Part shown: piece after piece, positions 1 through 64,000 of the stretch
Layout: the number at the start of each line of letters is the position of its first letter
Numbering within the stretch: the stretch's first letter is position 1
Assembly (NCBI RefSeq): GCF_006345805.1
Contig: NC_043001.1
Span: forward strand, 61,442,001-61,506,000
Direction of reading: 5' to 3'
DNA length: 64,000 bases
Source of the DNA: Octopus sinensis
Taxonomy: Eukaryota
Notes under the pieces: model-generated
What the model was told of the DNA's origin: nothing
The model's input: the letters and a program-made list of their open reading frames with translations, nothing else
Databases searched by the model: none
Position numbers and translations under genes: made by a program

Positions 1-313
1 ACTAAGTTTTGAAGTGATTCTTTCTCACGACAGTAGACTCATCATGGCAAGCATTCAACACTTCTTCATCATGGACGGCAACACATTGACGATTAAAAGG
101 CTGGCGCAAATTTTTTAGCTTGATGTAACAGAGAATTCCTAAACACCCGCTCCTTTAAATTTTAATCCCCTTCCAGCCCCATTTAGACCCCTTTCCACAT
201 TTTGGTTAATATAACCCGATTTCATTCGGGTCTACTGGGGCCACATTTTATAAGATGAGGAATTTTGTCCTAGAGGTGACGCCTTTCATTTGAGGAACAA
301 AATAGTTGTCATG
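1..313 (-). mobile_element. Fragment of the repeat family at 23212-24415 (putative non-autonomous Helitron B)
   Basis: Near-identical to ~24020-24332 in the same orientation; homology stops abruptly after AATAGTTGTCATG. Confidence 0.65.
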
Positions 314-332
314 AGTAATTTTGTCCTAGAAA

Positions 333-1746
333 ATGATGATGATGATCATGAAGAAGAAGAAGAAGAAGAAGAAGAAGAAAGAAGAAGAAGAAGAAGAAGA
401 AGAAGGAGAAGGAGAAGATGATGATGATGGTGGTGATGATGATGACGACGATGATGATGATAATGATGATGATGAAGAAGAAGAGGAGGAAGAAGAAAAA
501 AACAGAGAAGGGAGAATATGAATGGGTGAAAGTATAGCTGTGATGGGGCTGATTAGTAATGGATTCTATGGAATGTAATATTTGTGTGTGTATATATTTC
601 TTTTATTCTAAAGTTGAGGTATATTAATTGTTTGTCGTAGACCCGTTAAGAAGTGGCCTGTATTTTGTAATAAAGAGATTTTCTTTACTTATTCGTTGTC
701 TCGAGGTTATATCGTCCCTAAATTGGTAGAGGGGGAAAATCCTGAAGTTTGGTGTTTTTTTGTTGGCGCAAGTATCTATGTGTTGGCTAAAAGCTATTTT
801 TCTGCTTTGGGGAATTTTTATCTGGGCCATTCGTTTACGCAAGCCATTTTTTGTTTGGCCTATGCACTGCTCTTGACACCCGGAGCAGGTTAGTGAGTAT
901 ATTAGGTTCTCCGAAGCACATGTGAAGTTGCTTTTCACTGTAAACCGTTGTCCCTGTTTGAAGGAGAACTCTGATTCCTCAATTAGATAGTCGCATATCC
1001 CGCAATTGGGTCTTCCACATTTTTTTACTGTCGGCTTCTGTGTTGAAGAGTGAATTCGGGCTTGTGTTAGGAGACTTTTCATGGATCTAGGCTGTCTTTT
1101 GCTTTTTATGATCGTGTGTGTTTGGAGGATTGTGTTCATTCTGTGGTCTTTTTTTAGGAGGGGTATGTTGTGGAGGATGTTGCCGAAGGCTTCGTTATTG
1201 AGAGGGTTGTGTGTGGAGATGTATGGTAAGGCTTTTGGTTGTAAGTTTTTCTTTGATTTGGGATGTCTCAGTTCCTTGATGTTAAGTTGAAGGGCACGTT
1301 GAATGCACTTGTCAATAAGTGAAGGTGGATAGTTCCTGGTGATAAGGGTATCTTTAGTTCTTGTAGTCGTGTGTCTCTGGTGTTTGCCTTAGAGACTATA
1401 GTGCATATCCTTTTTGCTAGATTGAAGGGGATATTCATCCTGGTGTGTCTGGGGTGGCATGAATTGAATGGAAGATATTGCTTAGAGTCTGTAGGCTTAT
1501 AGTATATGTCTGTTTCTATTATATTATTAGCTTTCTTAATGAGGATATCGAGGAAGGGGAGTTGTTGCTGGCTATATTCCATCGTGAATTGGATGTTTAC
1601 GTCCAGTCCGTTTAAAATTTCCTGGAATTCTATGAGTTTTTCTATATTTTTATGCCAAAGAATGAAACAGTCATCTAGATATCTCTTCCAGTTTTTTCTA
1701 TGTAGATGGGGAAAGGGCTGCCATATCTTTCTAGAACCTTACGATA
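333..1746 (-). mobile_element. Penelope-like retroelement, 5'-truncated inverted copy (RT C-terminus, GIY-YIG, part of 3' UTR)
   Basis: Minus strand reads NWKRYLDDCFILW, LPFLDILI, YYKPTDSKQYL, CGRPNCGIC and IYSLTCSGCQEQCIGQT. Carries a 1-bp and a 15-bp deletion relative to the + copy. Confidence 0.9.
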
Positions 1747-1748
1747 CA

Positions 1749-2606
1749 TTCAATTCATGCCACCCCAGACACACCAGGATGAATATCCCCTTCAATCTAG
1801 CAAAAAGGATATGCACTATAGTCTCTAATGCAAACACCAGAGACACACGACTACAAGAACTAAAAGATACCCTTATCACCAGGAACTATCCACCTTCACT
1901 TATTGACAAGTGCATTCAACGTGCCCTTCAACTTAACATCAAGGAACTGAGACATCCCAAATCAAAGAAAAACTTACAACCAAAAGCCTTACCATACATT
2001 TCCACACACAACCCTCTCAATAACGAAGCCTTCGGCAACATCCACCACAACATACCCCTCCAAAAAAAAGACCACAGAATGAACACAATCTTCCAAACAC
2101 ACACGATCATAAAAAGCAAAAGACAGCCTAGATCCATGAAAAGTCTCCTAACACAAGCCCGAATTCACTCTTCAACACAGAAGCCGACAGTAAAAAAATG
2201 TGGAAGACCCAATTGCGGGATATGCGACTATCTAATTGAGGGATCAGAGTTCTCCTTCAAACAGGGACAACGGTTTACAGTGAAAAGCAACTTCACATGT
2301 GCTTCGGAGAACCTAATATACTCACTAACCTGCTCCGGGTGTCAAGAGCAGTACATAGGCCAAACAAAAAATGGCTTGCGTAAACGAATGGCCCTGCACA
2401 GATCCCAGATAAAAATTCCCCAAAACAGAAAAATAGCTTTTAGCCAACACATAGATACTTGCGCCAACAAAAAAACACCAAACTTCAGGATTTTCCCCCT
2501 CTACCAATTTAGGGACGATACAACCTCGAGACAACGAATAAGTAAAGAAAATCTCTTTATTACAAAATACAGGCCACTTCTTAACGGGTCTACGACAAAC
2601 AATTAA
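1749..2606 (+). pseudogene. PLE polyprotein C-terminus: RT thumb, Zn knuckle and GIY-YIG endonuclease (uninterrupted frame)
   Basis: SCHPRHTRMNIPFNLAKRIC...CGRPNCGIC...NLIYSLTCSGCQEQYIGQT...RMALH...KENLFI; this is the C-terminal part of listed ORF 1506..2606. Confidence 0.88.
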
Positions 2607-3233
2607 TATACCTCAACTTTAGAATAAAAGAAATATATACACACACAAATATTACATTCCATAGAATCCATTACTAATCAGCCCCATCACAGCTATACTT
2701 TCACCCATTCATATTCTCCCTTCTCTTTTTTTTTCTCCTTCTTCCTCTTCTTCTTCATCATCATCATTATCATCATCATCGTCGTCATCATCATCACCAC
2801 CATCATCATCATCATCTTCTCCTTCTCCTTCTTCTTCTTCTTCTTCTTCTTCTTCATCATCATCATCAACATCGTCATCTTCTTCTTCTTCTACTTCTCC
2901 ACCTTCTACCCCTTAACCTTGTCACTAATGCCTTTCAGTATAACGCCTACGCAAATTCCATAAACAATTCCTGAATTGAACTGCGACTGCTGTCCGCCAC
3001 TGACCATTCAAAATACGACCATCAAGGCATTCCCAGATTTCCCCACCCCCTCTTCACATCAGCCTTCTGCTTCTCCTACCCTACCAAGAACTCACAACGA
3101 CCTCGAACACACAAGTGCAAACAAGGGAGTCAGAGAAAGGCAGAATGCCACTTATATCTGAACACTACTATAGAAATATTCCCTTAAAAAAACTTTTCTC
3201 CTAATTTTTCTAAATTTAATTATTTAATCGTTA

Positions 3234-3271
3234 CAGTTGAAAAGGTCTCAAAATGACCGAAACCGGTACTG
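3234..3271 (+). ncRNA. Minimal type I hammerhead ribozyme, U3:A8 core variant
   Basis: cag-TTGAAAA-ggtc[tcaaaat]gacc-GAAA-CCGG-TA-ctg, located in the PLE pseudo-LTR. Confidence 0.7.
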
Positions 3272-3358
3272 AAAGATTCACTATAAAATTATCTTAGCAT
3301 TTTCTATTTTTGACTTGTTTTTTCATATATATCAACTCGTGTGTTCCTTTCCACCCTT

Positions 3359-3437
<79 letters not shown>

Positions 3438-3500
3438 AACACTACACAATATATATATATATTTTAATACACAATATATATATATTTTAACACTACACAA
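3359..3500. repeat. (TA)n microsatellite with three short ATATTTTAA(CAC)TACACAAT units
   Basis: Direct reading. Confidence 0.9.
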
Positions 3501-5450
3501 TGGAAGGAACTGATAGAACTTCAAAATGATGAGGATATAACTATTAAGGAAGCAGACAAGGGAAATGCAGTTGTAATAATGGATACATCATACTATAGAA
3601 ATCTTGTAATTTCCTTGCTTGATGACGACCTACATTATGAAAAAATTACCAACTACACCCCACAAAAAATAATGAAAACTCTATCTTCACTAATTAAAAC
3701 CCATGAAAAGGAACTAACAACCAAAGAGACTGACTTTCTAACAAACTTTAAATGAAATCCTAGCCTCTTCTATGGTCTACCAAAAATCCATAAAAGCCAA
3801 ATTATAAATGAAACCATTACAAAATCACCTAAGACATACATACACACACCTAACCCGGGGGACCTAAAACTACGACCCATTGTAGCTGGCCCAACATGTG
3901 AAACACACAGACTAAGTCTATTTATGGACATCCTCCTGAAACCCTTCCTTAAACATATCGATAGCCATATCAGAGATGACTTAGATATGTTAAACCACCT
4001 CCCAAAAAAGCCAAGGAAGAAACAATCCTGGTTTCATTTGTTGTAGTTAACTTGTATACCAGTATACCTCATAATTATGGACTAGAGGCAATACAGTTCT
4101 GGCTGGACCAATTTCCGGAAGAAATACCAAAAAGGATCAGTAAAGAATTCATTACTAAATCAATTGAATTCATCCTACATAATAACCACTTCATGTTTGA
4201 CAATACATTTTACCGTCAAAAATCCGGAATTGCTATGGGTACAAGGGCAGCACCAGTCATTGCGAACCTAACAATGGGCTACATGGAAATAATCATTTAC
4301 CAGGAATCTTTATCAATCTTTGGAAACCCCCTTTCTCAATACATAAAAGAGAATTGGAAACGATTCTTAGACGATTGTTTTATACTCTGGAATGAAAACC
4401 CAGACGTGCAACAGAAATCAACATAGAAACTTTAAGAAAAGTTCAACACAACAACACACCTTCCCCGAAAATACTACCTTACATATCTACATACAACCCC
4501 AGAAACAAAGAAGCCTTCACCATCATCACCCAGAATTTACCAATACTTCATAAGGACCCCAAATTAAAGGAAATTCTAAACATACATAAAATCATTAAAA
4601 GCTACAAACAACCTAAATCACTTAAAAAGATTCTCACAAAGGCAAAATTGTTTTCTGAAATTACGGATGCAAAAGTAAAAAAATGTGGTAGATCGAACTG
4701 TGCAACATGTCCAAACCTGCTAGAAGGATCAGAATTCCTCTTTAAAGAGGGACAGAAATTCAAGATCAAATCTAACTTTACTTGTGCCTTTGAAAACATA
4801 ATTTATGTCATTAAATGCTCGGGCTGCCACCAGGACTACGTGGGATCCACGGGACTAGCACTCAGACGTAGATGCACACTGCATCGACAACAGATTGCAT
4901 TCCCAGAATAGAGAATGATACCCTTTAGTGAGCATATTGAGAAATGCGCAAAGCAACTACTACCACAATTTTTAATCTTTCCATTTTTACCAATGTGCTA
5001 TCGGATCTTCAACACAAATTAGACTAAACAAAGAAACATCCTTCATTGAAAAGTACAAGCCCAGACTTAACCATGCCAACATACTGATACAGAGAAATTC
5101 ACACCAAGGGAAAGGAAAAATTTTTTTTTTTAATTTTAAGCGATTATCTCCCTTACACCGGAAGAAATCACTCACTACCTCCCCTTATTTAGAACTCTTT
5201 TAAACATAAACATAAAGATAACTCTGTTCAAGATAAACATAACGTCGCAAGAAATTTGAAAAGCTAAACGCGAAACCGGTTTTTCTTCTAAATTATGTCA
5301 TTGTAAGGAAAAACATTTTAATATTCTTCAGACATATTGACGCAAATATATATATTTTTTAACCTTTAAGCCTTCTGTAGTTTTTTCACTTTTTACTATT
5401 TTCTATATATTCAACCACGTGCTTTCACAAACCAACTTTCTTATCTATCT
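3500..5450 (+). mobile_element. Second, diverged Penelope-like element (degenerate RT + GIY-YIG, internal deletion near 4400)
   Basis: IKEADKGNAVVIMD, FYGLPKIHK, LRPIVAGP, LYTSIPH, GIAMGTRAAP, WKRFLDDCF, CGRSNCATC, IYVIKCSGCHQDYVGST; stops and frameshifts present. Confidence 0.92.
5249..5287 (+). ncRNA. Minimal type I hammerhead ribozyme, U3:A8 core variant
   Basis: aagaaa-t-TTGAAAA-gc[taaac]gc-GAAA-CCGG-TT-tttctt. Confidence 0.55.
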
Positions 5451-5453
5451 ATA

Positions 5454-5487
<34 letters not shown>

Positions 5488-6320
5488 AAGCTTGTATGCA
5501 TACGTTGGTATTATTGTATTATTGTATATAAATGTTTGGTTCGGTAATAATATATTATTTGTATAACGGCATGTATGTTTATGCGCAGCTTTTTATATGG
5601 ACGCTTGTGTTATATTGTAGGAATATATAGGACATAAATCATACACTTCACAGTCTGATGCACATATCCTCTCTTCTTCTTTGTATTAAAACCCTTTTCT
5701 TGATGACTGAATCCATTCCTCTAAACTGATATAAAATAACTTAGTAAGAATTAACAAATATATCTAGGATTTTGATATATAGAAGAAACAATCAGACACT
5801 TGTCTGAAAACTTCAGATGATTGATGAATAGAATTAAGCCACCAAGAATTACAATTAATCTGTCCCATCCATGCCTTGCTGAAATTCTAGCGTTAGTCCT
5901 TCCTTCTGGAATCTGTAGACAAATTGACGCTAGCTTAACGTGTTTTTCTTATGTGATTGTGAAGAGTCTCTTATGTAATACATATTATATAATTAACACG
6001 ACTATACTTGTGTTCTGATTCATTCTTTCATGCATGGTATTTGATTTGCAATCCACACGTCACTGAAGCAATTGTAAACCATGGAATAAATGCAATGCCA
6101 TCAGCACCATTATTTGTATACCATAATGTGAGAAAACCTTCCGGGTTAACTATTAGTTTGAAAGATGCTACTAATGGAGACAATTCGTTTATATATGTAT
6201 GCGTGTGTGTTTAATAATAACCACAGTTTTACATTAAACTAATATATAACTCAATACCTTTGTTATAAATTTATTCTTTTACAAGAAAAATATTGAAAGG
6301 GACTTAAATGTTTCGGCCAG

Positions 6321-6412
6321 GTATGCGTATGTGTAAGTGTGTGAGAGTGTGTGTATGTGCGTTTGTGTGTGTGTGCGTGTATGTGTGTGCGTATGTGTGT
6401 GTGTGTGTTTGT

Positions 6413-6457
<45 letters not shown>

Positions 6458-6460
6458 TGT
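6321..6460. repeat. (GT)n microsatellite
   Basis: Direct reading. Confidence 0.9.
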
Positions 6461-6461
6461 C

Positions 6462-7060
6462 ATGCTTCAAACAGCTTACAAGGCCGCTGCCATGAGCAAA
6501 ACACAATTTACCAGTGGTTTCCAGAATTTAGACCAACCTCCTTCAGGAAAATCTACGACCTCTCGAAGGAATGAAAATATGAAAATTCATGAAATGACCT
6601 TGGAGGACCGTTACCGAACAATTGACGAACTTATTGATATGACTGGTGTGTCCTGGAGCTCCTGCAAACAAATTTTGAGTGAGGAATTACGAATGAAAAG
6701 TTGCAGCAAATCTTGTGCGTCGCTTGCTCATGGAAGATAAAAAGCAGTCATGACTGAATGTGTGTCGTGAACTGAAAGATCAGTTGAAATCTGATCCGGA
6801 CCTTTTTTGGAAAATCATCATTGGTGTCAAAAGCAGGTGCAAAGGAATTTTCAGATGTGGAAGAGGTGAAGGAAAAAAAACGACAGAGGCGTTAAAAGGC
6901 ATCATTTCGCAAGAATTCCAGCACTGCTTCAAATAGTGGAAAACCTGCGTGGACCGATGCATTGCTTCAAATGGAAAACACTTTGACGCCAATAAGAGTG
7001 TAAACATGTAAAACTAAGTGAGTAATATAATATTGCAAATTTCCAGTTTCTCTTGAGTAC
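6462..7060 (+). mobile_element. Internally deleted mariner transposase remnant
   Basis: EDRYRTIDELIDMTGVSWSSCKQILSEELRMK (mariner HTH region) and a C-terminal EFQHCFK*WKTCVDRCIASNGKHFD. Confidence 0.75.
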
Positions 7061-8689
7061 TCGGGACGTAGATAAATATTAAACAATTCAGCAGCAAAAT
7101 ATTATATGCAATACATCTCTAGGCAATTATTAATAGCATGACCCGAATTGTCATATCCAATATAATTTTCATCATCTTATTAATACCTCTCTTTTAGCAA
7201 TCGTACAGATGTTTAGTGTAATGTGCATTTGATAATTGTACACTTTCAGATAATATCCCACATTTTAAAACAGCTCCATGTAGGATCAGAAACTGTAAGT
7301 AAAATCCAGTAATTAATTTATACTAAAACATCTTTTCGGTCGACTATACATATTTGTGGATATTAGACTTAACTGTTTACCCATTTAGAAATCAACAATC
7401 TTACACCTGGGCTCTTTTTAGTGGTGTCCATACATTAAAACCAGATTTTCGGTCATAAGATCACTCCGCTTCTCTTTCCATCACCAGCCTCCGAAACGAT
7501 AAAAATAGAGTTATGGGTGGTAATTGGCATCATTCTGGGACATAAGTTTTCAATCAAGCAGATATAGACCCATGTAATAGATTCAAAATTAGGAGACTGT
7601 CAATGTGTGAAGGAAATAATAACAATTACCTTATCACCAATGTTGACATATTTCTTCTAAAAAAGACAATTCTAGAAAAATGTTACCTTTTTCAAACACG
7701 ATATGATATGTTCCTATGAGCAAAATCCAAATTAATGACTCACGTTTGTTTTCTTTAAGAAATAAGAGCATGTTATAAAATACCTTTATGTATAATTCAT
7801 CCAAATGCTGTTACCAGAAACGAAAATAGTTTGCAATATTCTGAGGAATGCAAAATAGGTGTCGTTATAATTGGGAGATCAAAATATTTTGATACGTGTG
7901 TACAGCAGTGGAAAACTCTTCATGAGATGTAATAGCTGAATCTAAGTCAAATCACGCATCGGCATTTTTATAAAAGGAAGGATATGTTTATAAGGTCGTT
8001 ATGAAAAGATAAAATACCGTAGCTGCAATGTTTGCAATTAGGAGCGGTTTTGGAAAAGGCAAAACTGTGTTTATGCCAACAACAGAGGGTATTCTCATGG
8101 GACTTTTTTGTTTGGATAGAGTTGTAGTTTGTTATAACTACTGTTACTATAGTGACACTTCCTTTTCACAATCGATTATGCATCTTGTACAGGTGTCCCT
8201 TATTAATTTAAGCAATTCTTCCAATGCTTCCGTCACACATATTCTGTTTATTTGTACAGCTGTTGCATAATGATGCTATAGTTTTGTTTCAATCACAAGG
8301 TAGATTCATTCTAGAAATGTTTACCATATAGTGGTCCGTCCCATTACTTTTAGATTCTATTTAACTGACACTCCTTTATAGACATCAAATATGATGGAAG
8401 AAGGCCTTTATATTCATTCTATATTGATTATAATCAAATTTCATGTAATGCATATACCTAAAGTCGAATATTTTGCTTTTTTTCTATCATTAAATAAGAT
8501 CTTATGTAATTGGTATATATAAATATATATATATGTGTGTATATATATACACACGCATACACACACACGCACACACACACACAGCCTAAACCACAACACA
8601 CACCACCACACCACATACCACCATACTACATCACATCACACCACCACGCACACTCTAGTACTGACCTCTTCCCAGTACCCACACTATCA

Positions 8690-9049
8690 TCCACACAACT
8701 ACATATGCACGCACACACATCAAGGTCACCAGCCCTCTTCCACACGCACATATATGCTCTCATACACACACGCACGCACACCTTCGTTTTGGGATCACCA
8801 TTACTTTATTATCTCCCCTTCTTCCTAACTCTGCTGTGTGACCCCTCAGTTCAGCATTCGCCATAATAGATCGCTAGCCACTACACATTCTTTATCTTCT
8901 CTCCCTGTTTCTTTCTGTGTTTTTTTCTGTGGAAGAGCGTAGGCTCGAAACTTTAAAGACATTTTCACTCCCGGGCGTTAAACTAATACATCTGTTTATT
9001 GTCTACACCACCTGGCTTCGTCCTTTGTTTTTTTTTTGTGAATTCTCCC

Positions 9050-9050
<1 letters not shown>
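8690..9050 (+). mobile_element. Solo PLE pseudo-LTR with decayed hammerhead (8920-8960)
   Basis: CTGTGGA-a-gagc[gtag]gctc-GAAA-CTTT-AAAGAC has the same layout as the motif at 63545; T-rich tail ending in (TA)n. Confidence 0.6.
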
Positions 9051-9096
<46 letters not shown>

Positions 9097-9547
9097 CAAT
9101 AAGAGCTCAGATTCGTTGTTGAATCTTTTGTGAGGGCTAGGAAAAAGATTAAATCTAATTGTAGCGCGGTGTTTGAATGAAACAAATTAGAGACAATAAA
9201 TACAATCAAGAGGAATACCAAGAAAAATATCTTTAAAGCAATGGTGTAGGAAATAGAATTAAAAGTGTTGAACGAAATAAATGGAGCCCACTGAAATATA
9301 CAAAAGTTCAAGAATATAAATTGTCATGCATTTAATGATTAAAAAGGAGAAAATGATATTACCGTGAAAAAATTAATAATTAAGTTAAAGACATTGTGGT
9401 AAAAGGAGAGAATTGCAGAAAGAGAAGAGAGATATATAAAGAGCAAAAGAGTGAGAGAGGGTGGGGCTAAAATGAAAATCTGAAGGAGAGACAAAGACAA
9501 CAACAATGACAACGTGAGAGAGGACGGAAAAGGGAAATTATTGAAAA

Positions 9548-9951
9548 CTAGCAGTATCGCCCGGCGTTGCTCGGGTTTGTAAGAGAAATAACTATATAAG
9601 CATTTTTAGAGAGTTATAGCCAAAAAAATAGCAAACAAATGCATTAAAAATGGAAAAAAAATTATGGTAAATTTTTTTTAAATCGTTGACTCATCGTAGA
9701 CATTTTTAGAGAGTTACTTCCCTTATATAATAACGAAAAAAATGCCTTAAAATGGAAAAAAATGATGGTAATTTTTTTTTTAAATCGTAGACTCATTGTA
9801 GACGCGCGCTAATACCCAGAAGGGCTCGATATGAATCACGACTATAAGATACCCGGTTTTGGTTAAACTGCACCGCAAAATGTGGAGGTAGTTAGGAATC
9901 TAAATCGTAGGAGACAGACACACTTTCACACTTCACTTTCATATATAAAGA
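9548..9951 (-). mobile_element. Non-autonomous Helitron, family A
   Basis: On the minus strand: 5' TC, subterminal hairpin CCCGAGCAACGCCGGG, 3' CTAG, inserted between A and T; homologous to 22844-23211 and 24604-25006. Confidence 0.9.
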
Positions 9952-12009
9952 TATATTTTAGGGAAGAAATAATTTTTAATAGTGCTTCGCCAAATATTAC
10001 TGGAAACAAAACATTGAGATTTTACATGTTCTAATACAATGTTAAATATCTTTGTTCATAGCAATATGGTGATAGGTTAACTACAAGAAGATGGTTAACT
10101 ACAAAGCTTTAAGTGGAAAATGATTAAAAACAATGAAAAACTATTCAGTTATTTTTTAAAATTAAGTCAGGAGAAGAGAACTTACTTTTACTGAATGACA
10201 CTAGAAGTGACGTCAAAAAGAAATAATAATAACTCTTGATAACCAGAAAATCGTTTTAGAAAGAAGTTATTCCTAAATGAATCGTAAACCGATACGAACC
10301 ATATTTTCAAAGACAATATATCTTCGATTATGATATAGTAGCAATTTCAGTGATGCGACTTTGAACTTAAGGTGGCTTAAGATATTCGTATATTTCAGGA
10401 AAATGATAAACTAGAACAAGTTATTTAGTATGTGTGAATGAATTTGTATATCTGAATGAAAAAAGGGAATCTCTATGCATTTCTTGTTTTTCTATTCAAA
10501 CATAGTCAATCGTTCTTGATCTCAAAAACAAAGATAAGAGTATAATTCTAGCCATTCGTCATATACTTGATTGATATTTAATTTCATTTACTATGATGTC
10601 GTCATTTACTCCGGTAGAAAACTGAAAACTAAACATGAAATAATTTCTTAACCGGATTCGCATGTCATTCGCACTGCACATTCTTTGTTAAAGCCAAATG
10701 CAACAACGTTTTCACCAAACTTCTTGAGTATGGGGTCTCACTAGCGATAAGACAGCAGCTTTCCAGTAGTTCTGAAGGGTAAGGTGGAGGTGTTGAAAAT
10801 GTTGGATAATTTTGTTGTCATCAACTACCCGTCAGTATTATTATGATCTAAGTGAAACGAGATATCGATGATTTCTAATGCTTGAGGTTTTCTTTTGCGG
10901 GCAAAGGAACACGCTGCAACATATTTCTGAAGGTAAGAATAAATCATTGTAAAGATTGACGCAGAATGTTTACTGATAATGGGATTAGATTGTTGGTATA
11001 TAGTTCGAAGGTAATGGAAAGAACACTGACAAGGCTGGTGGTTCAAAGTGTTCATTTTTAACATCGTCTTTTTGTTGGATATATTAGATTTAATCGATCC
11101 CATTATATTACTCATCACTCTAATACCAATTTTGTAACTACCCTGGTTGCAGTATCTATTAATTAAAATGATTGCTAATATAGACGCTAGTGTGAATATT
11201 TCGAAAATAGGTATGTACTAGATATAAGTGACCACAATTCTTGGCATGTAATTCCTTCTTTCATGAACAACAGAAAGATCCTAGTTTTTGTTGAGATTAG
11301 AATTTGCCAGATAATACAAAAAGATTCGAAATACCGTTAAGTACTTCCTACTGTACAATCATCTACTGATGTGGGGAAATTAACTTCGTTTCATAGGTTA
11401 CATTTAGAGAGAGAAGAAGCTCTTCTGAAATGTGAAAGATTATGGTTACATATATGGTTTTCTAGATGCTACCCATCTTCGCCTTAAGCAATTTTAAATT
11501 CTAACACAAGCTTTTTCCATGTAAAGTTGTTGGTATAAATTATAGGAAACACTCAATCGATTCGTAAAATGAAATGCTTTCTTTATGATGCAATCTCTAA
11601 CAGTTTCATAGTTATGTTGGTCGTTTCACTTCTATTAACGCGTTTTAGTAAACCTAACCACATCTGAAACAACAGCTGGAATTTTTTCGATGCACTTACA
11701 TTCATTCCTTTCCATTGCTATTCAGCTAGTTTTCATTTCTGAAAATTAAATTTAGTTTTACATAAATATTTGTAGATTTTTTTAATCACAATGCAGATAG
11801 TTTGTAGGGAAATAATTTTTGTCACTACATTAATGCATTTTATCGAATATATCATGAATCTTAAAAGGCTTGGTAAATCTACATTGCGCAATATCTCAAA
11901 ATTCATAGGACATCATTTTCCCTCCTGCAAAAGAAGGATACTAAAGACGATCAACATGAACCATTGGCTCATGAGGCTGGTTTGTCGGGTTCTGTAGCGT
12001 ATATATTAC

Positions 12010-12180
12010 TCTGCTGCACGGAACACTTATCCGTCGCAGGAATACTCATTTTTGCCAGCTGAGCAGACTAAAGCAACTTGAAATTAAGTGTTTTGCTCAA
12101 GAACACAATACATTGCTTGGTACAGGAATTGAAACTATAATCTTACGCTAATGAGTGCAATACATCAAGCCGCGTGCCTC
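12010..12180 (-). mobile_element. Degenerate tRNA-type SINE fragment
   Basis: TTGCTCAAGAACACAA and flanks are the reverse complement of the SINE at 49727-50043. Confidence 0.6.
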
Positions 12181-13445
12181 TTTACTAAACATAATTTAAA
12201 CACCAAAGTTGTATTCGGTATGGTTATATCATTTGTCTCTCTATTTCAAATAATTTATTATGCCACACCGCCTGTTTTCTCACAAGAAACGAATTGCTCG
12301 TTTTGCAATTCAGTCATGTACGAATCCACCGAAACAGAATTTCATACACAACAATGTTCGATCCCAGTCATATACAGACACACGCACATAAACATATGCA
12401 TATATATGCATTCATTTGTGCGAATGATTTTGTATTACTGCTTAACTTACGTATAACTACAAATATTTTACAATACAATATAATATTTGAAAACTCAAAG
12501 GCGCATGCTTTCTAGAACAATAAAAATGCATTTTCTATTTACTACTTCTCATGTGTACGTTACTATTCGGATTTATCTGCGAGTGTACATTTATGCACAT
12601 TTAAAAAAAGAAACAAATATATATTTCCCAAGTAAAAAGAAATACATGTGGTTTCAGAAAATAAATTTTGTGAATCTTACAAAGTAATAACAACTATGCT
12701 ATGTGAGCTGTTGATTTTATACGCACGAGATTTAAGTTTTTAACCCATACGCCTCAGTTATGTTTTGCATATTTCATATATCATCTCCGATTATATTTGT
12801 GCATTATTGTGCGTGATCACATGCATGTTTTCATATTTTCGAGTTAAAAAAGTAGAGGTCAAAATAGAAACCGATATGCGTGTATACGTATAACTTTGCA
12901 CTAAAATATTCTATATAATTATGTAAGTGTATGTATAAATATGCATTATGTATGTTAGGCATTCATACACTAACACACATTTCAAAAAGCAATATAATCG
13001 TATGAAACGTGTCTATACTGATGTGAAGATATTTCTATTGTACCTCTGTCAGTGGTAATTTATAAAGTGCATATAACATGTGCCAGTTTACATTAGGAAG
13101 AGTCTGTATGAGAGCAGTATCTTCAAAGAAATCTGCATTACATATCGAAATTATAATTCTAGAAGGATTTATTATTGGGTTTGGATGCTCCATGAACTTT
13201 ATACATCTATTGTAAAACACATAGGTTTTGATAAAGTATCCATAAATAGAAATACAAGATTCTCAAGTGAGTTCAGTAGTTGTGTAGATGCTACCTACGG
13301 TCATTTGCTACCAAATAAACAGCTTCGGTATAGGCTATTCAATGATAGATACAATTCTAAGTTTCCTGGTTTATACCGCAGATGAAGCTTTCTGTATGTA
13401 TATATATATATAATATATATATATATATATTTATTTTATAGAAGG

Positions 13446-13496
13446 AGCTTCTACAGGACTAGAACTGTTTCATTCAAAAGAAATCATCAGGAAGCT
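13446..13496 (-). ncRNA. Type I hammerhead ribozyme (canonical core)
   Basis: Reverse complement of 14674-14724. Confidence 0.85.
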
Positions 13497-14056
13497 AGGT
13501 GACAAGAATAGTTTTGGCATTTATACATTTAAGCAGGTTTAAAGGGGTGGTGGTGGGGGACGCGCATCTATATATACATAAATACATACATGCATACAAA
13601 CATATACATATATACATACATGCATACTCAAATAATAAATAATAAATATATATACGTGCAATTACCCATCGTATGTGTACGGAAGTACATTTATATATGT
13701 GGTTTTGTGTGTACATAGTTATATGTGAAAGTCGGTACACTTATGTATGTATGAATATAACACGTGCGTCTGTGTATGTGTATGAGTGTGCGTGTGAGTG
13801 TGTGTGCGTGTGTGAGTGTTTGTGTTCGTATCAGTGGGAAGAAAGATAGAAAGGAAGGGAGAGGGGCAATAAATGGTTTCTTTAGGCCAGCTAAGCTAGA
13901 TCCCTTGGGAGAACCATACTTCAGTGCCGGCCTGGTTGGTGGAGGTCAAAATAAAAATAAAAATAAAAATAGACATAAAAATAAAATTAAAATAAGGGAA
14001 GAAATGTGTGTGTATGTGTGTGCATGTATATGCATATGTATGTGTATGTATATATG

Positions 14057-14129
<73 letters not shown>

Positions 14130-14367
14130 ATGAGTGTGTGTGTATATATATATATATATTATATATATATATATATAGATATATGAGCGTGTGTGTATGG
14201 GGGTGTATATCCTCTTTTATATTTGTTTTTATATTTATTTATTTTTATATATATGTGTGAAGATATATGTGTGTATGTATGAGTATGGGTATGGGTGTGT
14301 ACGTAGATGTATGTAAATGGGTACATATGTACATGTGTATATGGATGTATGTGTGTATGTGTATGTA

Positions 14368-14406
<39 letters not shown>

Positions 14407-14673
14407 GTGTATGTATGTATATATATATATGTGTGTGTGTGTGTGTATATGTGTATGTGTGTGTATATGTATATATATATATGTATAAGTGAGAGTCTCC
14501 TTATTTACCTAAACTCTATTATTCTATTTATTCCTTTATCTACTTTATCACTGATTCCTTTGACCACTCCCCTAAGAATGATAGTTTGCGCCATGCCTAC
14601 CCCAAAAAGTCCCCCACCACCACCCCTTTAAACCTGCCTAAATGTATAAATGCCAAAACTATTCTTGTCACCT

Positions 14674-14724
14674 AGCTTCCTGATGATTTCTTTTGAATGA
14701 AACAGTTCTAGTCCTGTAGAAGCT
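14674..14724 (+). ncRNA. Type I hammerhead ribozyme (canonical core)
   Basis: agcttc-CTGATGA-tttc[tttt]gaat-GAAA-cag[ttctagtc]ctg-TA-gaagct. Confidence 0.85.
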
Positions 14725-14807
14725 CCTTCTATAAAATAAATTAATTTACTCTGCTATGTATTGAGTACCTTATTTACTGTGGTTAACCCCGACTCAACCC
14801 GGGACCT

Positions 14808-14889
<82 letters not shown>

Positions 14890-15459
14890 CATATATAAAC
14901 ATATATATATACGCACATACACACTTATATATAAATATGTATATTATATATATATATATATAAATATATAGCGTATATACATAAAGACACACCAATAATC
15001 ATTTGTGCAAATTACGATTCATTTATATTATCTATGCCACAATACTTTTTAATTACGTAGACAAGTTAATTTATTCAAAGCTATATGAATGGAGTCACGC
15101 TTGTAGACGAATATGTATTTTGATTTATGTATATTCTAATTTTATAATATAAGTTGTCTGAACACCTGCTCCATGGGAATGTGTTCAAAAACTGTGCTTT
15201 AGAAAACGATGTAGGAAAGATGTCTGTACCATCTTTGCAGAACCGTTCCCCACTTATACATCAAGATGTCTTCAAGGCCAAAACATATCCATGAACGATA
15301 ACAGCCAAAAAACTACAGTATCCTAACAAAAATGGTTAATAGAAACTCCACAATCATTAAGATAATCCTAAAAGTAAGGAAGAGACTGCATTTATTCAAG
15401 TATTCTAACAAGCTGCTTGCCATCTTCATGGAGTAAAATCGATTCGAGAGGAATATTAT

Positions 15460-18020
15460 CGTGTACTGCTATGATAAAACCTTCGGTTTCAGCCTTCAGT
15501 TCTGAGTTCTTCATCTATACATGAGGGTCTCGTTTTTTTCACTCTACATGGGTATCGGCCATGCATCGGTTTTTCTAGCCATTCTTCTGGGCTTGTTTTT
15601 TCATCTCTTCTTTAACTCTTTTAGCAAACTGGGTTACTTTCTCACTCGCCTTCATCAGTTGTTTTTAAGCTGCACAGATTCTTTTGGGTGGTTCATTCGA
15701 GCCATGGTTAGTAGTTTTCTGATCTTGGAGTCTAGCCTCTTTATTTCGCTCATTTGCCAGTTGATTATGTTAAACCTGTAAGCTACGATTGGTACTGCAA
15801 GAGTGTTAATGGCTTCTTTTTTGCAGCGTTGAGTTCAGTCTTTGTTACTAACCGTACTCTCCTGTAGTACCCTTTTCTAATCTCTTTCATTGCTGAATGT
15901 TTTATGCCGTTACTTTCGTTTATGCCAAGGTATTTATATGCTTCTTCCGGGACCAGTGCTCGAATTCTTGCCTCTGCATATACGTGGAAACTTGCAGAAC
16001 ATGCCAGTTTGCCTCTTATGAAAGTGGTTTTGGCGCATTTCTCCAGTCAAACTGCATCCTGATATCATCACTCAACTTTTTAACCCTAGCAAATAGTCCT
16101 TCTTGTTCGTCATTTTTTGAGTACATTTTCAGATCCATGTAGAACAGAGGATTCCCTTTTTTCTTCTTGATCTCATATCCCTATCCGGTATTGTTTAGCA
16201 TGGTACTTAATGGTGCCAGTGCTAAGCAGAATATTAAGGGTGACAGCGAGTCTCCTTGGAAGATACCACTTTTGATTTTGATTGGTCTACTTGTTATTGA
16301 TCCACTGGAATGGTTCAGCGTCAACGTAGTTTCCCATGTTTTCATGCTGTGCTTTATAACCTTGATGAGAGTTGGGGATACTTTGTATACTTCCATCACT
16401 TTCAGCATCCATGATTGAGGTCACTATCGAACGCCTTTTTATAGTCGATCCATGATGTGCTCAGGTTCGTTTTCCTGGTTTTGCAGTCTTCTTCAAGGAT
16501 CATTTTGTTTATCAGCAATTGGGCGTTGCATCCGTAGGTCCGACATCGACAACCTGTTTGTTCTGGTGGTAGTAGGTTGGTTTCTTCTAGTAATGTGTAT
16601 GTTCTTTCAGTGATTACAGATGTTAATATTCTATACATTGTTGGTAGACAGGTGATTGGTCTATAGTTCTTTGGGTTTTCTGTGTCATTTGTTGTGCCTT
16701 TGCTTGGATTTTTTGCTTTAGGTTTTCTTTTGCTTCATGTATTTCATTGTTTTGTTTGATTCCATGCTTTTTGCATATTTTATTGGCTTTTCTTTGGTTG
16801 ACCAGGTTTCCGTTACTTATTTCGGTCAGTATTGATAAGTTGCCTCTCATGCATTGTATATTCTTTTCTAAGTTTTCTTTCTATCTTGGTTGTCTTTTCT
16901 TCTGTTCAGCAGTTTTCTTTTTCTTTTTAGTTTAATGCCTTTGCTTCAGTAATAGATGTAGCTGTTTCATAGGCTAGTTGGTTTAGCGATGTTATATTTA
17001 GTGCTTCTATTGTTGTTGATTTTATCTCATCTATGACATTATTGCTAATTTTAATCAACTCCTTCAGGTTCTTATACAAACTGACTTTTGGTAGGGGCCC
17101 TCTGTCGGTGATGTCTTGTGCGCTTTTACCTGTTCCCACTTTCTCTGTATTTGTTCTTTTAGTTCCAAATATTTCTCCCTATCCATGTCACTGTTTCGTG
17201 CTGTTGATTGTTTTGTAGACTCTTCTATCTCATTACCCACAGAGGGTTCCTCAAATACATCATCTTCTTGGTTTTCTGTAGTCCCTGTTTCTATTATTTC
17301 ATTTGTATTTGGTGTTATAGGGTGAAACCTGTTGACTTTTTCTTTTATTTTTCCAGCTCAGTGTCTGTGAGCCACCTGTTTTTAATGGGATCTCTTCGAA
17401 CATTCCCTAACTTGTTGGGATCCATGATTAACCTTGAAGTTTGATTTTGGTGTCTATAATTGATAAGTCCTTTTTGTCCTGTTATCTTCTGATGCTGTGA
17501 CTACCACCGTGTAGTATTCTTCCATGACTAGTTTATACTCTTCCCGATTCCATTTAGTTCCACGGGTATTGCGTGTAGTATGACTTGCATCGATGGGGCT
17601 CAGGTTGAGGTTTTCCTCGGTTAAGTTGCCCGGGAGTAGGTAGAATTTGAATCAGTAAACAACTTTTTGCTCCCAGCTTGACTTCTAACTAGGGGACGTG
17701 CTCCTTGTTGACCCGTGAGACGAGCGATGCGGTATGGATTGTTTTATTGGCTTTATCCATTATTGGTTAACTACTGGGTGTATTCATGGTGATTGGCCAC
17801 ATTCTCCTTGAGTACCGGAGTGTGCGCTATGCGTATCACACACATTCCTTGTTCCGCCGCCTCAGACTTCATGCACTTAAAGGAAGGTATCCCTTCAGCC
17901 ACAACAGCACCCTAACTGCCGTTGCCCCTCACTTTGCACCACTGTCGAGTGGAGGTTCCGGGACATGGCCGTCGGCGTGCGCAACCGGCTACATGGAGTC
18001 ATAAGTGAGAGCTGAGCTTT
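15460..18020 (-). mobile_element. R4/Dong-type non-LTR retrotransposon, degenerate, with internal deletions (copy 1)
   Basis: N-terminal KWNREEYKLVMEEYY; RT motifs NYRPITCLPTMYRILT, WIDYKKAFDS, GIFQGDSLSPLIFCLALAPLS, FYMD(L)KMY; downstream ETEGFIIA. The clade call rests on motif recognition, and assigning 17800-18020 as its 5' UTR is tentative. Confidence 0.75.
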
Positions 18021-18109
18021 GTTGTAAACTAGTGACCATTATCCATGCTCTTGGCATGCGACAGATGGTGAACAGAAGTACTATCACTAAAAAATACCCC
18101 ATATGCCCT

Positions 18110-18223
18110 TTATATCGTGACAGTCGTTGTGCCTTTGCTTGGATTTTTTGCTTTAGGTTTTCTTTTGCTTCATGTATTTCATTGTTCTGTTTGATTCCAT
18201 GCTTTTTGCATATTTTCTTAGCT
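18110..18223 (-). mobile_element. R4/Dong copy 2, left piece
   Basis: 18126-18223 matches 16691-16788 (KICKKHGIKQNNEIHEAKENLKQKIQAKAQ) and continues RLSRY where copy 1 is deleted. Confidence 0.85.
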
Positions 18224-19197
18224 GTGTAACAGGTGTAAGGCATCTTATATTGAAGGAATATGACGAAAAAACAGCGCGCTGAGAAACGGGGGGAGGGGAG
18301 GGGGCTCGGAAAATTCCCACGATCAACCGTAGAGGATCCGAGCAATAAACCTCAACACCCGGTCGCAGGAGCGCAACAGAAACCGTCTAAATACTTCTCA
18401 TGCAATGTGTATACAACAAATATCGAGAAAAAATGCACGCTGACAAACGGGGGCGTGGGGAGGGGGCTCGGAAAATACCCACGATCAACCGTAGAGGATC
18501 CGAGCAATAAACCTCAACGCCCGGTCGCAGGAGCGCAACAGAAACCGTCTAAATACTTCTCATGCAATGTATATACAACAAATATCGAGAAAAAATGCAC
18601 GCTGACAAACGGGGGCGTGGGGAGGGGCCTCGGAAAATACCCACGATCAACCGTAGAGGATCCGAGCAATAAACCTCAACGCCCGGTCGCAGGAGCGCAA
18701 CAGAAACCGTCTAAATACTTCTCATGCAATGTGTATACAACAAATATCGAGAAAAAATGCGCGCTGACAAACGGGGGCGTGGGGAGGGGGCTCGGAAAAT
18801 ACCCACGATCAACCGTAGAGGATCCGAGCAATAAACCTCAACGCTCGGTCGCAGGAGCGCAACAGAAACCGTCTAAATACTTCTCATGCAATGTGTATAC
18901 AACAAATATCGAGAAAAAATGCGCGCTGACAAACGGGGGCGTGGGGAGGGGGCTCGGAAAATACCCACGGTCAACCGTAGAGGATCCGAGCAATAAACCT
19001 CAACACCCGGTCGCAGGAGCGCAACAGAAACCGTCTAAATACTTCTCATGCAATGTGTATACAACAAATATCGAGAAAAAATGCGCACTGACAAACGGGG
19101 GCGTGGGGAGGGGGCTCGGAAATACCCACTATCAACCATAGAGGATCCGAGCAATAAACCTCAAGACCCGGTCGCAGGAGCGCAACAGAAACCGTCT
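18224..19197 (+). repeat. Tandem array of 162-bp units (~5.7 units) plus a partial outer variant unit
   Basis: CTCGG recurs at 18305, 18467, 18629, 18791, 18953 and 19115. Confidence 0.97.
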
Positions 19198-19198
19198 G

Positions 19199-19750
19199 AA
19201 TGGAGATGAAGAGCCCAAGGAAGAAATAGAGGGAGGAAGAACTAAAAGAAGGACTAAAAGAACTAAAGGAAAAGCTCAAGCAGGACCAAAGGGTGAAACA
19301 GCCAGGAATAGAATTGGAACCACAAAGGATGGAAACAAACAGCGCACACGGGTGTGTAGGTTCTACCTGAGAGGTACCTGCTGGCATGGAGAGGAAGGTG
19401 CAGGCTGCCGCTTTGCACATCGGGGACCCTGCCGCAGAGACACGAAACAGATAAGAAACAAACCATCAACAAAAGGAAAAGGGATGGACCACGCACCACC
19501 TGCCCCAAAACAGAGGTACGCAAATGTGGTGCGTGCCACAAACTGCCAACATGATGTTGTTGAAAGGGCAGCTGCTGAGCAAGAATCTTTTTTGTGCATG
19601 GCACAAAAGATTGTACAGCAGCTAACCTGGCTTCATCAAACCCAAGCTCGCAGGTGGGACTACCCACAATATACAAGACCACCACAGCAAACAGACCCAA
19701 GATGGACACCGCCGGCAACAACATACACCTCACCTCGATGCTCCTACTGA
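19199..19750 (+). pseudogene. LINE ORF1 C-terminal part with a CCCH-type zinc finger
   Basis: Open from the junction: NGDEEPKEE...RVCRFYLRGTCWHGEEGAGCRFAH. No in-frame ATG before the finger. Confidence 0.65.
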
Positions 19751-22734
19751 ACATCAGAGGACTGCAAACACTCAGCAACAGGCCAAAAATCCCGTTCTTG
19801 AGAGACTTTGTTGCATGCAATCAAGCCTTATGCATAGCACTTACGGAAACGCACCTGAAACCGGACATAGCAGATGCGGAATTACACATACCACAGTATG
19901 TTGTACTACGGACCGACAGAAAAGAAAGGAGTCATGGAGGAGTTGCTATGTACATCCGTGAGGACCTCACACCCCAGGTCCTTTTGTCATACTCAAACTC
20001 GGTGTGTGACACACTAATTGTACATATAAGGCAACTTGATGTAGCTGTGTGTGCTACATATCGCCCTCCAGATGCTCCAAGCCATGTAGGCAAGTTTGAA
20101 GACTGCCTTATAAAAATAGAAGAAGTTCTAATCACATTAGAACAACACATAAGTGTACTTCTTATGGGAGACTTCAATCTACCCAATGTCAGATGGCCCG
20201 AGGGTCTTTCTCTCCCAGGAATGACAAGATGTGAACGAGGACAGGCGAGGTCCCTCCTGAACCTCATCAACACCCTGTACATGGAGCAAGTAATACTCCA
20301 ACCAACCAGGGCAGGTAACACACTGGATCTCTGCTTCACAAATAATATGGATCTCATCCATAATGTGAAAGTGACATCGACACTACTCTCGGATCACAAC
20401 ATGGTAGAGCTGACCATGTACGGGCCAAAAGAGAGCACGGACATGCAGCCTACAAGAAAACCTCAGAATCTTTCCAGCTTGAACTACCATAAGGCAAACT
20501 GGAAGCAAATTGAGAAAGAGATCCTCAAACAAAACTGGCCTGAATGTCTCTCCTCAACAGACATCGACGTGAAACTTCAACAATTCATGTCTGTAATGCA
20601 AGCCATATGCTACAAATGTGTCCCAGAGAGAAAGGCCACTGTACACAAGAACAAAATCCCCAGAGAGAGAAAAATTTTAATGAGACGGCGTACAAAAATT
20701 TCAAATCGCCTAAACAAACAAATTGAAAGCAGTGAAAAGTCCCGCCAGAAAATAAAACTGTTGGAAATTGAAAAATGTCTGCAACTCTCCCATGAAAAGG
20801 AAAGAGCAGACAAAGAAACCTGGGCTATAGACAACATAAAATCTAACCCCAGAGCTTTCTACAGGTATGCCAAAGAAACAGCTACGGTGCGCTGTAGGAT
20901 AGGGCCACTCCTTGACAAGGATGGCACACTCACAGGAAAACCAATGAGGGTAAGTGAAATACTGAATGAGTAATTCAAGAGTGTTTTCACTCCACCCCTT
21001 GGGCATTTCCAAATCACCAATCCAACTGACTTCTTTACCACTGCAGATATAAAATCAGAGGCGGCGACGATAAATTACATCGATATAAAGGAAGACGATG
21101 TAATAAAGGCTATAGATGAAATGAAAACAGACTCAGCTACTGGCCCCGATGGATTCCCGGCAATCCTCCTAAAAGTATGTAAGAGAGTCCTAGCAAGACC
21201 ACTGCAGTTCCTCTTTCAGAGCTTCCTTGCAGCTGGCAAACTTCCAAGAAATCTGAAGGGAGGTAAAATATGCCCTATTCATAAAGGAGGTAGCAGAGCG
21301 GAGGCCAAGAACTACAGACCTATCTCTCTCACCTCACACATCAGCAAGGTCATGGAACGAATAGTCAGAAGGAAACTGATCACCTTCCTTGAAGAAAATG
21401 ACTTGCTGCCCGACACCCAACATGGTTTCCGACCAGGGAGAAGCTGTTTAACTCAACTCCTACAACACTATGACTGGGTGCTGAAACGACTGCTCAACCA
21501 CTCAAATGTGGAAGTGATATATCTCGACTTTGCAAAGGCCTTTGATAAAGTCGATCATGAAATGATATGTCACAAACTGCGTGATCTCAACATAGTTGGA
21601 AAACTGGGAGAATGGCTTCATGACTTTCTGAAAGATAGAAGTCAGGTGGTAGTAGAATGGCTTCATGACTTTCTGAAAGATAGAAGTCAGGTGGTAGTAG
21701 CCACTTCCATTAACACGCAAATAGTGAGCGGTGTTCCGCAGGGCACTGTTTTGGGACCACTACTGTTCATAATGTCCCTCTCAGACATGCCCTCAGCCAC
21801 GCAGAGAGCCACGATCACAAGTTATGCAGATAATACAAAAGTTTCACAGGCAATACAGAACCCTGAGGACACTAAACGCCTGCAATGTGAGCTGGACAAA
21901 ATATACAAGTGGGCTGAAAAGAATAGCATGCAGTTCAATGCTGAAAAGTTTCAAGCTTTATACTATCAGCATGCAAAACTAAATGCAATACCCAATGAAT
22001 ACACTGGACCCGGAGGAATTGCAATCCCAGAGGCACAATCAGTGCGTGACCTGGGTATTTACATGAATGATGACGCAACCTTTCGTGTACATGTTGCTAA
22101 ATTGGGAATGAAATGTAGACGACTGGCCAGATGGATTCTCAGAACCTTTAGAACAAGAGAACAAGAAACCATGATGGTCCTCTGGAGGACACTTGTCCTA
22201 AGCCACTTTGACTATTGCTCTCAGTTATGGTCACCATCCAGTGTCAAGTTGATCACAGAACTTGAGGCGATCCAACGTAGCTACACGAAGAAGATAGCCT
22301 CTATGCAGAATATAAGCTACTGGGAAAGACTCAAGAGATTAAAACTCTATTCCTTGGAGCGTAGGCGAGAAAGATATGCCATAATATACATCTGGAAGAT
22401 CCAGGAGCGACTTATCCCAAACTTTGGCATCGAGAGTTACACAAATGCCAGAACTGGGCGCCACTGCGTGGTGCCTAGGACACCAAATTTGCCATCAAGA
22501 TGTAGGACAAGATACTGTGATAGCCTGGGCTTCCGAGGCCCACAGCTCTTCAATATCCTCCCGAAGAACCTAAGAGACCTGCATGGGGTGGATGCAGATG
22601 TCTTTAAAATGAAACTGGATCTCTTCCTGTCAGGTATCCCAGATGAAGCAACTTCACGGCAGGAGGTGCAGATGAGGGCAGCTGCATCGAACTCTCTCAT
22701 GCACCAAATGGCAGTTGCTAAAACGCTGTCGTGA
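19594..22734 (+). pseudogene. LINE ORF2 (APE endonuclease + reverse transcriptase) with a single in-frame TAA at 20971-20973
   Basis: NIRGL, LTETHL, GGVAMY, YRPP, MGDFN, LDLCF, SDH; GPDG, NYRPISL, QHGFRPGRSC, DFAKAFDKV, SGVPQGTVLGPLLF, YADN. The two listed ORFs share a frame. Confidence 0.92.
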
Positions 22735-22798
22735 AAACCATGTAGCAACACCAAATGGCGGTACCCCAGCATGGCCACAGCTCATGAGCTGAAACTAG

Positions 22799-22832
<34 letters not shown>

Positions 22833-22843
22833 ATATATATAGA

Positions 22844-23211
22844 CTAGCAGTATCGCCCGGCGTTGCTCGGGTTTGTAAGGGAAATAACTATATAAGCATT
22901 TTTAGAGATGTAAAGCCATCTCAATATGGTTAACCGCAAAGAGGGGGGGAGTGTTACTGTAGCTTTTTACGTTCTCTGAGATTTAATAATACATTTTTAG
23001 AGAGTTACTTCCCTTATGCAAAAATGCGTTGAAAATGGGGGAAATTGATGGTAAATTTTTCTTTAAATCGTAGACGCATCGTAGGGCTCGATATGAATCA
23101 CGACTATAAGATACCCGGTTTTGGTTACACTGCACCGCAAAATGTGGAAGTAGTTAGGAATCTAAATCGTAGGAGACAGATAGCACACAACCTCACTTTT
23201 ATATATAAAGA
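22844..23211 (-). mobile_element. Non-autonomous Helitron, family A
   Basis: CTAG and hairpin at 22844-22872; TC 5' end at 23211; homologous to the other two copies. Confidence 0.88.
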
Positions 23212-24415
23212 CAAGCTGAAGGTAACCCGCTCTACGCGCGGGTAAGAGTGTGGGTGTTACTTTCAGTTGCTTCCTTTCAGCACGTAAAAAGCACCATCCG
23301 AACGTGGCCGATTGCAGCACCGCCTTGACTTGCTTCTCTGCCGGTGGCACGTAAAAAGCACCAACCGATCGTTCCCATTGCGAGCCCCCCTGGCACCAGT
23401 GCTGGCGGCACGAAAAAAGCACTCACTACACTCACAGAGTGGTTGGCGTTAGGAAGGTCATCTACCTGTAGAAACACTGCCAGATCAGACTGGAGCCTGG
23501 TGCAGCCTCCTGGCTTCCGAAACCCCGGTCACACTGCCCAACCCGTGCTAGCACGGAAAACGGACGTTAAACGATGATGATGATGATGATTCTCCGTATT
23601 TGTTTCTCTCTCCTTTCTTTCTCACTTTCCCACTCTCTTACTTTTCTTTTCTCTCGGACTCTCCCTCGCTTTCTCTTACTCTCTATCTTTATCTATCTCT
23701 CTCCCATTTATAAACAACAGAAGATCTTGAGTAAGTTGAGAAATAAAATATTTAGAAAGATCAATCAGAAATATGAGGCAGTGGCAATGGAAAGGTCTGC
23801 TTCAGGGCAGACAGCAAAACGCTAACATTTAAAAAGGGACAGACGAACTTGCGAGCTGAATAAAAATAATAAAATATTGGAAACCAAAGTTTGAAGGAAT
23901 AGAATCTGAGGATAGTAGAGTCACCATGGCTGGCATTTGTTAACGACGGACAGCAACGTAGTGACAGTTTAACGGCTGGCGTAAAATTTTAAACTTGATG
24001 TAAAAGAAAATTCGTAAACACCAAGTTTTGAAGTGATTCTTTCTCACGACAGTAGACTCACCATTGCAAGCATTCAAAACTTCTTTATCATGGACGGCAA
24101 CACATTGACGATTAAAAGGCTGGCGCAAATTTTTTAGCTTGATGTAACAGAGAATTCCTAAACACCCGCTCCTTGAAATTTTAATCCCCTTCCAGCCCCA
24201 TTTAGACCCCTTTTCACATTTTGGTTAATATAACCCGATTTCATTCGGGTCTACTGGGGCCACATTTTATAAGATGAGGAATTTTGTCCTGGAGGTGACG
24301 CCTTTCATTTGAGGAACAAAATAGTTGTCATGCAAACTTGTCAGCACCTTTAACATAGGTGTGCATATTTTCAGCTGAATCGACCGACTACGTAATGCAC
24401 ACATTATATATATAT
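23212..24415 (-). mobile_element. Putative non-autonomous Helitron, family B
   Basis: Minus-strand 3' end has hairpin ACCCGCGCGTAGAGCGGGT followed by CTTG; the interior is repeated at 1-313; the 5' end is lost in (TA)n and its position is approximate. Confidence 0.55.
23281..23590 (+). mobile_element. 5'-truncated SINE with (GAT)n tail, nested in Helitron B
   Basis: Repeated GCACGTAAAAAGCAC units, GGTTGGCGTTAGGAAGG core, and CGGACGTTAAACGATGATGAT tail. Confidence 0.75.
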
Positions 24416-24418
24416 ATT

Positions 24419-24460
<42 letters not shown>

Positions 24461-24603
24461 CACGCATTTTATATACAAATGTATACAAATGAGATATATA
24501 TCTGTATAAATTAAATTAGAGATAAAACCACTAATAGGCAAATCAAACAGTGAAAAACCAAAAACAAAAACATAAAAAAAGAAAATATAACATAGAAAAT
24601 ATA

Positions 24604-25006
24604 TCTATATATATAAAACTGTAGTTGTGTGAGTGTCTGTCCCCTTCGATTTAGATTCCTAACTACTCCCACATTTTGCGGTGCAGTGTAACCAAAACCG
24701 GGTATCTTATAGTCGTGATTCATATCGAGCCCTTCTGGGTATTAGCGCGCGTCTACGACGAGTCTACGATTTAAAAAAATATTTACCATCATTTTTTATT
24801 CCATTTTAATGCATTTTTCGCTATTATATAAGGGAAGTAACTCTCTAAAAATGTCTACGATGAGTCAACGATTTAAAAAAAAATTACTATCATTTTTTAT
24901 TCCATTTTTAATGCATTTTTTGCTTTTTCTTTTGCTATAACTCACTAAAAATGCTTATATAGTTATTTCCCTTACAAACCCGAGCAACGCCGGGCGATAC
25001 TGCTAG
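24604..25006 (+). mobile_element. Non-autonomous Helitron, family A
   Basis: A|TCTATATATATAAAA...CCCGAGCAACGCCGGG-CGATACTG-CTAG|T. Confidence 0.92.
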
Positions 25007-25299
25007 TAAAATATAAAATTGAAAACTTTAAATTATTTAAATTGAAAATAAAATTTATTAAATTATATTTATAATTTGTTTAAAAATATACATAACTATG
25101 AAAAAGTATGAAAAAGTTTAATATACATAAATACAGATATATACACTTTGTATATATACATTATATATACATATTTATATATAGAACACACACACACACA
25201 CACATACATTATATATACATATTTATATATAGAACACACACACACACATACATTATATATACATATTTATATATAGAACACACACACACACACATATAT

Positions 25300-25700
25300 A
25301 AATGAACGCAAGAATATCTGATTCATAATATTTGTTCTCATGCTCGTGTGTTGTTTGTTGGTGACAAACATATACTTAAAAGAACGCCGCCGAAGTGATA
25401 GGAAGGTAGGAAACAGAGTCAGTGAAAAAAAAAGGAAATAGCGATAGTGACAGATACTTTAAATAACGGTAGTGGACTTCTGAAAGTTATGAAGGGGAGT
25501 AAGAGAGGGAAAGGAGGAAATAGGGTGAGTGAGGAAGATGGGCCCTAGCAACCACACCTTTTAAGATAGCGATTTCTAAGGTAGCCCACGAGCATCGTCA
25601 CCTCATTCTACATGTCCCTGGAGCGAATCGGACGGGATGTAGTGGCATTGAAAGCGATCCAAGCGGTAAAAACGCATTTCAGTTTTATATATAGAGAAGA
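25300..25700 (-). mobile_element. Possible third Helitron family, 5' end only
   Basis: Minus strand begins A|TCTTCTCTATATATAAAA, like family A; no 3' hairpin or CTAG found, so the left boundary is uncertain. Confidence 0.4.
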
Positions 25701-25970
25701 TATATCCCCCTCAAGCCGGCTATTTTCATGCTAGAAATAACAGCCAAATCTCACTAAACTGCGGTAACACAATGAAATGAATTGTGTAATGAATCTACTC
25801 ACCTTTCTGCAAATATTTCTTTCGGAGTATTTTCCCCACATCAATATGAAATTAAGGTTTTTTTTTTATTATTTTATTTGAAAGTTACAAAAAAATATGA
25901 GTTTTGTCGAGAAGTGTGTTCGGGGAAACAGCGTTGGCAGGGTTTAGAAGAGATGTGTTCGAGAAAGAGT

Positions 25971-26169
25971 GGATGGCTGTGTGGTAAGTAGCTTCCTCAC
26001 CAACCACATGGTTCCGGGTTCAGTCCCACTGCGTGGTACCTTGGTCAAGTGTCTTCTACTATAGCCTCGAGCCAGCAAAAGCCTTGTGAGTGGGTTTGGT
26101 AGACGGAACCTTTAAGAAGCCCGTCGTATATATGTATATATATGTGTGCGTGTGTTTGTCCACCCAACA
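25971..26169 (+). mobile_element. 3'-truncated SINE (same family as 55608-56033)
   Basis: GGCTGTGTGGTAAGTAGCTT...GGTTCAGTCCCACTGCGTGG...; breaks off at the array. Confidence 0.85.
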
Positions 26170-27384
26170 ATATTTGTTGTATACACATTGCATGAAAAGT
26201 ATTTAGACGGTTTCTGTTGCGCTCCTGCGACCGGGCGTTGAGATTTATTGCTCGGATCCTCTACGGTTGATCGTGGGTATTTTCCGAGCCCCCTCCCCAC
26301 GCCCCAGTTTGTCAGCGTGCATTTTTTCTCGATATTTGTTGTATACACATTGCATGAGAAGTATTTAGACGGTTTCTGTTGCGCTCCTGCGACCGGGCGT
26401 TGAGGTTTATTGCTCGGATCCTCTACGGTTGATCGTGGGTATTTTCCGAGCCCCCTCCCCACGCCCCCGTTTGTCAGCGTGCATTTTTTCTCGATATCTG
26501 TTGTATACACATTGCATGAGAAGTATTTAGACGGTTTCTGTTGCGCTCCTGCGACCGGGCGTTGAGGTTTATTGCTCGGATCCTCTACGGTTGATCGTGG
26601 GTATTTTCTGAGCCCCCTCCCCACGCCCCCGTTTGTCAGCGTGCATTTTTTCTCGATATTTGTTGTATACACATTGCATGAGAAGTATTTAGACGGTTTC
26701 TGTTGCGCTCCTGCGACCGGGCGTTGATGTTTATTGCTCGGATCCTCTACAGTTGATCGTGGGTATTTTCCGAGCCCCCTCCCCACGCCCCCGTTTGTCA
26801 GCGTGCATTTTTTCTCGATATCTGTTGTATACACATTGCATGAGAAGTATTTAGACGGTTTCTGTTGCGCTCCTGCGACCGGGCGTTGAGGTTTATTGCT
26901 CGGATCCTCTACGGTTGATCGTGGGTATTTTCCGAGCCCCCTCCCCACGCCCCAGTTTGTCAGCGTGCATTTTTTCTCGATATTTGTTGTATACACATTG
27001 CATGAGAAGTATTTAGACGGTTTCTGTTGCGCTCCTGCGACCGGGTGTTGAGGTTTATTGCTCGGTTTATTACTCGGTTTATTGATCGTGGGAATTTTCC
27101 GAGCCCTCTCCCCACCCCCCGTTTGTCAGCGCGCTTTTTTTTTCGTCATTTTCCTTCAATATACGATGCCTTACACCTGTTACACATATTTTTTTCCATT
27201 TTTGCCACTTGGGCGCGGATCCTCTACGGTTGATCGTGGGAATTTTCCGAGCCCCTTCCCCACCCCCCGTTTCTCAGCGCGCTTTTTTTTTTTGTCATTT
27301 TCCTTCAATATACGTTGCCTTACATCTGTTACACATATTTTTTTCCATTTTTGCCACCTGGGCGTGGATCTATATATTAACCTC
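26170..27384 (-). repeat. Tandem array: six 162-bp units plus two ~150-bp outer variant units, inverted relative to 18224-19197
   Basis: TAT(T/C)TGTTGTATACAC at 26171, 26333, 26495, 26657, 26819 and 26981; outer variant motif at ~27186 and ~27336. Confidence 0.97.
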
Positions 27385-27795
27385 ATTTTCTAAGTTTTCT
27401 TTCTATCTTGGTTGTATCTTCTTCTGTTCAGCAGTTTTCTTTTTCTTTTTAGTTTTATGCCTTTGCTTCAGTAATAGCTGTAGCTGTTTCATAGGCTAGT
27501 TGGTTTAGCGATGTTATATTTAGTGCTTCTATCGTTGTTGATTTTATCTCATCTATGACATTATTGCTAATTTTAATCAACTCCTTCAGGTTCTTATACA
27601 AACTGACCTTTGGTAAGAGCTCCCTGTGGTGTCTATGCTTTGACCTGTTCTCATATTCTCTGTATTTGTTCTTTTAGTTCCAAATATTTCTCCCTATCCA
27701 TGTCACTGTTTCGTGCTGTTGATTGTTTTGTAGGCTCTTCTATCTCATTACCCACAGAAGGTTCCTCAAATACATCATCTTCTTGGTTTTCTGTA
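27385..27795 (-). mobile_element. R4/Dong copy 2, right piece
   Basis: Matches 16863-17280 closely. Confidence 0.88.
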
Positions 27796-27803
27796 ATCCC
27801 TTA

Positions 27804-27805
<2 letters not shown>

Positions 27806-27893
<88 letters not shown>

Positions 27894-27955
27894 TTACTCT
27901 TATTACTACTACAACTACTACTACTACCACCACTACTACTACTACTATTACTACA
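27806..27955. repeat. (TTA)n/(CTA)n microsatellite, probably the tail or target of the adjacent R4/Dong copy 3
   Basis: Direct reading. Confidence 0.9.
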
Positions 27956-29400
27956 TATAAGCACAACAAATTTAACTGTTGGAAAAGCAAAATTCCTAAT
28001 ATCAGGCTACAAGTAACCTTAGATGTCAAAAACCTTCCTAACTATCATAGCTCTCACTGTTCTCAAGAGTTGCACTAAACTAGGTTTTATGTATATCCCC
28101 CCCCCCGCTCTCTCTCTCTTTCTCTCTCCCCTCATACGTTCATATCTTAAGGGATAGTGCCGAATTCAATTATAACTGCAGGGATGCATTCATTTTACAT
28201 GCACTTTCCATAACCGCTGTAACTCATACTTCTACTTTGCTATTTTCTCTATACATCTCCTATTGACTTTCTCCTCACTTGGGGCTGTAAAATCAATTAC
28301 ATGACACTTTCTATTCTCTCTGTCTGCTACTACTAAATCAGGCCTTCAAGCTTCTATTACTGTGTCAGTCTAAGTCTTAATATCCCACATCTTATAAGAC
28401 TTAATTTCTAGCACTTTTCCATGTTCATGTTCATATCATTCATCAGTATGTTCAAGACCTAGATTTTTATATATCTCCTATTAGATTATCCTCTCTAAGT
28501 TGTCATTTCTTTTCCTGTATTTCTTCTGTGCCAGCATGCTACATTCGCTTACTGTATGAGTAACACTTTGATTTACATAACCTACAGTGGGAATCTACCT
28601 GAGTTTTTCTATCTTGACTTTTATCCAATTAGTCCTCAACACATGATCATGAGCTGCAAGAAGCAAACATTTGCCTCCCTTTTCAGCCTTTCTTTTTGCA
28701 TGAGTAATTATTACTTCCTACGACCACCTTCTAGTGACTACTCCCCTCTCTGCATAGACAATAAATTAGTGTCAACTATAATTTTAGTATCTGCCCTGCT
28801 GATAAGAGAATCTACTTCTTTGTCATATCTAACAACTTCCTTCTTTTGACACCTGGTAATACTGGTAGTCTTTTTCTTTCTTTACTCATTGCTTCATTCA
28901 ACTCATATAAAATATTCTGGTCTTCCTCACTTAAGTCACTTGAGTCGCTGGTGCAAATTGTGCCTTCCTAGTCCGAAGTGCTATCATTATTTTTTCCTTT
29001 AGGTTCTCTGGTTTTAATTGTATATCTTATGTTGTTGTTTGGCTTTACTTCTATTTCGTCTTTTTTTCCAGTTCACATTTGATCTCTTCTACCTCAAATT
29101 CTATCATTTACTTTCTGTTCCTAAGACCATTAGCCTGATTTGCTAGTCTCAGCTCACTTACTTCAAGCATACTCTTCTCTACCTAAAGTGTCAACATCTG
29201 TTTTCTGTAGTCCCTCCTTATAGGTTCATTTTCTAAATAGCACTGCATCACTATCTTATTGTCTTCGCTAGTCCACTTCTTTCTCCTTTCCCTATTATCT
29301 GCTGATGCTGTCTTAGGATAACAGCTGTGTTCAGTTGCATCTGTACTTAATCACTGCCAAGCGAGAGGCCTTCACTTAAAGGTCCAGCCCCATTTTTTTT
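27956..29400 (-). mobile_element. Old, heavily deleted R4/Dong-type element (copy 3, different family)
   Basis: Minus strand reads RRKKWTSEDNKIVMQCYLE near 29230-29290 and RKVFDI* near 28020, followed by a (TAG/TAA)n tail. Confidence 0.55.
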
Positions 29401-30557
29401 TGTTACCAACAGGGTTTCTGTGTAAACTCATGTCTCTCATAAACTGAGGTACGGTAATGCTCGCCACTTTCATCATCGGCGCTATTAATACTCGACATCT
29501 GATAGTTTCAAGTAACTTTCTACTGCATCACTTACTACACTTTCGTGTCGCTGAGGTGTATGCAACATTGTAAGTTTTTTTTGTCTTTTGGAGTGCATTG
29601 TATTACATCAGTATGATTTGTTATGGATTTGGTTTGAATCTTCTGTTGTATTAGATTTTGTGCTGTGTGTTATGTGTGTAATGCGAGTTGTATGCTTCTG
29701 TTGGATATCAAGCCTGTATGCTACATGTGGGAGTTGTTCATCGTATTGGGCATTTAGTGTATGTGTTTATTCCTGTGTGTTTTGAGTATAACGTTACAGT
29801 GTAGTATGTGTATATCACCTTATTTCATTTTTCGTTTGTCCAGTGACATTAAGAGATGGGTCCGTCTTTACAGCTTTAACACCTTGACATAACATTGCTT
29901 TCGGACACGTGTTGAAACATCTGTCATATCGCGGCTGCCCGTGGCTCACAAAGTCAAAGTCACTGCTGTTTCCTTCTCTTTATTCTTTATTTATAGCTTT
30001 ATCTCTGAGCACTGAGTATAACTGCTCCTTTCAACTGTTTAGAATGAATAAAGAATGTTGCCCCTTTTGTTAGAGTCATTAAAAACCATGTATTTGTTTT
30101 GTACGCGTTTGTGCAGGGGTTGTATAATCATTCTACTTGGTGATGTATAAACGAGAAACTGAGAAACGGCAATGTACATTTGTAAGGAGGATTAGTAGAG
30201 ATGTGAATGTATATGTGATTAAAAATTTACTCAGTTTCATAGCTCTGGTATAGAGGTATTGTAGTCCACGTGTTTACATTTTACCAAATTTTTACATTCG
30301 AGGGTAATGTGATAAATTCTACACAAGAACAAATTTTGAGATGCTTACACATAAGGAAATTCACATTTGCCAAGTATTAATGAATAATAAGCATTTAAAC
30401 AACAGAATAGTTTGAAATAACGGATCATAAGTGATTATCCAATTAAAACTTTAAATGGAGTTTGTTTGCGTCTAACTTAACGAACAACTCTACATTATAC
30501 AACGCAGAGTAGATAAATGAAAATCTTTAAACAGTTAAATCGAAGGATATTAAGCAA

Positions 30558-30641
30558 AGACCCTGAAGAAAGTGCTCTGGTATTATAGTAGGGTTGCGAT
30601 TGCAACGGTTACTAATCCGTGCAGTTGAAACGTGTAGCTCT
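30558..30641 (+). ncRNA. Decayed hammerhead ribozyme with extended stem II (old PLE pseudo-LTR)
   Basis: agacc-CTGAAGA-aagtgc...gcagtt-GAAA-CGTG-TA-gctct; one mismatch in stem I and one in stem II. Confidence 0.5.
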
Positions 30642-31076
30642 ATTTAACGCTGTATATATATTAACAGAATTAAAGGTAAGCAACTTCGTATAATCCTTAT
30701 TATTAATATTGTTGATATAGATAGATTGACAGATATACACGCATGTACATATTCCATATATGATGAAAACTCTTGCGGTTACTAAGATGATCTACATTAA
30801 AACACTACGAGTATAAATAATTTCAGAATGAAGCACAATCTACCTAATCATTCCTACCAGGGTTTACTTATTTTGTTTCTTATATGGGACGATAATTTCG
30901 GTTAAAGTTCTGGTAGTTGAATACGAAAATTGTACTTTATGGCAATTAAATAATTCGCCGTATTAACTGGAAGGTGGGATATATTTATCAAGCGCTACGA
31001 AGAATTTCGGAGGAATATTAGAAATTTTGTAAGATACGAACGATGCATTAACTTAGATAATATATTTTATGTTATA

Positions 31077-31283
31077 AAGGCAGTAAGCTGGCAGAAACTT
31101 TAGCACGCCGAGCGAAATGCTTAGCGATACTTCGTCTGTCTTATGTTCTGAGTTTAAATTCCGCAGCAGTCAACTTTCCCTTTCATCCTTTGAAAATTAA
31201 GTACCATTTGCGTACTGCGGTCGATCTCATCGACTGGCCCATTCCCGCCAAAACTTCGGGCCTTGTGCCTAGAGTAGAAAAGA
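31077..31283 (+). mobile_element. SINE (AAGGCGGCGAGCTGGCAGAA-type family) with 15-bp TSD
   Basis: TSD ATATTTTATGTTATA at 31062-31076 and 31284-31298; three further copies in the window. Confidence 0.85.
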
Positions 31284-31404
31284 ATATTTTATGTTATAGC
31301 CTTTCTTTTAATTACATATAAATACTTAGATTAGCTTCGGCCAAAATTGGATCAGACCCAGTCTAACTTAATTACACCACCTGGAGAGGCATTTAATGAG
31401 TTGC

Positions 31405-31545
31405 ATATTGCAGTCATTTTTGGGCACCATTGCCCATTCGAGGAAAGTGTTGTTTCCAGTAATATATGCGGGTTGAAGTAGCTAGTTGATCTGGAATATG
31501 TAGGAAATACTCTTCCAAGGTCTGTTTGAATGCTATGAGATCCTT
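31405..31545 (-). mobile_element. Old CR1-type 3' end fragment
   Basis: Minus strand reads AFKQTLEEYFLHIPDQ, then a GGTGCCCAAAAATGACTGCA tail-like motif. Confidence 0.4.
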
Positions 31546-34214
31546 ATGAAATCAGGGCTAGCTGATGTGGAATAAAGACCCCCAACCAGCAAAAAGCGAG
31601 AGAAGCTTGACGTCACCAAGCTAGATATTGCGTAATGGCGTTGGAAACTGACAGCTACCGCCATGACTGCTGTCGAGGGTACAGCTCAGATGGGCTGAAT
31701 AGCATCCAGAAGCATTGGCTCGTATCTCTTCCAATTATCCCTCTCAATTTCTCTACCTTTTCATTCCATCTGTATTTACACGCCTTTTCCTTAGCAGTAT
31801 CGCATTTATTCTCTTCACACACTTCCCACATCTTCACTTTTTCACACCGTTAATAACTCTCTGCTCTCCACTCACCTAACACATTTCCACCCTCGCCCAC
31901 TGCCATACGCTGTTGTCAATATGCCATTGAGTCCCCAGCAACAACAGTCACTGATGGACAACGCCATAAAACTGGTTGAAAGAGGAGGAACCGCTGTTGT
32001 GCGAGGCACAAACCTCAGCAAAATGAAGGCGTTCCAACAACTTCCTAAACGTGTTTTGTATTATCTCATGCTCTATACTCCTTGTTCTCGCCATTATCAC
32101 GAGCATGCGTTCCCCAACATTCATAACTTCATTTCCTCATCTCTTCTCCCGTGTCGATATCAAACTCCTTGTCCAAACACTCCTCACCTTGCTCATTTCT
32201 GCATATAACTACCTTTCAAAACTGATATCCATTAATTTTAATTCTATTATTTCACTCTTCGTTGTTACCCTCCCGATCGCAATACACTACCCCAATTAAA
32301 ACTTTCAAATCTTCAATACTTTTCGTTCTGTCTCGCTCTTTCTGTCACCTTTTCGTCATAAATCATTCTATACTGCCATCCTTCATAACGTCGGTCTCGT
32401 AGATCCCTAATACTTCTTTAACCATCGAAGTATTCTTCAAACTAGTACTTCACGCCTCACCACATAACTTAATTAGTGCTTATGATGAAGGCCTTCTCTT
32501 TCGTGGGCAAGTTCCCTCAACATATATGTATTTGGTACAGGAACTAGAAAGGACACCAACGAAGCTAGTGCTCTGCGACTATGAACATGATATCACATTC
32601 TACGGAGAACGTTTCAACCTTTTCATCTAACTCCAAACCCCCTTTCATCCTTCATTGGATATTTCGGAAAAATACATCAATGTTGTAAACATCTCCCTCT
32701 GCTTCAAACACTTGGCCCACATTCTCCGCAGCACCACCCCTTTTATTTTATTATGCTCCTCACCACAAACACTTAATGGGACGGGACATTTCTTACACGT
32801 AGTTACTCTCTCTCTTTCTCTCTCTCTCTCTCTCTTCATTGTCTATGCCACTACCATCACGACTTGTGACACTGTCCCACAATACATGGTCCACCTTTTC
32901 ATTCGACATAAATATCTAAACTACAGTCACCCACTTTCTCCGCTTGACCGCATGTCTACTCTTGTCTACCGCATCCGCCCCATTTTCAGTCGCGAATACT
33001 TTTCCCGTAATTAGCAACCTCCAACTCTACTTCTCTGCCATATGATTCTATATGCCTTTTACCCAGTTGTCAATAGGTCTGATCTAAGTATGCTGTGGCT
33101 TGCTGTTAATAAATACATGCTGCGGGGGCCCACAGCATTAATATGCCCAGGGGGGGGGTCATAATGCTGCTTAGATGGCACTGATTCTCCTTCTTCCAGT
33201 CCACTCATGTAGCCCTTCAAGTCTTATCTAATTCAGCTTGTCTAATTCAACACACAAAGCGTTCAAAATATCGAATTTCCATCCTAACATGAACATTTAA
33301 ATTTGTGTGCAATTGACTCTTAATTTATTGATAATATTTAGCAAATGGTATTATTTTTCAGTTTCACTTCTGACTAAACGGTAAATTCCATTTTACTCGG
33401 GGATTTTTGAGCCTTCTTAATTCACTACACACAACAAAATAATATCATATTCCATTCACTAAGAATCAAATGCAAACATATAATGTAACCTGTCTTTTCA
33501 TTATACATGGTGTGTATATGACATTACATGCATGAGAAATATTATTAGGAGTAACACGTCAAAACGACCTCCTACATGCAGAAATCATGCGTTTACTTAA
33601 AAATAACAAAGACAAATAGAAAATATCATGTTGATTTACGTTAAGGGGTATTCCAGCAGTGTTTATTCTGCATTCTTAGGTCAATAGCAGAATAGAAACA
33701 TACATCATGTTAGTTATATTATTGTTACGGGAATACGTGAATACTGATTTGAAGAATCACTAATCAAGCAGTAATATTTCCAGAAATAATTAGAGGGTAA
33801 GAATCTAATTATCAGTGCCAGATGTAAATCATCGGGGGCCTGATGCACTTCAAATTCAATGGGATCCGCTTATAAAGAAAAATTAAACTATACAGCAAAT
33901 CACCAAATTTTGCATTTCAATGTCCCTTTACTGCACATAACTGGAATTGACAAAATAGCATATAAACGTTTAACTGCATGTCAATCTAAACTTTTATCAA
34001 TTAAACTAAATGCAGAATATCTTACCTGCTTACATCTATATATTATACTAATTTATGCACAAATTCTTTCTTCTTACACTCGGTGTCTGAAAAATATTTA
34101 GTGAGCTCCTGATACATCTTTACGTGGATATGCCAAATCGAAAAAATGGATTACAATGCAAATCAGCTTGGAATTATCAACATATTAATAAAAAAAAACA
34201 ATAAAAGTTAATTA

Positions 34215-34430
34215 TCTTTGATTTCAAATTTTGGCACAAGGCCAGCAATTTCGGCGGAGGGAGTAAGACGATTACATTGACCCCAGTACTCAACTAGTAC
34301 TTATTTTATCAACCCCGAGAGGATGAAAGGCAAAGACGACAACGGTATTGGAATTCAGAATGTAAAGACGGATGAAATGTCGCTGAACATTTCACCAGGC
34401 GTGCTAACAACTCTACCAGTTCGCCGCCCT
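34215..34430 (-). mobile_element. SINE, same family as 31077
   Basis: Reverse-complement homology (GGCACAAGGCC...GGATGAAAGGCAAAG...CCAGTTCGCCGCCCT). Confidence 0.8.
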
Positions 34431-34804
34431 AAATTTTACAATACGGCACAGTGTGGATAAGAATAAATTTATAACCTCCTATATATCATTGTATATAACA
34501 TGCAGAGGAGTTTCTTTTTTAAAAAAAGATGCGGTTAGTGTCTCTAACCTGGAAACATTTTAGTCTACGAATATATTTTGATTTAAAGGAAATGAACTTA
34601 GACTGTTAAAATAAATCAAAATCTATTTGAGAGATCAAAAGCAAAACAAATTTGTATCATTCTCAGATCTTGCCGATATTATGGGAAATAAAAGAGCGGG
34701 TGAGGCAAAAAAAGGAAAGTATAATATGTGTTGAATACATTACAAATTTATCTTAAGTTCAATTATTTTTAATACTATTAATCATCAAGCGTAGGATAAC
34801 ATTA

Positions 34805-35014
34805 ATTTCATATTTTGGCGTAAACCAGCAATTTCGGGGACAGACAACTCTACTACATCGACGTCATTGTTCAACTGGTACTTATTTTTATCGACCCAGG
34901 AAGGATGAAAGGCAAAGTGAACCTAGGCCGCATTTGAACATAAAACGTGAAGTTGAAACAAGTGCCAATACGCATTTTACCCGCGCAGTAACGATTCTGC
35001 CAGCTCGACACCTT
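34805..35014 (-). mobile_element. SINE, same family as 31077
   Basis: Reverse-complement homology; imperfect TSD AAGCG(TA)GGATAA. Confidence 0.75.
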
Positions 35015-35929
35015 AAAGCGGGATAATTTTGGAATTAAAAACAAGTGAACACCTATAGTCTAATCCTCCATTATTGTGTGCGTGTGCGTGCGTGTGTGTG
35101 TTATTTTATGTGATATGGTATTGTTGATTTTCCAAATTGTTTAGTAAACTATATAGCGATTGGATATGAAATCATTTTAGAAGAAATCATCACACAATAG
35201 ATCCGATCTAGCATAACTATTGCTATTGTAAATATAACAGAAATTAGAAAGGAGCCAGGAACATTACTGCATAAATAAATCAATAGTTAATGTTCATAAA
35301 ATGTTTGATGAAAAAATTTCTACAGTTAAATCACACCTAAAAATGCATAAATGTGCACTTCATTTAATTAAAGTGGGAAGTTTTTTTTTCTGTGGGACAG
35401 CATTTTAAACCTTACAATAATTTACATATATGCAAATATATTAATTTTAATGTTTAAATTTAATTAGAAACAGAATAGAAAAGTTTGGTAATTTTTTCCA
35501 TCATCATATTTTTGAATGCTGAGTGGTAATTACATTAAAAATATTTACCTGTTTTCTACCCTAAGGAAATGCATTTCAAATCAATATAAAAAGTTAGAGA
35601 TTATTTTTCTCTGCGATCCCATTCTTTAAATATAATACATAATTTTCTCTGTATACATTATTCTCTATTTTAATATCGATATTAAGCTTAGCAAGATATT
35701 TACTCAGCATTATTCCAAATTAAAATGTTCAGTAATCTCACTGCACCACAGATATTTTCTATTTTTTCTCCTGATCTATGGATTATATATTCATTAACAA
35801 CGAAGATCTCTAACGTCTTGATTCGACAAAACGGGATCCAGAGACTTCGAAGTCTTATTGACAGTTCGTATGTAAATCTATGTGGATTATGAAAAACCTG
35901 AATATTTTTCATGAGCGTTGATATTCAGC

Positions 35930-36215
35930 ACTGTCAAATAATGTTGGCATCTACTTCAAAATTTACCCAACGCTTGGTCCCCGTGCCATCTGCCCCCTAC
36001 AAAGAATCCTGCGTGCAGCATATCACCACATTAAGACAAAACTATTTCACCTCAACAAGCCCTACTCTCTTTAAGACACATAAGAGAAGCAAAAGTTTCA
36101 ACACTGAAAAGGGTCCTGGACAATTATCTCCAACAAATTCTAGATAAACCCCTAACACCCGGATATATCTCTGCAAACAATAACTCTTTATTCGAATGGA
36201 CTATGGTGCCAAAAG
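35930..36215 (+). mobile_element. Old CR1-type LINE 3' fragment
   Basis: HITTLRQNYFTSTSP and LKRVLDNYLQQILDKP resemble the ORF2 C-terminus (compare FKMKLDLFLSGIPDE near 22600). Confidence 0.45.
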
Positions 36216-39200
36216 AATAACTAATATATAACATCATTAAATGTCTTTTCCAGGTGATGCTATTAAGTTAGACATGGTCTGGTTAAATTCTGGTCGAAAT
36301 TTATCTACGTATTAAGTACAAAGAGAAAACATAATTCTTTTCCTTCGAAGCCTACAGACACCATTATACTAAGAATAAGATGGAAATGGAGAGCGTAACT
36401 AACTAAAGAACTCAACTGACAAAAACTGATGGCTCGTTTAAGGAGGAAACATTTTAAAATTAATGGAATGATGTAGCAAAATTTCTAAACACAATTTATA
36501 AAATAACTCAAATCAGTGAAAATGAAAACCGCAAGTAAATTCGCCCGGCTCAGGTACAATTCCGATAATTTAATGCATCACCTGAAAACAACCCCAAAAG
36601 TAATAGCAACAATCATAACAGCGAAAATGATTTGCTAATCGCAAATATTTCAATAAGTATAAGTTGATCAGTAAATCCAATCGAAGGGAAAGGGTGAAAA
36701 TATTTGAAATGTATTTGGCAATGAACTAGCACAAAAGCAAATAAACAAAAGCATAACTGTTTCTCTTTAGTTTTATTTTCTCACCCGTTAGATCATTTTA
36801 AAATCATACTGATTCCAATCTAATTGTCCTTTTACAGGCCGAAGCCCATTTGTTTTTCACGATTGCTCCTGTCAGCATCTGCTTAAAAAGTTACCTAATC
36901 CTGTCTAAGTTAGCTAAGTCCTTGCTACTAAAAGACCCTACCAATTTATGGATCCGTATAACCAAACTCTTTGAATTGAGAATAAACTAGTTGAGAATGA
37001 CCTTGTTGCTCATGCTGTTGTTATTGAAATTGCTGTTGTTACTGCTGTTGTTGCTGCTATCATTGTTGCTGGTGATAACTACAGCTGTAGTGTTCTGCAG
37101 TGGAAGGTGTTGACTGTGATTGATACTTTCATTTTCAAAATTCCCTCTTGCTGACGAAATTCGGGGGAAATATATGTGAAAAATCTCTTTTGATGTGACA
37201 AAAATTTGTTCCTTTCAAAATTCACCTCGTGATGCGAGAGATTAAAACGTCGATTAAACCCTTATGATCATTCTCGACTTAATAACAAGATATAGAAATA
37301 AAATCAACAAATGCGACATCCTCAATAGGAAAACGACGCGCTTCCAAAACACGTACAAAACAATATACAAAAACCACTGCCAGCATACCAACAACAACAA
37401 CTGCTGGCTGGAATGGAAATTAAATTATATTCTGGGAAAATCACAACGTTACAAGAATGTTGCTAGCAATCTTGGATGTTTGATAAGTTGGCTACTTCTC
37501 ATATACTTAATATGATTACAGATACTTTAAAGGCATGTAAAGTATAACAACAGTTTGTACCCGGTTTCATAATTGATCTTCAAAATACAATATGCTCATT
37601 CTATTAGTATCTGAAGTATACCTGTAAATATCAAATATGTATGAATTTTTAAAAATAGAAAACTTTTTTTTTTAAATAAGATATTGCTATAAAAGTGATT
37701 ATGCGAATAAAATTAAGTCTTGGAGGATTTGGTATTAGCATGAATGCATTCTCTTCTATGACTATAATATATCAAACGGACAGTAAATATAGAAAAAACA
37801 GAAAGAATTTCCATGATTAATTTATTTTTAAAATGTAAGCAGAAAAAGAAAATAGTTTTTGATGTATTGTCTGACATGATGCCTAAAATATTCCTAATAA
37901 GCAGCAATCAATACTAAATGTACATCATGCAAGCCAGAAATATACATCGCATTGCTGTATTTGGTCTAATATTTTGCATATCTAGTTTCCATGTTGTCAG
38001 TTTATTATATAGAATATTTCTTGAAATCAATATTATTCCGTTTATTATGGAAACAAGCACTCTAATGATGCATCGTTGGTTGTTTGTCCAACATGAATGC
38101 CAAACTATAAGCATTGATTAATAATTATGTACTTTGAACATACAACAAATTAACTAACCCTTTGGGTACATTACAAACTTGGCTTCCTGCCAGTTATTAT
38201 CACACATCTGTATGAATGCAATGAGAGTCGCTGAAATAAAGGCATTTCATGATAATTAATAAATTACAGTACACTTAACAAGAAATAAAATATATATTTA
38301 TGAGAAGGCAAAGTTTATCATAGCGATATATTGATTTCAGTGTCATGTGGCAGTATGATATTATAATATTTTGGTTCAATGTTATAGAATGAGCATAATT
38401 ACTTAATACATAGCACCGTCCGCTATATTTCAACACCTATATTTTAACCATTAGTTTTCTTTTTGCTTTTAGCTGAGACGGATTTATAATGAAACTAGAC
38501 TACCCCTGACCCATTAGATCACCGGGAAACTCATTCTTCCAGCAACGGAGTTTTGTTTCATGGGGTTTTTTGGGGGGTTATTTTGCATGTTCTCAACGAA
38601 TGTGATTTCGAAATTACGTGTAAACGGCTCCTTTCCCAGGAAAAGGAAAGGTTTGGCTGCTATTTCTTGCTACCACATAACAGATATGTCGGATCCTTTA
38701 TTGCAAATAGCTGTTATGTGGCAGCAGAGCGTGCTAGAAATAGCAGCCAAATCTTTGGAGGTGAGATAACGTTGAATGCACTCGAAAAAAACCTAGGGAA
38801 AATACTATTTCACACCGAGGTTACGGAGTTCATGATATATGTGTTTATGTATGTATGTAGTATGTATGTATGTATGTATGTATGTATGCATGTATGTATG
38901 TATGTATTTCATTCTTAATGATCTGATACACACACACACACACACACACAAATATTAGACACAAAGTTTGTTAAGCATATTTGCCTTTGTTATTATTTAG
39001 TAAAATACGAATTTTCGAGTAACAGATTAGAAATATTTGTATTGTGATGACTAAAATACATGAAAAATACAATTATTTCCAATTGCAAATTGAAGAATAG
39101 AATACGATCAAACCGCATATATTTTAAACTGCATTCACTGATCAACGTTGGATGTGGTTACTGTATAGACAATCATAGCGTCAAAATCGTCTCATACTTT

Positions 39201-40552
39201 ATATTGTCATGTTGAAATATGATACATTATTTTATAACATTATCTGGTCAATTGTTTGAATATAAGTTTAGATGTTTATCAAATCAATACTCCGATAACA
39301 GCTCTGCTTGATCAATGCTCGTATGAAATTGATTAACAGCATTCTAGGATCGAGCAACAACAAACTCTTTTGTATCTTCACTTATCTCGATCAGACAATA
39401 ACATCTACCCATATTTTTCTATGCATTTTAAAAGTATTTCTTGATTATGGTATCGTTGTACTTTCCTGGAAATATTCGGGGCTCTGATGTGTCTTCGAAG
39501 GCGATACAGTATAACAGATACACTTGTAGACGCATAAAGTTGTATGCTATTGTGCACGAGAATGTGATTATGAGCGAGCGTAGGTGTTAGTGTCGTTGCT
39601 GCTGTACAGTAGTGATCACAATCTTTTTCACTCAATATTTTGTCACATACTAGTGCATTCAGCCGATAAATAAATTATAAACATCTTTCTTTCTTTATGA
39701 TACACTATCATGTACTTATACGATAAATGTTCTGTAGCCTCAACCTTGGTTGCATGTCACTGTTATATAGATAAATATATTACAATAGAAACAAACTTGC
39801 ACCGTTCTCTTCACTTCTAAATGTTAAACAAAATGAGTAGTTTCTTTGATAACTAGCTATAATATTCAATTAGATATAAAAAAAAACAAATACAAACAGA
39901 AACATAATGATTGTTTCCTAGTTAATGTCAGCGAGGAGAAAATAATCTGAAAACTGCTGCTAATATTTTTTTTTAAATATATGGGAAATAAGTTGTATGC
40001 TAATGGAAATGATATGCGAGTAAATGTTTCAAAATACACAAAAAGGTGTTTAATAATTTGAACAAAATATGAAACTTTTGCTACTTCAGAATCCATAATC
40101 CAGCTCATGTCATGTTATGTGAATTGCAATTTAAGATTCATTGGTATATGAAGAGATAGTAAGCTGATGTAATTGAACGTCAAAATTTATATTTCAAGTT
40201 GCACCATTTTACTATAGCGGTATTAGCACTTGAATGAAGAAATTAATGACGTCTAAATAAATGTTAAGACGGAATTTTACAATTCTCAATTTAAATGATT
40301 TAAAAGCTCAGAGAAAAAGTAAATTCCTATAAACGTAAAAGTAAATTCCTATATACGCCAATGTGATGTTTAGCATCTTGATTCCAGGAGATAGCTTGTT
40401 AGAAATTGCTGGACCTGCAACATTAGGAACACAAAATCTACGATAAATCAAACCATGATTCTTTACATATATTTAGTTTTATATAGTAAAATTTAACCAT
40501 ATAGACACTGGTCCGACTAAATGTATGTTATATGCTCCTGTTAACATATTTT

Positions 40553-40766
40553 AGGGCGGCAAGCTGGCAGAATCGTTAGAAAGCTCGACAAAACGCTTGG
40601 CGACATTTCTTCCAGTTTTACGTTTTGAGTTCTTATAGTTCCCAGGTTAACTTTATATTTTATTTCCGGTTCGACAAAATAATTACCAGTTGAATATTGG
40701 AGACAATAAAATCGACTTACCACTCCTCTCAAAGATACTGGACTTATGAAATTAAAAAGAATCATC
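40553..40766 (+). mobile_element. SINE, same family as 31077, with 12-bp TSD
   Basis: TSD TTAACATATTTT at 40541-40552 and 40767-40778. Confidence 0.8.
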
Positions 40767-42403
40767 TTAACATATTTTGCTAATATCAACCGGTATTTGA
40801 GGTCGCAATAAGCAACAGATCTTATTAAAACAATTGTTCGTTTGAGAGGATATCAGTTTTATTACAAAGTGAAATATTACTACAGTTTTTGATTACGGAT
40901 TTATATACAGCATTGCCAGCAGAGCAAAATTTGCCTCAACTTGCTAGATAGTTGTTGTTATGAGAAATGTGCTTAAAAGCTGTCAATGGAGAACAGTAAA
41001 ATATTTGCGTGCGAATCCCAAGCTGACTTTTTTACTCACTTTTTTTACTTCCTCTCACTTTTTTACTAACTATTTTTACTTCCTCTCACTTAACTTTCCC
41101 TCGCATCTTTTTATCCAACACTGCAGCCACATGGAACTTCAGATGAAACATATTTCCTTTTAAAATACCTCCGGGCTGGGGCCTGACAGAACAACTAAAT
41201 TTTTATTTCATAATTAGTGCTAAACTTTGGATTTACATCTCTCAACTTACTTTTCATTCAAATAGTTATACATAAAGAATTTTATATATTCAATTTTGTT
41301 GCAGAGAAGAGATCTTCATGAGACTCAGTGATACGTAGTTTAGTACCACAATATATTGAATGCATGTAAATTCTTACAAAATACATAACACATAAATTTT
41401 ACACTATAGAAATTAACTTTTCATAACACACTGTTTCATTCAACTTGGTCGATCAACTTTGAAACATTGCAGAAAAATCAATATCATTCTCAAAATTAAT
41501 TTAGAAATACAAATATTTATTGTTTGGCGATATTTTGAGAGATATATTTTATTTCGAAATCTTTAATATCCATTACAGAATTTCACCAAACCTGAAAGTA
41601 AGATTTCATTTCAGGACAAGTATTAATTAAATTTAACATCGGTTTAATTTTTTTAATGCGCAACAGTGAATGATTAAATTAATAAATATTTCATTAATTT
41701 CGAACATTTTAACAGCATTCTTTTTGCATTATATAAATACTTGGTGTATTATTTTGGTATTTAATTATGTCTAACATTAAAAATAATGAAAAGGTTAAAT
41801 AGTGATTTATTGACTAATCTAATACTGCCTAAAATTTAGGTATTCCTATTATGTGAAGAATGTTTATACAAAGTAAAGAAAATATATCTATTTAGTTAGA
41901 TACTTCTTAGCAACTTTAGGCCTATTTTCCACAAATTGGAGCAATCCATTTCAAGAGAACAGAAACATGTATACCAAAGTAGTGATACATATTTGAGAGC
42001 GTCGAAATTACGTACATTGCATGTACAATTTGAGATAGATTTATCTTGTGAGATTCAAATTCACAGAATATTAAGCAGAATGAGATGTTTATATTTTGTT
42101 TAAATATTGTGTTATTTTATATTTTTTAATTTATTATTATTATTATTTTGTCTATAGAACTGGAAGTTCTGTACGTAACACAAACTAAGAATGTTTATAT
42201 TTCATGTAGATTTTACTTCTGTTGCCATAAAAAGGCAACATGTAATAAAGGCACATCTGAAATCCAAGAAGCATTATTTCCCGCTACCTCAGCCTGCGGC
42301 GGAAAGCTTACCATCATCAGGTTAGCTGCTTCCACAGAGTTCAATCTTTAGCAAGAGCATTCAGGGAATCTCTGTCAAGACCTGTCTATACTGTTACCTT
42401 TCC

Positions 42404-42545
42404 AGGAGTGGCTGTGGTAAGTTTGCCTCCCAATCACATGGTTTGGTATTCAGTCCCACTCCATGGCATCTTGGACAAGTGTCTTCTTATACAGCCTCGG
42501 GCTGACCAAAGCCGTGGGAGTGAATTTGATAGACGGACATAGAAA
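42404..42545 (+). mobile_element. SINE 5' half (family of 55608-56033)
   Basis: CAGGAGTGGCTGTGGTAAG...CAAGTGTCTTC...GCCTCGGGCTGACCAAAGCC. Confidence 0.75.
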
Positions 42546-42549
42546 GGTG

Positions 42550-43990
42550 GAAAGGATGTCTGCAATAACTTTTGTGACATCTGTCTGTTAGCTCTGGTTG
42601 GGAAAGTCCTTTGTAGGCCAATGCTGGATAGATTGTTTCTGCACATTACTGAAGAGATTCTACCAGAATCACGTGGGTTTAAAGGTGGTACGAGTACCAT
42701 AGATGTGATATTTTCAGCTAGACAGTTACAAGAGAAGTGCATCGAACAGGATATTGACTTATATGAAGGTTTTATTGATCTGATGAAAGCGTTTGATTTT
42801 GGGAGATCAAAAAAAGTTGAGCTACCCTGAAAATTTGTAAGAATGCTTAGATAATTTCATGACGAGGTTGATGTAAGTGGTAATGCTGGAGGCACCTTGT
42901 CAGATCCGGTTTCTGTAGAAAATGCTGCAAAACAGGGTAGTATTCCCGTTCTTACCTTGTTTGCTCTGTATTTTACAATAGTCTTTCAAACAGCCTTCGA
43001 CGATTATGCTGTAGAAGTCTATATAAGATGTAGGGTAGTGAGAAAACTTTTAAACTCAAAAGACTTTGTACCAAAACGGAGGTTCTTCATTCTCATATCA
43101 CTGAGTTCTTGTATGCTGATGATTGTGACCTGTTAACACATTCCCAAGAAGATATACAGCACATGGTGAATGCGATTTCTGTAACATATACAACATTGGG
43201 CCGATTCTACTGTACCAATCTACCCCCTCTAAACTTTATATGGAACCTTCTGTGACTGTGTATGGACAGACGTTGTAACTAAATTCATTTATCTAAGAAG
43301 TACTTTGAGCACTACTGGTCTTGATGATGAAATTTCATATAAAAGCAACAAGGCTAGTAGTGCCTTTGGTAGGCTTGGCAAGCGTCTCTGGTCACGTCAT
43401 GGTATATCTTTCGAAAAAAGTTAGATCTTGTAGCACATGTATTCTGCCATCGTTGCTCTATGGAAGTGAAACATGGGTTGTTTATTGTAGGCATTTAAGG
43501 CATTTGGAATGATATCATCAATATTGTCTTCGGGAAATTCGTGGGATAAATTAGAAAATGGCGATCAGTGATGTGGAAGCACTTGAGAAAAGTGGTGTTC
43601 TTTGGGGCGAGGTGGACATCTGGTGAGAACGGATGTTGAAAGACTTCCTCAGCAACTTTTGGATAGTGAGCTGGAAGACGGTAGGAGTCCAGTACATAAG
43701 CCCAAAATGAGGTTTAAGTCTGCTTCAGAATTGCTCTAACACAGAAATGAGTTTCAGTTGTTGATTAGGAGAGAAAGGCATAAGATCAAAATGGATAGAG
43801 AAAAAGAGTGTGCAGTGGTGTTCGATGTTTGAAATAGAGAATGAAGCACGAGAGAATCAAGGTTTAGAAAGAATGAACCTGTGGAAAATGAGGGAGTGTT
43901 GCTATTTTATGTGTGTGATTTGTGGGAGGAAATGCTTGAGTCATGCAGGTGTTGCCAGCCTTCAGAGAATTTACAGGAATCAACTCCTTG
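42550..43990 (+). mobile_element. Degenerate RTE-clade LINE (RT to C-terminal zinc finger)
   Basis: STIDVIFSARQLQEKCIEQ, FIDLMKAFD, KQG, YADDC, LLYGSETW, CVICGRKC; many disruptions. Confidence 0.85.
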
Positions 43991-44018
43991 TAAATTGTAA
44001 TACGGCTTTTGCTCACAC

Positions 44019-44768
44019 CTATAATTAATCCATAGGCTGGGATTTCGTTATTTTCTTTCTTTTTACCATATACGCGTTACAAATTCTGTTTGTTTGTGGA
44101 GACTTTTTTATTAGTAGGAGAAATAGTGATCAATTTGGCTGCTATTTCTAATATTTTCGGTATGTGGTTTTGAGCAACTTGTTGCAATTAACCCTTTTAT
44201 TATAATTAATATAATTCTTACCAAATATGGTCTTTTCCATACCGATAAATCTACTAGGTGAAATTTATTAATTTTATTAAATTAATTATATTTCACCCGT
44301 TTTTGTATATTGAATACTATTGCTCCCTTACAAGAAATCTACGAAACTTCGTTTCGTTGGTAATGTTTTTGTAACTCACGTGGTAATTTTGGAGGGAGAT
44401 ACGAATTCGCATGTCTATATAAATGTAGGGATGCTAACAGTCCGTTAGATCGTTCGATGTCGCTGGTCAAGCCGGTGTAATGGGTGAGTTTTTTTCCGTA
44501 GCATTTCTAGATTTATAGGAAATATTATATTGACAAGGAAATGAGCCTTCGGTTCTAATCCAGAAATGATTCGTCTATAATTAATCCATAGGCTGGGATT
44601 TCGTTATTTTCTTTTTTTTTTTTTACCATTTACGGGTTACAAATTCTGTTTGTTTGTGGAGACTTTTTTTATTAGTAGGAGAAATAGTGATCAATTTGGC
44701 TGCTATTTCTAATATTTTCGGTATGTGGTTTTGAGCAACTTGCTGCAATTAACCCTTTATTATTAATT
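44019..44768. repeat. Pair of ~190-bp direct repeats (44019-44210 and 44575-44768)
   Basis: CTATAATTAATCCATAGGCTGGG...GCAATTAACCCTTT occurs twice with few differences. Confidence 0.9.
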
Positions 44769-44969
44769 ATATATATATAATATATATATATAACGTGTAA
44801 AGTTAATAAAAGAAAATAAAGAAATATAGTGGATACTTGGTTAATTTTATTTGTATCACGATGAAAAAAAGTAATACATAAAAGATTCACGATGTAAAGG
44901 AAGCGAATCAACAAAAGAAATAAACATAAAAGAATATTAATTTTCGTGCTGTAAGTATGATATTAATTT

Positions 44970-47145
44970 CACTGTGCAACAAATTTCAGGTTCAAAAAAA
45001 GTACAAGTTAAGTAAGATTTGTTTCTGGGTCAAAAAATTGTCCGTATTCTGATTCTGACATTTATTTCTCCTGATTAGGCACCGTTTTCCTGTACCATGA
45101 ACCATATTTTTTATAATATACTGCATAGTATTGCGTATTGAACACAACATTGTAAATACTGAAAGTTACAGAAAACAAAGCAAAAAATTTAGTTGGTAAA
45201 ACAAAACATATAATGGTTATGAATTAAAAACACACCTGTCAGTTTAAACAACTTTTTCCCCTCTAAGCCTCTTGTGCGGAGTGTGATCTTCTGTTTTTTC
45301 ATACCCCAGCAGTAGTCTGCCAACATGCCAGGGTTCCATTTTCCTTTGAATCGTCACTCTATCACTGAAATATCCTGATGGAATCTTTCGCCATGTTCAT
45401 CACTCACATCACCAAGACTTTCCGGAAAAAATTCAAATAAGAGTGAAGCACATAAACTTTTAGAGACATGTTACATCCCATATCATGATAAAGACTTAGC
45501 AGATCATTCACAACTTGCACATGGTCTTCTGAATGATGGTTGCTCTGGACGTTATTGCAAACTTTCTTGAATGACTCAAAGGCAAGCTTCTCTTTTCTCT
45601 TGAGATGTGTGATGAAGGTTTCATCAAGTACAATTTTTCGAATTTGGGGACCTATGAAGATACCTTTCATTTTAGCTTGACTCAGGAAAGGGAACTTTTC
45701 TACAAAATATGCAAATGCGGGGGATTCCTTGTCCAAGGCTTTAACAAATTGCTTAAACAAACCAAGTTTAATATGCAAAGGTGGTAAAAGAATTCTATCA
45801 CTTTTCACAAGTGGTTTGTGCATGATATTGTTTTCCTTATTCAATTTCATCGGCCAATCCTTGCGAACATAATGTTCAGCTCTTGCTCTGGAATTCCATA
45901 AGCACAGGAAGCAGCATAATTCAGTATAGCCAAGCTGAAGGCCAGTGAACATGACCACAACCTTAAAATCTGCACAAATATGCCAGGTACGGTCATCATA
46001 CTGTGTGCTTGTTAGAATTGCTTTCAGATTTTCATATGATTCTTTCATGGGTGTGCTGTAAACTATGGGAACAGAAAGCAGAATGTTACCATTGTGTAGC
46101 AGAACAACTTTGATGCTGCCTTTGGATGCATCTATGAAAAGTCGCCAGTTGGTTTTATCATATGTTATTTCCAGTTGCTCAAAAAGTTCAGTGATATCAT
46201 TACAAAAGCATAAGTCATCCTTCATGGCGAATAATGCAAGCAGATCCTCTGTACGTTTTCTGTACAATGTTATCTTCAATCCTTTCTCAAGAAGATTACG
46301 TTCTTGAAGCCTTGATGCCAGAAACCCACTTTTCCCTGGTTAAATTGAGATCCCTGCACAAGTCATTTAGAGCCTTTTGAGAAAATGGTATTGATTTATT
46401 CTCACTTTCTGGATCATTGGGCTCCACACATTCACCACTGGAATGTTCATCAGCACTGCTGGGACTCTGTATTTCTTGATCTGGAGATTTGGGCACAGGT
46501 AAATTTTCTCAGTGCTCTACATGGCGCATTGCTGATTTCAAATTTGGGTAAACAATGTGTTTCTTTTTCTTTGCTGTACTGCAGCCTGTAAAGTCATGCT
46601 GACAGAAATACCAATCATTAGAGTGCTCTTTCTGCTCAGACCAAATCATTGGCACACCAAACTTCATGTGAACATTTTCCTGCAAACCAGGCACTCAATG
46701 TCTTCACGCATGTAAGGCAGCACACATGAGGAGCCCATGACTTATCCTGGTCTCCTAAGTAACAATCGAAGTACACCTCGTATATTTTCTTGATATGGCA
46801 TGTAATACTGCGCTTTTCTTAAGCAAAAGTCAATTCCCCCCAGATATAACAGAATCTGTTTGGATCATTTTTGCCCTGTCTTGCACTCATTGTTGAAAAC
46901 AAATAAGATCTGAAAGATAAAAAATAACATTAAACACAAGCTTTGAATCACGTTGTAGGTGTTACTAAGATTGGTCTCTAGCCCTGGGTTGAAAACCATT
47001 TTACAATGCGGTAGAAAATTTTATTTAATAATAATGACAAAAAGAGTATACAGTGACAAATCTGTAGAAACCATGGATTTCCCATGTCATTTTGCATATA
47101 AAAATGACCACAGATCTCTTGTACTTTTTTGAGTGTTGCACAGTG
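44970..47145 (-). mobile_element. Chapaev3-like (CMC superfamily) DNA transposon, both ends present
   Basis: TIRs CACTGTGCAAC...TCAAAAAA(A)GTACAAG at both ends, TTT on both flanks (3-bp TSD), and an internal transposase. Confidence 0.8.
45260..46890 (-). pseudogene. Chapaev3-type transposase pseudogene
   Basis: FCYIWGE, GDQDKSWAPH, FGVPMIW..HSNDWYFC, WRLFIDAS, CCFLCLWNSRA, LPPLHIKLGLFKQFVKALD, GPQIR, GCNMSLK, SDEHGERFHQDI, MLADYCW; stops and frameshifts present. Confidence 0.85.
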
Positions 47146-47299
47146 TTTCTTGGCGAGACAAGTTAGTTTGACACATAGCAATGATGAGGTCACTATTTAA
47201 TGTTAGGGAGTTTACTGAAGATTAATAATCATTTATATCTACCTGTATAAATCTATGCCTACCTTTATTATCAATTGTATTAAGCCAATTGATAATATC

Positions 47300-47900
47300 T
47301 TGTGAACTAGACCAGAGGTGTAATCTTAATTTATTCTTAAGTTGGAGTATATATCTATCTAAAATTAATTTACTTAATTTACCTATGTCTGATTTTCCTG
47401 GGCAAAGTAATTTAACTTTAGGATAAGTAAAGAAATTAGGTATATGGTCCTTAAGGGATATTCTAGGTCATAAAGGGATTAAAGGTTCAGTCAAATCATC
47501 AATATTATATTTTGTCATTATTTTTTTACACTCAAATTTAATATTTTAAAGTTTGTTTATATTTGCTACTTTATATTTTTTGTAATTTCCTTCTGAATAA
47601 GATCATGGTATAAATCAATGTTCATATTGGACAGATTTCAAGTCTTGCCGGAGGTAACCAATATTCCTTCTTTAGATTTCAGTTCTAAGATAATGTTCTT
47701 TAATTTCCCCATGTGCTGATTTCTAAATGGGTGCTTCACAAATGTAATGTTCTATATTGCATTCCAAATATGAGCTTCGAAGGAATCAAGATCTCTTTTA
47801 TGCGGCGGATGTTTCCTTGATTTGAAATGCTTTCTAACCTATTCTGTTTCTATATTTTCATGTTTGTTCAAATAAGGTTTCTCCTCATGTGTTAAGTCGT
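47300..47900 (-). mobile_element. Very degenerate PLE N-terminal fragment (same type as 52790-54970)
   Basis: Minus strand reads HFKSRKHPPHKRDLDSFEAHIW...ILVTSGKT*NL. Confidence 0.45.
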
Positions 47901-48106
47901 GGCAGTAAGCTTTTTTCATCGTGATACAAATAAAATTAACCAAGTATAACCTTTTTTCTTTTATTGACATTACATATTATTAGACAGTTTATCCATATAT
48001 ATTCCGTAACTTTCTTTCAATAGATTTGATGAGACCAGTTGATATCCGGATTTATAAGAAGTCACTTACGAGGAAATTACAGCCTCAAAACCGATGTGTG
48101 TGTATA

Positions 48107-48185
<79 letters not shown>

Positions 48186-48218
48186 CGTGTGTGTGTGTGT
48201 GTATGTATGTATGTATAT

Positions 48219-48269
<51 letters not shown>

Positions 48270-48270
48270 G

Positions 48271-49089
48271 CGTGGTCTGATCAATAAGTATCTGGACTGT
48301 TGCCATAGTAGAGTAAAACTACTTAGCTCAAATGGACCATAACTTCTGCTGTGCATGTGTACTGTTTTAACGTTCTAGCTCACTTCTACCGTTTACAGTA
48401 GTACTTCGAAGTAAAGTGTGTAACGTGTGATCGTCGCATTGACCATGACAGATATCTGTCATGGCGATATCTGTTCAGAGGCCTACGCAATCTTGCAGAA
48501 GGTGTATGGAAAGAAGTGCATATGCCGCACACAAGTGTACAAATGTTTCAAACGTTTGCGAGATGGCCGAAAAAAATGTCGATATTGACGAACTTTCTGG
48601 GAGACCTGCAACCAGCAGAACTGAGAAAAAAATCGCAGATATGCATGCAGCTGTGAAGGGAAATCGTCGAATCACCATCCGTGAGTTATCAGGATGTGTA
48701 GATTAGTTACGGTTCCGTTCAGTCCATTATCACTGAAGATATGGATATGAGACACCTAAACTGCTTTCAGCTGACCAAAAAGACACTCGGGTTCAGTTGC
48801 ACAAAATCTCCTTGATTGTGTCGAGAACGATGAAAACTTTTCGAAACTTGTCGAAAACTTTGCATCCGGCAAAATTTGATGAAGATTCTTTACTTAAATT
48901 TCTGTCATGGTCAGTGCGACGAACGTTCATTGCAAGCATTGCTGTAAATAGCGGAAGTGCGATAGAACGTTAAGCCTTAGTGCGCATGCACAGCAGATTT
49001 GAAGGTCAATCTGTGCCAAGCCGCTTTACTCTGCATGCTTTAGCTTCGTTATTAGGGCAACAGTCCAGATACTTATTGATTAGACCACA
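48271..49089 (+). mobile_element. Non-autonomous mariner derivative with long imperfect inverted repeats
   Basis: TIR GTGGTCTGATCAATAAGTATCTGGACTGTTGCC with its complement at 49056-49089; internal HTH remnant SGRPATSRTEKKI...NRRITIRELS. Confidence 0.85.
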
Positions 49090-49099
49090 TTTATGCATG

Positions 49100-49700
49100 T
49101 ATGAAAGGTCCATACGCTGATCAAGATACTCTGATGGAATGTGACCAAAAGAGGTTGAATTTTCAACATAATCCCCTTTGCAGTCCACACACTTCTTCCA
49201 ACGGTGTTGCAGTGCTTCTATCCCAATAGTGAAAAAGCTTTCATTCTGTTACTCAAAAATCCATCAACAGCACTTATAGTGTTTCCATCACTACGATAGT
49301 GGTTCCCAATCCAGTGATTTTTCTACTTGGAGAACAGATGATAAGAAAAATGGAGCAAAATCAGGAGAATGTTAATGAGTCAGTTAAAAACCAGTCACGC
49401 ACAGCAGCCACTGAAATCAAAGACTTGTGGGCTGGAGCATTGTCGTGATAAAGCAAGAGCCCTTTCTTTTTGTTTCCCTATAACGTATATAAATTGTATA
49501 CAATTTAAATAAGTCTTGATAGCCTTCGTAACTGCCTCGGTAAATTAGCATTGTACTCCCTATTGATGATGTGGCTGTTTTGAAGATGGTCAATAAACAC
49601 AATGCATTTTACACCCCGAAAGGCTGAAGCCATCAGCTTTCCAGCAGATGAAACTAAACTGGCCTCTTTTGGAGTAAGTGAGGAAAGATGTTTACACTGC
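49100..49700 (-). mobile_element. Mariner transposase fragments (3' end and catalytic region)
   Basis: Minus strand reads ALQHRWKKCVDCKGDYVE, HDNAPAH and SAGKLMASAF. Confidence 0.7.
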
Positions 49701-49726
49701 ATTGATTTATATATATATATATACAT

Positions 49727-50043
49727 TGGTTACAGCGTCGAGCTTACGATCGTGAAGTTATGAGTTCGAATCCCGGACCGGGCTGCGCGTTGTGTTCTTG
49801 AGCAAGACGCTTTATTTCACGTTGCTCCAGTTAACGCAGCTGTAGAAATGAGCTGCAATGTCACAGGTGCCAAGCTGTATCGCCCTTTGCCTTTCCCTTG
49901 GATAACACTGGTGGCGTGGAGAGGCGAGGCCGGTATGCATGGGCGACTGGTGGTCTTGCATAAAACAACCTTGCCTGGACTTGTGCCTGGGAGGGTAACT
50001 TTGTAGGTGCAATCCCATGGTCAGTCATGACCGAAGGGGGTCG
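49727..50043 (+). mobile_element. tRNA-derived SINE
   Basis: B-box GTTCGAATCCC followed by a GTGTTCTTGAGCAAGAC central domain; embedded in (TA)n. Confidence 0.8.
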
Positions 50044-50056
50044 CAGCATATATATG

Positions 50057-50123
<67 letters not shown>

Positions 50124-50900
50124 ATATTATATATATATTATATATATATATATATATATAAATGTTTATAAGTATATAAGTATATTAAGGATAAAAATGA
50201 TTACAATAATTTATACCCTTAATATACATATATTTAAATATTTTAGTTGTTCAGTCAGGTAATTCACTGCTGATTTAACATGTCCTGGCGTTTTGTTTGA
50301 AGACGCATAAAGATAGAATTCGGTATGCACGTGTGTCCTTTTTAGATATGGTATATATTTGAGTTTTATTATTATGCATCTCCGGCAGTTTCTATTGAAG
50401 TTCCACAGATGATTGTTTAATTATTTATGGTGAAACTTCAAAGTCTTTTTTATATTGTATTGCTCGCTTAAATCCAATGCGCTATGTAAGGGAATGTTTC
50501 TTTCGTGGTTTGAAGATCTGCCATCTTCTTTTAGAACGTAAGGAAACCACTTAGTGGTTTTCCTTTTAGTGTATAATTACCTATGGTTATACACACTTAA
50601 TAATAATAATAACGTATATAAATTGTATACAATTTATATACGTTATTATTATTTTCTTTTTGCAATTTACTTAATCTTTGACATTTTATTATTTTAATGT
50701 TAATATTTCAATTATATTTAATTTTCTAGATGGTGTTATTTAATTGTTCCTTTTGAATTGATAAAAGGTGTTTTTTTCTAATTTATATATATATATATAT
50801 TATATATATATATATATCATATTGTGTAAAATTTGATTTAGTATTTCTAAATTGAATTTTTTTCCTTGTAAGGTTTAGATTTTATTCCCTCAAATATTCA

Positions 50901-50948
<48 letters not shown>

Positions 50949-50970
50949 CCTCAAATATTAATGATATATA

Positions 50971-51021
<51 letters not shown>

Positions 51022-52102
51022 CACATGCATCTACCTCGGAGTTAACTTATCTATTGCAGGCGTCGGAAAATGAGACTCCGTGTATTGTCGGACAGAGTGA
51101 TATTCATCAGGCTGTATACCATTGTATCGAGGCACCTTCAGCAAGGAAAGGCTTACAGATAAGTTAGAGTATATGGAATTGCCACAAATCCTCATCATTC
51201 CCGAAGCGTTAGGAAGAGAAATATAATCTAGTTGACCTTCCTTTGTCAATCCAGATGTTCCAATAAAATAGCCAGAGGCTATCTTTCACAAATTAGTCAA
51301 CATTTCTCAAGACGTCTTAGGTATCATAGAATTTTAATGTCCAATAGTCAAGATTAACAACTCGTATTTTGATATGACGAGCTAAAAGGAATGCTCTCTT
51401 CATGAACTGGCTGTAAATCTTTTTACTAATTTCAGTATAAACAGAAAAATCTTTCTTTATGAGACTAGATATATACAAAATAACGTTTAGTAAATTAATA
51501 TCCCAATGTGATGATTAAAATCTAACACTTAAATATTAAATAGCATGTGGATGACTTAATTTTTCATATATTTATAAAATATGGATGAAATATAATCCGT
51601 GGAAAATATTCCATTTGCCAAGAAAATTTTCAAGTTTTCTATACACATAGATACTTATAAGCACATACACAACGCAATAGATGTGGAGAGGTGTATCGAA
51701 TTTTCTGTGTGCATATGCATGTATGTATGTGTGCGCGTGCGCGAAATAATGCATGGTAAATTGAAATCATAATGTCCGATTTCAAATCGATCAACTAGAT
51801 ATGTGAACGATTTCAATACATCATCTAGTTTTTGCACATTAATAAAATATAATCCATGTAAAGTATGCCTTCCAACAACCAAAACATCCTAAGTCTTTTT
51901 GATTTATATTCATATGGAGAGAGACCTACACGCACTCACATTCACAATTAATTCTACGTAGATGAATGAGTTTGAGTGTGAACAATTATATAGGTATACA
52001 CAAATACACCCCCGCACACACACACATTCATACACACTCATATACACACACACACACACACACTCATACACACTCATACACACACACGCACACACACACA
52101 CA

Positions 52103-52133
<31 letters not shown>

Positions 52134-52139
52134 TATATA

Positions 52140-52206
<67 letters not shown>

Positions 52207-52593
52207 GCATGTATTAGAGAAACAGAAGGAATGTGAGTGACAGGAAGAGTTATACAAACAGAAATCACTTTAAACCGATTTAGAATAAACGGAGATGTCT
52301 CTAGTCGTATGATAATTTTTATATTGATTTACAGATTTTAGATAAAGACATAATTTCAATGAAAGAAATTTAAGCCACTATTATTTCCATTTTTAGTAAG
52401 TAAGGAAAATTATTGCCATTCATGAACTTGTCTTCTTTGGGAAAATAGTGATTCTCTGAAAAGTCACTGAAATTGATTGCCATTATTTGATAAAATATTG
52501 ACAAAAATTCATAAAATATTATTATTCGTTTCTTTAATTTACTCATATGAGCTATATATAAGTAAAGAAGAAACAGTTTTTTAATTATAATAA

Positions 52594-52647
<54 letters not shown>

Positions 52648-52720
52648 TGAAAGAGGGAGAGAGAACTAGAGTGATAGATAGATACATATATATACATACA
52701 TATATAGATATATATATACT

Positions 52721-52777
<57 letters not shown>

Positions 52778-52789
52778 GCATGCATGTTT

Positions 52790-54970
52790 ACATCAGATGA
52801 CCAAATCTTTTATCAGTCGTATGAGATGGAAGGCGTTCCACTTCGAACATCAAACAAATCGTAACAAGAGTAATAAAAAAAGAACGAAACCAGACGCCAA
52901 CTTGAACAGGAATTAAAATCTAGAACACACCACTCGATGCTTTCGAAGAAAATTTGATAGTTATGATACGCAACTTGAAGATTAAGTAAAACCCGCTACG
53001 CAAGAATATTCACCTTAGGAAGCTTCGAGATCTCATCAAGGAACTCAAGAAATGTGATGGAGTACACGTGCAACCGGATAAGCCCAGCAACTTATACAAC
53101 TAAAGTATTGACCATTACAGGGATCATATAAGGAAGGAGTTATTTAAGAGATACAAATCCACACATTCTTCTAACTTGGACAACATCAATCAGGAAGGAC
53201 GCAAAATAGAGGAGTACCTAAATAATCAAGACAGAACGGAGCCTTAGGTACCCAAACAATTTAGAATTACATTAAAAGACCATAAACCAGATATTCTTGT
53301 CAATCTACCGCAGAATTTAAAACATTATAGACAAAATGCTCCCTAATTCTCAGGGCACTTGAACTTTTTGACCTTTGGTCGGACACCACGGACGTCATAC
53401 TCTGGTTTAGAAAGTTACCTCTCAAAACAAACCCTAAGTTTCTACAGATTGACAATAATTCAAATTACGCTGTTAACCATATATTCCTACATAAGTCCCT
53501 GACCTTTGCCATAAATAAAACGTCTTTATCTAAGAGGGATGCAGATATTAACTTAGCGACTAAGAGGAGCTTAATTACATTCGACAACCAACTATGGTTT
53601 CATAAGGATTAGGTAGGGAAGTTTGACATAAGCGTGGATGCTTGTGACTCAGCCCAAGTCACCGTTTTGGTTGGATTGTTTCTATTGCACCAATTAAAGT
53701 CCGTCTTACCAGATATAGGAGGTGGTCTTTATAGATATAATGCTTTATTCACATTCTACAAATATAGTAAAGTAGAACTCGAATCAGCAAGAGGATTTGA
53801 AGCCTTTTCTGTAACTTTCGGCTCTCCGTTACAACAGACAGTATCGATAGGATAGCAAACTTCCTAGATGTAACGTTGAAAATCAAAACGGATTTGTATA
53901 GCTCTTATCACAAGCCTAATGAAAACCTCCAGTATTTTAATAGATGCTCTAACCAACACAGGATGGCAATAAGATCAATCGTAAAATATTCTCCGCCAGA
54001 ATATCGAGGTTATCCGCGAATAGCGACATTTTCTCACACAGCACCCATTACTTCATTGAAGCATTGGCCAGTGTTGGATACATACCAGTGGCGAATGCAC
54101 CCGCTCCCACCCTCGATCACCTCCCATCACCACATAAATAGTTAAATAGGCTAGACTACACACTAGGTAGCACGACTTTACGTCCCCACAGAAATAAATT
54201 AGAACGTCTACACTACACAGACCATAATAAAATCGTAGAGCAACACTCTAAGCGTTGGAGAAAACCCGATGGCAGTAAGCAAAGTGTTGTTAAGATATCT
54301 GGCCCACAGCACAGAATACTAACCAAGCTGGTAAGCAAAATATGGTTTAAGTATAATATGGTTTAACCCTCCTCTTGCATCGAACATTGCTTCAGATATA
54401 CCCGGCATTTTCTTTAGAGCACTAGACAGATACTTTCTCCACATACATGAATACCACAAAATCTTTCATACACGCAATATAAAGTTATCCTACTCCACCA
54501 CACCTAATGTATCGCAAACTATAGATACCCTAAATAACAGAATATTTAACTCCAGGAGAGATTCAGAGCTGACTAAAAATCCAGATACACCTCTTTACCT
54601 CAACCAGGCCCAGCACACGGGGAAGGCTAACGGGCAGCAGCCACACAACGACACGGCAACTCTCACAACGATTCCCGCAAAACTGGGAGCACCAAATAAA
54701 ACCTCGCCTATGCTAGACCCTACTACGTGTCCACTGGACAACCAGTCCCTCAGGGAGATTGTAGTTTATAGGGGTACTGTAGCCACCAATAATAATATCT
54801 TCCACTGCATAGTAGCCACTGCTTCCCATTTTAAATGGAGATATCATAATCATGTCTACTCCTTCAAGATACTTAATAAGCATAAGTCCACATCGAGATA
54901 CTAAAAAGTCGGTATCGCTTTATTAACAAAAGAAACGAAGAGTTGATACGGGGTCCGCATAAAAACCGCA
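52790..54970 (+). mobile_element. Degenerate, near full-length Penelope-like element of a different clade
   Basis: SFISRMRWKAFHF, QPDKPSNLY, ITLKDHKP, DVILWF, LVGLFLL..GGGLYR, NFLDVTL, YHKPN, WFNPP, CPLDN, VVYRGTV, FKWRYHNHVYSF. Confidence 0.8.
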
Positions 54971-55575
54971 GCACCTTCACAAAGCTCAGATAGTCTAGTC
55001 CCCCTCCCCCACCCACATGTAATTTCCCCTCCCAACAGCCCCTTTCTACAGTTTATAGTAGCCACTGTGGAGCGTTCGAACATCTTCCCACGTGAATCAA
55101 CCCTTGAGCCCAGAAAATGTTTTCGTGCCCCTCCTAACCATCCCGCTTTTCCCTTCTTCCCGCTCCGCTAATTTCTTCTATAGATTATATTCCAAAACTT
55201 TTCTTATTGCTATTGATTTTAATGGTGTCTACTTTCCTACCATTCTTTTCTTGGTTTCACCCTCATGAAATATTATATATTTTTATTGTTGTTGCTTTCA
55301 TAGTTTATAGTTTTTCACATTTCACCTGATCCAACATGAGTTTAAAATTTCCTTTTTTGTTCCTCTTCCCATATGTGCTGCATTTTCTAGCTGTATAGGC
55401 GTATGGCAGAGTATATATTTATGTATATGAGTGTGTGTGTACATATATACATATTCGTGTGCATATGCATATATAGATATCTACGTATGGGTGTGAGAGT
55501 ATGAAGGTGTGGGTCTATGTACATACATGTGTATGGGCGTATATCTGTGGGCATGTACATGCCTGTATGTTTACT

Positions 55576-55607
<32 letters not shown>

Positions 55608-55610
<3 letters not shown>

Positions 55611-56033
55611 TCTTTTACTCTTTTACTCTTTTACTTGTTTCAGTCATTTGACTGCGGCCATGCTGAAGCACCGCCTTTAGTCGAGCAAATCGACCCCGTG
55701 ACTTATTCTTTGTAAGCCCAGTACTTATTCTATCGGTCTCTTTTGCCGAACCGCTAATGACGGGGACGTAAACACACCAGCATCGGTTGTCAAGCAATGC
55801 TAGGGGGACAAACACAGACACACAAACACACACACACATGCATATATATATATATATATATACATATATACGACAGGCTTCTTTCAGTTTCCGCCTACCA
55901 AATCCACTCACAAGGCATTGGTCGGCCCGAGGCTATAGTAGAAGACACTTGCCCAAGGTGCCACGCAGTGGAACTGAACCCGGAACCATGTGGTTGGTAA
56001 GCAAGCTACTTACCACACAGCCACTCCTGCGCC
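55608..56033 (-). mobile_element. Full-length SINE with internal microsatellite and (GTAAAAGA)n tail
   Basis: Head GGCGCAGGAGTGGCTGTGTGGTAAG...GGGTTCAGTTCC; 3' end GGCGGTGCTTCAGCATGGCCGCAG. Confidence 0.9.
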
Positions 56034-56036
56034 TAT

Positions 56037-57250
<1,214 letters not shown>

Positions 57251-57270
57251 TATATGTATGTGTGTGTTTT

Positions 57271-57318
<48 letters not shown>

Positions 57319-57351
57319 TGTATGTATGTATATACACATATATATGCATAT

Positions 57352-57485
57352 GATCTGCAAAAGTTCAACCCCTCCTCTACGGGGTGCAGACTGAGCAACG
57401 CGAGCACAGCAAGCCAGCTGTGCTAGCGGCAAACGGGGCTCTGACAGTCATCAAGTCCTCAACGGTGGAACAGGCGGATGAAGTT
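57352..57485 (+). ncRNA. Candidate HDV-like ribozyme at the RTE 5' end
   Basis: P1 GATCTGC/GCAGACT, P2 AAGTTCA/TGAAGTT, P3 ACCCC/GGGGT with loop TCCTCTAC, long P4, J4/2 CGGA; several mismatches. Confidence 0.55.
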
Positions 57486-57916
57486 GCCTTAACAACTTAA
57501 CGGCTGTGAAGGCGGACGAAGGCTGCAGCAGACCATCGACTCCAATCGTCTCGGTTTACCTTGCCATTGGGTCAAGTTGGTGGTCTGTCAAGTTTACGTG
57601 TGCTTTACTGGGCGTGCGACCTCAAGCACACGTTAAAAAATTTCACGCACAGGCGTCTTCGCCACCACTCTTCTTATTCTTTCCAAGTCTTTCGGCGATC
57701 GGCGATGGATGAAGGGAGCAGGCTCGTGAAGGCTGGAGAACCGGCACGGATGCAGTGGTTACATGATTCAGTCGCTCTATCTTTCGGAAGAAGCAGGGAA
57801 GATGTTCGGTAGCAGTATCCCCGACTGAGCAGCCCTGTTTAGGATCCACTCTGCTCACCCTGAATTGGGAAGGGGCTAGAAAAGGTGCCCTAAACATAGT
57901 CTGCTTCACCCCAATC

Positions 57917-60900
57917 ATGTCTGGAAAACCGCGTCCAGAGGGATCACCATCATGCGGTCGAAAATCAAGATCAAGATACGCAATGCTGAAATTCGGGACC
58001 TGGAATGTCAGGACTCTCATAGATAACACCAACTCAGACAGACCCGAAAGGCGAACTGCAATCGTCGCCCGGGAATTCCATTGATTCAATTTTGACATCG
58101 TAGCTCTCAGTGAAACCCGGAGAGCCGGAGAAGGCCGGCTGAGAGAAGAAGGCGGTCAATACACCTTTTTCTGGAAAGGTTACGATCCCGACCATCAACA
58201 GATCCATGGTGTGGGTTTTGCAATACGAAACACCATCCTATCCAAACTGACAGAGCAGCCCATCGCAATGTCCGCTCGACTCATGACCCTCCGAATCCAA
58301 CTTGTCAAAAGTCAGCACGCAACTATCATCAGCACGTATGCTCCCACCCTTGACGCGGAGGATTTAGTCAAGGAAGAGTTTTACAGCCAGCTTGATAGCA
58401 TTCTCTCTACCGTCCCAAAGGACGACAAGATCATTCTCCTGGGAGATTTCAACGCCAGAGTTGGGAGAGATCGTGAACTCTGGACAGGAACCATCGGAAA
58501 GGAAGGAGTGAGAAAAGTCAATGCCAATGGAACTCTGCTACTCACCAAATGTGCTGAACATAACCTGGTGATAACCAACACCCTTTTTCGCCAGAAGAAT
58601 CGATATAAGGTCTCATGGCAGCATCCAAGATCTAAAAAATGGCATCTCATAGACTATATCATCGTGAGATCCCGAGACCAGCAAGATGTGTTGCTCACCA
58701 GAGCCACCACTGGAGCAGATGAGAGCTGGACAGATCATCGCCTCATCGCCTCCACCATGAAAATCAAACTCCGACCAAAAGTGAAATATCACAGCAAGGA
58801 AAGCAGAGTAAAGAAATTCAACATCGAAGCACTGCAAGACCCAAAAACTCGTGTCGCTTTCCAGCAGCGCCTACAGGTCAATCTTCAAAATAAGACTCCA
58901 AATCATCTCGTCGAAGAAAATTGGAACCAGCTGAAAGAAACCATCATCACCGCTTGCGAAGAGAAACCATCGGTCGCAAGAAAAGGAAACACCAGGACTG
59001 GTTCGACGACAATGATGAAGCTCTCAAAGAACTGATCGACCAAAAACGTAAAGCTTTCATCAGCTCACAGAATGATCCAAAGTCTGCCACTAAACGAGAG
59101 TCTTTCAAAAAGTGCAAAGCCGCAGTTCAGAGGACAACCCGTACCCTGAAGAACCAGTGGTGGAGACACAAATCTCGTGAAATCCAGCAGCTAGCAGATG
59201 TAAACGACACCAGAGGGTTCTTCAAAGCCACAAAAGAAGTATACGGACCTTCCACACATGGACAGGCTCCTCTGAAGAGTAAAGACGGAGCGACCATCCT
59301 GAAAAGCAACACCGAAATAGGAGACAGATGGAGAGAACACTTCGATGACCTCCTCAATCACAAGGTTACCATCGACAAAAGCATACTTGACATGATTCCT
59401 AAAGAGGCCAAAGATTACTCTCTCGCTCGAATTCCATCCCTCGAAGAGGTCAAAATTGCTATCACAGCGATGAAGAACAACAAAGCCGCGGGTCCTGACG
59501 GAATCCCAGCTGAGATCTACAAACTGGGAGGTGGTTTTGTCCAACACCAGCTCCACCAACTCTTGGTCAAAATCTGGACAAATGAAGTTGTACCATCCGA
59601 CTTCAGCGATGCTAACATCATTACTATTTGGGTAAGGGCGATCGTTCTGAGTGTGGAAATTACCGGGGTATTTCCTTATTAGCAACTGCTGGGAAGATCT
59701 TGCACGCATCCTGAACAACCGCCTCAAAACGCTGTCAGAGAGGATCCTTCCTGAGACGCAGACTGGCTTTAGGCCATCACGAAGCACAACCGACATGATC
59801 TTCACGCTGCGACAGCTACAAGAAAAATGCCGTGAGCAACACCAACCGCTCAATTTGGCCTTTATCGACCTATCCAAATCCTTTGATCGTGTCTCGCGAG
59901 AGCCCCTCTGGGATATTCTCGCCCAGTATGGATGCCCAGATAAGTTCATCCGGATCCTCAAACTCCTCCATGACAATATGCACGCCAGAGTCCAGACCGA
60001 CGGAGGCAGTTCTGAGCCCTTTAAAGTCACCTCCGGAGTGAAGCAAGGCTGCGTGATAGCGCCAACTCTCTTTACCATCTTTATCGCGACAGTGTTGCAC
60101 ATCACAGAGATGACCTTCCACCTGGCATCGAGATCTCGAACAGAATGGACGGCAAGCTTTTCAACCTCGCTCGCCTCAAAAGTACGTCAAAGACAACGGC
60201 GCGAAGCTTGCTAGAGTTCCAATATGCCGACGACAACAGTGTAGCAGCTTACAGAGAGGATCACCTCCAACAGATTCTAAATGCTTTTCATCATGCATAT
60301 ACTAAACTTGGACTGAGCATCAACATCAAGAAGACTCACTTACTCTACCAACCTCCTCCCAATGCCCGTGTTGACAACCCGCCATCGATTCAACTCGAAG
60401 GAATTCCACTGGAAAATGTGAACCATTTCTGCTACCTTGGGAGCCATCTGTCAGCAAAGGTAGACCTCAGCGATGAAATCCAACACTGTCTAAGGTGTGC
60501 AGGAACAGCTGTCGGCAAGCTTCGAACAAGAGTTTTTGCTGATCGGGACATCCGAACCGAAACCAAACTCATGGTGTACAGGGCAGTCATTATTCCAACC
60601 CTCCTTTACGCATCCGAAACCTGGACCCCGTATAGTCACCACCTGAAAACGCTCGAGAAATTTCACCAACGCTGTCTTCGGAAGATCCTTAACATCAGCT
60701 GGGAAGACAGAAGAACAAACGTCAGCCTGCTACAAGAAGCAAAAATGACCAGCATCGAAGCCTATGTCATCAAAGGCCAACTAAGATGGAGCGGCTACGT
60801 GGTTAGAATGACTGACGAACGACTTCCCAATCAGATCTTCTACTCCCAACTCAAAGACGGCAAGTGTACAAAAGGAGGCCAGAAGAAACGCTACAAGGAC

Positions 60901-61173
60901 TCCCTGAAAACGAACAACAAAAAGTATGACATCGACTTCACTAACTGGGAGGAAACGGCAAAAAACAGACCACTCTGGAAAACCACCATCCATGAGGGAA
61001 CGGCGACTTTCGAGTCGAAAATGTCTGCAGAGCTGGAGGAGAAAAGACGACGACGGAAGGAGCGCCAACAACAACCACGTGCGACTCTCCCTTCCGGCAC
61101 TAGATGTCCGCACTGCGACCGATCTTTTCAAGCAAGAATTGGTCTTATCGGTCACCTACGGACTCACCAGTAA
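57917..61173 (+). pseudogene. RTE ORF (APE endonuclease, RT, C-terminal C2H2 finger) with one stop and about three frameshifts
   Basis: GTWNVRTL, ALSETR, YAPT, LGDFNA, IDYI, TDH; GPDGIP, QTGFR, FIDLSKSFD, GVKQGCVIAP, YADD; CPHCDRSF...HLRTH. Confidence 0.92.
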
Positions 61174-61307
61174 ATTTGCGCGAAGACCATCATCCTCGAC
61201 CTTGAGGGATTGCCATCATCATATGCATATGTGCGTGTGCCTGTGTGTGTACGTGTGCATATATATACATATACATATGTGTGTGTGCGTGTGTGTATTT
61301 ATATATA

Positions 61308-62873
61308 CAGTATCTTATAGAAGTATGTTCACCCCTAAAAATTTGCAGTAAAATTGCCATTACCCTGATAATATCGAAGAACATCAAACGGAATTTATAC
61401 TCAAGAAAATAGATTATACATTCAAACATTATACAAATTTGGAAAACAAAACAATACACTTTTTCAAAGATATGAACGAAATATCAAATTTAAAACTATG
61501 CAAAAATATGTATGCCCTAAAGGATTATTTGCTATATTCAATACTTGTTGCGAGCGCCCTAGTTTTCAATGGCTGCATTAAGTTTTCTGACCTCCATTCA
61601 TCATGAATGATGTTTTTCAACTGTGTTACATTTTTTTCATCCTCAATCTTCCTTTTCCAGATGCTCCACATAGATTCTATTGAGTTTAAATCAGGTGACA
61701 TGGTAGGCCAAGGCAATACCTTTAACTTTTTATTTGATAAAAACTTATTCGTCATCTTTGAAGGGTGTCTAGGGTCATCATTATGTTGGAACATGGAATG
61801 TCTTCCTAGTTCCTTGATGCTTTTCAACATTGTTTTCTGCAATATGTCACAATAAAGCTTTGAATCCATTGTTCTCTCAATAAATGTGAGTCCTCCTATA
61901 CCAGCCGCATTCATGCATCCCCAAAGCATAACTCTTCCGCCATTATGTTTCGCAGTAGGCACGGTGCATTTGTCGCAACTATCCTTACCTGGTCGTCGCC
62001 ATACTCGTTTAATATCGTATGACCCAAATAAGTTGATTTTAGTCTCGTCAGAAAGAAAAAGAATTTTATTTCCAAACTCCTTCACCTAACCAACATAGGT
62101 TTCGGCAAAATAAAAATGACTTGATTTATGCCTGGTAGTGAGGATAGGCTTCCTACAAGAAATGCGTCCATGAAGACCACACTGGTTCAAACTTCGGCTA
62201 ACGAACTGTCTGGACGGATACACACTTTCCATTAACAGAAGACACTTGAGGCAAAGACGAAGCGGTACGACGCCTGTCGTCTATCACGCAACATTGGCTG
62301 TGGCGAATATCATGCGCAGTTAAAACAGAAGGACGATATGGACGATATTATTTATTGCTTAGTCTTCCAGTAGCTTTGTACTTCTGAATTACTGTGGCAA
62401 CTGTGTTTACGCTAATATGTATTCGTTTGCTAATTAACTTGTATCCTAAACCCTTCTTGTGCAAATTAAAACTAATTTTCTTCAAATCTTCAGACAATTC
62501 TTTTCCTTTTGATGCCATTTATCCCAATGAAGATTTTCACTACGGTAAAAAATCAGAATTCCTGCAGATGCAATAACGATGGCTGGTGCTAAAATGCCAT
62601 AAGAAATAATTTATTAGAATTGAATTTGGTAAAACAAAAGTGTGGGATAAAATACTGAATATAGGGTGTACATAGTTTTGTAACGTTTGTAAATTAATAT
62701 TTCATTCATATCTTTGAAAACGTGTATTGTTTTGTGTTCCAGATTTGTGTAATGTTTGCATGCATAATATATATTATTCAGTATAAATTTCGTTATATCT
62801 CCTTCAATATTATGAAAGAAATAGCAATTTTACAGACATTTTTTCGGGGTGTACATACTTCTGTGATATACTG
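61308..62873 (-). mobile_element. Tc1-type transposon with ~210-bp IR/DR-like TIRs and TA TSD
   Basis: TA|CAGTATC... and ...ATACTG|TA; long diverged inverted repeats at 61308-61518 and 62662-62873. Confidence 0.9.
61525..62518 (-). pseudogene. Tc1 (DD34E) transposase pseudogene
   Basis: MASKGKELSEDLKK; LSDETKI, GGRVMLWGC, FQHNDDPRH, WPTMSPDLNSIE; disrupted in the N-terminal half. Confidence 0.88.
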
Positions 62874-63319
62874 TATATATTTCTTTGTATGTATGTGCGT
62901 ATGTGCGCATTTATGTGGATATATACACATTCATATCTCTCTATGTGTCTGTATATGAGCATGCCTTTCTATATGGGTCTGCGTATTTGTAACTATATAC
63001 CATTGGGTGTATGTATGTCTGTGTGTGTATCTGTGTGTGTGTATACGTTTCTGTATATTTGTATACGCTCATATACTTGGATATATGGGTAGGTTTTTGA
63101 GCGTAGGTATAGGTGTGAATGGACAGAGATGTATGTGTATCGCCCGTACCTTCCGGATATTTTCCGTTTAGTTTAACCTTACCTGTAAAATTTTTATGTA
63201 GTTTGGAACTACCCTGTCCAATCTCTAATTAAATTATCACTAATCTGTGTGCCATTATATATCCAGGTATATATGTGCGTGTTGATGTGTACATATGTGT
63301 GTGTATATATATATATATA

Positions 63320-63677
63320 CTGTTGTGTCTGGGAAGAGTCATTCTCTTTTAGTGCCTTATTATTTAACACACTCACCGGTAAAATTTCCACTTATTTTTA
63401 TTTTCTAAAATTTTCGTTGCGTCTTGCAACCATTTCAATAGTCTTGACTCTCAAGAGAAAATATCTTCAAAATGTGACCGCGTGTGCACCGTTGGCGATT
63501 TGTTTTCCTCCGTCTTCCCTTCTTTGGATCTTTCCTTTTCCTATGTTTCTGACGAAGCGCTCCGCTCGAAACGTTAAACCCTCCTTCTCTCCTTCTTTCC
63601 TGAACGTCCAATAATACTATACTTGTTCCACGTCCTCGCGTTGTTGTGTATACTCTTTGTGTTTTTCATGTTTGGAT

Positions 63678-63681
<4 letters not shown>
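63320..63681 (+). mobile_element. Solo PLE pseudo-LTR with hammerhead motif (63545-63579)
   Basis: gttt-CTGACGA-a-gcgc[tcc]gctc-GAAA-CGTT-aaac; T-rich tail ending in (TA)n. Confidence 0.7.
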
Positions 63682-63749
<68 letters not shown>

Positions 63750-63764
63750 ATACATATATATACA

Positions 63765-64000
63765 AAATTAAGAGTGGACACCCTAGAATGGACACCCTAT
63801 ATCCTAAATATAGACGTCAAATCGCCATTACCACGAAGAATGTGTTCTCAAGAAAAAATCTCAGCAAGAACGCCAAAATGTAAAAGTGATCAAGACAAAT
63901 AAAAACATACGAAATAAAAACGATTACCTATGTACCAATTGGTTTCACTTGTTAATATCTACGTATAGAACACACGCAGATATCTCCAACTGTCTGAAAC
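63765..64000 (-). mobile_element. Probable PLE pseudo-LTR cut by the window edge
   Basis: Minus strand has GAAA-CCAATTGG-TA (3' half of an HHR) after a long hairpin; the CUGANGA half would lie beyond 64000. Confidence 0.4.

Follow-up and report, generated by a model that had tools for sequence, protein, structure and literature searches.

Merlin elements are DNA transposons whose terminal inverted repeats (TIRs) begin with 5'-GG, whose insertions are flanked by duplicated target sites of 8 or 9 bp (TSDs) and whose transposase carries the DDE_Tnp_IS1595 domain (PMC8101967). Two of the zebrafish elements listed in the S1 Table of that study have strongly repetitive ends: the non-autonomous Merlin-N5_DR, with 1000-bp TIRs containing arrays of a 113-bp unit (5.2 copies) mirrored at both ends, and Merlin-2_DR, which exceeds 13 kb and has a 79-bp unit arrayed close to each end (12.5 and 9.7 copies). 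The same work noted tandem repeats in Merlins and proposed that these elements spread proto-satellites, and it counted 191 Merlin-like proteins in O. bimaculoides (PMC8101967). For O. vulgaris, two recently active Merlin families were reported, with 11 insertions and 28,998 bp (PMC13282606). In other DNA transposons, the TIRs of Galileo lengthen by the expansion of tandem repeats and the recruitment of internal sequence (PMC3573991, PMC4168063), and the TIR repeats of Tetris grow into satellite-like arrays of kilobase size, by which satellites are seeded (PMC4079207).

In this work, we describe a block found in a stretch of 64,000 nucleotides from Octopus sinensis (hereafter, the window). Based on our data, the block is very probably a non-autonomous Merlin with repetitive TIRs of kilobase size, in which a truncated CR1-like LINE and Helitron-like DNA have taken the place of the transposase gene, and whose movement as a unit was likely effected by the transposase of intact relatives. 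The coordinates of its parts are given in table 1.

Table 1. Parts of the composite Merlin block and of the LINE that it interrupts (positions of the window).
Feature	Position	Strand	Evidence and remarks
5' part (~1.4 kb) of an R4/Dong-like LINE	16682..18110	-	Aligns without a break to other copies as far as ~18107
Piece of the host LINE to the left of the insertion	18111..18223	-	Flank alignment
Left arm (TIR)	18224..19201	+	Truncated 149-type unit, then 5.8 x 162-bp units
5'-truncated CR1-like LINE	19202..22830	+	Matches to Exo_endo_phos and RVT_1; occupies the place of the transposase gene of relatives
(TA)n and small Helitron-like repeat, part of the Merlin backbone	22831..23211	-	96.8% to L061 and 94.9% to L063/L064, same position
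Helitron-like cargo of 2.5 kb, abundant family	23212..25700	-	Starts with TC at 25697 and ends with a hairpin and CTTG; target A|T; shared with the C13 copy
Conserved inner backbone adjoining the right arm	25701..26169	+	99.8% to the transposase-bearing L061, 97.6% to L063/L064
Right arm (TIR)	26170..27382	-	~6 units of 162 bp and two of 149 bp, with the intact terminus 5'-GGTTAATAT
Probable remaining copy of the 8-bp TSD	27383..27390	+	LINE sequence starts again at 27383; TSDs of the family measure 8 bp
Piece of the host LINE to the right of the insertion	27383..27811	-	Flank alignment; right piece against genome matches

The two arms, 978 bp long on the left and 1213 bp on the right, are inverted copies of each other (95.9% identity across 987 bp). 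The inverted 162-bp arrays recognized by the original prediction were confirmed at 18257-19201 (5.8 copies with 96% matches) and, with 6.0 copies, at 26170-27145, and a 149-bp unit repeated 1.9 times at 27082-27370 forms the outer part of the right arm. No match to transposase sequence was found in the window copy, which is thus non-autonomous, as had been proposed together with the long and internally repetitive TIRs. The loop is no random sequence, since about 850 bp belong to the conserved family backbone. Two open frames of 295 and 337 aa running through the arrays were rejected as genes and attributed to the 54-codon length of the unit; the 295-aa frame has no Pfam match, and the frame is disrupted by units of 161 and 163 bp. 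The window also contains other inverted pairs, namely one of 1.1 kb at 350-1470 and 1747-2885 (96.7% alike, with 276 bp in between) and two smaller ones at 13429-13561/14609-14741 (99%) and 61301-61519/62662-62880 (81%).

The right end of the block has 138 matches in its own genome (40 scored of 261 candidates). GGTTAA opens all 27 ends compared. Since similarity among copies starts at GGTTAATAT (window position 27382) while the two bases outside vary, being GA in 2 of the 27 ends, we place the true terminus at 27382 and assign the GA to the host; the GAG terminus earlier suggested at 27384 is replaced by 5'-GGTTAATAT. The exact 23-base terminal pattern occurs 115 times in the genome (control, 0), and the first 100 of these occurrences include 29 pairs that face inward and span 119-3232 bp; pairs facing outward or in the same direction did not occur within 15 kb. 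The recurrence of the arrays elsewhere as inverted pairs, which the original prediction had proposed to check, is thus supported, and the GAG...CTC ends and 4-bp TSDs named along with it are not.

Duplications of 2-12 bp were scored at 24 paired loci. An exact 8-bp TSD was present in 16 of them, an 8-bp TSD with one mismatch in one, and none in seven, the chance of an exact 8-bp match being about 3e-5 per locus. No exact 4-bp duplication was found at any of these 24 loci, all 24 had at least four mismatches at 9 bp, and a near 7-bp match (one mismatch) was seen in one (L094). When L009, L020, L006, L139, L183 and L188-L190 are added, the 32 paired loci comprise 20 with an exact 8-bp TSD, 2 with one mismatch and 10 with none. 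L065 and L066 represent one duplicated insertion, because they have common flanks. At two loci, an inverted duplication of the flank stands in place of the TSD: 188 bp of host DNA around the element in L142:3067-4346, and about 1.1 kb, beyond which a third arm follows, in L084:3044-6983. Aberrant transposition or fold-back repair are possible sources of these duplications.

Pairs of ends enclosing a transposase, which the original prediction had indicated as worth searching for, exist in this genome: L065, L066 and L139 all have a perfect 8-bp TSD and enclose a transposase of the Merlin/IS1595 type (PF12762). L065 and L066 are 3.2 kb long; their TIRs measure about 1.04 kb, and their transposase is open over 316 residues. 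L139 is 3.5 kb long, with a TIR of 1.3 kb, and the 5' part of its gene is out of frame. A Pfam scan of three transposases matched PF12762 only (E=6e-15 in L065), with no Zn_Tnp_IS1595 and no THAP domain, and the transposase alignment contains what we take to be the D, D and E blocks. Four full-length open copies of the cognate gene, 91-100% identical, were found, and the 150 scored PF12762 matches of the genome include several located beside family ends. Relatives of the transposase in the databases reach at most 66% identity (99 matches), the best named ones being ISXO2-like proteins of molluscs and crustaceans. Fragments of the transposase, 82-93% identical to L061, also form a cluster with one orientation and without arms in L180-L182 (G000:C29:13.02-13.05 Mb).

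We also found a sister family, with a transposase 65% identical, arms about 70% similar and likewise repetitive, and TIRs starting with GGTTAATATAG. The perfect 8-bp TSD is present in both complete copies examined, L186:2014-4917 and L187:2756-5659, which are 2,904 bp long, with internally repetitive TIRs of 450 bp and open 316-aa frames; L185 displays one end. A 1,922-bp relative of this family, without TSD, is nested in the composite on C13 described below (L078:974-2895). Taken together, the GG ends, the 8-bp TSDs and the enclosed PF12762 gene, all of them repeated in the sister family, identify the mover, as far as sequence can tell, as Merlin, and the action of its transposase on GGTTAATAT-type ends is putative.

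The interior of the block is best understood from the relatives L061 and L063/L064, in which an arm is followed by the transposase, (TA)n, the small Helitron-like repeat, the inner block and the other arm. Window segments 22843-23211 and 25712-26130 are 95-99.8% identical to these relatives, and L063/L064 have the window backbone with a transposase fragment at the place of the CR1. Thus, the CR1 stands where the lost transposase gene used to be, a point overlooked by the original prediction. This LINE, which we take to belong to the CR1 clade from its motifs, comprises the end of ORF1, the endonuclease and the RT, with one stop in between, and an (ATCA)n tail. Comparison with free CR1 copies revealed a 2-bp (AT) microhomology at its join with the left arm. 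None of the eight free CR1 loci carries arm sequence, and native CR1 upstream of the junction is visible in four of them, so that the arrays do not always sit 5' of CR1, as an alternative first considered would have had it, and the view of the array as tandem 5' UTR monomers of CR1 was rejected. A 45-bp in-frame tandem duplication is present in the RT region of the LINE (21609-21700), and a second and more distant CR1-like piece is found at 56136-57134 (74% to 21697-22697).

Helitrons are expected to have a CTRR 3' end. The small Helitron-like repeat has a TC start and a hairpin followed by a CTAG end, whereas the 2.5-kb cargo, whose ends are otherwise Helitron-like, has CTTG instead. The family of the latter has 1301 candidates in the genome, 40 of which were scored; at three of 18 other loci compared (L112, L115 and L119), its copies of 2.5-3 kb are arranged head to tail.

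The junction between arm and CR1 was found at five places: in the window, on C13, on C9 and twice on C9520. They correspond to three independent sites, because both C9520 places have the flank of C9. The C13 copy, located on another chromosome-scale contig, has an intact left tip, a CR1 lacking 700 bp, both Helitron-like pieces and the inner block, in which a 1.9-kb insertion of the sister family is lodged; its right arm ends after two inner units. Its whole cargo, the 2.5-kb element included, is 96-98% identical to that of the window; it retains parts of both arms and has its own indels. The C9 copy also has an intact left tip, and stops within the CR1. Because both copies keep intact left tips, which meet unrelated flanks exactly at GGTT, the composite of LINE and Helitron-like DNA likely jumped between chromosomes as a unit, reaching three sites. 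A right terminus was not found in the ~7-10 kb beyond the truncations on C13 and C9, and none of the copies at the three sites has both termini, hence no TSD pair is available for the composite. Moreover, a jump of 9 kb is an extrapolation, since the largest TSD-flanked family member found measures 3.5 kb.

The three cargo CR1s differ from each other by 1.4-1.9%, compared with 2.3-3.3% from five free copies; only one derived site unites them, and the tree is nearly star-like. If the octopus calibration in which a JC distance of 0.09 equals 25 My (PMC13282606) applies, the composite copies split roughly 2-3 My ago.

Transposition of the composite is not the only way to account for these copies. 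The composite might be Merlin-derived and built only once, in place, with the remaining copies produced by segmental duplication or repair-associated copying. We consider this unlikely, even if all three composite copies are truncated at one end and segmental duplicates or haplotigs are common, as the shared flanks of C9 and the two C9520 places, of L065/L066 and of L063/L064 attest: on C13 and C9, homology breaks off right at the tip of the TIR, beyond which the flanks are unrelated, and the window copy splits a LINE into two consecutive halves. Still less probable is that the two arms are independent insertions facing each other by chance, or that they were brought together by an assembly artefact. 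Such an origin would agree with the 42 of the first 100 exact termini that have no exact partner within 15 kb, and with the left junction at 18223: the contigs of five sequencing runs cover flank and arm in separate pieces, none of those examined (8 of 8 in one comparison, 32 of 216 in another) bridges it, and three raw-read runs sampled at about 3 in 100 gave no reads, too thin a sample to serve as a test. Nevertheless, a second copy of this interior, likewise with both arms, lies on a different contig of chromosome scale and differs from the window copy by about 2% and by indels of its own, the backbone is that of L063/L064, the two arms have a near-private variant in common, and the window contains no N.

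The identity of the mover also has to be weighed against other superfamilies. Sola2 and Sola3 are characterized by GAG/GRG termini and 4-bp TSDs, Mutator/FB elements by TSDs of 9-11 bp and a MULE transposase, P/Galileo elements by 7-bp TSDs and a THAP-P transposase, and hAT elements by 8-bp TSDs, 5'-CA/TA termini and a hAT transposase. Mobilization by Sola, initially proposed as a possibility, gives way to Merlin, since GA lies outside the element, the termini are GG, 4-bp duplications are absent (0/24) in favor of 8-bp ones, and the enclosed gene is PF12762. Mutator/FB was rejected because none of the 24 loci comes closer than four mismatches to a 9-bp TSD and because the gene is of IS1595 type, P/Galileo on the single near 7-bp match (L094 of 24) and the missing THAP domain, and hAT, whose TSD length does fit, on the GG termini and the enclosed gene. 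It is highly improbable that the elements are mobilized by a Sola-, hAT- or Mutator-type transposase, the Merlin gene being a passenger. What speaks for a passenger is, besides the 8-bp length shared with hAT, that in L067 a terminus has a distant Merlin gene (31-33% identity) nearby, proximity being thus no safe guide by itself. Similarly, the foldback element Tetris was assigned to Mutator on TSDs of 8-10 bp (PMC4079207). However, GG ends, 8-bp TSDs and a PF12762 transposase occur together in two related families, neither 4-bp nor 9-bp TSDs were seen at the 24 loci, and all four full-length open cognate genes lie within or beside arms. We therefore retain the reading of the block as a non-autonomous Merlin.

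This Merlin sits in a LINE that presumably belongs to the R4/Dong clade, judging from its RT motifs (the RVT_1 match, E=2e-6, is below the cut-off). The left flank (18117-18223) aligns to 16682-16788 (94%) and the right flank (27386-27811) to 16864-17298 (93%), which agrees with the earlier view of the flanks as consecutive pieces of one LINE and of the block as an insertion; compared with an independent LINE copy, 72 bp of host are absent between 18223 and 27383, close to the ~74 bp first estimated. In comparison with the C13 and C9 copies, the left arm lacks about 48 bp of its tip, and one base (T) is shared at the host join. As predicted, the left tip was thus deleted together with host DNA, and this loss of tip and ~72 bp of host is the reason why no TSD is visible at the window copy. 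The partner of the putative TSD copy at the right end would have been in the deleted left junction, and the window copy has likely been immobile since the loss of its tip. The right host flank is 97% identical to the 16682-18110 stretch and at most 90% identical to the other 23 genome matches, and the interrupted piece resembles a tandem duplicate, formed locally, of this adjacent 1.43-kb LINE 5' part. An internal deletion of the first LINE copy (16682-18110) lies close to the point at which the second one is interrupted. Part of the flank is present in 20 of 24 listed public sequencing runs, where contig pieces cover it in part, and no empty site was found in the public runs.

The arms themselves appear to be dynamic. 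In the standard arm of the family, 149-type unit(s) are followed by 162-bp units, and nearly all aligned arms have a TTCCC variant at the start of the array; the CAACACCCGG variant represents the majority state and is seen in an inner left unit as well. Hence most of the mirror order of variants that had been pointed out between the window arms is standard family layout, and what stands of it is one variant common to both arms. This near-private variant, with a shorter A run, has seven exact 27-mer matches in the genome, all of them in the window element (two left and five right units); its 19-mer version has one additional match, in a diverged copy. The variant only suggests that the window arms may have exchanged sequence, because it is a change at a CpG site and the outer 149-bp units show no homogenization between the two arms. 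Across 21 paired elements compared at their terminal 95 bp, most copies are nearly identical, so that the comparison has little resolution; private variants common to both ends were found in L068, L096 and L142, and chimeric pairs in L009, L089, L092 and L093.

Unit numbers differ between composite copies, with about six in the window left arm, fewer than two on C13 and about five on C9. L065 and L139 display directly how the TIR recruits DNA from the interior: a captured Helitron-like piece plus 114 and 355 bp, respectively, from behind the gene are mirrored on both sides. At L073:537-7340, one arm has 42 unit anchors over 6.8 kb of mixed 162- and 149-type units, an array that may be called a proto-satellite, with an apparent higher-order periodicity. 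A tandem array of a common-repeat piece (window 23282-23422) lies at L144:400-2727, about 6 kb from a 760-bp family member. One could go further and see in the family a foldback engine whose arms copy each other and absorb the interior, such as a Helitron piece and the end of the element's own gene, ferry 9-kb LINE-bearing cargoes between chromosomes, grow multi-kilobase proto-satellites and aberrantly duplicate flanks in inverted orientation; we put this forward tentatively, as a reading slightly more apt to fail than to hold.

The following course of events would account for the block. The ancestral layout would have been the one displayed by the relatives (arm, transposase, small Helitron, inner block, arm). 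Behind the gene, the (TA)n may have received a CR1 insertion, whose ORF1 would then have been joined to the left arm through microhomology, with loss of the gene. The 2.5-kb Helitron-like element, which two copies carry in their backbone at an A|T site, would have been added to it, and the composite probably transposed at least twice, giving three sites. Each copy then decayed in its own way, as their different truncations indicate, the one in the window losing its left tip. Slippage or unequal exchange may have altered the number of units, and the arms probably exchanged sequence.

In comparison with known systems, the zebrafish Merlin-N5_DR, Merlin-2_DR and Merlin-1_DR of Repbase are the nearest, with the same GG termini, 8-bp TSD and DDE_Tnp_IS1595 in their listed descriptions. 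The octopus units, of 149 and 162 bp, differ from theirs, a distinction drawn from these descriptions and not from sequence. In the octopus composite, moreover, a LINE and Helitron-like DNA replace the gene, an arrangement common to the copies at three sites. Merlin TIRs were first described as 24-462 bp long, compared with 978 and 1213 bp in the window and 1.0-1.3 kb in L065/L139, but this range does not define the superfamily, because Merlins with 1000-bp TIRs are listed in Repbase. For the same reason no general concept is changed by our results, long mirrored tandem TIRs being already listed for Merlin. As far as they treat octopus Merlins, PMC8101967 and PMC13282606 describe neither TIR structure nor cargo, and the family may already be contained in the repeat libraries of O. 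bimaculoides or O. vulgaris. Our search, confined to the literature, yielded no description of the octopus family or of a LINE-carrying Merlin.

Our results correct the annotation of the block to Merlin, instead of Sola or an unclassified satellite. The two sister families have intact and recently inserted autonomous copies, which makes end recognition in Merlin testable; the 149-bp repeats, for example, may be extra transposase-binding sites that would let long cargoes move. The likeness to Galileo lies in the mirrored Helitron-like piece and gene-adjacent DNA of L065/L139, while Galileo has a P-type enzyme and the octopus family an IS1595-type transposase, GG ends and 8-bp TSDs. With Tetris and FB it shares a non-autonomous foldback layout and growing TIR arrays, of which L073 is the example here; Tetris, tentatively placed in Mutator, has no known transposase in its description (PMC4079207), in contrast to the cognate Merlin transposase present in the octopus. 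After Mutator-like and P elements, Merlin is thus a third superfamily in which the foldback structure can be followed stepwise, starting with an intact element and ending with a derivative loaded with cargo. Elements of this design were already known in other animals, and the block is best described as a Merlin with Galileo-like arm dynamics.
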